A stretch of 63,757 nt of DNA, filler included, from Conidiobolus incongruus B7586 (Eukaryota), in NCBI GenBank assembly GCA_000697335.1. It is 10 parts of 10 records of this genome, joined end to end, with 100 filler letters (N's around TTAATTAATTAA, not from the genome) between each part and the next. Parts side by side here need not be neighbours in the genome. Positions count along the whole stretch, not along the records: positions 52,285 to 58,578 come from JNEM01000313.1; 9 more parts are not named here. One strand, given 5' to 3'. Shown one piece after another: positions 1-63,757 of the stretch. Each line of letters begins with the position of its first letter. Within the stretch, counting starts at the first letter, position 1. The notes under the pieces are model-generated. The model saw only the letters and a list, made by a program, of their open reading frames with translations, did not search any database and was not told where the DNA came from. The position numbers and the translations under genes are program-made.

Positions 1-3000
1 ATATATAATTAATATTTATTATATTATTTTAAATCTGCAGTTATTTTTTAAATTTAGAATTAATATAATAATTTATTAATTTTTTTAAAAAAAATATTTA
101 ATTTAACTTTACAAAAATTTCAATATTAAATAAAATAGCTGAATATCATAGAATTTCAAGTTTTATTTAAATTAAACAAAAAGTATTTAATAGATTATCA
201 ATCCTATAAAAATAAATTTATATTAATTATATATTAAGATATCTAAATATTAACTAATGGCAAAAAACTTTCAAAATATAATATTATAAACTAATTTTAT
301 CAGCTCAAAGCTAAACGATCTATTATAAAAAACCTATCATAATTAAAATACTATAAATTTATATCTAACTAAAAGCTTAATAAATAATAAGAAGAATAAA
401 AATAATGCAAATTTATATTGTTTTGGCATTTATCATACTATATTTAAAAAATTATTAAAATAGATAGGCCATTAATTCTAGTAAATAATCCATCACCAAG
501 AAATAAAAGTATTTGAGCTGAAAAATCAAAATTACTACTATAAATATCAAAATAAAATATTATTTCAAAACAAGCAAATATTAATATCAAGTATAGAAAT
601 TAATAATTTTTTATTACACCAATTCTAAGAGTTAAAAATATATTTTAATAATAGAATAAATTTAAAATTTTTGAAAAACCAAAATTATATATTGGAAAAA
701 AAATAATTTAATTAATGAATCATATATTTTATATAATAATAATTATATACATACATTAAAGATAATAAAAGTATAAGCGACAAGGAGTAGTAGTAATAGG
801 AAATAACCTTGTATTCAAGGGAGAACAATAGTGCAAAGGAAGATTTTGAAATAAAGTAAAATAGGTTTTAATTCCAATTAGAAATAATATAGTTGTGATT
901 TATAATTAAGGTGGTTCAAACTAGTAGATAATATCAAGTACAAATAGTAATTGATAGGAATAGTCTTATAATTAAAAAAATTGATAGTTATTAAACAAAT
1001 AATCAAGAATATAGTTAATTATAAGAGGAAAATAGAAAGAACAAAGAAAGAAACGTATTTATTAAGTGAATTCAATTTATATTAATTCTAATATAAAAAT
1101 ACACGTGGGTTCATATGACATCACATGATATAATTAATCTTTATATTGAAAAATAAACGTTAATATAATAAAATATAACAAGAACTTTGAGATCTTGTCT
1201 CTTAGCAAAAAGATTTGTTTATTGACAAGAACTAGTGTTTATTACCACATCTACCATATTTACCAGCTATGAAACTTTATGATTATGATTGGTTTGCTAA
1301 ATTAAAGAATTTGATTCAGCAAAAGTGATTTGATGACATTAACTTTATATTTCAAAATTAAGGATGAAATTTTGAACATAAACTATAAAAACCTAGGTAA
1401 AAGGATTATATAATTAGCATTAGTGCAGAGTTCTGTTATTAAAAAACAAGGGAGTTATTAATTATTATTATCATATTATTTTCGTTTTTAGCGTTATTTA
1501 TTTTTTAGAATATATATTTAATATTGATGAATTTGATTTTTTAACGATTGAATAAGTAATTATATTGATATGTAATTAAGTTAAATAAGCGAATTATATA
1601 AATACATTGTATGATATTATTTTAAACTTGATTTCATTTGGGTTATTTGGTCATTACCATAATTTGCAAAGTATGGTTATTTCATATTAATAAAGTAACT
1701 GATTAATATTGAATATATAATAATACTTTATATATTAAATATAAATAAGAAAATAATTATTTTTATTTTTATAATTGCAATTAATAACTATTTTTTAACT
1801 GTTGAAATTTAATAGACAATGGAACAATCTTAATTATTGATAATTTAAATTTAAAAACAATTATTATTTATAAAATATAATATTTCAACCATTAAATTTT
1901 GCAATTAAATAATATAATTGAAAATATTCAAATTGATTTATACAATAATATATATAATTCAAAAAGTTAAATAGTTAAAATTGTTAATATTTGAATATTA
2001 TAGAGTTTAATAGCAAATATAATATTTTTAATTAAATTTCAAAATTGATTGATATCATGATAGATTATAATATATCATCTAGATCCACTTTGGAAATATA
2101 TATACAACGATTTGATGTTAGCCAGATTAATTATATTAGTACCAAATAACATAACATAATGGAATTTTGAATCAATTCAAATATACTAAATCTAAATTTA
2201 TATATTTAGATCAATTAATATTAAATAAAGATTTATAATAGTGAGAAATATATTTAATAAATAATCCAATTCAATATTAGATTCTTTAATGATATATAAA
2301 AAAATTTATATTTGTTATTCATATTAGGATTAATTTCAAATGTTAGAAATATAAAATCTTAGTTATACACTAAATACGATATATTTAATAAGAAATTGGC
2401 TATAGTGATTTATAAAGTTATAAACTAATTATTACAAAATTTCAATGTAACTTTTAACTTTGATCAATTAACATAATAAAGATTATTCAATTTTATTATC
2501 AGTAAAAAATTCAGCTAAGTTTTTGGAAATCTAGAAATTAAATTTTGATCTCATATATTATACATCCGAGACTAATTCAGGTAATTTGTTAAGAAAAAGC
2601 GCTTGATTATTATAATAATGTTTTCTAATATATTAATAACATATAACTCAACTCCGATCAAAAAACAGATCCATTAAGTGTGATGTGAAAAGTATTTTAT
2701 TATATATTTTATTAGAATTTTAATAATTTAAATATTAATTTTTATAGAATAAAAGTTTGAAATGTGAATATTATATATATAAACTTTTGTAAAACTAATA
2801 TAATAATATTTGTTATATATTTTTTAAAAGAAAATGAAATTTTTATATTATTTAACAATTTATCATATACCAAGTTTAATTTAATATTTATTATGATTTT
2901 ATATCTAAAGTTGTAATATAACTACTTAAGTATCTTTAATTTTACTAAACTGAAATAATATAACTTAAATTATTTTAAACAAATTCAAAAATTTAAAAAT

Positions 3001-3819
3001 ATGAGTAAATTATTAATTATTTAAAAAAAGTTGAAATATTTGAGTATTTCAGCTCAAAATTTTATAAAAAAATATATAATTATTAATATTGAAATATATA
3101 TATATATTAAAATTTAATAAGATTTTGTATATTGATTTTTTAAAAGTTAGCAATTGTTAATAATATTATGTGAATAAGTTGCAAAAAAAGATATTAATCA
3201 ATTAAGATTTGATACATAAATTTAGAATTATGCATATGTCAATTCTCATAAAATACAAAAAAACTATAATTTAATCTTAAAGTTTATATAAATATATTAA
3301 GTAAAAATACTAAAATTTTTAAATACAATATTTTACATTATAAATTTTAATTCAAAATTATAATTTTAGGTATTATTGGTTAAAAGAATTGTATTATAAA
3401 AAAGATTATAAGTTTTAATATTAAATATTATTATTTCTATTCAATCTGTGTACTATTATAAATTATTTATATATAATATTAATTAATATATATTATATCC
3501 AATTATTTGAAAAATTTAATAATAAATAAAGCGGTTTAAATAATTTATGGCTTAAAATTCAAAAAAAAATTGGTGATCTTCATTAAACTTACGATTTTTT
3601 TGAAATATATATATATATATTATTATTATTAGTAAAATGAAATTGAATTCAAAATAAACCACTTAAGTTAATCAGTTATAACCAGTAAGTGCTGTGCAAT
3701 CAAAACAAATCTGAAAATGATAAATTGATTATTTTATTCCTTTAATAAAGTGTATAAATGTTTTATATTAAAAACCAAAAGAAAATTGCATATAAATTTT
3801 GAGTTTCAGTCCGAAAAAT

Positions 3820-4003
3820 AATTGGCGATTGGTCAGCTGTGATTTGAGGAGCAAAGGAGACAATTATGTGTCCAATCACAAAACTGGTGTTGAAAATACA
3901 AGTAATTGGGGATTTGTAAGTGATATGTTATGAAATTTGCTAATGGCAAATTGTGTGAATAATAAATTGTGAAAAAACTGATCTGTGGTTTTGGTATAAA
4001 AGA
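3820..4003 (+). promoter_or_regulatory. Promoter of the GPI protein gene (CCAAT boxes and TATA box)
   Basis: ATTGG twice at ~3821-3832, CCAATCA at ~3872, TATAAAAG ~70 nt upstream of the ATG. Confidence 0.45.
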
Positions 4004-4065
4004 GTGAGAATGCTATGCTGATTTAAGTCAGCTGCTTATTTATTTTAATTAATTTAATATATACC

Positions 4066-4767
4066 ATGAAGGCTTTTATCTACTCTTCTTTTATTGCTTC
4101 TTTGTTTGCCGGCTTTACTCCTGGCCATCCTTACAGTGAAGACGTTTGGCCCGTTGGCACTACCCAGACAATTACATGGAAATGGATTGATAATGAAAAG
4201 GACACCGCTAGCTTCAAGGATATTAAAAAGCTTCAAATTGACTTCATGACAGGTGCTGATGAAAACAATATTTTAATTTCCCCCATTGCTACTCTCGATC
4301 CTTCTGAAACTCAACTCGATTGGAAGATTCCCGATGTTCCCAAAGATGGAAAGATTTATTTCATTCGTCTAACTGGACTTGATGAATCTGGTAAATCAGT
4401 GCAATACAACTGGTCTACCCGTTTTACCATTAAGGGATCTTCTGGTAAACCCACCACCGAGCCCACCACTATCACTAAAACCACCGGTAAGGAGAAGCCA
4501 ACCAGCACTGAAAAAGATAATGATGATGAGAAGACTACTTCGAGTAAAGAGAAACCCACTAAGACCTCCTCTGATAAAGACGAACCTACTTCTACTTCCA
4601 GTTCTGAAACTGAAACCGAAACTGCCACCTCTACTACTAAGGCTAAGACCACTACCACTTCTTCTACCAAATCTTCTTACTCTCCTCAACCCGATTCTGG
4701 AAGCAACGCTTCTTTTGCCGTCTCTGGTCTCTCTTTACTCTCCGCTGCTGTCTATGCTCTCTTGTAA
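4066..4767 (+). CDS. GPI-anchored Ser/Thr-rich cell-wall protein with N-terminal Kre9/Knh1-like Ig-like domain
   Basis: 233-aa ORF: N-terminal signal peptide; ~105-aa domain (W..GTTQTITW ... W.IP ... YFIR ... YNWSTRFTI); S/T/E/K-rich stalk; hydrophobic C-terminal GPI signal (SGSNASFAVSGLSLLSAAVYALL). TATAAAAG at ~3995. Confidence 0.85.
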   Translation: MKAFIYSSFIASLFAGFTPGHPYSEDVWPVGTTQTITWKWIDNEKDTASFKDIKKLQIDFMTGADENNILISPIATLDPSETQLDWKIPDVPKDGKIYFIRLTGLDESGKSVQYNWSTRFTIKGSSGKPTTEPTTITKTTGKEKPTSTEKDNDDEKTTSSKEKPTKTSSDKDEPTSTSSSETETETATSTTKAKTTTTSSTKSSYSPQPDSGSNASFAVSGLSLLSAAVYALL

Positions 4768-5938
4768 TATCATATTATCATAATCATTTTCTATTTAATA
4801 TAAATTATTGATCAAATCAAAAACTGTTAATAATATTATATAATTAATAAATAAAATTTGATCAATATTAAAATTTTTGTATATTGATTTTTAGTAACTT
4901 GAAAAAATTTGTTAAACATGATAAGATATAAAGAAGTGTCCCTTTTGATAATTTTTGTATAACTTCAAAAACCTGAAAGTTCCTAATTTAATCAATATAT
5001 CAAGATAACTACCTTTGTTATTATTTTTTATGGATACAATTAATTTTTTGGTAATATTAATGTTACCTAGAATTTAAATTGTTAAACCAAGAGGGTAAAT
5101 TGAACCTCATCTAATATTTCATTGGCTATTAGCTATTACATTCCTTTTCAATTTAATTTAACAGTTTTTTATACTGCGGATATATCAGTACCATAAACAA
5201 CATTGAATTTGTTCAAATTTGTTTATGAACTGAATATAGCAACTAGGATTATATTTTATTCCTTTTTTAAAATAATTTTTTAATAAAATTTAATACCGAT
5301 TATCTCGAATAAAATCTTAGAATATTATTAGACAATTTTCAGTTTAAATATATTAGAAGTTTCTAATTATACTTAAATATATATTTTTAATTTTTAAAAA
5401 AAAATCTTAAGATTAAATTTTGTTATTAGTACATTATTTTTTTATTAATTCATATTAAATTAAAATTTTATATTTATTTAAAAAAAAATCAAACAATATT
5501 TTTTTAAACCAATAATATTAAAATTTTTATAATAATTTAAATTTTAGTTTTATTAAAATTTTAACCCTATTTAATAAACAAAGAGTTACAAATTTAACTT
5601 TAGTTATAAATTGGACTAATATAACTATAACATATCTATATTATCTATTTTGTTATTGATTCATATATTAGATATTTAATGACCAATATTATATTACTTG
5701 TATTTGAAGGCTATTAAATGTATACAGTGTTAAAACTTAAGGTTACATGATATCATGACAAAAAGGAACTTGAGAAATAATACAATAATTTCAAAATTAA
5801 TATCCTTAAAATTAACATCAAAATTTAAAATTAGTCTAAAATAATGATTTAATAAAATTATATTAAATATATGTTGTAATGCATATTTATTTTTAAATTT
5901 GCAGTATTAAAAGGAAATTCAATGTAAATGATTTATAA

Positions 5939-6337
5939 TTATTTAGGCTTATTATTTAGAATTGTAAATTTAGTGCTCCAATTATAATCAATTGCAACAT
6001 TATTCTTATCATAACTCGTAATTCTGAAAAAGTATAATTTACCATCTTGACTCACTTTAGGCACTTTAAACATTGTATTGTTGGTAGTTGGAGGTAATGC
6101 TGCAATATTGACTAATAGAATATTATCATAATCTGAGCCTGACATGAAATCCACTATAATATAAACGATCTGATCTATTTTCGGTTTGCCTTCTTGATCT
6201 TGCCAACTCCATTCCACTTTTTCCAGAGTATCAGCGTACCATACCGTTTCACTCCAAGGCGTACCAGGAACATAGGTACCATAAATTGACCTTAACAAAC
6301 AAACTATACAAATTGGGAAAATACTTAGGTTTAATAT
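5939..6337 (-). pseudogene. Paralogue of the N-terminal domain of 4066..4767, lacking stalk and GPI tail; no in-frame ATG
   Basis: Shares motifs with the neighbour: PG.PWSE.VW, DFMSGSD.DNILL..IA.L.P, KVP.V..DGKLYFFRIT, YNWSTKFTI. The upstream frame encodes a signal-like LNLSIFPICIVCLLRSIYG preceded by ATA, and a TAA occurs before any ATG. Confidence 0.65.
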
Positions 6338-6801
6338 GATATAAAAATTAATAATAAGAAAATATTATAAAATTCTTTTTTTAAAAAATTATAAATAATT
6401 TCAAATTATCAATTACTAAATAAAGTAATTCAAAATTATTTCTTCAGTGAAATTTTAATCTTAATTAATTATGGTCAAGTAGTGTAAGTTGGTATAAATA
6501 TAGAGTTTTAATCATTCTTATTTATTTAATTCTAATTTAGTAGTATTTTATATAATTTTAATTAGATGGATTTATCTTATATATTGATTTTAATAACTGT
6601 AACTATTCCTTTATTTGATTAAAAAAGATACTTAATTTACTAAAATTTATTTAGTAATAGTGAAAGTAATATGAAAAAAATAATCTTATATAATATTATA
6701 TTATGAAATAATAATAATAATAATAATATAAATTAATATACTACAATTAAATAATTTTTAAATTACAATAATTAAAAAAAAATAAACTGATTTTAATTAT
6801 A

Positions 6802-6836
<35 letters not shown>

Positions 6837-7752
6837 TTGATCGTTAGTAAAATTAAGAAAATTGAAATAAGTTACTGTTAAGTTATTATTCAAAATTATA
6901 GTTATAGTTATATTAATTTATTAATAAAAGAAATAATATTTACTAGATTATTCTTAATAATTAAATGATATTATAAAATTTATTAATTGATTGATGCTTT
7001 TTCAAATAGGCTAGGTTTATTTACACACCTTTTAAATTGTTATTCAGACCCAATGATAATTTTATTACTTTGATTATAATCCAATATTAGTTGAATTTTT
7101 GTATCATTTAAACTTTATAAAATAATTCTTAGTTTTTAGAATTTATTTGGATTGTGCAATTTTGAAATTATATATATATATAGCATGGTTATAAATTCCT
7201 CTTTAAATTACTTTGAATATATTATCAAGTATAATCTATTATAGGGATATAAGTAACTCTGAATTTATAAGGATTATCTGCTATTACTTTTAAAACTTAA
7301 TTCCAATATGCTTAATATTAAATTTGGATAATTTTTGTGATTTTTCTTAATGAAAAATGATATCATATTAATATGATTTTAATTAATAATTAAAATAGTT
7401 ATAATGGCAATATTAATATCAAGTTAAAACATTAAGATACTATTCAATAAATATACTATTATAAATATCTAAATATTAATAATTTTGTTAAAGAATATTT
7501 TATCCAACAAAATTTTTATTATAATAATTAAATCAATAAAATAATTATAATATAATTAGAAAACCAAATATTAAAGTTAAATAGAATTAAACAATTAAAA
7601 TAATATTCATTAAAGAAAATATTAATTGCTATTAATAAATCTTCAAAGATTTTTTTAAATATAATTTACTATTTATTCTTTCATTTTTTAAAATATAAAA
7701 TTTAAATATATAAAAAATAAATAGATTTTATTTTTATTATATCATTATATAT

Positions 7753-7852
7753 NNNNNNNNNNNNNNNNNNNNNNNNNNNNNNNNNNNNNNNNNNNNTTAA
7801 TTAATTAANNNNNNNNNNNNNNNNNNNNNNNNNNNNNNNNNNNNNNNNNNNN
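7753..7852. other. Artificial assembly linker (44 N + TTAATTAATTAA + 44 N); also at 13595, 19745, 25941, 31293, 37937, 44892, 52185, 58579
   Basis: Identical 100-nt structure occurs nine times; the 12-mer places stops in all six frames. Confidence 0.97.
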
Positions 7853-10334
7853 AATATATTTTATTTTATTAAACTGTTTAAGATAATGTTTTAATTTAAT
7901 TATATTTATTTATAAACATTAACTTATTAATAATATATTCTTTAATTCCTTCAAGTAATAATTATTATAAAAGTTTAAAATTTAAGAATAAATTAAATAC
8001 AATGATTTTTTCGATTTATTTTTATTTATTAAACCTTTTATGTTTTCATCTATATATTCTTTAAATATTCCAAGATTATTAAATATTTTTAGTTTATTAA
8101 AAATCCTAATTCTAGACCTTTATATATATATATAGATATATATTTAAAAATTGAACAAGTGTTACATAGTTAAAATTGATTTAAAGTAATTGGCATTCAT
8201 TAATATAGAGAGTAATAGTTAGTTAAAATTAATAAAAAGATTAATTTATTAAATTATTTTTAAAAATACAAAAGTTTAAAAAGTTAGTTAGTGAATATTA
8301 AAATATTAGATTTTATATATTTATTGATAGAATTGGTTATAATATAGGACTTTTATTTTATATTTGATTTCTATTAAATCATTTAATGTTTAGATATATA
8401 TATCAACTTGATCTAACAGCCAATAGGTTAGATTAGTGATAAAACAAATTGGGATTCTAAAAACTAAGTGAATTACCACCAACTCTAAATACAACACAAT
8501 AGGATCAATAAAATATTACTCACTGGATTTAACCTTAGCATATGACAAAAGTCTAAAATCAAAAATACAAGTAAAATCAAAAAGGTAAAGGACCAGATCT
8601 TTTAGTTATATATCACAAATTTAACTGTTTATGTAATGGAAACCCAAAATAATACTTTAAAGTATTTGAAATAATATTTTAGTGATTTAGTAGTTTGATA
8701 TTCAATTATTCATTAGTTAGATAATTTAATACTGTTTCCTAATGCGATTACCAGTATTTAGTATTCAATCTTTGATTATTAAATAAAACAACAAGAATAA
8801 TGATAATTATATAAAGAGAAGTGTATTAAATACTTTTAGTGGCCTAAAATTGGGTAAGGATTAATTGCAAGGCGACTGTGTCCTAACTCAGGGTTTAATT
8901 TAGTAAATAAAAATAGAATTGCTTATGTTAAAGCATTTCACTCATAACGAAGTAACTGTTGTTTAAAATTAATATCAGAACGTCTTAATAAGTTATTAAG
9001 CTAAATAAAAACATGTTTATATATTTTAAAAAATCTCAAAGAAAATATTATCCAAATTATAACAAAATTTAAAAAAAAATTAATAAAATTTTGAAAAAGG
9101 TAAATACCTAATAGATTATATGTTTTATTGAGGAATTATTTTAATTAATTCTATATTTAAGATAGTACTAAAAGGTTTATTATATATATATTTAATAACA
9201 TTTAAAATATATGATTTAATCTTCACCATTTAAACTCGATGAAATTGAGTTTAAAAATTATATTCTAAATAAAATATATTTATTAAAGAGTTAATTATAG
9301 AGGGATTTATGTATTATTTCAAACTCTTTGTTTAATTTATATACATTGTGATTTTAAAGACTGTTAATATATTTAAATAATTAGAAATAAGCAGGCACCA
9401 TTGTTTTTAAAGAAATAACTTCAATTTTAACAAAATACTTATAACTAATTATTTTTACTAATATCATACCTTTGATCAGATAATATATTATAAATTTGCC
9501 TTAATATTTAATATTGTTCATTCAAAAATATAGATAATCATAATTCTTACATTTTATTTGGCTGTTAAGATCATTATAGATTAATATTAATAAAATAATC
9601 AATTAACTGGATATGTTTTCAATACAAACTATAATGTTATATGATTAACTGTTATGAATGATATTATTTAAATTAGTATATCATTGATTGGTAAAGATAT
9701 TATTTCATAAGCTTGAAATCCAATAAATTCTTTATAAAATCAATATATATCACAACACATCAAAAGATTAAAATATTAAATTTAGTGAAATTAATAATTT
9801 ATAAAATATAGCAAATTAATTAAAATCTATTATATAAAATAATCACTAATATATTTAAAATGATTTAAAGATTAAAATGAGCTGAATTAGTATAAATAAA
9901 ATGTTGCCATAATAATATGATCAATTATGTAATTGATGATAACATTAAGGTTAAATATTCAAATATAATTCCAGATATTATTGTAAGATTCAAATTCAAA
10001 ATGGATTATGGCATATTAAAAGTAACAGTTTAGGTTAAATAATTCTTTCAATATATAATTATTTTAAATTAATATATTAAAATAATGATTGATTATTATA
10101 TATTAAAGAGTACTAATGTTTATGATTAGAGTTATACTTAATTAAATTGTTAATTATTTTCATTTGAACTTTTCGTATTAAAAGGTAATTTATTAATATT
10201 GAAAATGAAAAATTTAGTTTAAATAAAAAGATAAAATTTTTATATAGAAATCAATTAATTCAATAATTATAAACCTATTGGCCATCTAAAAGAGATATTA
10301 AATAAATTGAATTTTATTTTTTTAATTAATAGTT

Positions 10335-10862
10335 TTATAGCTTACCCTGTAATTTCTTCAATCTAGAACCTGCAATGAGGACAAAATCTTGGAGGGCTGA
10401 CTTTTTATCAGCTTCCCTATCGTTCCTCTGGATACGCTCACGAATGACGGGGATGATCTGCTCGAAGGTGCGTCCATTCACGAAGATCATGAATTTGAAG
10501 CCGAATTGCTTTTCATACTGATCATTGAGATCGTTTAAGGTCTTGCGGATTTGGATCTGTTCGGGTGTTTCTTTTTGGTTGGCGTAGCCTTGTTCTTTGT
10601 AGGAGTGTTCAGATAAGGATTCTTTGGGAGCGCCGAGACGGGGATGGGCGTTAATGATTTCGATTTGACCTTCTTCGTCAAGGCTATTGATGACTAGAGA
10701 CACTTTGGATAAGAGGTCTTCAAAGCTGGTGAAGGGCTTAAGTTTGAGGAGAGGAGTAATTAAAATGGGGCATGGTTCGAATAAGTTGGAGATAAAACTG
10801 TTGAATTGAGCTTCATCAAATTGGTTGAGTTCTTCAATGGTGGGTACTTTAGTGCTAGTCAT
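10335..10862 (-). CDS. OHCU decarboxylase (2-oxo-4-hydroxy-4-carboxy-5-ureidoimidazoline decarboxylase, urate catabolism)
   Basis: Motifs LFE, INAHPRLG, LS..S..EQ, LN..YE.QFGFKFMIFVNGR, IA.SRL; intronless, 175 aa. Confidence 0.92.
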   Translation of the reverse strand: MTSTKVPTIEELNQFDEAQFNSFISNLFEPCPILITPLLKLKPFTSFEDLLSKVSLVINSLDEEGQIEIINAHPRLGAPKESLSEHSYKEQGYANQKETPEQIQIRKTLNDLNDQYEKQFGFKFMIFVNGRTFEQIIPVIRERIQRNDREADKKSALQDFVLIAGSRLKKLQGKL

Positions 10863-11162
10863 ACTATTTTACTAAACAATTATAAAACGGTGGGAGTATA
10901 GCGCTGTATTTGACTTGATGACTAATGCTATTATTAAATGGCTGAATGGATCACTCATAATGCCACTACATCATCAATATAAAGTTATGGGATTATTCCA
11001 AATCCAAGTCACAATACCTTTTAATTAAAAAATTAATAAAAATATGATTGGTTATTGGATCATATGACTGGTTATTTCATATAAAAGTGGATGTTTGAGT
11101 CAATGGATTCATTGTCATATTATCAAATAAGCTGATTGTATCCACTACTGCTCTTAACATTC

Positions 11163-12170
11163 ATGACTGATTTAGCCAACACTAATCATTTGCAGATTAC
11201 TAAATTCAAAGCCGCTGTAGTCCAAGCGGCTCCAGTTGTATTTGACCTAGATGCAACACTCCTTAAGTTAAAAGATCTTGCTAAACAAGCAGCCTCTTCA
11301 GGTGCCAAACTAGTTGTATTCCCAGAAGCCTTCTTATCTGGATATCCTAAGGGAACAACCTTTGGAAGCTATATTGGTGGTAGATCTCTAGAAGGTCGCA
11401 AATATTTCGAAAAGTACTACCGTAGTTCCATCGACATTCCTGGACCAATCGTCGATGAGTTGAGCGACTTGGCTAAAGGATTAGATATTTTCTTAGTAGT
11501 AGGATGTATCGAGCGAGGAGGAAATACTTTATACTGCACTATCATCTTCTTTGATCCCGTCAAAGGATTTTTGGGCAAACATCGTAAACTGATGCCAACA
11601 GCTGGAGAAAAATTAGTATGGGGATTTGGTGATGGCAGTACTCTTCCAGTATTCGATACTTCTATTGGTAATTTGGGTGCCGTGATCTGCTGGGAGAACT
11701 ATATGCCTTTAGTAAGAACCCATATGTATCAACAGAATATTCAATTGTATTGCGCTCCCACAGCCGATGATCGTGAATCATGGGTCAGCTCCATGCAGCA
11801 CGTCGCCAAAGAAGGAAGATGCTATGTATTTTCAAGTTGCCAGTACCTCAGAAGGAAGGATTTCCCTGAGGATTACCCCACTTTTATGAGCCAAGAACCT
11901 AATGCTATATATCTGAAAGGAGGCAGTTGTATTGTAAATCCTATGGGAGAAATCATTGCAAGTCCTAACTTCAACTGTGAAGATATTCTATATGCAGATG
12001 TCGATATGTCTGAAATCATTCGCTATCGCTGGGAATTTGATGTAGTTGGTCACTATTCAAGACCTGATATCTTCAAATTATCATCTAACTGTGAGGATCG
12101 CTCCATCAACAAAGGAAAGACTGATGACCAACTTGAAATTGACAGTAGTATTAAGAAATCTAAATTATAG
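11163..12170 (+). CDS. Nitrilase (CN-hydrolase branch 1, NIT4-like)
   Basis: Catalytic triad contexts VFPEAF (Glu), KHRKLMPT (Lys), ICWENYMP (Cys); also WGFGDGSTLPV and FDVVGHYSRPD. First ATG at 11163 (the ORF-track start at 11136 is TTG). Confidence 0.95.
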   Translation: MTDLANTNHLQITKFKAAVVQAAPVVFDLDATLLKLKDLAKQAASSGAKLVVFPEAFLSGYPKGTTFGSYIGGRSLEGRKYFEKYYRSSIDIPGPIVDELSDLAKGLDIFLVVGCIERGGNTLYCTIIFFDPVKGFLGKHRKLMPTAGEKLVWGFGDGSTLPVFDTSIGNLGAVICWENYMPLVRTHMYQQNIQLYCAPTADDRESWVSSMQHVAKEGRCYVFSSCQYLRRKDFPEDYPTFMSQEPNAIYLKGGSCIVNPMGEIIASPNFNCEDILYADVDMSEIIRYRWEFDVVGHYSRPDIFKLSSNCEDRSINKGKTDDQLEIDSSIKKSKL

Positions 12171-12829
12171 TCTTAATGAATAAATTTTCTATTGTTAATA
12201 CTTAAATATTTCCAATAATATCATTCATAACATAAATCATTTCAAATAATATTTATTTAATTAAATAATGTATAAGTTCAAGAATAAAACTCTATTCTTA
12301 ATATAACTATAAGAGAGTATATTTATGTAAAATCTTTTATGTTAGTTTAAAAAGAAACAGCATATTTTGTAATTTCTGATATTTTAAACATATTGTTAGG
12401 TTTAAAAGATCAATAATATATAAAATATTTAAGATAATTAACATTTTCAAATTATATAAATATCATTCATTACTGTTCTTTATTAAAATATTCTTAATTA
12501 AAAATTTAAGGTTAAATTTTACTATTCTTTAATAATGATCATCTAAAGTTTTATATTTTAATATTATTGAAAGTAAATCAAACTTTTAATATTTAAAATA
12601 TTTAATAAAAATAATGATTTGTCCAGAATTACCATTTATTACCTAATTTTTTTTTAATTGATAGAAAAAATATCATTTATAATTTATTTTGATATAAAAA
12701 TTTAATTATTAATATCAATTTTTTACTAATTGATAAAATAAAAGAAAATTAAAATAAAGCTTTTTATTACACTTACAAAATTATTTAGGTATTTTAATAT
12801 TAACTATATAATTATATAATTATATATAT

Positions 12830-13173
12830 TATAAGTATTATGACAATTGCTACCTAATTGATACTTTTTCTCACTCTAATTCACTACTAAGGACCTGATT
12901 ATCCAAATCAAACCTTATCAACATTTTACAAATCTATATTTAAGTGACCTTATTGTTACTTAGTTATGCATACTTATACCTATATATTTCACTTAGTTAT
13001 AAGAAAGACATAGAGGGGCTTATATAAATAAAAACCTTTTTGCTTGACTATTAATATATTTTTATTATTATTATTAGTTAATATCTCAATAATGAAGGAT
13101 TTAGTTATTATATATTTCTTAAAGTATTAAGAGACCCACTTCCTTTACTCTTAACTATTGTTATTCATTTACA
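12830..13173 (+). mobile_element. Solo LTR of the Gypsy family at 20197-25809
   Basis: Reverse complement aligns end to end with the 374-bp LTRs (TATAAGTATTATGACAATTGC ... TTGTTATTCATTTACA) with a ~30-nt internal deletion; flanked by TATAT on both sides. Confidence 0.92.
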
Positions 13174-14539
13174 TATATATTAAATTCTAAACCTAGATTA
13201 ATTAATAATATAAAACAAATATCTTGTAATTTAACAAAATATTAAAAATAAACTAAAGTAGTGATAGCTAAACAAAACATATTAAAATATAGCTAAAAGT
13301 AAAAATTTTTATAAAAATCATTATGATTAATGAATTTCCAATAATTACATATAATCTTTTATTTAAAAACAAAATATAATATTAAATTAAATTTCATCAT
13401 TTTAAAATATTTTAGTTAATAAATATTTTATTATTAAATATATATTTACCATTGATATAATTTATAAAAATATATGATATTATATTTTTAATATTTTAAA
13501 AACTTATTTAATAATAGTTTTTATAATATTTTTATATTATTAATAAAATATACTTATTATTTTGCATAATTATTACAAAATTAATATTATTAAANNNNNN
13601 NNNNNNNNNNNNNNNNNNNNNNNNNNNNNNNNNNNNNNTTAATTAATTAANNNNNNNNNNNNNNNNNNNNNNNNNNNNNNNNNNNNNNNNNNNNAAATAA
13701 ATATCAAAGAAACTAATTAAACAATAAATTTTAATTTATATAAAATAGAGTTATTTAAAAAATACTGAATATTTTATATATTAAAATAAAATACAATTGA
13801 AAAAATTATTAATATTGAAAATTAATTTTGATATTATTATAAAAACTAAGTTTTAATCATATTTTTTTCAAATTTCATTTAATATTAAAAAAGCAATTTA
13901 TATGAAAATACTGATTATATATTTAGAATTAAGCTAGATTAACCAAAATTAAAATAATACAATATATTGAATTTTTATAATTAAAAGAATTTAAAGAAAT
14001 ATAAAAATTAAAATTTAGTAATTTTTTCTAAAAATGTATATAAAGATGAACTTTTTTAATAATAAATCTAATATATTATTTTAAATAAATTTCAGTTATA
14101 TTTAAATTTATTAAAATCAATATTTTGACAAGGTTTAAATTCTAAAGAAATTCAAATTCAGGAAAAATTAACCAACCTATAAATATATTTATATTTATAA
14201 TTTATTGTAAAATTATGATGATTTGAATAAATATTAATTTTTTGATCAAAATCTTTGTCCTTTAAAAATATAAATTATCGACTTGTCTGTTAACATTTAT
14301 CAAAGATATTAGAAATGATTTAGTTATAGGTCAGTCATTATATAATTAAAATTTAAACTTAGTAATATTTGTAAATAATTAAAAATATTTAAATTGTACT
14401 ATATTTGTCTATTGAAGAATATAATTTCATTTTGATTGTATATTAAATATTATCAAACATTTTATATTGGGATTGATCAAACTAAATTTATAACATCAAG
14501 TTTTCAATTAAAAAATTATTAAGTTTTAAATGGTATAAT

Positions 14540-15790
14540 ATTTTAAAAATTAAAGGAATACTTTAATAGAAGCATAATTGTTCTAATATATTCGATTTTC
14601 AAATATTGAGGTTAATATATGCACGAATAATGAATTAGAATTGCTTAATAGGCTTAAGAGTATTAAGCCGTTATTTCAATACTAAAGGATTAAGAATACA
14701 TTCAAAGCATCTAATATTTAAGATTAATGTTCAAGAGATATTTGATTTACTTTTAAAAAGCCATAAGAAAGAGATTAATCTCTCAGGTTTATTTGATGAA
14801 TTTCAAAGTATAAAAAATATATTGAAGGATTCATATTAAAACCAATATTACATTCTTATTTAGTTTCTATCACTGTGTACTTATCCCCTCTTACATAATT
14901 CTCAGTAATTTTCATTTACCATTGACCGAATTTATTCGAATACTTAATTATTTCACTTCCATTATAACTCTTGAGCTCGATAGTAATTCTTTCGTTACCA
15001 AGTTTAACAATTCTGAAGCAAACAATATAAAATTCTCAAAAACCTCAAAAGTACTCCGATTAAGCTGCGATATCACCAAAGTAAAGTTGGATTTAAATCA
15101 AGACAATGAATGGAATCATAAAAGCGTCAATATCTCCAATAAATTTCCCACATTTTCAGCAGTTTTAATTCAATATTTACTGAGCTTGAAAGTGTTAAAG
15201 TATCGCGAATCCAAAAAATATTAATGGAGGGTTTTAGATCAATTAATCTCTTGTAATTCTCAACTTTACCAACTTGAAATTTTTGCTGATATATTAACAC
15301 TATCACTGCTCCAATTCCTAGTCAATATTCAGTTGTGATCTCAAAAATTAGTACCCTTGCCAGATTTTCAATAGCCTATACCTATATAATTACAACCTTT
15401 AAACTCTATAGAAGCTTTCAAAATTTTCCATTTGAGCAAGTATGATGTCGAATTTTTAAGCTTTTTGAATTCTTGCCCCTGCTTCATCAAGTCTTTATTA
15501 CCTTTTAACGATGTTTTTTCCCAAAGATTCAAAACTGCAATCACTCTATATTCCAATCTCCAAAACTGAACACTCATATCCAACAACTCTTAAGTAAATT
15601 TGAGTTGTTTTATAATTGATTCTGATCTATTGAATTATATTAAATTTATAAATTTTAATCAAACTTGTTTGAGCTTCAAGTAATTGAAGTCAAGCTCCTC
15701 ACTCCTTGAAATACTATTCATTTTCCCTGACAATATTGGGAATTGGGAAACTCTAATTGCATAGGAACCAATTTCCAAATTGGTATTATA
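14540..15790 (+). pseudogene. Degenerate F-box/LRR (RNI-like) paralogue
   Basis: Interrupted frames give segments collinear with 16289..17572: LKSIKPLFQY; ILNYFTSIITLELDSN...IKFSKTSKVLRL; L.LKVLKY; LDQLISCNSQLYQLEIFADILT; NIGNWETL. Many stops and frameshifts; boundaries approximate. Confidence 0.7.
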
Positions 15791-16288
15791 TAATAATAAT
15801 CAGTTTGAGCATTTTAATATATGGTAATAAATTAAAATAATAAATATTCAATCATTTCAGAATGTCATTCATTGGTTATTTTATGATTAAGGTTAAATCT
15901 TAGTATAAATTTTAAAATAATTATGAAAAAACTATTAGGGACCTATGGATTTTTTTGATTAAAAGAATGAAATAAATTATTATAATTTTTTAGTAATAGA
16001 ATTGTATCTATTTTAAAATTGAACACGTAATTACTTAGAAATCAATTAATATTTTTTAATTAAACATGTTACCAATGAAATTTCGACAAATTTAATTTTA
16101 TACAGTATTAATTAATCCCATATTCAACTGAATTATATTTAAACTACTTAAATTCACTATTCAGTAAGTTAATAAATATTTATTCGCTACTTAAAATTAA
16201 TATAAACCTAACTTTTTCAATTAAATTTTATCATTAACTTATATAATTTATATTTTATCATTAATCAAGTTTTTTGTAATTATTTACT

Positions 16289-17572
16289 ATGTCAAAAAAT
16301 ACTTTAGAATGGTCTTGGGTACTAACTATAAAAGAATTCACCCAATATTTAACTATTCAAGACATAATAAAACTTGGTTCTGTATGTCATTTTCTGAGAC
16401 TCAAATTAAGGCCTTTAATATATCGTTCATTGTATCTAAAACCCCCTACTAATGCCACTTGGTTTGAAAAACCTGGCCAACCTACTTTGCAAGATCAATT
16501 TCAATTAATAATTGACAAATATACCGATACTAAAGAATATATTAATGAGTTGGAATTACATTGTAAGTTAAATCCTCAATTGATACCAATGTCAATATCT
16601 TATTTCAACCATTTGAAGTCTCTAAAATTATTTAAATTGGTATTACCTGCCATTACACTTGGTGAGATTTTGAATACCTTAGAATCTTTGGAATATTTAC
16701 ATTTAGACCAGAACCAATTGTTGGTGAGTGAAATTATGATGGATATTGGAGAACCCATAGTATTTCCCAAATCTTTAAGAGTATTGAAGATAAGAATGAA
16801 TTTGAGTTTAGCTACACCCTATTACCATAACACTCTAGACTTTATTAAGCATCGACGACCCGTAACAAATCGATTTCCCTCTTTTCTCAAAGCCTCTGAA
16901 TCCCAATTACCTAATTTAAAAATGTTAAAATACTGTGATATCAGGAATCAATCCGCTCAAATTTTGGAGAATTTTTTGAGCTACAATAGTCATATTGAAT
17001 GCTTAGTTATAAGTGCTTATAGACTAACTGTTAGTGTTTGGCAATTGTTGGGGAACTGTCACAAGTTGAGGGAGCTGAAATTATTGCAATTTTTTAGTAA
17101 TACTCAACTGAACCAATTTGACAACATTCAGCAATTAAACTCTATTGAATGTCTTGATATTTCTAGTTTGACAGTGTTAGAACCTGAAATAGTAGCTTTT
17201 GTCACATTTCCATATCCCAATGTAACTACACTATGCATACCCTATAAAGATGGTGACTTATCCGAATTCCAATCTATTTTTAATCGATTTCCCAAGCTGG
17301 AAAATCTCTACGTACGTTCCGCCTATCAATTCCAAAGTCTCGACTATTTCGCCGTAAATTCTAACAATTTAAAATTCATTGAATTTCGCGGCTTCATCAG
17401 GTCAAGAATTAATATTACCAATTTAGAACAATGTCCCAGTCTCAGACATTTGTCATTCGTTTTTAATTCTATAGAAACTTACGAAAAGCAATATTTGTTA
17501 AATCATTTGCAAAAATTTGATAATTGGCAGATTTTTAGTTTTCAAAATAGTATTCAATGTTATAGAAAATAA
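16289..17572 (+). CDS. F-box-like/leucine-rich-repeat (RNI-like) protein
   Basis: 427-aa intronless ORF; N-terminal W..VL.IKEF.QYL...DIIKLGSVC..LR..L.P.IY F-box-like motif; repeated LxxLxL (F..LKSLKL, LESLEYLHL, LPNLKMLKY, FPKLENLYV). Confidence 0.8.
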   Translation: MSKNTLEWSWVLTIKEFTQYLTIQDIIKLGSVCHFLRLKLRPLIYRSLYLKPPTNATWFEKPGQPTLQDQFQLIIDKYTDTKEYINELELHCKLNPQLIPMSISYFNHLKSLKLFKLVLPAITLGEILNTLESLEYLHLDQNQLLVSEIMMDIGEPIVFPKSLRVLKIRMNLSLATPYYHNTLDFIKHRRPVTNRFPSFLKASESQLPNLKMLKYCDIRNQSAQILENFLSYNSHIECLVISAYRLTVSVWQLLGNCHKLRELKLLQFFSNTQLNQFDNIQQLNSIECLDISSLTVLEPEIVAFVTFPYPNVTTLCIPYKDGDLSEFQSIFNRFPKLENLYVRSAYQFQSLDYFAVNSNNLKFIEFRGFIRSRINITNLEQCPSLRHLSFVFNSIETYEKQYLLNHLQKFDNWQIFSFQNSIQCYRK

Positions 17573-20196
17573 TTTAATTTATAAATATTTTAATTTCAGT
17601 TATATTTAGAGATATAAATTCTATTATATATATATATATATTTAAAATTTATTTTAAATAAAATTTTTTAATTATATAATTTTTTTTAATATAATATTTT
17701 TAAAAATTAAATTGATATTTTTAAATTACATAAAGTATATAAAATATTGACTAATAATTTATTAATTATTGACTTTACATTATTCATTTTAATTACTATT
17801 TATCAATAGTTGTCTAAATAATATAATATTGAACTGGAAAATAGAATAATAACTATTAAGGTTAATTGTATATATTGTTCAGTTTTATATTTTTAAAATA
17901 AATAATATAAAATATTAATTCAATAAAAATCTAATTAAACCAAAAAAACTCTCAAGGTACTCTTAATAACTCAAATTATAAAATAACATTTATTCAGAGT
18001 TATTATAATAAGTCTGTAATCACCTACAATATAAATATTGCTATATATCATGGTAGATTATATTATCATCAAATTTGTAAGTCTAACATTATTTTGTTTT
18101 AATAATTACAAGTTGATTTTTCATTAATTTTATTTGTATATCAAACACTTATTTTTTATCATTATTTTAATAAATTGAATTCTATTACATTAAATTTTAT
18201 TGGTTATCCCTTTAAAATTCATGGATTTTTTATAACTCTTTTTTATATTGAATTTTGGATATGTAATTATCAATACATCTTGATAATTGCTTGTAGCTCT
18301 AAAATGGTATAAGTAATACCTTAATCAAATTTAAGATAATATATTATAAAGTTCTTTTAAACCTGATTTTTGATAAAAAATGTAAATCACAGTCCCATAA
18401 ATAAATTTTAGGTCAATTTTATTTTCAATTCAATCCCAAAATATCTATCACAGTATCAAACCATTTAAATAATATTCAATTAATATGCTCAGGTTCAAAA
18501 TTGAATCAAGTTAATACTCTCATTGATCGTTAGATAAAATTGTCAATTTTTTTAACATCAAAGATTTTATTCATGTATTCAATTTATCTTGACCAAATTG
18601 TAATTATAAAAATAATTTATGAATCTGTAAAGTACACTGATTTCAAGGTTTAATTAAAAGTTAATTGTAAAATATTATAACTTTAAAAATTTGAATTCAA
18701 AAGTTAGTTTAATACAATTTAGCTTAACCTCTAATTTAAAATTTGAAAATATTATCAAACCATATATAATTAGAAGCAAATTCAATATCGAATCATAGTC
18801 ATAAATTTGAGCCTAAACTTGGTAAAAATATAAATTAAGTAGAATTGATATCTATATTGTGTAATACATAATTGAGTTTTAAAAATATTATATTGTTTTA
18901 AATTTGCTTAATAATATAAAATGGAAAATATTTTAATTTGTAATATTTCAAAGATATAGTTAGACTTAGAATATATAATATACTTAAAACTAATAAAAGA
19001 AAACATTTTTATATAAAATATAACATTCTCGCCTATGATATTTTTTAATAAAAGTATTTTATAATTCAAAAATTTAATGATGAATTTAATTTTGCTTAAA
19101 CTAAATTACCATTTTCTAAAATTTGCTATGTTTGTATTATTCAAACTTAATCACAATCTGTTCAAATTATTTAAATTTTATAAACAAATTATTAAGGAAA
19201 TATTTTATTCCAAATTACCATTCATCAATCAGCTTGTTATTTTAAGCTTATAATGGAAATTGTTTTAAATTTGTCAAAGCTTAGAAAATAATTTTTTATT
19301 AATATTTTGTTTATGAATTAAAAACATTTTAATGTTTATTATCATTTTCTCAATATTGCAGATCACACTTTATTTAATATATAAAAATGTAAGATAAATG
19401 ATTTTAAAATTAATATATCATTAAAAGATTAGATTAACTTTATTTTAATAAACTAACTAAAAACCAATAATTAGATAGAAAACTAAATTTCTTATATTTT
19501 ATATTTATGATTAAGATGGTTAAGTTTAGTATAGATCATTTTTTATAGATGCTTATTGTCAAAGACCCTATTTCAAACTGAATATTAGTAATTATAATAT
19601 ATTATAATATTAATAGTTTTTTATTTAATTTTTTAAATTAATTAATTTAATTTGCTATTTTTTTTTCAAATAAAATAATTTTAAATTGGTCTTATTAATA
19701 TAATAATTGATTTTATTGATTTGAATAATAATAATATGATTTAANNNNNNNNNNNNNNNNNNNNNNNNNNNNNNNNNNNNNNNNNNNNTTAATTAATTAA
19801 NNNNNNNNNNNNNNNNNNNNNNNNNNNNNNNNNNNNNNNNNNNNAAATAACCAACTTTAAAAAATTAATTTTTTAATCAAAAAAATATAATATATAAATA
19901 TATATAATTGGATAATATATAATCCTTAATATATTTTATTTATATCTATTTTTTTAAAATTAATAATATTTTGAAAAATCAAAAATTAAAAAATTTTCTA
20001 TTAATTTAAATTTAAGAAATATTATTATTTGAACTTTTTAATCAAATTATTATTAAAATACAAAAATTGTGATTTTATATAGAAATATTTATAATTAAAT
20101 TTTATAGATTATATTTAAATATTAAGTATTATCTTTCTATTTATAATAAATAATACCAAAATATCAATAAAATATAATTAAAAATATTATAATATA

Positions 20197-20570
20197 TGTA
20201 AGTGAATAACAACAGTTAAGGGTAGAGGAAGCAGGTTTCTTAACATTTTAGGAAATATATAATAACTAGATCCTTTAGTATTGAGGTGCTAATTAATAAT
20301 AATAAGAAATATATTAATAGTTAAGCAAAAGGTTTATTTATGTAAGAAGTAATATAAACTAAAGTTTTAACTAAAGAGAAGAATCTGAGTCTTTTTTATA
20401 GCTAAGTGGAATATATACACATAAATATATAAGGCTAAATAATAGTAAAGTTATTTAAATATAAAGATTTGTAAAATGTTAATAAGATTTAATTTAGATA
20501 ATTAGGTTTTTAGTAGTGAATTAAAGTAAGGAAAGGTATCAATTAAATAGCAATTGTTATAATACTTACA
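20197..20570 (-). repeat. 3' LTR
   Basis: TGTAAGT...ACTTACA inverted termini; adjacent to the polypurine tract. Confidence 0.95.
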
Positions 20571-23500
20571 CCCCCTCTAAACTATATTAAACTATTAGCA
20601 TAGTCTTACTCCCTTTAATCTTCTTGATATAAGATAAGTAAGTGTAAATGTCTTTAATCACCTTAAGTGGTTCTTAAGTTAACTCAGAATTAAAATAGCT
20701 TAATCACTTTACAAAATAATAAGGTTTTCTATATTTTGTTTTATATGTAAAAATTTCATTAACATAATATTCTTTATCCCTTTAATTATTAATAATAGGT
20801 AATAGAGGTGCTTTAAAATTTTAATTAGGAAACTTGTTTTTGGGATAATAGTATGGTTTTAACAATAAGGTATAGAAAACTAAATAATATTTATAAGTTT
20901 TTAGTAACTTTAATTCAAAATTTCCAGGTTTAAAGCTTGTTTTAAGGATATACAATAGTTTAATCTAATATAGTAAAAGCTTTTGATTTGTATTTTTTCT
21001 AGATATTTACTTAGTAAAAGGTATATCTGTTATATCTAAAAGGACTAAAGACTTAGATTTATATTTAGATAAAGCTTTATAGAATTTTAAATAATAATTT
21101 TTATTGTATATTTGTTTCAACTTAGTTGATTCTGAAATTATTTGGTGGATTAATTCAAATCTCTCTAATTTTTCTATGATAAACTTATTGGTGATAATAT
21201 CCAAGTTAAGGTTAATTAATAAGTTAGGTAATTATCTATAATTTATAAAATAGGGAGTTAAACTATTAAACTAATTAATTAAATTATTATAGGTAAATTA
21301 TAAATAAAGTAAGAAAGATTCCTAATTATTTTAATTAAAGTTAATGTAATTTCTAACCATCTTTTTTAAAGCTTTAATGACTTTTTTAACTAGTTTATTT
21401 GATTAATAATGGTAAATAATACTGAGCTTTATATTAATATCTATACGTTATATAAAAGCTTTCTAGAATTTTAAAGTAAATTTAAGGTTTTTATTAGTAA
21501 TAATAGTAATAAATAATCTATATAATAAATTCACTTTTTTAATTAATAAGTTAGCTATTTTAAATACTATAATTATTTTATAGGTAGGAATAAAATAAGC
21601 AAATCTGCTGTATAAATGAATAACTAGTAAAATATTATCATAGCTTTTTTTTAACTTAGGTATTTTTATAAAGTTGAGTTGTATTTAAGCTTAAGTTTTA
21701 AATAGTAAAGATAAGGAATTTAATTTATCAACTACCTTTTTTATATGGTATTTATTTCTTTAACAGCTATTATAAGATTTGTAATAGCTTTTTATCAACT
21801 TAATTAATTTTACTACATAATATTTTACTTGAATTTTATTAATAAGTTGATTCTAACTTTAATGTCCATTTAACTTATAGTTGTGATATTGTTTTAAAGT
21901 CTTTAATTAAAGGTTAAAAACTTTTAAAATATATAATTTATCATGTTTATATAACAAACCATTTAATATTTAGAATTCTTTATATTCAAAAAGTTTTTTC
22001 TTATTATTCTCTTCTATTTTAACTTTAATTATCAAATAAAAGTTATCACATTATAGTTTTTCTTTTAAAACCTAATAAAAGTCTTCATTATTTAAGGTGA
22101 TAATTTTTAAGCTAGTTTTAATTAGTTTATTATATTTATTACATATTAATATATAGATTAGATTTTTATTCAATATATCTACAACCTTATTTTACTTACT
22201 AAGAAAGTATTTAATTAAGAATAAATACTTTTAGATAATTTTTATCCATTAAATTTATTTTTTAAATAGATACTTTTGTCAATTCAAGTAAATTAATGAT
22301 TTATAATTGTTTAAGCATAAAAACTCTTGATGAAATAACTAAAAACTAAACTTTTTATGATTTCTACTAATGTAAGCATTTTTTACTTAAATACAAGATA
22401 ATTTTATTTAGTAGGTGTTAATTTTCTAAACTAGAATGTTAAAGGTTTTAGATTTAAATACTTAAAAACCTTTTGGTGCTTGGTTACCCTTTTTAAAGTT
22501 TTAGAGTGGTTATACTTTTTAAAATCTTCAATAATTTTGCTTTGTGCTATTTAACTACCTATAGTATAAACAAACATATCTATGAACACAATTACTAATA
22601 ATTTAAGGTTGTATATAGCAAGTATTGAAGTTATAGCAATTTTGTAAATTAGTATATAAAAAGAAAATGTTTCATTAAGGGTTTAAGTAAATAGTTTATC
22701 TTTCTTTAATAAATTAGATATAAAACTAATAAGCTTAGTAAACACAGGAATATAATCTTTAAAATATATAACTAATCTTAGAAAAGTTACTATATGATGT
22801 TTATTAGCAAGGATTATAGTGTTATATAATTTTTAAAAGTTTTGCTAGATTAATAGAAATTCCTTTAGAAGAGATAATATAACTACAAAATAAAATACAT
22901 GAAGTAGCAAAAACATATTTAGAGAATTTTATTGGCAACTAATTTTAGTTAAGTATTTGTAAAATAATCTTTATATTCAGAATATAATTATTTAAAGTCT
23001 TTGAATAAATTAAGATGTTGTTTAAGTAACACACAATAAAATCATTATAATACTTGCTAAATAAACTATTTATAAGTTTTATAAATATAACAGGTATGTT
23101 ATAGAATTTAAAATTTATAACTTTAAACTTATAATGCTTGAATATACAACTAAAAGCAGTTAAAGGGATACTTTATTCATCAACTAAGATATTATAATAG
23201 TTGTTCTTAAGATTTATTTTAGTAAAGTAGTTTACACCTATAAATCTATCTTTAATTTTATTTAAATTAAGTAAAGGAGTTTTATCTTTAATTGTTTTAC
23301 TATTAAAAACTCTATTATTAATTTAAAATTACTAACCTCTATTATGTTTTTTAACAAAAAAAAACTAGTGAACTTTAAGGGTTTGTAAAAGGTTATATAA
23401 AACCTAATTCTAATAGCTTGTTTATTTCTTCACAAAGAATTTTATATTATTTAAAAAAATGTGATAAGATAATTTGTGATAAAATTAAGTGTTAAGTAAC

Positions 23501-25435
23501 AGTTTGATTTTATAAGACATATTTTTTTTAGTGGTAAAGTGGTTAAAACTTTAAAAACATTTCTGTATTTATTAACAACCTTATACAATAGATTTTTAAT
23601 ATCTAAGGCATTTTTTAAATCTTTTAAAAAAATATAGTGTCAAAATTAATATAAATTATATTAGATTGATTTTTTAACTTTTTAATTAAATTCACAAAAG
23701 ATATTATTGAAATTATTACATTATTAAAAAAGGTATTATTAGTACCTTCTTTTATATTAGAATTAGTTATTAGCTTATAACTTAAACTATTATAGCAAAA
23801 TAAAAAAATATGTTTATTAAATAAACTTTTATTTATGATAATTAGATAATGCTTCTAAAACCAACTAAAACTTATAATAATATTATATTTTACAAAACCT
23901 ATTATAGATTAGATTCTTTTAAAATAACCTATCACCAATAAAATATTATAATATAAAAATCCTTTGGTAGTTTATTATGTATTATTTATATAATTCAATA
24001 TCATATTCATTTAATTATAAGATAATTTAAATCTCTTAATAACATCTTTATTAATAAATATATTATTATATTTAGAGTTAAATAGGAAAAAAATAAGGTA
24101 TTTGTTTAGAGTACCTTTGAAGATTTATAAGGAACATAACTTATTTTCATTAGGATCTAATAAATAAGAGTTTAAATAGATATTACTCTTCTTCTCTAAT
24201 GAATTTTAAAATAATTTTTAGTTATTTAAATATAATTTCAAGGGTTTATTATAAAGAGTTTTTGACAAAGATTTCTCTTTATTATTTTAACTATATTAAG
24301 TTAAATTTAAACTAGATTAATTATTAATCTGTTGATTACTTTCTTTATTATTCATTTGAATATCATTATTTAATATTATATCACTAAAGTTTTTACTATT
24401 AAATAGTTTCTTGGGATATTTATTCTAATAGTAATCTATATTAATTTGTCTATAATAGAAGTATTTTTTATTCCTTCTTAAGTATAATTTCTCTTTTTTA
24501 ATTAAATACTCTTTTTTCTATATTGTAGATATATTTATAATATTAAGATTAAATGATTTAGATGGGGAATTATTAAAGCTTGTATAGAGACTCTTATTTA
24601 TTTCTTTAATATAATTCCAATTGTTTTTTACCTTAATAGCTATTTTAGTTAAAGTAACAAAACTAGCTATTTTTATATTAATCTTAGAGTAAACAACTAT
24701 AAAAATATTAGGCTTGAGTTTTCTCTTAAACCTATTTTTCTTTTTACCTTTAAATAAGTTAAGAATCTTTAATTTAAGCTAGGTAAATTATTCTACAAAA
24801 TCTTTAATTGAAGATTTCTAAGAAATCCTTGCTAGCTTATTTTAAGCTAGAGTAACTATATCTGATAGGTAAAACCTCTGCTTAATTGCTTGTTTGAATT
24901 AGTTAAATGTTTAGATCCTATTAGGATAAAAAGAACTACTAGTAAAATTAAGTATGTCTTTTAAGTGTTTATATCACTAAAGTTTAATATAAGAGGTTAA
25001 TTTAGAAGCTGAAATTTTTATTAAATTATTTAAATCTAGAGTTTTAATTTCTTCAAGGAATTTGGTTAGTTTGTCTAAAAATACTTCTAGTTTTTTAGGA
25101 GGTTTTGAGTTATTATAAGTAATTAGGTTATTTGCAAAGAACTTAACTTTGTTAAAGCTTCTTAAAGTGGATAATAAATCTCTATGACTATTTAATTCAG
25201 TTATTATTTGTTATATATAATTGATTTGCTAGGTTTACTTTAATTTCAATCTATACTTAATAAAGGTACTATTAATATTGATAAAATCTAATTAACTAAT
25301 AGAATAATAGTTATTGTTACTAAAACTTTAAATGTTTATTTTATTTTAATTATATATAAAACAATAGGTTATAATTATAAAATCTTTAATTATAACAATA
25401 AAAGTACTTTTAAATCTTCTTAATTATTGCTATTA

Positions 25436-25809
25436 TGTAAGTAAATAATAATAGTCAAGGGTAAAGGAAGCAGGTTTCTCAATATCTTAGGAAATATATA
25501 ATAACTAAATCCTTTAGTATTGAGGTGTTAATTAATAATAATAAGATATATATTAATAGTTAAACAAAAGGTTTATTTGTATTAGAAGTAATATAAGCTA
25601 AAGTCTTAGCTAGAGAGAAAAATCTGAGTCTTTTTTATAGCTAAGTAAAATATATACATATAAGTATATAAAGTTGAATAATAATAAAGTTACTCAAATA
25701 TAAGGATTTATAAAATGCTGATAAAACCAAATTTAGATAATTAAGTCTTTAGTAGTGAATTAGAAAGAGGAAAAGTATCAATTAAGTAGTAATTGTTATA
25801 ATACTTACA
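25436..25809 (-). repeat. 5' LTR
   Basis: Same length and termini as the 3' LTR; followed on the minus strand by TAATAGCAAT, readable as a G>A-decayed TGGTAGCAG-type primer-binding site. Confidence 0.95.
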
Positions 25810-39500: not shown

Positions 39501-40967
39501 TATTAAGCTAATTCTACTTAAGTACAAAAATATGAATTAAAATCTTATTAAATTTTAAATAATTTTTAAATACAATATCATCACTTTATTAAAATTCATA
39601 TCCGATTTTGTGGTTGAGAAAGTGATTGGGCCGAGATGCATAGCTAACAGGTTATTATCAGAAATCTTATTAATAATAATAATAATCATAAAATGACTTT
39701 ATAAAGATATAAGAATGTTTAAATAAAATGTATTTTGTCAAATTAAATTATCATCTTATATATATCAATAATAGTATTAAAAATATGATTTTTTGATAAT
39801 AAAAGATCAAATATGAATACTATTTTTAATTTATGATTTAATAATAAATTATTATCAAAATTATGATTAATATTAAATGATTCAAAAATATTTTTTTAAA
39901 TACTTTTATACCACTCATCAAATTGATTTTCGAGTTTCTAATACTCCTTGTTTTTTTAATTAAATAAACAAATTAATTAAAGTATTTATATTAAAAAAAT
40001 AATGATTATAAATTTTTTGAATTATTTAATATTTTATTATTGAGAATTGAATTTCATATAAATATTTCCATAATCAATATATGTTAAAAATGAAAAAAAA
40101 ATTATAAATTATGGATTAAATATTATATTAATATGATTTGAAAAAAATACAAATAATTATATATATATATATATATATAGCTGCAAGTAAAATCTAAATT
40201 AATAATTGGTTGTATTTTAAGATAATGTAATTATTAACATAATTAAAATACTAGAGAATTTTTAAATTTCACTTTAGCCCTTTCGGACCATTAATTCCAA
40301 ATAAGTTTAACTTAAAATTATCTAATCTTTTTTTTATTACGGACCAATAATAAAAGTGTCAAATATATAATTATAATAATTGATATTAACAAATATTTAT
40401 ATTAGTAGGAAAAAAAACTTTATTATATAACTTTAGATACTGTGAAAAAAATTTTAATTTCTAAATTTTTCAGGTTAATTAATTACAATTCACAAATATA
40501 GGAATTTAAAAAAACAAAAATAGATATTTTTAGAAAATAAATTAATAAAGAATATATTATTATTATTATTATTAATGATTAGTGTCAATATATAGATTAT
40601 CTTAAAAATTATTCTAAACAAAAAAAGAATATTATTATATTATTTGGATTTTTATCACTGAGATCTGATAGAAATATATATATATATTTAAATTTTAGAT
40701 TCATATTATTTAAATGGCATAATTTTATATCACGATAGAATCAAATAAAAAACGTTTTTATAATAGTATTGATTATTAATATTCGGATGATACAAATTAA
40801 AATAAATATTCTCACAGAGAAGATTCAATTACTAAAAAAGTAAATTATAATATGATTTTATTTGTAAACTAACAAATACGAAAATGAATTTGTATAATGG
40901 TATTTTTTTATATTAATTATTTCATTCAATGAAATAATTTTTATAAATATTTAATATATATATTATA

Positions 40968-41834
40968 TTAAACCTGAGAAATTTCAATATTCGAAGGTAA
41001 CTGAGCTGATCCCTTGTTAACAAATCGATTCGCCAAATAATTTCTCAAACGATGTAAAGAATAAGAAAATGCTGATAAAACTAAAAATACAGCAAATACT
41101 AAAATAATACTTGTTGCAAATTTAGTAGGTTTGTGATAATCTAAAAATCCATAAACTAAAAAGCCATCCCTAGAAAAGAAAAGTTAATATATAAATTAAT
41201 TTTCATAATAAATTATTTAAAATTACACTCTGTAGATAATAAGAGCATAGCCCATATAAACGAACAAAGTAATCATAACTCCGAATATATAAGCATAATC
41301 GAATTGATGATTACCTACAAAGATTTCAGTTATGGCGAATACACCATCAAAACCATGCACGGAAATATTCAACCAAAATCTAATGGGTGTGTTATCTTTT
41401 TTAGGATTGAATACAAGACTCCAGTAAATAATAGGTACGAGCACATGAACAATGGTAATTGCGTGATATAGACCTGTAAATATTATATTCAATTTGGGCC
41501 ATCCTTCTAATGGAATCTTATCCGTTTTTAAATAATAAGCAGTGAATACAATGGATAACTAAATCATTTAATTAGAATATTAATAATATTAAAATATAAG
41601 TCATAAACTTACAAATAAATATAAAGTCAAGCAATAATAAGACAAAACAGTTAAGTAAGGATAGAGAGCATGATCTTCTGTATGATAAACAATTGTATGA
41701 TTAATCACAATAATTACAGCATAAATAAATAACAAAATCCTAACGCCCAATAGGATTTTTGAATTGAACAAAGCTGAAGTGACCTTGTTGATAGGATCAG
41801 GTACTTTGGGTAATAAACGAATTTTAAATTTCAT
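40968..41834 (-). CDS. Multi-pass membrane protein, FAR-17a/AIG1-like (3 exons: ~41834-41611, ~41558-41227, 41169-40968)
   Basis: About six hydrophobic segments; motifs YLTVLSYY.L..Y, VPIIYWSL, NISVHG, VYGFLDY; two short GT-AG introns join the two ORF-track pieces and a third exon. Confidence 0.75.
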
Positions 41835-44800
41835 TATTTTATAATTTTTTAATATTAATTAAAAATAAAAGATTTTTTTATGGCTAAAAAATGCTTATAT
41901 AGTAAGATATCTTTTTATTATTAAGTATGACTAATATATTTTCAACAAACTTTGGTTACCTAATATAATCAAAATTGGCTGATTCGAGTTGAATAATCAA
42001 ATGACAAGTTCTCAATCTCCATTCCACAGGATTTTCAAATCCACTGATTGTAATCATATTCAATCCATTCGAAGGTATACAAAAACACTTCAAACTGTGG
42101 GGAAAGGATAAAAAAACCTGAGTTTGAGATTCAATATTATCTCATCAAAAACATCAATAGAGTTTATTTTGGATATAAATACTTATAACTATATTTATTA
42201 GTAAGAATTTATGGAATAATTGATACACTTTAAAGCGTATAAACAATTTTTCCATATTTGAATTAAAAATTTAATTTTTATGATTATTTAAAATTTTACC
42301 AGATAAAATAATTAGAATATTAAATATAACTTTAAAACTATCAGAAGATTATTATAAATATTAGACAAGAATATATTAGATTATAAAGGAAATAATTATT
42401 ATATTATTAAAATTATTAACTTGCATTTTTCCATTTATTAATCTTTTGTTTTTCACCCTTTATTTTAACAATCAACAATATCAATTATAAGAATATTCCA
42501 CTAATTTTCTTATTTAATTCGAGAAAATTTTATATGAAAATTGAAAAAGAAATATTATTAATAATATATATTGAATATTAAATATTAAATACAATATTCA
42601 TCCATTATAATTATTTATTTCTTTTGTGAAAATTTATTAGTTTGATTAATAAATAATACTTATATTCATTCAAAAACAACCTAACAAATATGAAATTTAA
42701 TGATAATATCATTAATTTTGAATACCTTAATTATGATAATTCAAAACATGTTATATATAACCAATAGTCACTATCACACTATTATTCCTATATTAATAAA
42801 TTTTCATTTAAACATCCAAAATTATTTCAGTTTAAAATATAAGTTAATTGTGTTAAATTTAAAATTATCTTTAACTCTCAATTATATTAACCTCGCTTTA
42901 AAACTTCTATACCAAGAAAATAACTTAATATTATCCTTAATCATTATTACAATTAATTTAACAGTTAATTGAAATTAGAAAATACTATTTTGATCATTTT
43001 ATATTATTGTTAAAATGTTTACTCAATATATAAGTTTCTCCATAAAGTTCAGAATATTAACTTATTTTTTATCAATTAAAGTGGATTTGAATATTTTCTA
43101 AAAAAAATTTTAATTATACATAAATTATAAGTTATTCATTATAAAAATAAATTATTATTTAATATTAATAAAATATTTTTTAAAAAAAATTAAATCATAA
43201 TTTATATTATTTTAAAATTAGTACTCTTTTTCTCTAAAAAGAATATAATAGAGAAACTATTCTTTACTATCCACCTAATTTTCAAAATATTCCTAAAAAA
43301 AACAAATAATCTTATACCTTTCCATCTCGAATTCAAAATCAATTATGTTTAAATTAAAAATCCAAATTAATATAAATATTTTACCATTAAATAAATAGTT
43401 TTATACTAAAATATGCTAAAGCATATTTTCACTCAAATAATAATATTGAATTATATATAATTTTCAAATGTAAGTTTGGTTAAAATGATATAATATTATC
43501 ATACTTGAATATATACAAATTATTATTAATTAATTAAATTGTAAAATGTCAACTATTGATTGTATATGATAATAATAGCTGGACTAAATTAGATCAAAGC
43601 GGTTTATTAAATTTTAAATAACTTGGTAATTATTATAAAAATTAACCTATAGTATAATTATAATCACCACAATTTTAATACCCCAGCTTTTTGAAATAAA
43701 ATACCGAAAATGCATGGATTATTAATGACACACATATAATTAATTAATTGAGAAAGAGTTTATACTTTATAAGTATTATCATTTGATATTTAAACATTGT
43801 TTATTTTAAAAGATTTGTTTATAATGGATTTTGTTATTTGTTCACATTATTTCAAAGATGTAGATCAATACTTGATATTGTTAATATTGGACATTTTATA
43901 AAAAGTGCTCAAAATTGTGATTGATTAAAATTGAACTTAATGATATTTTTAATGGGAAATCGGAATTATCAAGTTTTTTTTATATTAAAATATAAACTAT
44001 ACATTTGATAATATTTACTATAAAATATTAATCAAAAATAAATATATCAAATTACGAGTTTATTGATTAAATCTTGATATAAATTGATTATTTTATTATA
44101 ATTATAAACTCCATAGTTACTTTTCTATGTTGATTTAGTCAAAAATTAATTAATTGCAATTATTCAAAATTTAATTAATAAAAAAATAAACTGTAAATAA
44201 ATGAATATTACAAATAATAACAACAATTATAATAGTAACTTAGTACAGTCACTCATATTTATTAGAAATTTTCTTTTATATTCTCTTTAATATAATTATC
44301 ACCAAAATATCTATTAGTTTGATAAAGCCTAAACTAATATAAAAAACAAAAATACTAATAATAATTATAATCAACATTATTAATAGTATGAATTTATTTA
44401 GGAATTTATTATTTAAAAAATAATAAACTAATATATCAAAACCATTAATTATATATTAATTAGTTATAAGTTATTATTACTATTAAATTACCAACAAAAA
44501 AAGACTGAAGAAAAGTTTAAATATATTATTAAACAGTATAATTAAAATAGATAGATATCTCCAATCAAAACTATATTTGAATAAAATTAATTTTATCACT
44601 ATCACCTTAGTTTGTAGACTATGGACTGAGCTATTCTTCCAAGTTTATATATTTTACCTAAAAACTATATTTCTAGCAAATATAAAAATCCAATATAATA
44701 TTCCAACTATCAAACAATTAATTAAATAATAAAGATATTATTAAAACCAAATAAATTTGAGTTAATCTTTAATTTAGGAAGTTATTAATAATATTTTTTA

Positions 44801-47800
44801 AAAATATTAAATAAATAAAAGAATATTATAACTATCAGGATTTTATATATAATTTCAATCTTTATGTTAATTAAAAATATTAAAAATATAGNNNNNNNNN
44901 NNNNNNNNNNNNNNNNNNNNNNNNNNNNNNNNNNNTTAATTAATTAANNNNNNNNNNNNNNNNNNNNNNNNNNNNNNNNNNNNNNNNNNNNTATATATAT
45001 ATATTATTTACAATATATAAATATATATTAATTATTAAAATTTAATTAATAATTAATCTTATTTTGTCTTTTATGTTTATTATTTTTTGGTTTTAATTTT
45101 TAATATTAGTTAATTGATTTTTTTATATTAAAAATAGAGAATAATTATAATTGTAATATCTTATTTTTATAATTGGTATTAACTTTAATTATAACTCCTA
45201 TTTATTATTGATTTGATATAATATAAAATATTAAATGTTTGTATTTAAGCCTTAATTTAAAATCTCAAATGGCGTTATTTTCAAAAAACCAGTCTATGAA
45301 ATTCAGTCTCAAAATCTAGTTTATGGAGCTTTGAAAAGACATTTGAATAGTATATATTTCTTTTTAGAGCTATATATTGCTTTCTCTATGATTAAAAAGA
45401 AATTTAATATCAGATTTTTAGTAAAACTTTAATCGAACTAGAGTTTACATGATTCTCACTATTCTGGCTTTATTATTATATCTAAGACAGATTGTTAATA
45501 ATCTAACCTATTCTTGTAATATGAGATCAAAAATATAGTCAGAATTTATCTTATTTTACTAAGAATGACAATTTCGTGTTTAATCTATACTGTTTAAAAT
45601 TAAATACTATTCTAAAATATTATGAAATATTTTGCTGAAAGTTATAGTTTATCAGGGCTTTGATTAAATATAAAGAGGTGTGCTCAAAACCAGTAAAAAT
45701 TCTGGAAATAATAATGCAGATTATTTATACTATTTTGAGAATAATGTACTCATATCTAGTTTCATTCGGTAAAATAGTGATACATGCATTCATTTGAAGA
45801 TCCTGGTTCTACCTCATCAATCTAATTACTTGGCATTACATCGGATATTTTTAGTACATATTAATATAACTATATTAATTAAAGTTTGACAATTTTGAAA
45901 TTACTGAATATAGCAATTTTCATAATGAATATTATGTTGGGCTTGTAAGACGAGTAACTTGAAATACCCCCACTTAATGAACCTATAATATAATTCTAGA
46001 AAATTAGTTGTACAGTTTTAAGAATTTCCAAATAGTTGCCCCAAATTAAAAAAAAATACACAAATTGAATTATAATTTCAAAAATTATTCTTGTTAAAGA
46101 TATAATGAGGGCAGAAAGTATTTAAAATTCTATCATAATATGAACTTGTTAAAATTGATATTATTGAGTTGAATCGTGTAATAAGAAACAATTAAAAACT
46201 ATATTCTATTTACACTGAAATGTATAATTAATATAATATTAATCAATTAAATAAAATTTTAATCATTAATAATTTTATTGAATAGTTGAAATATTGTTTT
46301 TTAAATTATTTTTCAAAAGGATGAGTTAATATACTGATATTTTAATGGCATCAAAGTTGTCATTATAAGTGAATATGATTACTTTGATATATTGATTTAA
46401 AATCAAATTATGAATTAATCGAGTACGAGGGTATTGATATTCTTAAATTCACGATTCAATCTGGAGATAATATCGTTTCCACTTGCCATATTTTAATGTT
46501 TTGGATTGTAATAAGTATTTTATGGTATTATTAAAATATAACCTATGATTTTAGATTTATATATATTATTCCATCACACCATTCAACTATTAACGAGGAC
46601 AAAGAAAATATTTAATAATTTGTAAAATTAATCTAAATTTGAAATATGTTAGATTTCATCTCATTTCAATTAAATTTTGACCAATCATAATAGATTATTC
46701 GTGAGTCCTTTTATTAATGAAAAAATCATTAAATTGTTAATAAAAAGATAAAAAATTAATTTTAATTAAATTATTTAATTATATTAATCATTTTATTAAA
46801 TATTTTCAAATATAAAGATACATTTTGAATCCACCAATAATGACTTAATTATATATTAATTGGATAATGGTATATTGATCAAATATATATGACTTCTCTT
46901 ATTGGTTAAAATATAGTAATATGAATATAAAATGTACCATTATCTTTGAAAATATTAAATACTAGATTAATGATAATTTGGATAAATTTAAAAACTGTCA
47001 TTGAATCAATTGTAAATGTATCAATTAAAAATTGACAGCATTTGATGCACCTTTATTTATCAAATTGATTCTTTGTGATAATTGATAACATTGCATTGAT
47101 TGTAGTTATCAATAGTAACAAATTTTGCAATTGAAAAAGATTCAGCATTGAGTATTATAATAAGAATTCTGAATCTCATAAGTCTTATTCAAAATTTATT
47201 TAATTTATTTATATTTAACATCCAATCATAATATTTGGTTAAGGTTTAAAGTTTTTATATAAATTATTAATATTCATTATAAATAACGCTCTTTTATCAT
47301 ATCAAAAAATATATAATAATCTTGAATAATAAAGTTGAACATATCAAAAACTCTTATATAAAATAGCAGTAACAAATTTAATTATGATTAGGCGAAGAAA
47401 TACGGTAAAATCGACAAAAATAGAATAATAAAATTATTTCATCCTGTAAGATTAGAGAATTATTTTATTTAAGCTGTGTGTATTCATAATATAAAATTTA
47501 AGGAGCTTAATTAACAATCGTTGGAATTCACCAATTAACCAAAGGGTTTCAAATCAATGACTTCATTCACATATTTGCTCTCCCCTTCAACCAATTGCAA
47601 CGAAAATAAAAATGTAGCTAAACCCAATATTTCCGTTAGCCATAATAGTAGAACAATCAAATCAACGTTGTTATAAACAACTGTAAAATATTAAATAAAC
47701 TTGATTAAAAGAATAGTAATCTGGTTTCATTCTTGCTATTTCTCATCATTAATCAATCATTCATTATTGAAGCAATCATGCAATTTAATTGGCAGCTACC

Positions 47801-48018
47801 GTGTCATTCAATTTTCCAAATGATATAAATACCCCAATGCAACTATTTCCCACTTTTGGATCATATTTTAATTTTAATCTCTTTTTACCCTTTCGAACCC
47901 TGAGATTTTTACTTTTATATTTCTTATTAAGGCTTTGGTCTTTGTATTAAAAAATAGTACAACTTGTAAATTATCTTGCTCCCTGCTTTATTTTGTCTCA
48001 TATTTAATCATTGTTAAA

Positions 48019-48939
48019 ATGAATCAGTCTAACTACAATTACCATAACTATTCCTATCATCACATACAACATCACCAAGCTCCAAATCACCCTCACCAGA
48101 TTCACTCTCCCTCTTTCCCCAATCATTCTTATCATCCACCACAATGGGAGCAGTGGGATGATTATACACAAGTGATTGCTTTCAATCGTCAACAACAGCA
48201 TCACCAACAGCAAAGTTTCCTTAATAATGTCAACTATCAGTCTGTTCAATTTTCTGCAACATCCACACCCCCCGTGATGTATCAGTCATTTGCAACACTG
48301 TCGTCATCACCTCCACTTCCCCAGGCGACTTCTTTGCCAATACCTTTTTCGCAATCTGTCATTGCAGCACACCCTAGTGCACTCCAGCTTGCTGCTATCA
48401 CCCCCAACCCTGAGACTATTTCTGTCAAAGAACTTAAATCTCCTAAAATTCCCGAATGGGCTCCTATTCCTCACTCTTCATCACCTCCGTTACAACAAGT
48501 CTTACAATCTCCGAAAACTCCTCCAGAATGTGTTCAAAATCCTCCAATGACAAAGGAAGGAAATACAAAACCTCTAAAGCCGGAGCCACCTACAACAACC
48601 TTGCAGTCTCCCGCTTCAATAGCCTCACCAGCAGCACGACCATTTGCATGCGAGTATTCAGGTTGCTCCAGGTCATTTAAACGTGCAGAACATCTCAAGC
48701 GCCATGTGAGGTCGCTCCACACGAAAGAAAAACCATACCTTTGCCCCGAGCCCACTTGCAAGAAAGCATTCAGTCGCTCAGATAATTTGACACAACATAC
48801 CAAAGTTCACAAGAACATGTCGTACATCGTATCTAAAGGCCAAACCCTGATGCTCAAAGCGCTCGATTCACCATCCCCACTACCACCAACAACAACAACA
48901 TCGACAGTGATCAAGAACGAAATGACGAATCGCACTTAA
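48019..48939 (+). CDS. C2H2 zinc-finger transcription factor, Seb1/Msn2-4-like
   Basis: Two fingers, RPFAC....[27 protein letters not shown]....[20 protein letters not shown]-rich N-terminus; first ATG at 48019 (47935 is TTG); TATAAA at ~47825. Confidence 0.88.
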
Positions 48940-51900
48940 TCTAACTCTGTCTTGAAAAATTTGTTAAAAAGCATCCAATATTTTGAATCTCCATCATCAC
49001 CATTGTAAAATTTTCAATAAATTAATTTATTTAATCTACTACAGCTCACCTAGAAACTCCTTACAAGTTGACTAAACTCATTTGTAACTCATTAACATCA
49101 ACTATCCACACACAATCTACCCACTTTGAAAAAGGTAAAAACATACTAATTCTATTAAGTATTAAATTATTTAAATTCATTAAACATTTCTTCATACTTA
49201 AATTAATAGTTGATTACTTAAAATTTAAACATTTAAGATTTTTTTATTAGTATAATTTTTAGTCATTATTAATTATTATTATTATTATTATATTTTCTTT
49301 GTGAAATGTATTTTAAAATTAATAAATTTAATATATAAATTCAATAGATAATTAACTATTTTTCAAAGTTGATTCATTAATATAAATTTTTGTAATAATT
49401 TTCATATAATGTTTAATAATAATAATAAAATTTTAATATTCCATTATATATATATATATATTCAATATCAAAATTTATATTAATTTAATTTGAATCATTG
49501 TTAAAATTATTGAATCCATTAATAAAATTAACTATTGATAATGTGATGATTGTTCATGTCAAAATAATTAATATCTTATTAATATAACTTGTTAATTGCG
49601 TTTTAAATTATATTGATAATATCGAGTTTCAATTAATAATTGTCTCTTTTATATATTTAACACATAAATTATCTTAAATAAGCTTAAATAAGAATATAAT
49701 ATAAACAATTTAGATTTTGTATTATAAAATAAGTAATATAATTTAATTAGTATAAAAATTGTTTAAAATATTAAAAATTTTTTTATTTTATAAAATATTT
49801 ATAATTTTCAATGAATTTTAAGAATTAAAAATAATTAATATTTAAACTGAATATTTTAATATATCATTATAATAATATTATAATTTTTATTAAATTACAT
49901 AATAAAATCTCATTTATCAATATAATCTTTGCTGATAAAATTCTCATTTTAATTACAAATTTCACAAATTTTATACAACAAATTTATGTATGATCTTGGC
50001 GTCCAATGTCACAAACAATGTATTAGGGAGCGTAAACACATTAACCTACATTCAAATGATCTGAGATGACCTCTGCAAAGATGTTCAGGTTCTAGATTAT
50101 TTTTAAATATTCATGTAACATTGAACACTTTCAAATTGTAGATTTTGTTTTTATATATTCAAATAATATTTTGAACTAATTTTTTTATTTTTAATAAATT
50201 TTTAAAATTTAAAATCAAAAAGCAATATACATATAATTTTTTTCTCTTAAGAATATTATTAAAGAGAAAATTATTAATTAATGCTCACAAAATAGTTAAT
50301 TCTTTGAAAAATGAAAAAGCATAATTCTATTATTATCATTTTTTTTCAATATGATTAAAATTCATAAATTATATCAATAGCTGTGCAAATATGTGTATCC
50401 TAATTATTACTGCTTTTAAAATTATTTAATAGTTGAATTAATTATATTCTAACTATTTTAAAATACTTATATTTTTAAATTAAATTTATGATCTTCATAA
50501 TATTTTGGTATTCTTTCAAAATGATTATTTAATATTGATATACCAAACAATGATTTGTGTAGAGTATAGTTTTATGGATTAATATTTAAACCGAGAAGCA
50601 TTGAAAGCCTATTGAAATGCTTGCTATTACAGCTGTAAGAATTGCAAATTGTTCAAAAATAATAAATTTTTGAATATGCAAGAATTGCATTTTATTTATA
50701 CAAAATTAATAAAAATGTAAAATTTCACCAGCATATATTAAAAAAATTGATGAAAATATATTCAGTATAATATTTTTATAATACCTAAAATGTTAAATAT
50801 TTCATTATAATTCAACTGTTATTTCAACATTGGATTATCAATTTACATACTAACTATTCAATCTACTCTAAAATTAAGTATTACTCCTGAAATTAATATT
50901 AGGGCATTAATTCATTTATATGTTCAATTAATTACTAGGACAATCAGTCATCAGCTCTCGGGTTTATGCTAAGACTTGTTCCTATTGACTTTTATGTCTA
51001 AATAATACAGTTTTACTATCAAATTTATTAAAATTAATTCGAATTTAAGATGATGGTAGAAAGCTTTGGAACCACTATCTGTGAAACATATTAAAGTATA
51101 TTTGTTTTAATAGTTTGTATCTGATTGAATATTGTTAATCATATCAAATATCGAACATTCTCCATACTTATTTTTTGTTAGTCTATAATAATTTAATTGG
51201 TTTATTATTAATAGAAATTATAGCATTTAACTTCAAGCAATTTTGATCATATTCGTAATATATATTATTAAAGTATAAATAAAATTTATTATTTTGTTTA
51301 TATTGAAATTTTTACATTGATTTTTGGTAAAAGGAAATTTTATCATTTAATTGACAAATATAATTATCAAAATCACTAATTTACCTAATTTATCATCAAA
51401 AGTATAGATTCTAATGAATCATTATTTTTCTACATTAATAAAATTTTAGTTAGCAATATTCACTTAGTGATATATAATATTTCAATATCCGAATATATAA
51501 TTAGCAATTTCTAATAATAGCCATTGATCAATTAATAATTGAAATTTAATTATTTATAAATTATTATTTATCTATTATTTTACTAATGATTTTTTTTATT
51601 TATATAACTGAATATAGTTTTGTACTTAAAATAAGAATAATATCAAAATTTTCTATATTTTAATTATTGAAAAAATTAAATAAATTAATTCTTTTTCTTA
51701 TATTTTTATTTAAAATATTCATATTAATATTATTTCAAAGTTTAATAAAGAATATTAATAAATTAGAACATATAATGGAATTGATAAGAATTAAATTTCT
51801 AAGTTAATTTTTTAATACTATTAAAAAGTAAATAAATCGATAATATATATTTCTAATATATTTTTTTAATAGAGTGTTATTGTATAAAGCCTTTAATAGT

Positions 51901-53968
51901 TTAAAAAAACTATTAAAAAACTATTTTCCAATAATAACTAACTCTTAATATTTTTTTAAATTAATTTAATAGAATATAAACATAAAAATTGATTGCTATA
52001 ATTTAATTATTCTTTATAAACCAATTGTCTCAAATTTTTTATTTTATTATACTTTAAGTTTTAATAGCAATATAATATAAAAAATTAAGATATTTATATA
52101 ATTTATATATACTAACATACAAAAATAAGTCATAAAATTAACATTACTCATATCTTAAATAATTTTTAATTAAATAAATTTAAANNNNNNNNNNNNNNNN
52201 NNNNNNNNNNNNNNNNNNNNNNNNNNNNTTAATTAATTAANNNNNNNNNNNNNNNNNNNNNNNNNNNNNNNNNNNNNNNNNNNNTTTTTTTATATAATTT
52301 TATATTTAATAACCAAACAAAATATTAAATTAAAATAATCCCTTTTAAAAAATTTAATAAATTAATATTTTATTTATAAGAATTTATTAATTCTTATAAT
52401 AAATTATAATAGTATAAAACCTTTATTATATTTTTAAAATTTAATTCAATTAATAATAAGTTTTATATTATTTTATATTGTTTATTAAGTAATATAATTT
52501 TTAATTGGTTTTTTTGTTATAGATTAAAGATTTCTATTATTTTATTATTATATAATATTAAAAACTAAAGTTATAAAAGTTTTTATATTAAAAAAATACA
52601 AAAGCTACCAAATTTAAAATATTCAATAAATTATAACATATATAATTATATTAGTTTTAAATATTTAAAAAAATATGCTTTTAAGAAAAAAATTCCTATA
52701 AATAATTTAAATTAATATCTAAGACATTATATTTCAATCTTTAATAACAAACTGTTTTTTAAATGTTAAAAGTTTGTTAAAGATATAATAAAGAGTCATT
52801 AATAATAAAACAGAGTATTGATTTTATATTATGTATTAATTTTTATAATTTATATTTTAATAATTTTATTGAATTTTAAAATTTTACCATTAATTAATTT
52901 AAATACTAATATTTTTAAATAATTAAATCATTTGTTTAAAATTATTATTTCATTAATGATAATTACAAATCAATTATTATTCTCTTTTAATACTATTAAT
53001 AATATATTAATAAAAAGTTAGATCTATCTAAAATCTAATATATTTAAATAAATTAACAGAATCATAAATCAAATAAGAATATCCTATAATATGAAATAAA
53101 TTCTATTTCAAAAATTATAGTATCAGCTGAAATATTCAATTTCATTGATATTACCACTTTGAGTATTCCTAATTTTTATATCTGAATCATTTAATAAAAT
53201 ATATTACAGTTAACAACAATTTATTATGCTATACAATTATGATATTTCCAAAGGATATGGTATTAATCCTAATATCAATCCAGAATATAAATTAAACTTT
53301 CATATAAATTTTTGCCAGTATTAATATTAAAATTAGTTTAACATATATTGGTAAAAAAGGTAAAATTCATAATTGATATGAAATCAATTTATGTGAAAAA
53401 TTGAAAAATTATGGAGTAGACGATTATTAGAATGATCTATTTATATTGGTTTTTTTTTAAATTTGAAAAATATAATATAATATAATATATATATATATAT
53501 GAAAGAATATATTATTTTGAAAATTTCAATGGAGTTTTGAACCAAATCATACTTATATTTAATAAAATTCTATCAAAAAATAACCAATGATAAAAATATG
53601 AAAAATTTTAATTTAAACATTTAACAATGTATTAGATAGATTGATGGAAATATAAACAATTATGTAGATCAAAAAAATAATGAATCAAGGATAGCAAGCA
53701 AAAGCACACTAAACTTTAAAAATATTAGATGGAAGGATATATATGCTAAAAATAATAAAGTAAAAATTTAGTTGTAGATGAAAAAATAGGAGATCCATAT
53801 TAATTCCAAGTGTAGTAAATATAATAATAGTAATAGTTGTAGTATATCAGATGTGTAAAATACATGACAGGTGACGATAATGGTTTGGAAAATATAGGTA
53901 CCTAATAAATATCTGTTGATGGAAATGAGCTGCTGGTTGTAACACGGGAGTAATGATGAGGTGTTATA

Positions 53969-56056
53969 TTATTCTTGAGGTCGAATTAGAACTGCAAGCT
54001 CTCGAGTCGAGCATGACTTTTGGAGGAATGGATGCTAAATGAATCGGATTAGTAAAATGATTCAATAGAGTTAATGGAAACCTTACAAGTAATAGATCTT
54101 TGGAGGAAGCACGGCTTTCAATATCTACACACAAACAAACCGAAAGGAATCGCTTGAGTTCGAAGCTTAGCGAATCGGGGTCTTTGAGCGATGGTGTGCC
54201 AATGGTTGCTATCATATAAAGTGCTTTAAGAGGCTCTTCGTCCAAATAGGGTGGCTCATTTTCGACCATTTCAATCGCCATAATACCTAGTGACCAAACG
54301 TCCACCTTGGTATCATATTCCTTCTGCTTGACGATTTCTGGCGCCATCCAGTATGGAGTTCCCACCATAGTAGCTCTCTTGCGTTGGGTATCCGATATTT
54401 TGGCACAGAATCCAAAGTCAGCTAATGGAATGGTCAATAATACTGAATAGAGTAATAAAAATGAAAAAAAACTTACTAATTTTAACAGAACCATCTTCTC
54501 CCAACAAGATATTATCACTCTTAATATCTCTATGAATAATATTCTGATCATGAAGATGCTTGAGACCTTTGCAAGTTTCTAAACATATACAGGCAATTTG
54601 CTCCTCCGTGAGGGTATTATTATCGATAGCATCTGTCAAGGGGCCTCCCTTCATATATTCCATTATTACCCAAAGATCGTTTTGGACTAAGAAACCATCT
54701 AAACAATTGACAATATTGGGGTGTTGAGCTTCCTTCATCACTGAAAGTTCGTTGTAGATAAGTTGCTTTCGAGGTTGTTTGGGTAAGTCGATCTGTTTCA
54801 TCGCGACAGTTTTATTCGTAGCTAATTGGACTCCAACGAAAACGGAACCAGAAGCACTAAAGAATAATCAATCGTTAATAAAATCGAAATAACTAAGTGC
54901 TGAACAGTTACCCTTGACCAATCTTTTGCTGTTTCTGGTAAAACTTGTTAATATCACCTGGATTGACGAGCTGTCCTATTGAATAACAGTATTAACAAAC
55001 GAATATATAGAGTACAAAATAAAATAGAGAACTTACTTAATTTCTCTATGACGACAGCATCAGACATACTTTCGGAACTCGTTAACTGATTCTTAGAGCT
55101 CTTAGAACTGTTATTAGTTTTAGAATTTTTATTACTATTCAGAGCGTCAAATGCCGTTTTGGTAGAATTTTCCCGGGAAGAACTGGGTGTTTCCTAATGA
55201 TTAGATTAGAATGAAGTACAAATACCTACATTTAAAAATTAAATACAGTAGAATCGTCAAATAATATACTCAAATGGTTCGGTAGTTCGGGTAGCAGTGA
55301 CATAGGTTGCTGGGGAGGTGCTAAGGTGGACAAACCGTTGTTCGCATTCATATCTTTGGGTATTAATCCAGTCCACTTATCGTGATAATCATCTTGGTTT
55401 TGTTGACCAGTATAAAATCCTAAAGCATCGATAACAGCTTGAGGATTTGCACTATATTCCTCTTTGGTAATATTTGATCGTTGAAGTAAAGCTGCCCAAC
55501 CGGGAGGCAAACCCTAAAGTTAATATTAATAAAAGAATTGACAATTATTAAATTTAATTACAGTAAAAGCACCGCTGACAGGGTCAAAATCGACATGAAC
55601 TTCATGAACAAAATTCGTTGGCATACTTACTGTAGCGGAGGAAGAACGCTAAAATGGTAGAAATAAATATATAGAAAGTGAATAGATGGCAAATTAAATT
55701 ACCTGATAAATGGCGTCCATCCAAGAATACAACTCTTCATCACTACTACAACTGATATATATTGTAGAGTCTTTGGTACATAGTTCAAAGCTATGTTTTT
55801 TAATTTGACTTCTTGTCACCTCTTTAATTTCTTTTAAAAATATAAGTGACTTGGGTTGAAAAGTTGACTACAAGCAAATTGTTGAATAAGTGAAAAAGAA
55901 AAATGAATTTAAAGGCATAAATAAATTTACCTCATTACGATGAAACGTTAAAGTATTCTCCTTTAATAAAGCCCACCTCCTAATAAATCTCCAACCAAAG
56001 TTACTCTTTTTAACTTCTACGTAACCTTGTTTGACAAATTCTGTAGGTCCTTCCAT
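53969..56056 (-). CDS. CLA4: PAK-family kinase, Cla4-type (PH + CRIB + kinase), 9 exons
   Basis: PH domain (VKQGYVEVK...RWALL...[10 protein letters not shown]); CRIB ([29 protein letters not shown]); kinase ([48 protein letters not shown]); all introns GT-AG; stop TAA 53969-53971. Confidence 0.93.
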
Positions 56057-56958
56057 AACTTTTTATTATTTAAAGTTTAGCTGACTTTATAATGACTATT
56101 ATTGAATATAGAATGAATAATTGATTATATTCTGATTGATATTATTCTATTAATAATAAATATTAAAATAAACTTTAATAATTAACAAAGAATATTAAAA
56201 GCTAAGAATAATAATAGTAATATTTTAAATATAATGAGAGAGTATAAACTTTATAAAAAAGATTAAAAAAACTATGAAACTTTATAAAATAGTCAAGAAT
56301 AATAATGTTAAATTATTTAATAAATTTTTAAGTTTAATGGAATTTTGGATAATGCATTCAATATATTCTCGAAGTTTTTCCTAATTTGGAACCAGTCATG
56401 ATGAAAATTTATTTGAGTTTTTTAATTTATTTTTCTATTTTGGAAATTGAATATGATGTAATGTTAGGAATAGAGTCAATACATGATCATTATAGTTGGT
56501 TATCATATAGTTTGGGAACTTTTATTAGATCATAGATATATTATAAAGAACTATCCAATTTTGATCTATTTCTCTAATATTCATTTAAAACTATCTAATT
56601 TGAAATATGTTGAATATAACTGAATTTTGATATTTAGAATATATGATATATTTGCTATTGAGTTACATCAGCTTTTCGAATCCAAAATAACCTTTAATTA
56701 ATAATGGATATATTAATCAATATCGTGCTACTGGAACGGAGTTTATGGTGAATAAATTAAATTGACAGGATATCAAAATATATAATTGGAATTCATATTG
56801 ATTACTATGTTCATAAAAATTTTCATTATATTTTCCTCGATCTTAAAAACATATTTTATTACGGTTAAATAATAAATTAAAAATTAATTTTAAATTATTA
56901 TCTGAGTGATTAATTAAATTAATTGATTATATGTTAAATTTTATTCCATCATAATTAT

Positions 56959-57090
56959 CGCTTTAAATTTAACTAGTCCAAAATTAATCAAATTTGATCA
57001 TCCTTGTCCAAGACTTGCATGGTGTCCAGAGATCCCAAGGGAGTAAACCCCAATACCAATCCTGGAAGACTGGCTTGATTAATTCTCAAA
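56959..57090 (-). ncRNA. Candidate omegaRNA scaffold / transposon right end of the Fanzor element
   Basis: GC-enriched segment overlapping the ORF 3' end, with hairpins GCCAGTC-ttccag-GATTGGT, GGGG-ttta-CTCC and TGATCA-aatt-TGATTA, ending ...TTTAAAGCG before AT-rich flank; position fits TnpB/Fanzor omegaRNAs. Confidence 0.55.
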
Positions 57091-58130
57091 CAACAAAGGA
57101 GTATGATTCTAATAGCATTGATGCCTAGATCTATCTTTACATAACATTGAGGACGCTTGAAAGTATTGCTTAATCTAAGTTACATATGCAAATAACCACA
57201 ATTACCACATGTTTTTCTTGGGCGATGCTTCTTACAAATGACAACTTCGTACCAAAGATTTTCTCTTGTTTTGTTGAATAAGCTTTGTTTAAATCTGTAA
57301 TGAAACTAATTTAAAATTGCTTATATATATGTATTTACCCAGTATATTTATTAGCTTTTTTATTATTTTCTGAGTTCTAAATTCAAGAAACAAAATTACA
57401 AGGTATTATTCAATAATATACTTAAAATTTTCTTTTATACCTTTTTTGTATATTTCTAACCTTTTAATTTTTTATATACTTTTATTATATTTTATTATCT
57501 TTCTTATTTTTCAAATTTCTTTATAAGACCATCTGATTTATAATTTATTATAAATATATTAAAAATTATAAATTTTCCTAATATTTATATTTTATTTATT
57601 TAATCAAAATATTCAAAAAATACTTATTTAAAAAATCTATATTCTTTAATAAAAAGTTAAAATTCCTTTTTTAATAGTATTTTATTCAAGAGTTTAATTA
57701 TATTTTAATATCCAATAATATTAAAATACAAAAATATAATTCACCAAGTTTTGTCTTTTGAAGGTAATAACCTTAATCGAGTTTTTTAGCAATTAATTAA
57801 TTATTTAAATTAATCTCTCTTTCAAGAAAAAAAATAATATATAATATTCATTTTTTAACTTTTATAGTATATTATAATTAATAATTTTTCTCTAAGTTTG
57901 ATTTCATTTAACAAATTAATATCTTAATATATTTAATAAATAATTTTTCTATTTTATTAGCAATATTATATGGATTTTTTATTACAGATTGTTTTTTGTT
58001 ATTAAAATAATATACAAAGATTAATTATTTTTAATTTTTTTTGAAATATATTATTTCTATTAACTTTAATAAGACCTTATTTATAAGTTTATTTTGTTAT
58101 CATACAAATTTATTTAAGTTTTCTTTTGTT
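56988..58130 (-). pseudogene. Fanzor2/TnpB-like RNA-guided nuclease fossil
   Basis: Manual minus-strand translation gives, in order: TK*TYK*GL; PYNI; LQKTKLGELYFCI; ghost RuvC-I; IRKIY...YNKL*IRWS; YLVILFLEFRTQ; AILN*FHYRFKQSLFNKTRENLWYEVVICKKHRPRKTCGNCGYLH...TFKRPQC.VKIDLGINAIRIILL. This matches the recalled Fanzor2 consensus (TARWTYN, TPYDIR, RLGEFY.CIP, LDPGVRTF, ILLPEF, WSHYRF, DE..TSKTCGxCG, FxCPxC, DRDxNAARNIL). Confidence 0.85.
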
Positions 58131-61100
58131 TAAAATTTACAAAATAAATGACTTCTTTGGTTATATTTTAGTATTTTATTTTTTCTTTCATAATTAAATT
58201 TTATTTTCTTAAGAATTTTCCAAATATAATATATTATTCTTTATTAAATAATAGTTATTAAATTTCAATATAATTATTTATAAATTTTTTTCTTAAACCA
58301 AGTTTTTAATATTTTTACCAAAAGTTATATTTTATAAGAAAAATCTAAAAACTTTAAATTTATAATAGGAAAATATATTTTAATTGATATTATTCTGTAT
58401 TCTTAATAATAAGAATTTGATATAATTAGAAATAAATAAATATTTTGATATATAATATATTAAAATAATAATATAAAATAATATTAACTTTTTGTTTAAT
58501 TTTTAATAAATTTTAATAATTAAAAAATAAATCTATTTAATTAAAAATTAAAATATGATGTTTTACAAATTAATAAAANNNNNNNNNNNNNNNNNNNNNN
58601 NNNNNNNNNNNNNNNNNNNNNNTTAATTAATTAANNNNNNNNNNNNNNNNNNNNNNNNNNNNNNNNNNNNNNNNNNNNTAGAAAAAAATATTATATCTAA
58701 TATATTCTTTAGATTATAACTTATATGATTATAATTGTTTTAAGCAATTAACTAACTAGCTTACAAGAAAGAAAATTTTTATAAAAAAATTTAATTAGTT
58801 TATAAAATATAAAATTTTAGTCATTAATAAGAAGAATTATTTTTTAGGTATTAAAATTTTGCTTAAAATATTATAAAAAAATATTAAAAAAATTATTAAT
58901 TTTAAAATATATATTTATTTTTATTTTTTATATATTAATATATTAATTTTTTTTTAATTTCAAAAAATTCCCATTATTTAGATTAAAAAATATTAATTTA
59001 TTTTATAAATATTAAAATAAAATTAATAATTATAATAAAAATTTTAAATATATATATTATTATTAATGAATTTTTTTTAAACTTTCAAAAATATTTTAGA
59101 AAATATAAAATCAGAACTGATAGTAATATGGCTGACAATACCTTTGATTCTGAGTCTATAAGCTCAATATAGCTATATCACTGATAAGATTCTGGTTAAG
59201 ATTGCAATAAAAAAGATGATCGGAATAAATTAGAGGAGTAAAACTAACAAAATATACAACTAAAGGGAGGGGAAATTTTGGGATCCATAACTTCAATAAA
59301 GGGTGGTCCATTGTAATTAGAATTTAAAAATAAATCTATAAATCCCCTTTATAGAGTTATTGCACCTAAGGTTAATTTGGTTAATAATATATAAACAAAT
59401 AATCCAACTGATATTTTACTCCTATTAATTTGTGATTTCTCCTAAATAGCTGAGGATTCCACCAAAAGCTAATAATAAAAAAATTATTAATTTTATAATT
59501 TTGATATAATTTTGTTAACAAAATGATATGAGTATTAATTTTAAATTATTGATGTATTTTATAATATATGTCATAAATATCAAATAATTTCAAGATATTA
59601 ATTTAAAAAAAGTTTCAGATAATAATACCAGAATCAATTAATAAAGGTGACAAGATATATATAGTCAAATTGACAAGGTTTAGTAATTAATAATATTCAA
59701 ATATTTTATCTATTATAAAATTATTATAGAATAAAATTTTTCCATTTAATAAATTGAGAATATTTTTTATTATTACAAATATAAAATCATAAATTATAAC
59801 TTTATATAATATATATTTTAAATATTTAAGAAATTAAAATATAATTATGATTCTAATTTATATCAATCATTGTATTTTAAATATATTGAAAAAATTTAAT
59901 ATAATTAGTGTTATATATATCTAATATATTTTTGAACTTTGAATTCAATTTATATTAATAATATTGCCAATATGGAAAATTATAAATAATATTAGATTAA
60001 ATATATTTGATCAAATTCTAAAATTATTTATAATAATAAGTAATATAAATTAATTAATTATGTATAATTCAATAAATATAATAATATATAATATTTCATA
60101 ACTCAGGATAATATTTTAGTAAAATAATTTGATAGGTTATCAAAATCAATATATCAGTTTGAATTAAATATATAGTATCATTATTACTTACCAAAATTCT
60201 TGGTTTTTTAAATATATAAAAAATTATTATAAGATGTTTGATTATATATAGTATATCACTATAAAAGAAATTAATTATATAAATTTTAAAGTGAAAATCT
60301 AATATTTTTAAAATGTTTAAAATTATTAATATTGATATTAATAATATTATTTAATTTATAAAGATGTTATATATTGTATCAATATAATATGTTGTTAAAA
60401 TTTTGAAAAATAATGAACTAAATTTCCAAAAGTATGCTTTAAAATAATATTTTAGTGAAATACCTTTTTAAAAATAATGATTTATTTGTTAATAGTAAGA
60501 TGGATATTATAATGGTTATTAATAAAGACTATCACTATACCGTTTTGAACTTTTATTATTGTCAAAATTAGTTAAATATCACCTACTTTTTAACGGCGTA
60601 ATAATCAAAGTATTCGGTTTGCTCATAAGTTGAAAATAACCATATTTAAGGATAGATTTAGAAAGAATTCAGCATATGAAATAATATAACTTCAAAACCT
60701 GTAAGAATCTTTGGTGCAATGACTAATGTATTAATATACAAGTATAGTTTTTAGATATAATGTCTGATTACCTAATGATCTTAGTCAATTAATAGAACTA
60801 TTTGAATAATTAAAGTAATTGAATTGACTTTATAATATTTTAAAATATATTAAAATCTAAATATATATATTTGTTCTAATAAAAACATTTATTATTAAGA
60901 GTTCATTATTGAACTAAAGATTTTATTCTTATACTATTAAAGATAATCAATATAGAGAATTATATATCACGAAAATATATAATTTTATATAACATTTCAG
61001 TATATTTATAATATCAAATCTTATTTTAAATAATTTAATGTTATATTTATAATAGGAATTAAAACATAGCCTAAAAAATGAATTTTGATATTAATTAAAT

Positions 61101-61911
61101 TTATCAAATTAATTTAATAATATTAATTTTTTAAATAAATAAATTTCATATCATTTTCAGTAGCTCAGAGTCAAATATAAATTATTAAAATTTGATAATA
61201 TAGATCTGAAATAAGTCATTGTATTAAAATCATTATAACACTCTACGCTGATTATTACTAAATTTCTTAAAATAGTTTGTAATAATTATATTAATATAAT
61301 ATTAATCTATTTTAAAAATAAATATTTATTGATTTTTATCTATTATATACAATATTCATAATTGTTGAATATATTTTATTAATATACAATAATGTCATCC
61401 AAATGAAATTTATAAATTAATATTTAAAAATCATATTCAGGCTGATTTGAGATGTTAACTAATTATTAATTTTAAGTATTTATTTGGAAATTAAAATCAT
61501 AATAGAGTATATTAATATGACTAATGGTAAAATAATAAAATATGAATTGTCAATTATATATTAATTAATTAATCAATATCGCAAGATTCAATGATAGAAT
61601 GACACCTATCCAAATATTCGACAATTCATTAAATAATACATTTTGATGTATATCGTTTTATTTATTAGAAGAAACCAATATAAAGTATGGGAATCGTTCA
61701 CATTAAATTGAAAATATAACTATAATTAATATGAAACATATTTGAAATCATTCTTTATTAACATAACAACATTAATACAAATTTCTTTAAACTGATTATA
61801 TAATCAAAGAAATTAGTATTCAATTTATTAAACCCCTAGTATTTAATATATTTTGTACAAAAATATTGAAAATTTAATAATAGATAAGAACTTAAAGCTA
61901 AAGATATAATG

Positions 61912-62190
61912 TTATTTTAAATCATCCCTAATAACCATAAAATATTTTCCAGGCAATCCTGAGTGCAATGGAATCCCTGAGCGGACCATTCCTACTTTAT
62001 CCATACAAGAATCGTCATCATATAGCTCTATGTGAGAATCCAACGGAATTGTATAGTTGATTGAATCATCTATTTCATAACAATAAGGGAGATCAGGATC
62101 AGTTGTAATTTGGTGATTTTTACTTTTAATTGTGACAATTTGATAAATGAATATATAAAACAAAATTAATAAATAATTCAAAGATTTCAT
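61912..62190 (-). CDS. Small secreted protein (92 aa, 2 Cys), unknown function
   Basis: Signal peptide MKSLNYLLILFYIFIYQIVT; coding-like GC content; C...Y.D.SC pattern. Confidence 0.65.
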   Translation of the reverse strand: MKSLNYLLILFYIFIYQIVTIKSKNHQITTDPDLPYCYEIDDSINYTIPLDSHIELYDDDSCMDKVGMVRSGIPLHSGLPGKYFMVIRDDLK

Positions 62191-62699
62191 TATTTAACAA
62201 ATTAATTTAATAAAATTATTTATTTAAAATTAAAATATTAAAGAATTTATATCTAATAAATATTGATTAAAAGATCGTCAAGATTTAATAAATATGTGGC
62301 AAAGTTTATTTTGAAATTGAGATTTTACTAACTAGGAAAATATTATCTGAAACATAATGTTACATTTGTAAATTTCAAAAATTAATATAGCTTTGTATAT
62401 ATATATATATTTTAATATAATTAAATATATACTTAATCAATTATAAATGATTAGTTAGTATTATCATTATATTTTGAATTATGCCTATACTTAATTAATA
62501 TAATTTATAAGAAGTTTATAGTTTATTAGATAATATATAATATAAAACTTTTTAGTGATTGTAAGTTTAAAAACTATTTAAATATTACCCAGCGTATTTT
62601 AATATATGAATTTTAAATTAAAGTATTAATTACTATATTAAAATTACCTGAAATAATTTCATCAAGTTATAATAATTTTAAAAAAATAGAAATGAGTTA

Positions 62700-62930
62700 A
62701 TGAAATTAGGATTAGTTGTGTCCATATCAACCTCAGGATTTGCACAGTGGTTATTTTGATACCAAATTTTTGCAAGGCTAGTTTCTATATGTATATGGTG
62801 AATTGGGCCATAGTTTCAATTGCATACCCCATGGGTGGTTTCAATTGGTGCTACAGTCCCATTATCTCATTTCAATACAATACTCTGGGCTAAGATCCCA
62901 CTACTAGATAAAAAGGTAAGTGAATCAAGG
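62700..62930 (-). pseudogene. Decayed small secreted protein gene, possibly related to 61912..62190
   Basis: One frame reads LTFLSSSGILAQSIVLK*DNGTVAPIETTHGVCN*NYGPIHHIHIETSLAKIWYQNNHCANPEVDM, with two TGA stops and similar Cys spacing. Confidence 0.4.
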
Positions 62931-63757
62931 TTTTATAATTGAAAATAATGGTGTTAATTTTTTTGAACTATTAATCGTACTGAGAGTAATATTTTAAGGG
63001 TAAAATTCATAAATATTATTGAATATATATAATATTGAAAAAATTAACGATGAATTTTGATTCAATATCTCAATCAGGGTTAAATTTTTAATTAAACAAT
63101 CGAGCTAATCTCAATTGTAGATTGCTTTTTTCAGCTTCAAATTTAATAATATACCTTTGTAAATATAAATATTTATCAATATATTATCTAAAATAAAGAT
63201 ATTTGTAAAAATCAAATGTCGGTATTTTTATAATTGTAAAATTTGAATGGTATTAGTTATCTAATGTTATTTCTAATACCAAAATATATAAAACAATTTT
63301 TGAAAAATAAACAAATTGAATAATTAAATAAATGAAAAATTCAAAGTATTGATTAGAGAGAAATTATAAGAATAGTTGTAATATTATGAAAGTATATAAT
63401 CAATTAGATAATATTTTAATACTCTAAATACAAAGCTGAATAATTAAATATTTTATATTATATTATTCTTGAAATTAAAAAAAAATATTATTTCTGATTT
63501 TAATAAATAAATATTTTATAAATATTAATTTTATTATTATTTTTACAATATAAAGTTAAAAATTTATTTATCATTAGTTTCAATATTTTCAATATTAGAT
63601 TAAAAATAAATTTATTGAAATTTTTAAATTAAAAAATATCTTAAAATAAACTTATAATAGGACTTTTAATTATAAATAATAAGATTTTTTTTTTGAATAA
63701 AAATAAATTAATATTTTAATATAAAATTTTTAAAATAAATATAAAATATAAAATCAA

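What the first reader, a model, noticed from the sequence alone, without database searches (positions are those of the whole stretch)
20197..25809. RIP-like C>T/G>A hypermutation of a structurally intact Gypsy element in an apparently non-Dikarya fungus
Seen: the LTRs have identical length but many substitutions. The first 8 differences (~55 nt) are all transitions, and 6 are CpA/TpG>TpA (AACAACAG vs AATAATAG; GTCAAG vs GTTAAG). Each copy retains C/G where the other lost it. Catalytic codons decay the same way (YLDD>YLNN as AAC AAC; Trp>TGA/TAA), and I found no CpG in the element. Known: RIP (RID-dependent, CpA-biased) is characterised in Pezizomycotina. Inference: a repeat-targeted deamination process acts here and may explain the extreme AT richness; if the host is a zoopagomycete, the mechanism may be RID-independent.
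Basis: partly seen in the sequence, partly recalled or inferred. Interest (0 to 1): 0.7.

Follow-up and report, generated by a model that had tools for sequence, protein, structure and literature searches.

The report
RIP-like transposon mutation without RID, Conidiobolus
A dead retrotransposon in a Conidiobolus-related (zygomycete-grade) fungus has lost about half of its conserved cytosines to C-to-T change, including nearly every CpG and two thirds of fixed CpA sites, while host DNA shows no such CpA loss; this likely comes from transposon-targeted DNA methylation and would be a RIP-like defence in a lineage that likely lacks the RID enzyme.

Summary
20197-25809 is a full-length chromoviral Ty3/Gypsy copy (374-bp LTRs, ATATA target duplication) whose coding is dead. 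The LTRs differ at 47 sites, 43 of them transitions, but over the whole LTR CpT (25) outnumbers CpA (16), and one CpG remains. Against an intact relative, conserved C/G positions went to T/A in 117 of 233 cases and A/T to G/C in 1 of 246. Loss runs CpG (~all) > obligate CpA 20/30 > CpY 22/62, so CpG deamination alone cannot explain it. Host non-coding DNA shows no CpA depletion (o/e 1.08 vs 0.68). A solo LTR of the family lies 660 bp from a nitrilase 72% identical to Conidiobolus coronatus, so the host is a zoopagomycete, not an ascomycete contaminant. C. coronatus is listed with DNMT1 and DIM-2 but no RID. Best reading: cumulative, methylation-coupled, RID-independent C>T decay of repeats (0.62). 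Premeiotic pairing-triggered RIP is not shown (no strand clustering). The process does not explain the genome's AT richness. RIP-index hints in Entomophthorales are in print; alignment-level evidence in Conidiobolus was not found in my searches.

The parts
20197..20570 (-). 3' LTR of the element (374 bp)
   Evidence: TG...CA ends, 87.4% identical to the other LTR
25436..25809 (-). 5' LTR (374 bp)
20192..20196 (+). target-site duplication ATATA, left copy
   Evidence: AT-rich flank makes a 5-mer match easier by chance
25810..25814 (+). target-site duplication ATATA, right copy
20571..20578 (-). polypurine tract (AGAGGGGG on the minus strand) next to the 3' LTR
   Evidence: sequence
25428..25435 (-). 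probable primer-binding site, TAATAGCA; looks like TGGTAGCA (initiator-Met type, motif recalled, from no call) after two G>A changes
   Evidence: inference
20573..24040 (-). dead pol: protease, RT (YLDD>YLNN at 23028), RNase H, integrase, chromodomain; 51 stops and 6 frameshift steps in 1152 aligned codons
   Evidence: 42% identical to intact P0273
24041..25427 (-). presumed decayed gag region; no CpG, CpA o/e 0.55; no family hit
   Evidence: position inferred
12830..13173 (-). solo LTR of the same family (344 bp, TATAT on both sides, terminal CA read as TA, 0 CpG) on the contig that holds the Conidiobolus-like nitrilase
   Evidence: 75% over 376 nt, 262 bits vs at most 51 in 8 shuffles
11163..12170 (+). 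host nitrilase used as taxon marker and as unmutated neighbour (24 CpG, 41 expected)
   Evidence: 72% identical to C. coronatus KXN67146.1

Best explanation
This is a dead chromoviral Ty3/Gypsy copy in a Conidiobolus-related fungus whose cytosines have been converted to thymine on both strands in the order CpG > CpA > CpT/CpC, most likely because the host methylates its transposons with DNMT1 (CpG) and DIM-2 (non-CpG) and the methylated cytosines are then deaminated and fixed, likely without RID. Shown: element identity, host group, direction, size and context of the changes, and that host non-repeat DNA lacks the CpA/CpG signature. Inferred: that this species has the DNMT1+DIM-2, no-RID set listed for C. 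coronatus; that these cytosines were methylated; that the changes built up over many rounds on both strands. The CpA rate (about 50 times the C>A rate at the same sites) is high enough that an enhanced, DIM-2-linked mutator like the mitotic one of Zymoseptoria tritici is likelier than passive decay alone.
For: Direction: 295 of 666 mismatched codons are reachable from the intact relative by C>T/G>A only, 29 by the reverse, 11% in 300 shuffles. Conserved fixed positions: C>T 117, C>A 5, C>G 5 of 233; T>C 1, T>A 5, T>G 2 of 246. Context: obligate CpA 20/30, CpR 55/74, CpY 22/62, obligate CpC 20/67; CpG 1 vs 50 expected; 3' purine OR 5.6 (p=7e-9), 5' pyrimidine OR 3.1 (p=3e-4), strand not significant (p=0.35). 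Repeat restriction: composite RIP index +0.55 on this contig vs -0.27 to -0.58 on the 9 others; the solo LTR has 0 CpG beside a gene with 24. Family-wide: in run X1, 414 of 450 C and 519 of 551 G positions vary to T/A against 101 C>A and 121 G>T. LTR ts/tv 10.8 vs 2.8 in wheat TEs (PMC2996936; p=0.005). Enzymes: C. coronatus DNMT1 1, DIM2 1, DNMT4/RID 0, DNMT5 0 (PMC12344493 supplement row). Phycomyces, with DNMT1 and DIM2, methylates LTR elements in CG and CHH (PMC11258239). Dim2 drives mitotic C>T at CA in Z. tritici (PMC8016269).
Against: No genome was held, so no methyltransferase gene of this species was seen, and no methylome exists among my calls. The enzyme list is for a relative 72% identical at one gene. 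The ancestral state comes from one relative (P0273) at protein level only; its DNA was not found. CpY loss (22/62) is not above the upper bound of what strong genome-wide AT bias could give (0.31; p=0.26), so only the CpG and CpA excess is firm. Some LTR transitions are probably new T>C changes: in 23 of the 40 listed rows this copy has C/G where most other contigs have T/A, and several fit back-change. In Z. tritici the Dim2 mutator spares CG, unlike here. A kingdom-wide k-mer screen classes C. coronatus 'no_rip'. Runs X1-X4 are one sample, possibly the window's source, so not independent.
Confidence: 0.62

Rival explanations
1. True RIP-type process: duplications are recognised by homologous pairing in the sexual (zygospore) stage and mutated in bursts, by DIM-2 or by a RID-like enzyme missed in the gene lists.
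For: Size and direction are RIP-like. DIM-2 can mediate RIP without RID in Neurospora (bioRxiv 2021.04.05.438447 abstract). Laid family contigs are mostly under 95% alike (3519 of 4834 in X1). C. coronatus has 0 repeat hits of 1 kb or more at 95-100% but 555 at 80-95% (assembly collapse could also cause this). Z. radicans scores 24.2% by RIP index (PMC11105155).
Against: One round of RIP gives single-strand clusters (PMC7296669); neither LTR shows strand runs (p=0.33, 0.83) and loss is even along pol on both strands. CpG, not CpA, is the top target. The solo LTR at about 75% identity is similarly depleted. Many rounds would erase clustering, so this is not excluded.
Confidence: 0.2
2. Ordinary neutral decay in a very AT-biased genome plus passive CpG deamination; no special non-CpG targeting.
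For: Host non-coding DNA falls to 8-13% GC. RCY sites lost only 11 of 52, compatible with AT bias (p=0.07). CpY loss is within the upper bound.
Against: Obligate CpA (Gln, His, Cys, Trp, Met codons) cannot have been CpG and lost 20 of 30, above even the upper bound of 0.31 (p=6e-5). Host non-coding CpA o/e is 1.08, and 1.0 in windows under 13% GC. A/T positions are 97% kept (238 of 246), so the copy is not simply old.
Confidence: 0.08
3. A cytidine deaminase (APOBEC/AID-like) with a 5'-pyrimidine preference edits the element's DNA.
For: 5' pyrimidine raises loss (YCR 54/65 vs RCR 21/36, p=0.009; YCY 31/70 vs RCY 11/52, p=0.012). Coding-strand G loss is slightly higher (70/122 vs 47/111).
Against: Editing during reverse transcription should hit one strand (established knowledge, recalled); the strand term is not significant once context is fitted (p=0.35), and both LTRs lost C and G after insertion. 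Complete CpG loss points to methylation. No deaminase gene was looked for.
Confidence: 0.06
4. The contig comes from an ascomycete contaminant with canonical RIP.
For: The element lies on its own small contig in a linker-joined assembly; I did not lay the runs on host genes; the longest element pieces have lower depth (5-17 in X1) than contigs matching the flank (20-47).
Against: A solo LTR of the family is on the same contig as the Conidiobolus-like nitrilase. About 15-44 contigs cover each listed site. The only named ascomycete hit to the intact relative is at 34%.
Confidence: 0.03

Closest known systems
RIP of Neurospora crassa and other Pezizomycotina (RID; DIM-2-dependent branch)
   Same: Repeat-restricted, directional C>T/G>A; CpA strongly hit; stops at Gln/Trp codons; positive composite RIP index
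   Different: CpG is lost first and completely; no strand clustering seen; RID absent from the closest listed relative; sexual-stage timing and pairing trigger untested
Dim2-dependent mitotic C>T mutator of Zymoseptoria tritici (PMC8016269)
   Same: DIM-2-type enzyme in the lineage, repeats targeted, CpA hit far above background, no need for a sexual stage
   Different: There over 98% of changes are at CA and CG is spared; here CpG > CpA > CpY; host is outside Dikarya; shown there by experiment, here only by comparison
CpG>TpG decay of methylated TEs in DNMT1/Masc2 fungi (Microbotryum, rusts, Tuber; PMC4352252) and TE methylation in Phycomyces (PMC11258239)
   Same: CpG erased in TEs; DNMT1 (with DIM-2 in Phycomyces: CG and CHH on LTR elements)
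   Different: PMC4352252 ties CpA/CpT signatures to RID-bearing ascomycetes; here obligate CpA falls by two thirds in a lineage listed without RID
RIP-index signal in Zoophthora radicans and other Entomophthoraceae (PMC11105155)
   Same: Same order; RIP-like dinucleotide shift
   Different: That was an index over 1-kb windows in giant genomes, with no alignment, direction or context; in the passages I read no value was given for Conidiobolus
Chromoviral Ty3/Gypsy retrotransposons (Ty3-G; intact relative P0273/P0123)
   Same: PR-RT-RH-IN-chromodomain order, TG...CA LTRs, 5-bp duplication, PPT
   Different: This copy is coding-dead; the next relatives beyond P0273 are 40% or less identical to it

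Membership tests
Chromoviral Ty3/Gypsy | RT-RNase H-integrase order with similarity to Ty3 | tested here: met
   Ty3-G Gag-Pol E=6.5e-30; collinear with P0273
Chromoviral Ty3/Gypsy | C-terminal chromodomain | tested here: met
   P0123 carries PF00385 and the element aligns to its C-terminus; no direct Pfam hit on the decayed copy
Chromoviral Ty3/Gypsy | LTRs with TG...CA, target duplication, PPT | tested here: met
RIP (Neurospora type) | Directional C:G>T:A excess, ts/tv well above 2 | tested here: met
   43/4; 117/233 vs 1/246
RIP (Neurospora type) | Confined to repeated DNA | tested here: met
   one family only, 9 host contigs as control
RIP (Neurospora type) | CpA as the main target | tested here: not met
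   CpG about all lost > CpA 67% > CpY 35%; CpA is only the top non-CpG target
RIP (Neurospora type) | Single-strand clusters per round | tested here: inconclusive
   no clustering, p=0.33 and 0.83; many rounds would hide it
RIP (Neurospora type) | RID (DNMT4) gene present | not testable with these tools
   no genome held; C. coronatus listed with 0
RIP (Neurospora type) | Premeiotic timing and homology-pairing trigger | not testable with these tools
   needs crosses or zygospore progeny
5mC-coupled TE decay (DNMT1/DIM-2) | CpG depletion confined to TEs | tested here: met
   o/e 0.02 vs 0.56 non-coding and 0.66 coding; one CA/TG column pair marks a former CpG
5mC-coupled TE decay (DNMT1/DIM-2) | 5mC present on the copies in CG and CHH context | not testable with these tools
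   no methylome available
5mC-coupled TE decay (DNMT1/DIM-2) | DNMT1 and DIM-2 genes in the host | not testable with these tools
   listed for C. coronatus only
Conidiobolus sensu lato host | Host proteins closest to Conidiobolus; element family physically linked to them | tested here: met
   rests on one named marker gene (nitrilase); calcipressin look-up was uninformative

The most novel reading that the evidence does not exclude
Conidiobolus has an active, RID-independent, DIM-2-driven repeat mutator (signature YpCpR: CpG > CpA > CpY) that is the ancestral form of RIP, so repeat-directed mutagenesis predates Dikarya and is missed by k-mer screens in AT-rich genomes.
Probability: 0.3. Interest if true: 0.8.

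Novelty: new variant of a known kind. Interest (0 to 1): 0.52.

Why it matters
A 2025 kingdom-wide screen concludes that RIP-like signatures are confined to Ascomycota and scores C. coronatus 'no_rip' (PMC12543289), while a 2024 paper saw an index signal in Zoophthora and asked for deeper validation (PMC11105155). Codon-anchored counts here show strong non-CpG C>T loss in a transposon of a Conidiobolus relative, a lineage listed with DIM-2 but no RID. That screen needs AT-rich k-mers to be twice as common in repeats as in non-coding DNA, which can hardly happen where non-coding DNA is already about 85% AT. If DIM-2 is the mutator, a culturable zygomycete offers a direct test of whether repeat-directed mutation is older than RID and whether it needs sex.

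Tried and rejected
No whole genome was held, so RIPCAL on all copies and a DNMT search were not possible. DNA of the intact relative P0273 was not found in metagenome or viral contigs, nor the locus of the nitrilase relative, so no DNA-level ancestor and no neutral host control from a sister genome. Pfam sees almost nothing on the decayed frames (Integrase_H2C2 only). The OHCU decarboxylase relative carries a Bacillus MAG label; I rejected it as a taxon guide because the neighbouring nitrilase cluster contains C. coronatus. The element's flanks match host contigs no better than shuffles. Atlas look-ups gave no taxon. Strand-run tests were negative. CpA vs CpT in the LTR pair alone is not significant (p=0.25). 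No tRNA gene in the window to check the primer site. The 2019 fungal methylome survey (doi 10.1038/s41559-019-0810-9) is not held; its tables may include Conidiobolus methylation data that bear on the mechanism and on novelty. The right end of the element contig was not covered by the laid runs.
Full report
Setting. The window is ten small contigs joined by N44-TTAATTAATTAA-N44 linkers; the element fills most of one of them (19845-25940). No whole genome was held.

Observation. The LTRs (20197-20570, 25436-25809) are both 374 bp, begin TG, end CA and are flanked by ATATA. They differ at 47 sites: 43 transitions and 4 A<->T transversions. The left copy keeps C/G at 22 sites and the right at 21. 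Per available site, CpA varies at 15 of 27, CpT at 24 of 59 and CpC at 2 of 15; CpA against CpT is not significant in this small sample. The element has 1 CpG against about 50 expected. YLDD reads TAC TTA AAC AAC.

What the element is. The minus strand matches Ty3-G Gag-Pol (E=6.5e-30). A search of 1.84 billion representatives gave one close intact relative, P0123 (42% identity, E=2e-112; next hit E=1e-34). Its longer cluster mate P0273 aligns over 1152 codons from protease to chromodomain, with 51 stops and 6 frameshift steps in this copy; the first three steps lie in a poorly conserved linker and may be alignment noise. It is a chromoviral Ty3/Gypsy element, whole at its ends and dead in its coding. 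It belongs to a multi-copy family: four runs of one sample give about 15-44 contigs at each of the 40 listed sites, and most laid contigs are under 95% alike (which covered 5476 of the contig's 6096 bases: the left LTR and most of the interior). Those runs may be the window's own source.

Host. The nitrilase at 11163-12170 has as best named hits C. coronatus (66%) and Neoconidiobolus thromboides (66%). The top hit's cluster holds C. coronatus KXN67146.1, 72% identical to the window protein. So the host is a Conidiobolus relative but not C. coronatus; this rests on one named marker. A solo LTR of the family (12830-13173; 75% over 376 nt; 262 bits against at most 51 in 8 shuffles) lies 660 bp beyond that gene on the same contig. 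This ties the family to the host and removes the contaminant reading. It has 0 CpG (4.7 expected) while the nitrilase has 24 (41 expected).

Direction and size. Using plain BLOSUM62 for the alignment, 295 of 666 mismatched codons can be reached from the intact residue by C>T/G>A alone, 29 by T>C/A>G, and 11% (maximum 14%) in 300 shuffles. I then counted only bases fixed by the residue, at the 335 of 1152 positions conserved in at least half of 41 distant homologs, dropping codons whose other fixed bases had changed in another way. C/G went to T/A in 117 of 233, with 10 transversions; A/T went to G/C by transition in 1 of 246, with 7 transversions. The results at thresholds 0 and 0.8 agree. In the family, 414 of 450 C and 519 of 551 G positions show T/A in some contig, against 101 C>A, 121 G>T, 328 of 2148 A>T (saturated, so a lower bound, and AT-rich chance matches add noise).

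Context. Cytosines that had to be CpA in the working ancestor (Gln, His, Cys, Trp, Met codons) are lost in 20 of 30; CpR in 55 of 74; CpY in 22 of 62; obligate CpC in 20 of 67. A 5' pyrimidine adds to this: YCR 54/65, RCR 21/36, YCY 31/70, RCY 11/52. In a logistic fit 3' purine has OR 5.6, 5' pyrimidine 3.1, and strand is not significant. The three LTR copies rank the same way (CpA 0.43, CpT 0.31, CpC 0.24). CpG deamination alone is therefore excluded. Against my reading: if the host's neutral equilibrium is 8% GC, AT bias alone could remove 13% (upper bound 31%) of cytosines over this age. CpA exceeds that bound (p=6e-5); CpY does not (p=0.26). Some differences are also new T>C changes, including probably the single CpG.

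Repeat restriction. The composite RIP index is +0.55 on this contig and -0.27 to -0.58 on the other nine. Host non-coding DNA has CpG o/e 0.56 and CpA 1.08; the element contig 0.02 and 0.68. Host windows under 13% GC have CpA o/e 1.0, and the flanks (7.7% GC) 1.06. So the process is confined to the repeats seen here, and it does not account for the host's AT richness: the element, at 19% GC, is still richer in GC than its surroundings.

Mechanism. Shown: a two-strand, repeat-confined C>T process ranked CpG > CpA > CpT/CpC. Inferred: methylation is the cause. C. coronatus is tabulated with one DNMT1, one DIM2, no DNMT4/RID and no DNMT5 (PMC12344493, one supplement row and passages). Phycomyces, which has DNMT1 and DIM2, methylates LTR elements in CG and CHH (PMC11258239, passages). 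In Z. tritici a working Dim2 raises the mitotic mutation rate more than tenfold, with C>T at CA (PMC8016269, passages). DIM-2 can also carry RIP without RID in Neurospora (bioRxiv 10.1101/2021.04.05.438447, abstract). The LTR ts/tv of 10.8 is well above 2.8 in methylated wheat TEs (PMC2996936, passages), and CpA loss runs about 50 times the C>A rate, which suggests more than passive decay. One round of RIP leaves single-strand clusters (PMC7296669, passages); none is seen in either LTR, and loss is even along pol. I therefore put cumulative DNMT1+DIM-2-coupled mutation at 0.62, RIP proper at 0.2, neutral AT bias plus CpG decay at 0.08, a deaminase at 0.06 and contamination at 0.03.

Novelty. 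RIP-like signals outside Dikarya are already proposed from an index in Z. radicans (24.2%), with stated caveats (PMC11105155, passages). A 1,239-genome screen finds the signature only in Ascomycota and scores C. coronatus 'no_rip' (PMC12543289: abstract, sections 8-9, supplement rows); the same supplement lists 0 repeat hits of 1 kb at 95-100% identity but 555 at 80-95%. PMC4352252 (passages) links CpA/CpT signatures to RID. Searches listed no alignment-based study of TE mutation in Conidiobolus; I saw listings only for most hits, and the 2019 methylome survey was not held. I also read passages of PMC13297926, PMC7862722, PMC12387763 and bioRxiv 10.1101/2023.01.30.526367, which added nothing on Conidiobolus methylation. 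Three earlier AI notes of this scan describe a similar pattern in Dimargaritales and Endogonales; these are unchecked leads, not support.

Verdict. A real and strong RIP-like signature in a zoopagomycete, best filed as a new variant of methylation-coupled repeat mutagenesis and not as RIP proper. It rests on one family in one genome, with the enzymes inferred from a relative. Interest 0.52.

Noticed in passing
window 12830-13173: Solo LTR of the same family with a 30-nt deletion, TATAT on both sides; both insertions sit in (AT)n-rich DNA with the same 5-mer, hinting at a target preference.
   Followed up: yes
window 11163-12170 and 10338-10862: Intronless nitrilase next to an OHCU decarboxylase; after Conidiobolus/Neoconidiobolus the named hits are bacterial (55-62%), so possibly an old horizontal transfer.
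   Followed up: no
P0002, P0439: Proteins clustering with Conidiobolus-type genes are deposited under a Bacillus cereus MAG label, likely fungal contamination of that MAG.
   Followed up: no
window 19845-20027: Left flank draws very high summed depth (about 6800 vs 700-1000 inside the element) with many loose ends at 20002-20017; a short high-copy repeat or AT-rich chance matches; no better than shuffles against host contigs.
   Followed up: partly
window 4027-4767 and 5939-6364: Two neighbouring similar-looking genes on opposite strands; the first hits Kre9_KNH; an old duplicate pair with no RIP-like index.
   Followed up: no
window 8101-8700 and 44101-44850: CpG-free 600-bp windows with weakly positive RIP index; may be further decayed repeats.
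   Followed up: no
P0273 / P0123: An intact, open-frame relative of the family exists in an unnamed JGI record, so working copies persist in some organism.
   Followed up: partly
window linkers (e.g. 19745-19844): Contigs are joined by N44-TTAATTAATTAA-N44, so gene order across these joints is artificial.
   Followed up: yes

Follow-up and report, generated by a model that had tools for sequence, protein, structure and literature searches.

A decayed fungal Fanzor2 element that very probably retains its right end and omegaRNA scaffold

Fanzor2 genes occur in IS607-like elements without inverted repeats (PMC3627910), and an RNA abutting the right end has been described (PMC10530073). The scaffold of NlovFz2 has been mapped experimentally; as reported there, it carries a G-rich hairpin and a TGCA motif and ends in GCG, its guides begin directly after GCG with A, T and T as first bases at three loci, it recognises CCG as target motif, and CCGTT opens the motif annotated at its left end (PMC10432273). 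In that work, Saito et al. list the N. lovaniensis protein that we call P0120 in the FZ2 branch, and report that ghost omegaRNAs of Spizellomyces work for SpuFz1 (PMC10432273). In the ApmFz2 structure, a loop near the start of the scaffold forms a pseudoknot with the scaffold's final bases, a pairing that plain folding misses (PMC11832414). A pseudoknot is likewise described as required for the ISXfa1 TnpB, where a single mismatch in it lowered activity more than 10,000-fold and where the first flank base belongs to the scaffold, and it has been proposed for Fanzor2 generally (10.1101/2023.08.09.552727). Our literature searches on Fanzor in arbuscular mycorrhizal fungi, on NlovFz2 and on repeat-induced mutation found no paper on the fungal Fanzor2 family described here.

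We analysed a stretch of 63,757 nucleotides from the fungus Conidiobolus incongruus B7586 (hereafter the window) and conclude that it very probably contains the right end of a multi-copy IS607-type Fanzor2 element with its omegaRNA scaffold, preserved as a decayed relic that likely no longer works (Table 1). Judged by its sequence, the element appears to be a Fanzor2 of the Naegleria NlovFz2 type. The scaffold lies at the 3′ end of the gene and runs to the element boundary; its 3′ end is exact, and its 5′ end is placed by analogy with NlovFz2.

Table 1. Features of the element's right end and its surroundings (positions in the window)
Feature	Position	Strand	Evidence
omegaRNA scaffold / transposon right end, ~118 nt (predicted)	56959..57076	-	model match, sister copies, NlovFz2 landmarks
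5′ stem-loop, 7 bp (hairpin 1)	57055..57074 (arms 57074-68/57061-55)	-	relatives show a hairpin here (by eye)
Pseudoknot hairpin (hairpin 2), 3-bp stem 57051-49/57042-40 with 6-nt loop 57048-57043	57040..57051	-	comparison with relatives
Third stem-loop	57021..57036	-	comparison with relatives
TGCA motif of scaffold core	57016..57019	-	aligns to the model's UGCA; also in NlovFz2 scaffold
Last stem-loop (hairpin 3), includes TGA stop	56985..57000 (arms 57000-56995/56990-85)	-	6/6 pairs, probability 0.99
Pseudoknot 3′ strand and terminal GCG, element right boundary	56959..56965	-	relatives and sister contigs
Flanking host DNA in guide position, 20 nt, 15% GC	56939..56958	-	no sister contig aligned below 56950; NlovFz2 analogy
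Fanzor2 pseudogene, three collinear remnants in three frames	56988..57763	-	tblastn and profile matches
Host gene, PAK/Cla4-like kinase (PH, PBD, kinase), several introns	53964..56056	-	Pkinase and PBD matches; weak PH match, E 0.011
N spacer / contig break beyond gene side of element	58579..58678	.	N runs

The window has a GC content of 20% and is broken every 5-8 kb by N spacers. These are identical 100-nt blocks (44 N, 12 bases, 44 N), found at 7753-7852 and in eight further places, up to 58678; they are an artefact of joining contigs, so neighbours across a spacer are possibly not adjacent. The nearest break on the gene side lies 1620 nt from the right end of the element. Intron-containing genes are present in the window, and the kinase gene of Table 1 probably starts ~900 nt beyond the right end on the same strand, if its start codon, deduced from the translation, is correct. 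Elsewhere the window contains a 300-nt direct repeat (20195-20494 and 25434-25733, 87% identical), a convergent look-alike pair at 4027-4767 (+) and 5939-6364 (-) that presumably encodes secreted Ser/Thr-rich cell-wall-type proteins, and a divergent, intron-poor pair at 10335-10868 (-) and 11136-12170 (+) whose products we take to resemble OHCU decarboxylase and nitrilase. An AT-rich 9-base inverted repeat flanks the right-end junction (56933-56973), probably by chance in DNA of 17% GC.

The protein remnant appears closest to the Fanzor2 type, with a C4 zinc finger and RuvC-III predicted at its C terminus. A profile built from 22 relatives has ApmFz2 as its best PDB match (E 6e-40), and the remnant, with X written for its stop, is 61% identical over 104 residues to a natural relative (P0123), 55% identical to P0002 from Racocetra and 41% identical to P0120, the listed Fanzor2; searches for a protein more than 61% identical to it found none. 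Both tblastn and profile matches place the three remnants at 57763-57704, 57585-57337 and 57320-56991, and weaker similarity may extend upstream as far as ~58156. The nuclease gene is dead and its catalytic triad is gone: 15 premature stops lie in 57702-56991, the frame changes twice, the equivalents of ApmFz2 E467 and D501 are K (at 57230) and G (at 57125), the RuvC-I aspartate, aligned by eye, is Y at 57651 with a stop codon after it, and one zinc-finger Cys has become R. The DPG motif in RuvC-I and a shifted RuvC-II glutamate are present in close relatives, and their positions are recognisable but altered here; the PF07282 match to the relic (E 0.005) falls below the cut-off. No left end, transposase or serine-recombinase remnant is recognisable between the right end and the contig break.

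An earlier reading made from the sequence alone (the sequence-only reading) had the frame continuing to a TGA at 56990-56988. The TGA is in place, and read-through to it is a family trait, since P0123 has the same C-terminal tail ending QI; the frame itself is open for only 63 codons, from 57179 to 56991, preceded by an in-frame TAA at 57182-57180, with numerous stops further upstream. Decay is uneven along the relic. GC content rises from 13% in 58150-57345 to 30% over the final 240 coding bases and 38% at the right end, a gradient absent from five intact relatives, and the last 350 nt at the 3′ side are far better preserved than the remainder. The gradient could stem from weaker mutation near the kinase gene, from conversion by a younger copy or from selection that once acted on the RNA.

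The boundary of the element is defined by its sister copies. The stretch was found in four of seven sequencing runs, all of one sample, which is possibly the window's own source. In two of these runs, 96 and 94 contigs align on 56500-57700 at 80% likeness, with a depth peak at 56951-57073; among 49 X1 contigs on 56920-57099, none is 99% alike and 42 are less than 90% alike. Runs X5 and X7, from another sample with the same species label, gave 0 and 1 aligned contigs, respectively, which is not proof of absence. Depth falls gradually over 56985-56950, with no one-base drop, and no contig reaches below 56950. Eight contigs that leave the alignment at 56966 carry seven more common letters, GTAAGCG (minus strand), and agreement after this exit is 0.59 over 30 letters, compared with 0.82 after the exit at 57080 on the gene side. 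Not one of the 49 diverged contigs runs on into this copy's flank, as expected of a multi-copy element with different flanks. Sharing among copies thus stops at the GCG ending at 56959, 29 bases past the stop codon. The loose end at 57080 was considered as a 5′ boundary and ruled out, because sister copies continue there into RuvC-III-like sequence; the lower depth towards the gene comes from the decay of this copy itself and marks no boundary.

Relatives that are nearly identical but inserted at different sites place the end at the same motif. L056 and L058 (99.6% over 2083 nt) diverge right after GCG, and L003 and L048 (99.6% over 2059 nt) one base past it. Together with the sister contigs, these pairs bear out the earlier prediction that conservation among copies would end at GCG and not at the stop codon. 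The end TTTAAAGCG at 56967-56959 and the flank ATAATTATGATGGAAT from 56958 downwards are as first described, the placement of a scaffold with its right end at 56959 agrees with the sister copies, the model match and the NlovFz2 landmarks, and a guide position starting at 56958 is consistent with the divergence of relatives at or one base after GCG.

A Fanzor2 3′ region whose true right end lies a few bases off 56959, for instance with one flank base in the scaffold and the guide shifted, would be in keeping with ISXfa1, whose scaffold is reported to include that base (10.1101/2023.08.09.552727). The base after GCG is T in 11 of the 21 relatives with a letter there, L003, L004 and L048 all having T, and one sister contig aligns to 56953. 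Against this, L056 and L058 diverge already at the base immediately following GCG, each of the four bases is found at this position in some relatives, and the NlovFz2 guides described at three loci start directly after GCG with A, T and T (PMC10432273), which makes a displaced end very doubtful. We retain 56959 as the right end.

Within this boundary, the GC-rich part is shorter than the ~130 nt first supposed, covering only ~80 nt (45-53% GC in 57080-57001) and giving way to 20% GC in the last 40 nt. All three hairpins of the sequence-only reading have complementary arms, including the arm pair 57051-48/57043-40 originally given for hairpin 2; yet only hairpin 3 appears in the predicted ensemble (0.99), and hairpins 1 and 2 remain below 1%, although 7/7 pairs are possible in hairpin 1. 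Hairpin 2 is really a 3-bp stem with a 6-nt loop, and the pseudoknot, the third stem-loop and the TGCA motif had been missed. In 22 relatives the hairpin 2 stem is 95.5% paired, with GC, AU or UA as its middle pair. The third stem-loop keeps 4/6 pairs in this copy, with mismatches at 57034/57023 and 57033/57024; worked out by hand, the commoner sister-copy letters at 57033 and 57023 would pair. At 57047 and 57042, most sister copies have C and this copy has T. A guessed helix, 57014-09/56977-72, failed in the tested register (2/6 pairs).

Taken alone, this sequence would also suit a reading in which the hairpins arose by chance in the relatively GC-rich coding tail of a pseudogene and neither a scaffold nor an element end is present. 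Its fold gives z = -1.2, with 21 of 200 shuffles as good, an Rfam search of the segment returned no match at E up to 5, and the end motif occurs at chance frequency (TTTAAAGCG at up to one mismatch: 20 in the window vs 19.4 expected). Support for the scaffold therefore comes from comparison with relatives and not from the single sequence. Two more exact TTTAAAGCG matches, at 42229 and 42894, share nothing beyond the motif. Within the window we found no second copy of the element and no other perfect 12-nt seed match of the guide position. A sigma-70 scan gave nothing above chance, and this promoter type is irrelevant to a eukaryote.

For the comparison, 160 related loci were fetched and 156 sequences, including the window, were anchored on RuvC-III. 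A pattern consisting of a G-N-G stem and a loop of 5-7 bases starting G-C or G-T was found in only 33 of the 156, so the covariation applies to a sub-clade. Three duplicates and five sequences with too little downstream DNA were removed, and the hairpin was defined blind to what lies downstream. In 21 of 24 relatives, a perfect complement to loop bases 1-5 with a G after it is present downstream, against 5/406 in cross-locus controls (another locus's different loop) and 190/4800 in shuffled ones; the window itself fails this exact test. We then aligned 22 ends (15 test positives and 7 picked by eye, a choice that leans towards structure), in which 95.5% of cells pair, 40 change on both sides vs 11.9 in shuffles, and four of the six loop-end pairs covary. 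The covariation check suggested with the sequence-only reading thus comes out in its favour, with compensatory changes preserving the pseudoknot in 21 of the 24 relatives tested. All 22 aligned ends have the terminal GCG, the rows having been chosen with this end. A covariance model built from the 22 relatives, with the window excluded, has its best match in the 63.7 kb at 57098-56955 (26.4 bits, E 0.011; next-best match 16.4 bits), although its E-value calibration is rough and the model is insensitive, with 11 matches among 30 held-out loci.

The proteins of these relatives (P0002-P0122) point the same way: many of their C-terminal tails, such as LGLTP, VGAYP and WGLT, are translations of the conserved RNA hairpin in one frame or another, so that gene ends vary and the DNA motif stays constant. 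This reading of one motif in several frames, the covariation, the independent covariance-model match and a sister-copy boundary 30 nt beyond the stop all count against chance structure, an account that we consider largely refuted and extremely improbable. A best-score search for the hairpin and its partner had chosen incorrect pairs at many loci as well as in the window, and was superseded by the anchored test. By blastn, the 3′ end gave nothing significant against the 160 related loci, and a search of viral contigs with a 19-base hairpin pattern found nothing.

Affiliation with IS607-type elements is supported by a serine-recombinase motif in 19 of the 33 GCG-end relatives, with Resolvase confirmed for L048. 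Three relatives (L048 1390-3559, L004 231-2410 and L003 to 2191) are complete-looking IS607-type elements with CCGTT at the left and GCG at the right; in each, the serine recombinase overlaps the Fanzor2 start, with frameshifts in L048. The sequence common to L004 and L048 starts at CCGTT. The left junction of L003 and L048 was rejected as the left end because L004 and L048 share sequence further upstream. In a second clade (L060, L067-L070, L072, L074, L077 and L078), copies diverge after another end motif, TGTATCTG, nearer the gene.

The state of this copy's RNA differs from that of its relatives. Using the commoner sister-copy letters, and working by hand, the loop pairs with its own end in 6/6 Watson-Crick pairs. 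This copy carries T at 57047 and two changes at 56965-56964, which leave four of six pseudoknot pairs (G-C, a U-G wobble, U-A and U-A) and two mismatches; the terminal GCG and TGCA survive. The working guide system implied by the sequence-only reading is not supported: the gene is a pseudogene without its catalytic triad, and the pseudoknot has lost two pairs and is weakened at a third. The RNA of this copy thus likely no longer guides, with some doubt coming from the four remaining pairs and the much better kept 350 nt at the 3′ side. Among sister copies (40 best-supported rows), 28 of the 68 variable places show C>T or G>A changes, and at 57051-57048 the conserved G's of the stem are altered in 13-32% of depth. 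Such variation is consistent with neutral decay under a C-to-T bias.

Alternatively, the RNA end could still be expressed even though the copy is dead, and an intact Fanzor2 at another locus in the genome could take it up in trans, in the manner of the Spizellomyces ghost omegaRNAs reported to function for SpuFz1 (PMC10432273). It would then target the empty allele that lies upstream of the Cla4-like kinase gene. A 3′ end better kept than the rest, with its GC gradient not seen in the intact relatives, and the survival of GCG, TGCA and four pseudoknot pairs would suit such a role. The differences from sister copies at pseudoknot and stem positions, however, go in the damaging direction, one pseudoknot mismatch is reported to have been ruinous for ISXfa1 (more than 10,000-fold; 10.1101/2023.08.09.552727), and conserved G's are freely lost among sister copies; the lack of any protein closer than 61% is weak evidence against an intact partner. 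We regard trans-guiding by this copy as very improbable. Broader still, and scarcely to be credited, is the idea that this fungus retains the right ends of dead Fanzor2 copies as a collection of guide RNAs that act in trans with a nuclease still intact, with this one aimed ~900 bases upstream of the Cla4/PAK-like kinase gene and its better-preserved last 350 bases a trace of that selection. Guiding in trans by dead copies, if real, would bear on the role of Fanzors in their hosts, but the present evidence speaks against it.

A decayed right end remains the preferred reading, and characterised relatives suggest how the active element may have worked. A transcript would have run through the end of the nuclease gene, past GCG (56959) and into host DNA. 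The scaffold core would be the pseudoknot formed by the hairpin 2 loop and the last bases before the terminal G, and the guide would be the next ~20 host bases, from 56958 downwards. The nuclease would then cut the empty insertion site beside a short motif, probably CCG, a motif proposed by analogy, since our analysis revealed neither a left end nor an empty site for this family. A filled site shows GCG instead and would be spared, and repair from the filled copy would retain the element, a homing-type maintenance.

As it stands, the finding adds one decayed fungal family to a published system and matters little. It is of use mainly through the rule seen in 21 of 24 relatives, that in NlovFz2-type elements the six bases of the loop pair with those preceding the terminal G, which lets the guide start be read from any copy; the rule also points to intact metagenomic members for editing screens. 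It further reveals a fungal genome with dozens of copies decaying mainly by C-to-T changes.

Among described systems, NlovFz2 is matched in its G-rich short-loop hairpin, TGCA, AT-rich linker and GCG end (scaffolds compared by eye), in a protein 40-41% identical over the C-terminal 75 residues, and, for the relatives L004 and L048, in a start at CCGTT like the annotated Naegleria left-end motif (PMC10432273). Unlike the NlovFz2 scaffold as reported (~144 nt), the one proposed here measures ~118 nt, and the gene reads through nearly all of it, with its stop 29 nt before the end; the host is a fungus, the nuclease is dead and the pseudoknot is damaged. ApmFz2 (mimivirus L79, PDB 9B0L), the best solved-structure match, shares the shifted position of the RuvC-II glutamate, a residue altered in this copy, and the loop-to-end pseudoknot seen in the relatives, whereas it is described as viral and active, with a GGG target motif and a 205-nt scaffold (PMC11832414). 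The closest named proteins are the mycorrhizal Fanzor2-like fragments from Racocetra, Gigaspora, Diversispora and Scutellospora; compared as protein fragments only, P0002 and P0280 likewise end in a tail that reads into the hairpin. With the IS607 TnpB reRNA of ISXfa1, the locus probably shares a serine-recombinase transposon family, along with a scaffold ending at the right end, a pseudoknot (intact in its relatives), and an end triplet that would differ from the target motif, so that the filled site would be spared; ISXfa1, as described, is bacterial, with a GG core and an intact transposase, whereas the element here has a CG end and no recognisable transposase (10.1101/2023.08.09.552727).

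What the first reader, a model, noticed from the sequence alone, without database searches (positions are those of the whole stretch)
56988..58130. Hidden, near full-length Fanzor2 (eukaryotic TnpB) RNA-guided nuclease fossil
Seen: no ORF is called here, but manual minus-strand translation recovers about eight collinear motifs over ~1.1 kb. The clearest are L-N-*-F-H-Y-R-F-K-Q (~57285-57315), K-T-C-G-N-C-G (CGNC 57198-57209), F-K-R-P-Q-C (57144-57161), D-L-G-I-N-A-I-R-I-I-L (~57100-57131) and LQKTKLGELYFCI (~57725-57765). Known: WSHYxF, T(S)KTCxxCG...CxxC and DRDxNAARNI form the C-terminal zinc-ribbon/RuvC-III block of TnpB and IS607-derived Fanzor2. Inference: this fungal lineage hosted a Fanzor2 transposon family. 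This copy is dead (stops, frameshifts, all three RuvC acidic residues altered), but sister copies could give an intact or reconstructable nuclease.
Basis: partly seen in the sequence, partly recalled or inferred. Interest (0 to 1): 0.9.

Follow-up and report, generated by a model that had tools for sequence, protein, structure and literature searches.

The report
Dead Fanzor2 transposon with guide-RNA relic
This is the broken, heavily mutated remnant of a jumping gene that once encoded an RNA-guided DNA cutter of the known Fanzor2 kind, with its predicted guide-RNA scaffold still recognisable, in a fungus likely of the Conidiobolus group, where the papers searched list no such element.

Summary
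The minus strand 57440-56988 is a decayed Fanzor2 C-terminus: 442 relatives at E≤0.001, the best 59% identical (E 8e-33). Collinear remnants reach back to about 58170. All three RuvC acidic residues and one zinc-finger cysteine are changed, with about 27 stops and 2-4 frameshifts, so the protein is dead.

It is the best window hit of a model built only from relatives (21.4 bits, E 0.017). In those relatives the pseudoknot covaries.

The closest named relatives are Glomeromycota proteins; these genera are listed as Fz2 hosts by Saito 2023. Intact relatives sit in IS607 elements with TnpA. Here no TnpA is detectable, and an assembly spacer cuts the left end at 58578. Conserved G/C is far more eroded in the 5' part (8 of 40 kept) than the 3' part (29 of 50); selection on the RNA is not shown. 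Sister copies are untested (no genome held), and intact natural relatives already exist.

Verdict: a real but ordinary fossil; a new host-lineage record of a known family.

The parts
57790..58170 (-). Eroded HTH/REC remnant of the Fanzor2 ORF (register uncertain, 0-2 frameshifts)
   Evidence: Erosion-aware profile alignment, z 2.6, 0 of 80 controls as high; a different frame path
57705..57799 (-). WED remnant (YYLQKTKLGELYFCI), followed by a frameshift near 57705
   Evidence: z 9.6, 0 of 80 controls; plain profile 24.6 bits, reached by 4 of 108 controls; matches P0011 QKTRLEEFFLC
57643..57666 (-). RuvC-I remnant; the DPG motif reads Y-stop-R (TAT TAA AGA)
   Evidence: 15 of 15 conserved A/T kept, 3 of 15 conserved G/C kept in the RuvC-I block
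57335..57640 (-). Bridge helix and start of RuvC-II remnant; frameshift near 57335
   Evidence: hmmsearch E 0.002 for 57585-57355
56988..57332 (-). Best-kept block: RuvC-II (E to K at 57230), zinc finger (3 of 4 Cys), RuvC-III (D to G at 57125), C-terminal tail and stop
   Evidence: 59% identity to P0006 including the tail up to the stop, E 8e-33
56959..57085 (-). Predicted ωRNA (reRNA) scaffold overlapping the ORF end: stem 1 57074-57055, pseudoknot hairpin 57051-57040, long stem 57014-56971, pseudoknot 3' strand 56965-56960
   Evidence: Model R1, built without the window, hits 56958-57062 at 21.4 bits, E 0.017; next hit 11.4 bits. Tail similarity to L001 z 10.4. 27 of 33 homologous pairs can still form
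56959..56965 (-). Inferred transposon right end (…AAAGCG); the bases after it would be the guide
   Evidence: Relatives end in a similar AAGC/AGGC/GAGC word; near-identical loci (L011/L063, L004/L006) diverge within 1-2 bases after it
58579..58678 (.). Assembly spacer (N44-TTAATTAATTAA-N44) that cuts the piece; the element's left end is lost or lies beyond it
   Evidence: Nine identical spacers in the window
53964..56056 (-). Neighbouring host gene on the same piece: intron-containing PAK-type kinase (PBD plus kinase domain); its likely start lies about 900 bases downstream of the right end
   Evidence: Pfam Pkinase and PBD; introns and start read by eye

Best explanation
This is a dead, heavily mutated copy of a Fanzor2 nuclease gene with its predicted guide-RNA scaffold and right end, likely the remnant of an IS607-type transposon that inserted upstream of a fungal PAK kinase gene and then decayed.

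Shown here: homology, loss of the three catalytic residues, stops and frameshifts, and the retained 3' scaffold sequence.

Inferred from relatives and the literature: when alive, a serine recombinase (TnpA) would have moved the element. The Fanzor2 protein would have bound a pseudoknotted ωRNA transcribed across the ORF end and right end, and used the flanking bases as a guide to cut empty sites, so keeping the element in place.

Inferred for the decay: after inactivation, G/C-to-A/T mutation eroded the gene-distal two thirds much more than the 3' end. This most likely reflects the host's regional AT-ward mutation pressure rather than selection on the RNA.
For: Homology: 442 hits; E 6.5e-23; collinear to about 58170.

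Fanzor2 type: 160 of 168 long relatives carry both DPG and the shifted glutamate. The fossil's top PDB hit is Mimivirus Fanzor2 9b0l, weak on its own (E 0.093). The relatives' profile hits 9b0l at E 1.9e-54 against 1.6e-14 for ISDra2 TnpB, with no Fanzor1 among 26 hits. The model of intact relative P0024 (pLDDT 81.7) matches 9b0l at E 8.5e-24 and SpuFz1 at about 1e-4.

IS607 context: TnpA-like ORFs in 13 of 82 loci, found by motifs I recalled; many loci are too short upstream.

ωRNA: the pseudoknot covaries in 16 relatives, 18 double changes against 5.9±2.3 in shuffles, 0 of 500. A pseudoknot is a TnpB/Fanzor2 feature that Fanzor1 lacks (PMC10711439 passages; PMC11832414 parts 1-2).

Eukaryotic setting: intron-containing kinase on the same piece. 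Only 2 loci among 185,579 prokaryote genomes, both on short MAG contigs.

Decay: conserved G/C kept 8 of 40 in the confident 5' blocks against 29 of 50 in the 3' blocks (p 0.0005); A/T 50 of 55 against 75 of 92 (p 0.15). GC also falls towards all nine spacers. The fossil's RNA fold is not better than shuffles (z -0.86, against -3.3 and -4.8 in intact relatives).
Against: No TnpA trace: best score 15.3 against a null mean of 15.3, so IS607 type is inferred from relatives only.

The 87-column tree is poorly resolved. The fossil groups with the Diversispora and Scutellospora remnants at support 41 only, and Nostoc and Vibrio-phage TnpBs nest inside the clade.

The upstream alignment is significant mainly under a hand-tuned erosion model. 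The 16-sequence RNA alignment was trimmed at the pseudoknot strands, so it leans towards that structure, and the model's E-value is rough.

27 of 33 pairs retained is somewhat above neutral expectation (P 0.06 to 0.21), so selection on the RNA is not excluded.

The host lineage comes from a nitrilase on a different piece of the window.
Confidence: 0.82

Rival explanations
1. The protein gene is dead but the ωRNA is alive: the 3' end is kept by selection, as a ghost-like guide for intact Fanzor2 copies elsewhere or as a co-opted element upstream of the kinase gene.
For: G/C erosion stops near the 3' end. Stem 1 (8 of 8), the hairpin (3 of 3) and the inner long stem (6 of 7) still pair. Ghost ωRNA loci are described for SpuFz1 (PMC10432273 passages).
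Against: The protected zone also covers about 250 nt of clearly dead coding sequence, not just the RNA. Only 3 of 5 pseudoknot pairs and 4 of 7 outer-stem pairs remain. The fold z-score is -0.86. Retention is within neutral expectation (P 0.06 to 0.21). The putative guide has no other perfect match in the window.
Confidence: 0.08
2. The dead Fanzor2 was cargo of a eukaryotic cut-and-paste element (Fanzor2*) or of an integrated giant-virus fragment, not of a TnpA-bearing IS607 element.
For: No TnpA remnant detected. Fanzor2* elements exist (PMC10711439). Two giant-virus MAG loci carry relatives.
Against: The closest relatives with enough upstream DNA carry TnpA. The 3' end matches theirs. The giant-virus relative L081 is only 34% identical, against 53-62% for the nearest ones. 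The TnpA zone is the most eroded part and is cut by the spacer, so absence there means little. No viral gene was seen among the 11 window proteins scanned.
Confidence: 0.07
3. Only the 3' 450 nt is a real Fanzor2 fragment; the upstream motifs are chance matches in AT-rich DNA, or a younger 3' piece overlies older sequence.
For: A plain profile gives only a local 24.6-bit upstream hit, reached by 4 of 108 controls. GC steps from about 12% to 32-45%.
Against: The WED motif lies at the expected distance and strand (z 9.6). Conserved A/T sites are kept equally well in both parts (50 of 55 against 75 of 92), which argues for one age.
Confidence: 0.03

Closest known systems
Fanzor2 (Fz2) of Glomeromycota: Diversispora and Scutellospora rows in Saito et al. 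2023 Supplementary Table 1 (PMC10432273; rows seen); database proteins RHZ56817.1, RHZ56880.1, CAG8449213.1
   Same: 53-59% identity in the RuvC-II/zinc-finger/RuvC-III block; shared KTREYPWC and WED motifs; these named proteins are also fragments
   Different: The host is likely Entomophthoromycotina; far stronger GC-to-AT erosion; no ORF. RHZ56817 itself is not in that table.
ApmFz2 / Mimivirus L79 (PDB 9B0L; PMC11832414, parts 1-2 of 5 read)
   Same: Top PDB match of the fossil, of the relatives' profile and of a relative's model; shifted RuvC-II glutamate position; pseudoknotted ωRNA
   Different: Distant sequence (21% identity in the structural alignment with P0024). The scaffold here is about 127 nt against 205 nt. 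The fossil has no catalytic residue and no detectable N-terminal domain.
IS607 pro-Fanzor TnpBs of cyanobacteria and phages (PMC10711439 passages; Nostoc plasmid and Vibrio phage hits)
   Same: Same protein clade in the short tree; the shifted glutamate is visible in both aligned rows
   Different: Only 28-31% identical to the fossil's C-terminal block; the fossil lies beside an intron-containing fungal gene
Ghost ωRNA loci of SpuFz1 (PMC10432273 passages)
   Same: Guide-RNA scaffold present without a working nuclease gene
   Different: Ghost loci are conserved, multi-copy, bounded by inverted repeats and lack the ORF. This is one decayed copy that keeps ORF debris, and its RNA shows no proven conservation or expression.

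Membership tests
Fanzor2 | TnpB-like RuvC plus C4 zinc-finger C-terminus | tested here: met
   3 of 4 Cys remain
Fanzor2 | DPG motif in RuvC-I | tested here: inconclusive
   The fossil reads Y-stop-R at the aligned place; 165 of 168 long relatives have DPG. Consistent with decay by G/C-to-A/T changes, but not present.
Fanzor2 | RuvC-II glutamate shifted to six residues before the zinc finger | tested here: inconclusive
   The position is present without gaps but reads K (AAG at 57230); 163 of 168 relatives have E there
Fanzor2 | N-terminal HTH and compact TnpB-like architecture, closer to ApmFz2 than to Fanzor1 | tested here: met
   Met in relatives (Pfam HTH_OrfB_IS605; 9b0l far ahead of SpuFz1). 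The HTH/REC remnant in the fossil is weak (z 2.6).
Fanzor2 | Pseudoknotted ωRNA at the right end | tested here: met
   Covariation in relatives; model hit in the window; only 3 of 5 pseudoknot pairs can still form in the fossil
Fanzor2 | Eukaryotic or eukaryote-virus host | tested here: met
   Intron-containing kinase on the same piece; the clade is nearly absent from prokaryote genomes
Fanzor2 | Placement in the Fanzor2 clade by phylogeny | tested here: inconclusive
   Inside the clade against three canonical TnpBs (support 84), but the tree does not separate Fanzor2 from pro-Fanzor and held no Fanzor1 row
Fanzor2 | RNA-guided DNA cleavage | not testable with these tools
   All three catalytic residues are changed and the frame is broken, so this copy cannot make the enzyme
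IS607-type element | Serine-recombinase TnpA upstream | tested here: inconclusive
   No signal, but the zone is 5-12% GC and cut at 58578; present in 13 of 82 related loci
IS607-type element | No terminal inverted repeats or target-site duplication; defined left end | not testable with these tools
   The left end is beyond the assembly spacer; only low-complexity AT repeats were found
Fanzor1 | Enlarged REC/WED domains and ωRNA without a pseudoknot | tested here: not met
   No Fanzor1 among 26 profile hits; SpuFz1 ranks 43-48 in the fold search; the pseudoknot covaries in relatives

The most novel reading that the evidence does not exclude
The first Fanzor2 record in Entomophthoromycotina is a locus where the nuclease gene died but the pseudoknotted guide-RNA scaffold was selectively spared from the host's GC-to-AT erosion and is still transcribed upstream of a PAK kinase gene. 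It would serve as a guide in trans for intact copies or as a domesticated RNA, in a family passed horizontally between soil fungi.
Probability: 0.08. Interest if true: 0.7.

Novelty: new member of a known kind. Interest (0 to 1): 0.3.

Why it matters
It likely extends the host range of Fanzor2 to the Conidiobolus group of fungi. No paper held both Fanzor and Conidiobolus, or Fanzor and Entomophthor-. The searchable supplements of two surveys list no Conidiobolus, Entomophthora or Basidiobolus, and the Saito table lists no Neoconidiobolus or Massospora either. It shows that such fossils escape ORF-based surveys and can be found through their 3' end. It also yields a covariation-supported ωRNA structure for this subfamily, usable with the intact natural relatives. 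The one-sided GC erosion is a small dated record of how this fungus mutates foreign DNA, which bears on the open question of RIP-like processes outside Dikarya (PMC11105155 passages). As a source of a new nuclease the fossil itself adds nothing.

Tried and rejected
- Word-index protein search with the X-read fragment: 0 hits among 102 candidates; weak evidence, as the tool states.
- Rfam over 55500-60000: 0 matches at E≤1.
- Folding 56900-57140 as RNA: z -0.07.
- Repeat search: only AT-rich low-complexity pairs.
- Low-stringency BLASTN hits to L039 were rejected as AT-composition artefacts.
- The first null for the upstream alignment was rejected because GC-rich genes inflated it; it was replaced.
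- TnpA remnant search: null. An alignment at the expected place (58328-58152) scored at the null mean; a 24.9-bit hit at 59084-58866 is below the null maximum of 27.8 and lies beyond the spacer.
- The first stem count for the window used wrong offsets; it was corrected.
- Guide-target search in the window: itself plus two 3-mismatch AT-rich sites, not taken as targets.
- The bacterial promoter scan is uninformative for a fungus.
- Sequencing runs: four DNA runs of one study hold 84-93% of the words, likely the source sample, so not independent support; no RNA holder listed. No reads were laid, so other copies and variants in the host remain open.
- No host genome is held. The ESM Atlas gave no result.
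- Earlier findings: none for this genome, for P0006, or for the six-word query.
- A de-mutated consensus was not built: there is a single copy, and intact natural relatives exist.
- Rejected readings: unrelated zinc-finger protein (weak PDB hits at E>1), Fanzor1, bacterial contaminant.

Full report
Observation. The stretch 57440-56988, read with X at stops, hits Pfam PF07282 only weakly (E 0.012) and the Mimivirus Fanzor2 structure 9b0l at E 0.093. Against 1.84 billion protein representatives it finds 442 proteins at E≤0.001. The best, P0006 from a 1.2-kb metagenome contig, is 59% identical over 111 residues and shares the C-terminal tail up to the stop. A profile of 168 long relatives scores 57320-57069 at E 6.5e-23 and 57585-57355 at E 0.002.

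Extent. A frameshift-tolerant alignment covers 57423-57032 unaided (4 stops, 1 frameshift near 57335). With a mild per-column bonus it runs from 58189 with 27 stops and 2 frameshifts. The upstream part alone scores 24.6 bits, which 4 of 108 controls reach. A codon model that allows for G/C-to-A/T erosion, with rates set by hand, gives z 8.1 for profile columns 125-393 (0 of 68 AT-rich controls), z 9.6 for the WED motif, z 2.5-2.6 for the other two blocks, and nothing for the N-terminal domain. I therefore place the recognisable gene at about 58170-56988. The three RuvC acidic positions read Y, K and G, and one zinc-finger Cys reads R. The protein is dead.

Family. Of 168 relatives of 380 aa or more, 165 have DPG, 163 the shifted glutamate and 160 both. 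This is the Fanzor/pro-Fanzor signature (Yoon et al.: part 1 and passages of 10.1101/2023.08.09.552727; passages of PMC10711439). A 60-sequence profile matches 9b0l at E 1.9e-54 and ISDra2 TnpB at 1.6e-14, with no Fanzor1 among 26 hits. The AlphaFold model of intact relative P0024 (pLDDT 81.7) matches 9b0l best (E 8.5e-24) and SpuFz1 at about 1e-4. Of 30 hits looked up, 4 carry an organism name: Diversispora epigaea (2), Scutellospora calospora and the amoebozoan Phalansterium. Diversispora and Scutellospora proteins are labelled FZ2 in Saito et al.'s table (2 of 7 and 4 of 4 rows seen). The clade is common in metagenomes (81 of 88 pattern matches confirmed, 80 kept), rare in viral contigs (2 of 84) and nearly absent from prokaryote genomes (2 of 5, both short MAG contigs). 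Plasmid and phage TnpBs reach at most 30% identity to P0024. The tree on 87 columns and 63 rows is unresolved: fossil with the Glomeromycota fragments at support 41, and two prokaryotic or phage TnpBs nested inside. It neither proves a donor nor separates Fanzor2 from pro-Fanzor.

The RNA. The window's tail resembles the tails of intact relatives beyond their stops (L001 z 10.4, alignments). In 19 of 66 loci with a RuvC-III motif a pattern found a G-rich hairpin whose loop is complementary to a word about 60-160 nt downstream. I aligned 15 of these, dropping four near-duplicates (L006, L014, L015, L047), plus L011 picked by eye. In that alignment 4 of 6 loop-to-end pairs show changes on both sides; there are 18 such cells against 5.9±2.3 in shuffles (0 of 500), while the count of pairs with such changes is less striking (44 of 500). 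The rows were cut at the partner strand, so the alignment leans towards this structure. A pseudoknot of this kind is described for TnpB and Fanzor2 RNAs and absent from Fanzor1. A model built without the window hits 56958-57062 best (21.4 bits, E 0.017, next 11.4) and gives 10 hits in 9 of 50 other loci. Near-identical loci diverge just after the partner strand, so the right end is inferred at about 56959. In the fossil 27 of 33 homologous pairs can form, but only 3 of 5 in the pseudoknot. Simulated neutral decay reaches this in 6-21% of runs, and the fold is no better than shuffles. Rfam has no match.

Element and setting. TnpA-like ORFs lie upstream in 13 of 82 related loci (recalled motifs), which points to IS607-type elements. 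No TnpA trace survives here. The window is ten pieces of 5-8 kb joined by identical N-padded spacers. The fossil's piece is 52285-58578, so the left end is missing. The same piece carries an intron-containing PAK-type kinase on the same strand. A nitrilase on another piece has Conidiobolus coronatus and Neoconidiobolus thromboides (66% each) as its nearest named relatives. The host is therefore likely an Entomophthoromycotina fungus, assuming that all pieces come from one organism.

Decay. Against 20 codon-aligned intact relatives, conserved G/C sites are kept at 8 of 40 in the confident 5' blocks and 29 of 50 in the 3' blocks (p 0.0005; 12 of 71 with all 5' blocks, p 4e-6). Conserved A/T sites are kept at 50 of 55 and 75 of 92 (p 0.15). 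In the confident 5' blocks 23 of the 32 G/C losses are transitions. Both parts thus look equally old, and the 5' part was hit by directional G/C loss. GC falls towards all nine spacers (mean 0.10 in the last 250 nt against about 0.2 at 1 kb), so the simplest reading is that the element's 5' part lies in an AT-eroded block where the assembly broke. RIP-like signals have been reported with caveats in entomophthoralean fungi (passages of PMC11105155). Whether that process acted here is untested.

Mechanism. Shown: homology, death of the ORF, and the retained scaffold sequence. Inferred from relatives and papers: TnpA-driven insertion, and an ωRNA read across the right end that takes flanking bases as a guide so that Fanzor2 cuts empty sites. 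The purpose of that cutting (element retention) is recalled from the TnpB literature; PMC10432273 discusses it as a possibility. Inferred: neutral, regionally biased decay. Rivals are a living ghost ωRNA (0.08), a non-IS607 carrier (0.07) and a 3'-only fragment (0.03).

Novelty. Fanzor2 in fungi is known (passages of PMC10432273; Table 1 passage of PMC3627910). No held paper pairs Fanzor with Conidiobolus, Entomophthor- or Glomeromycot-; the 20 listed of 371 papers had no Fanzor mention. The Saito supplements (9 files searched, one scanned PDF unreadable) and the two Jiang supplements list no Conidiobolus, Entomophthora or Basidiobolus; the Saito table also lists no Neoconidiobolus or Massospora, and its only zoopagomycete rows I saw were two Coemansia FZ1 entries. 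The Yoon supplements were not searched and subscription papers are outside the library, so 'first in this lineage' is provisional. For PMC10530073 and PMC12247965 I saw passages only. Verdict: a new member of a known kind, interest 0.3.

Noticed in passing
window 7753, 13595, 19745, 25941, 31293, 37937, 44892, 52185, 58579 (each 100 nt): Nine identical N44-TTAATTAATTAA-N44 spacers: the window is ten joined pieces of 5-8 kb, so gene neighbourhoods across spacers may not be real. GC drops to about 10% at every piece end.
   Followed up: yes
window 11163-12167 (+), with OHCU decarboxylase at 10338-10868 (-): Intronless nitrilase. After Conidiobolus and Neoconidiobolus (66%), the other organism-named hits are bacterial at 57-60%, a possible old transfer from bacteria. 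It is divergently paired with an OHCU decarboxylase.
   Followed up: partly
window 4066-4764 (+) and 5942-6364 (-): Two convergent Kre9/KNH-like Ig-domain genes, one with a Ser/Thr-rich tail.
   Followed up: no
window 53964-56056 (-): Intron-containing PAK-type kinase (PBD plus kinase) directly downstream of the fossil's right end.
   Followed up: partly
L083 (2,340-nt contig of a Rummeliibacillus MAG), 968-1054: Its ωRNA tail scores exactly as L014 and L015 do (58.7 bits each); likely a mis-binned eukaryotic contig rather than a bacterial Fanzor2.
   Followed up: no
L001:254-1908; also L003, L005, L008, L011, L022: In relatives the end of TnpA lies about 120-160 nt before the nuclease HTH, so the nuclease's N-terminal domain overlaps TnpA in another frame. 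L001 is itself frameshifted, with TnpA and nuclease pieces fused.
   Followed up: partly
L063:3782-3895 (-) and 4604-4717 (+): Two ωRNA-model hits on opposite strands in one locus, one of them weak (E 0.022).
   Followed up: no
L018, L025, L026, L028-L032, L034-L038 and similar loci: A multi-copy subfamily, often frameshifted, whose 3' tail does not hit the ωRNA model; it may carry a second scaffold type.
   Followed up: no
L086:743-2224 (Vibrio phage 184E37.1); L085:1237-2412 (Nostoc plasmid): TnpBs annotated as transposase that show the shifted RuvC-II glutamate in the alignment; about 22 Vibrio phage records match.
   Followed up: no
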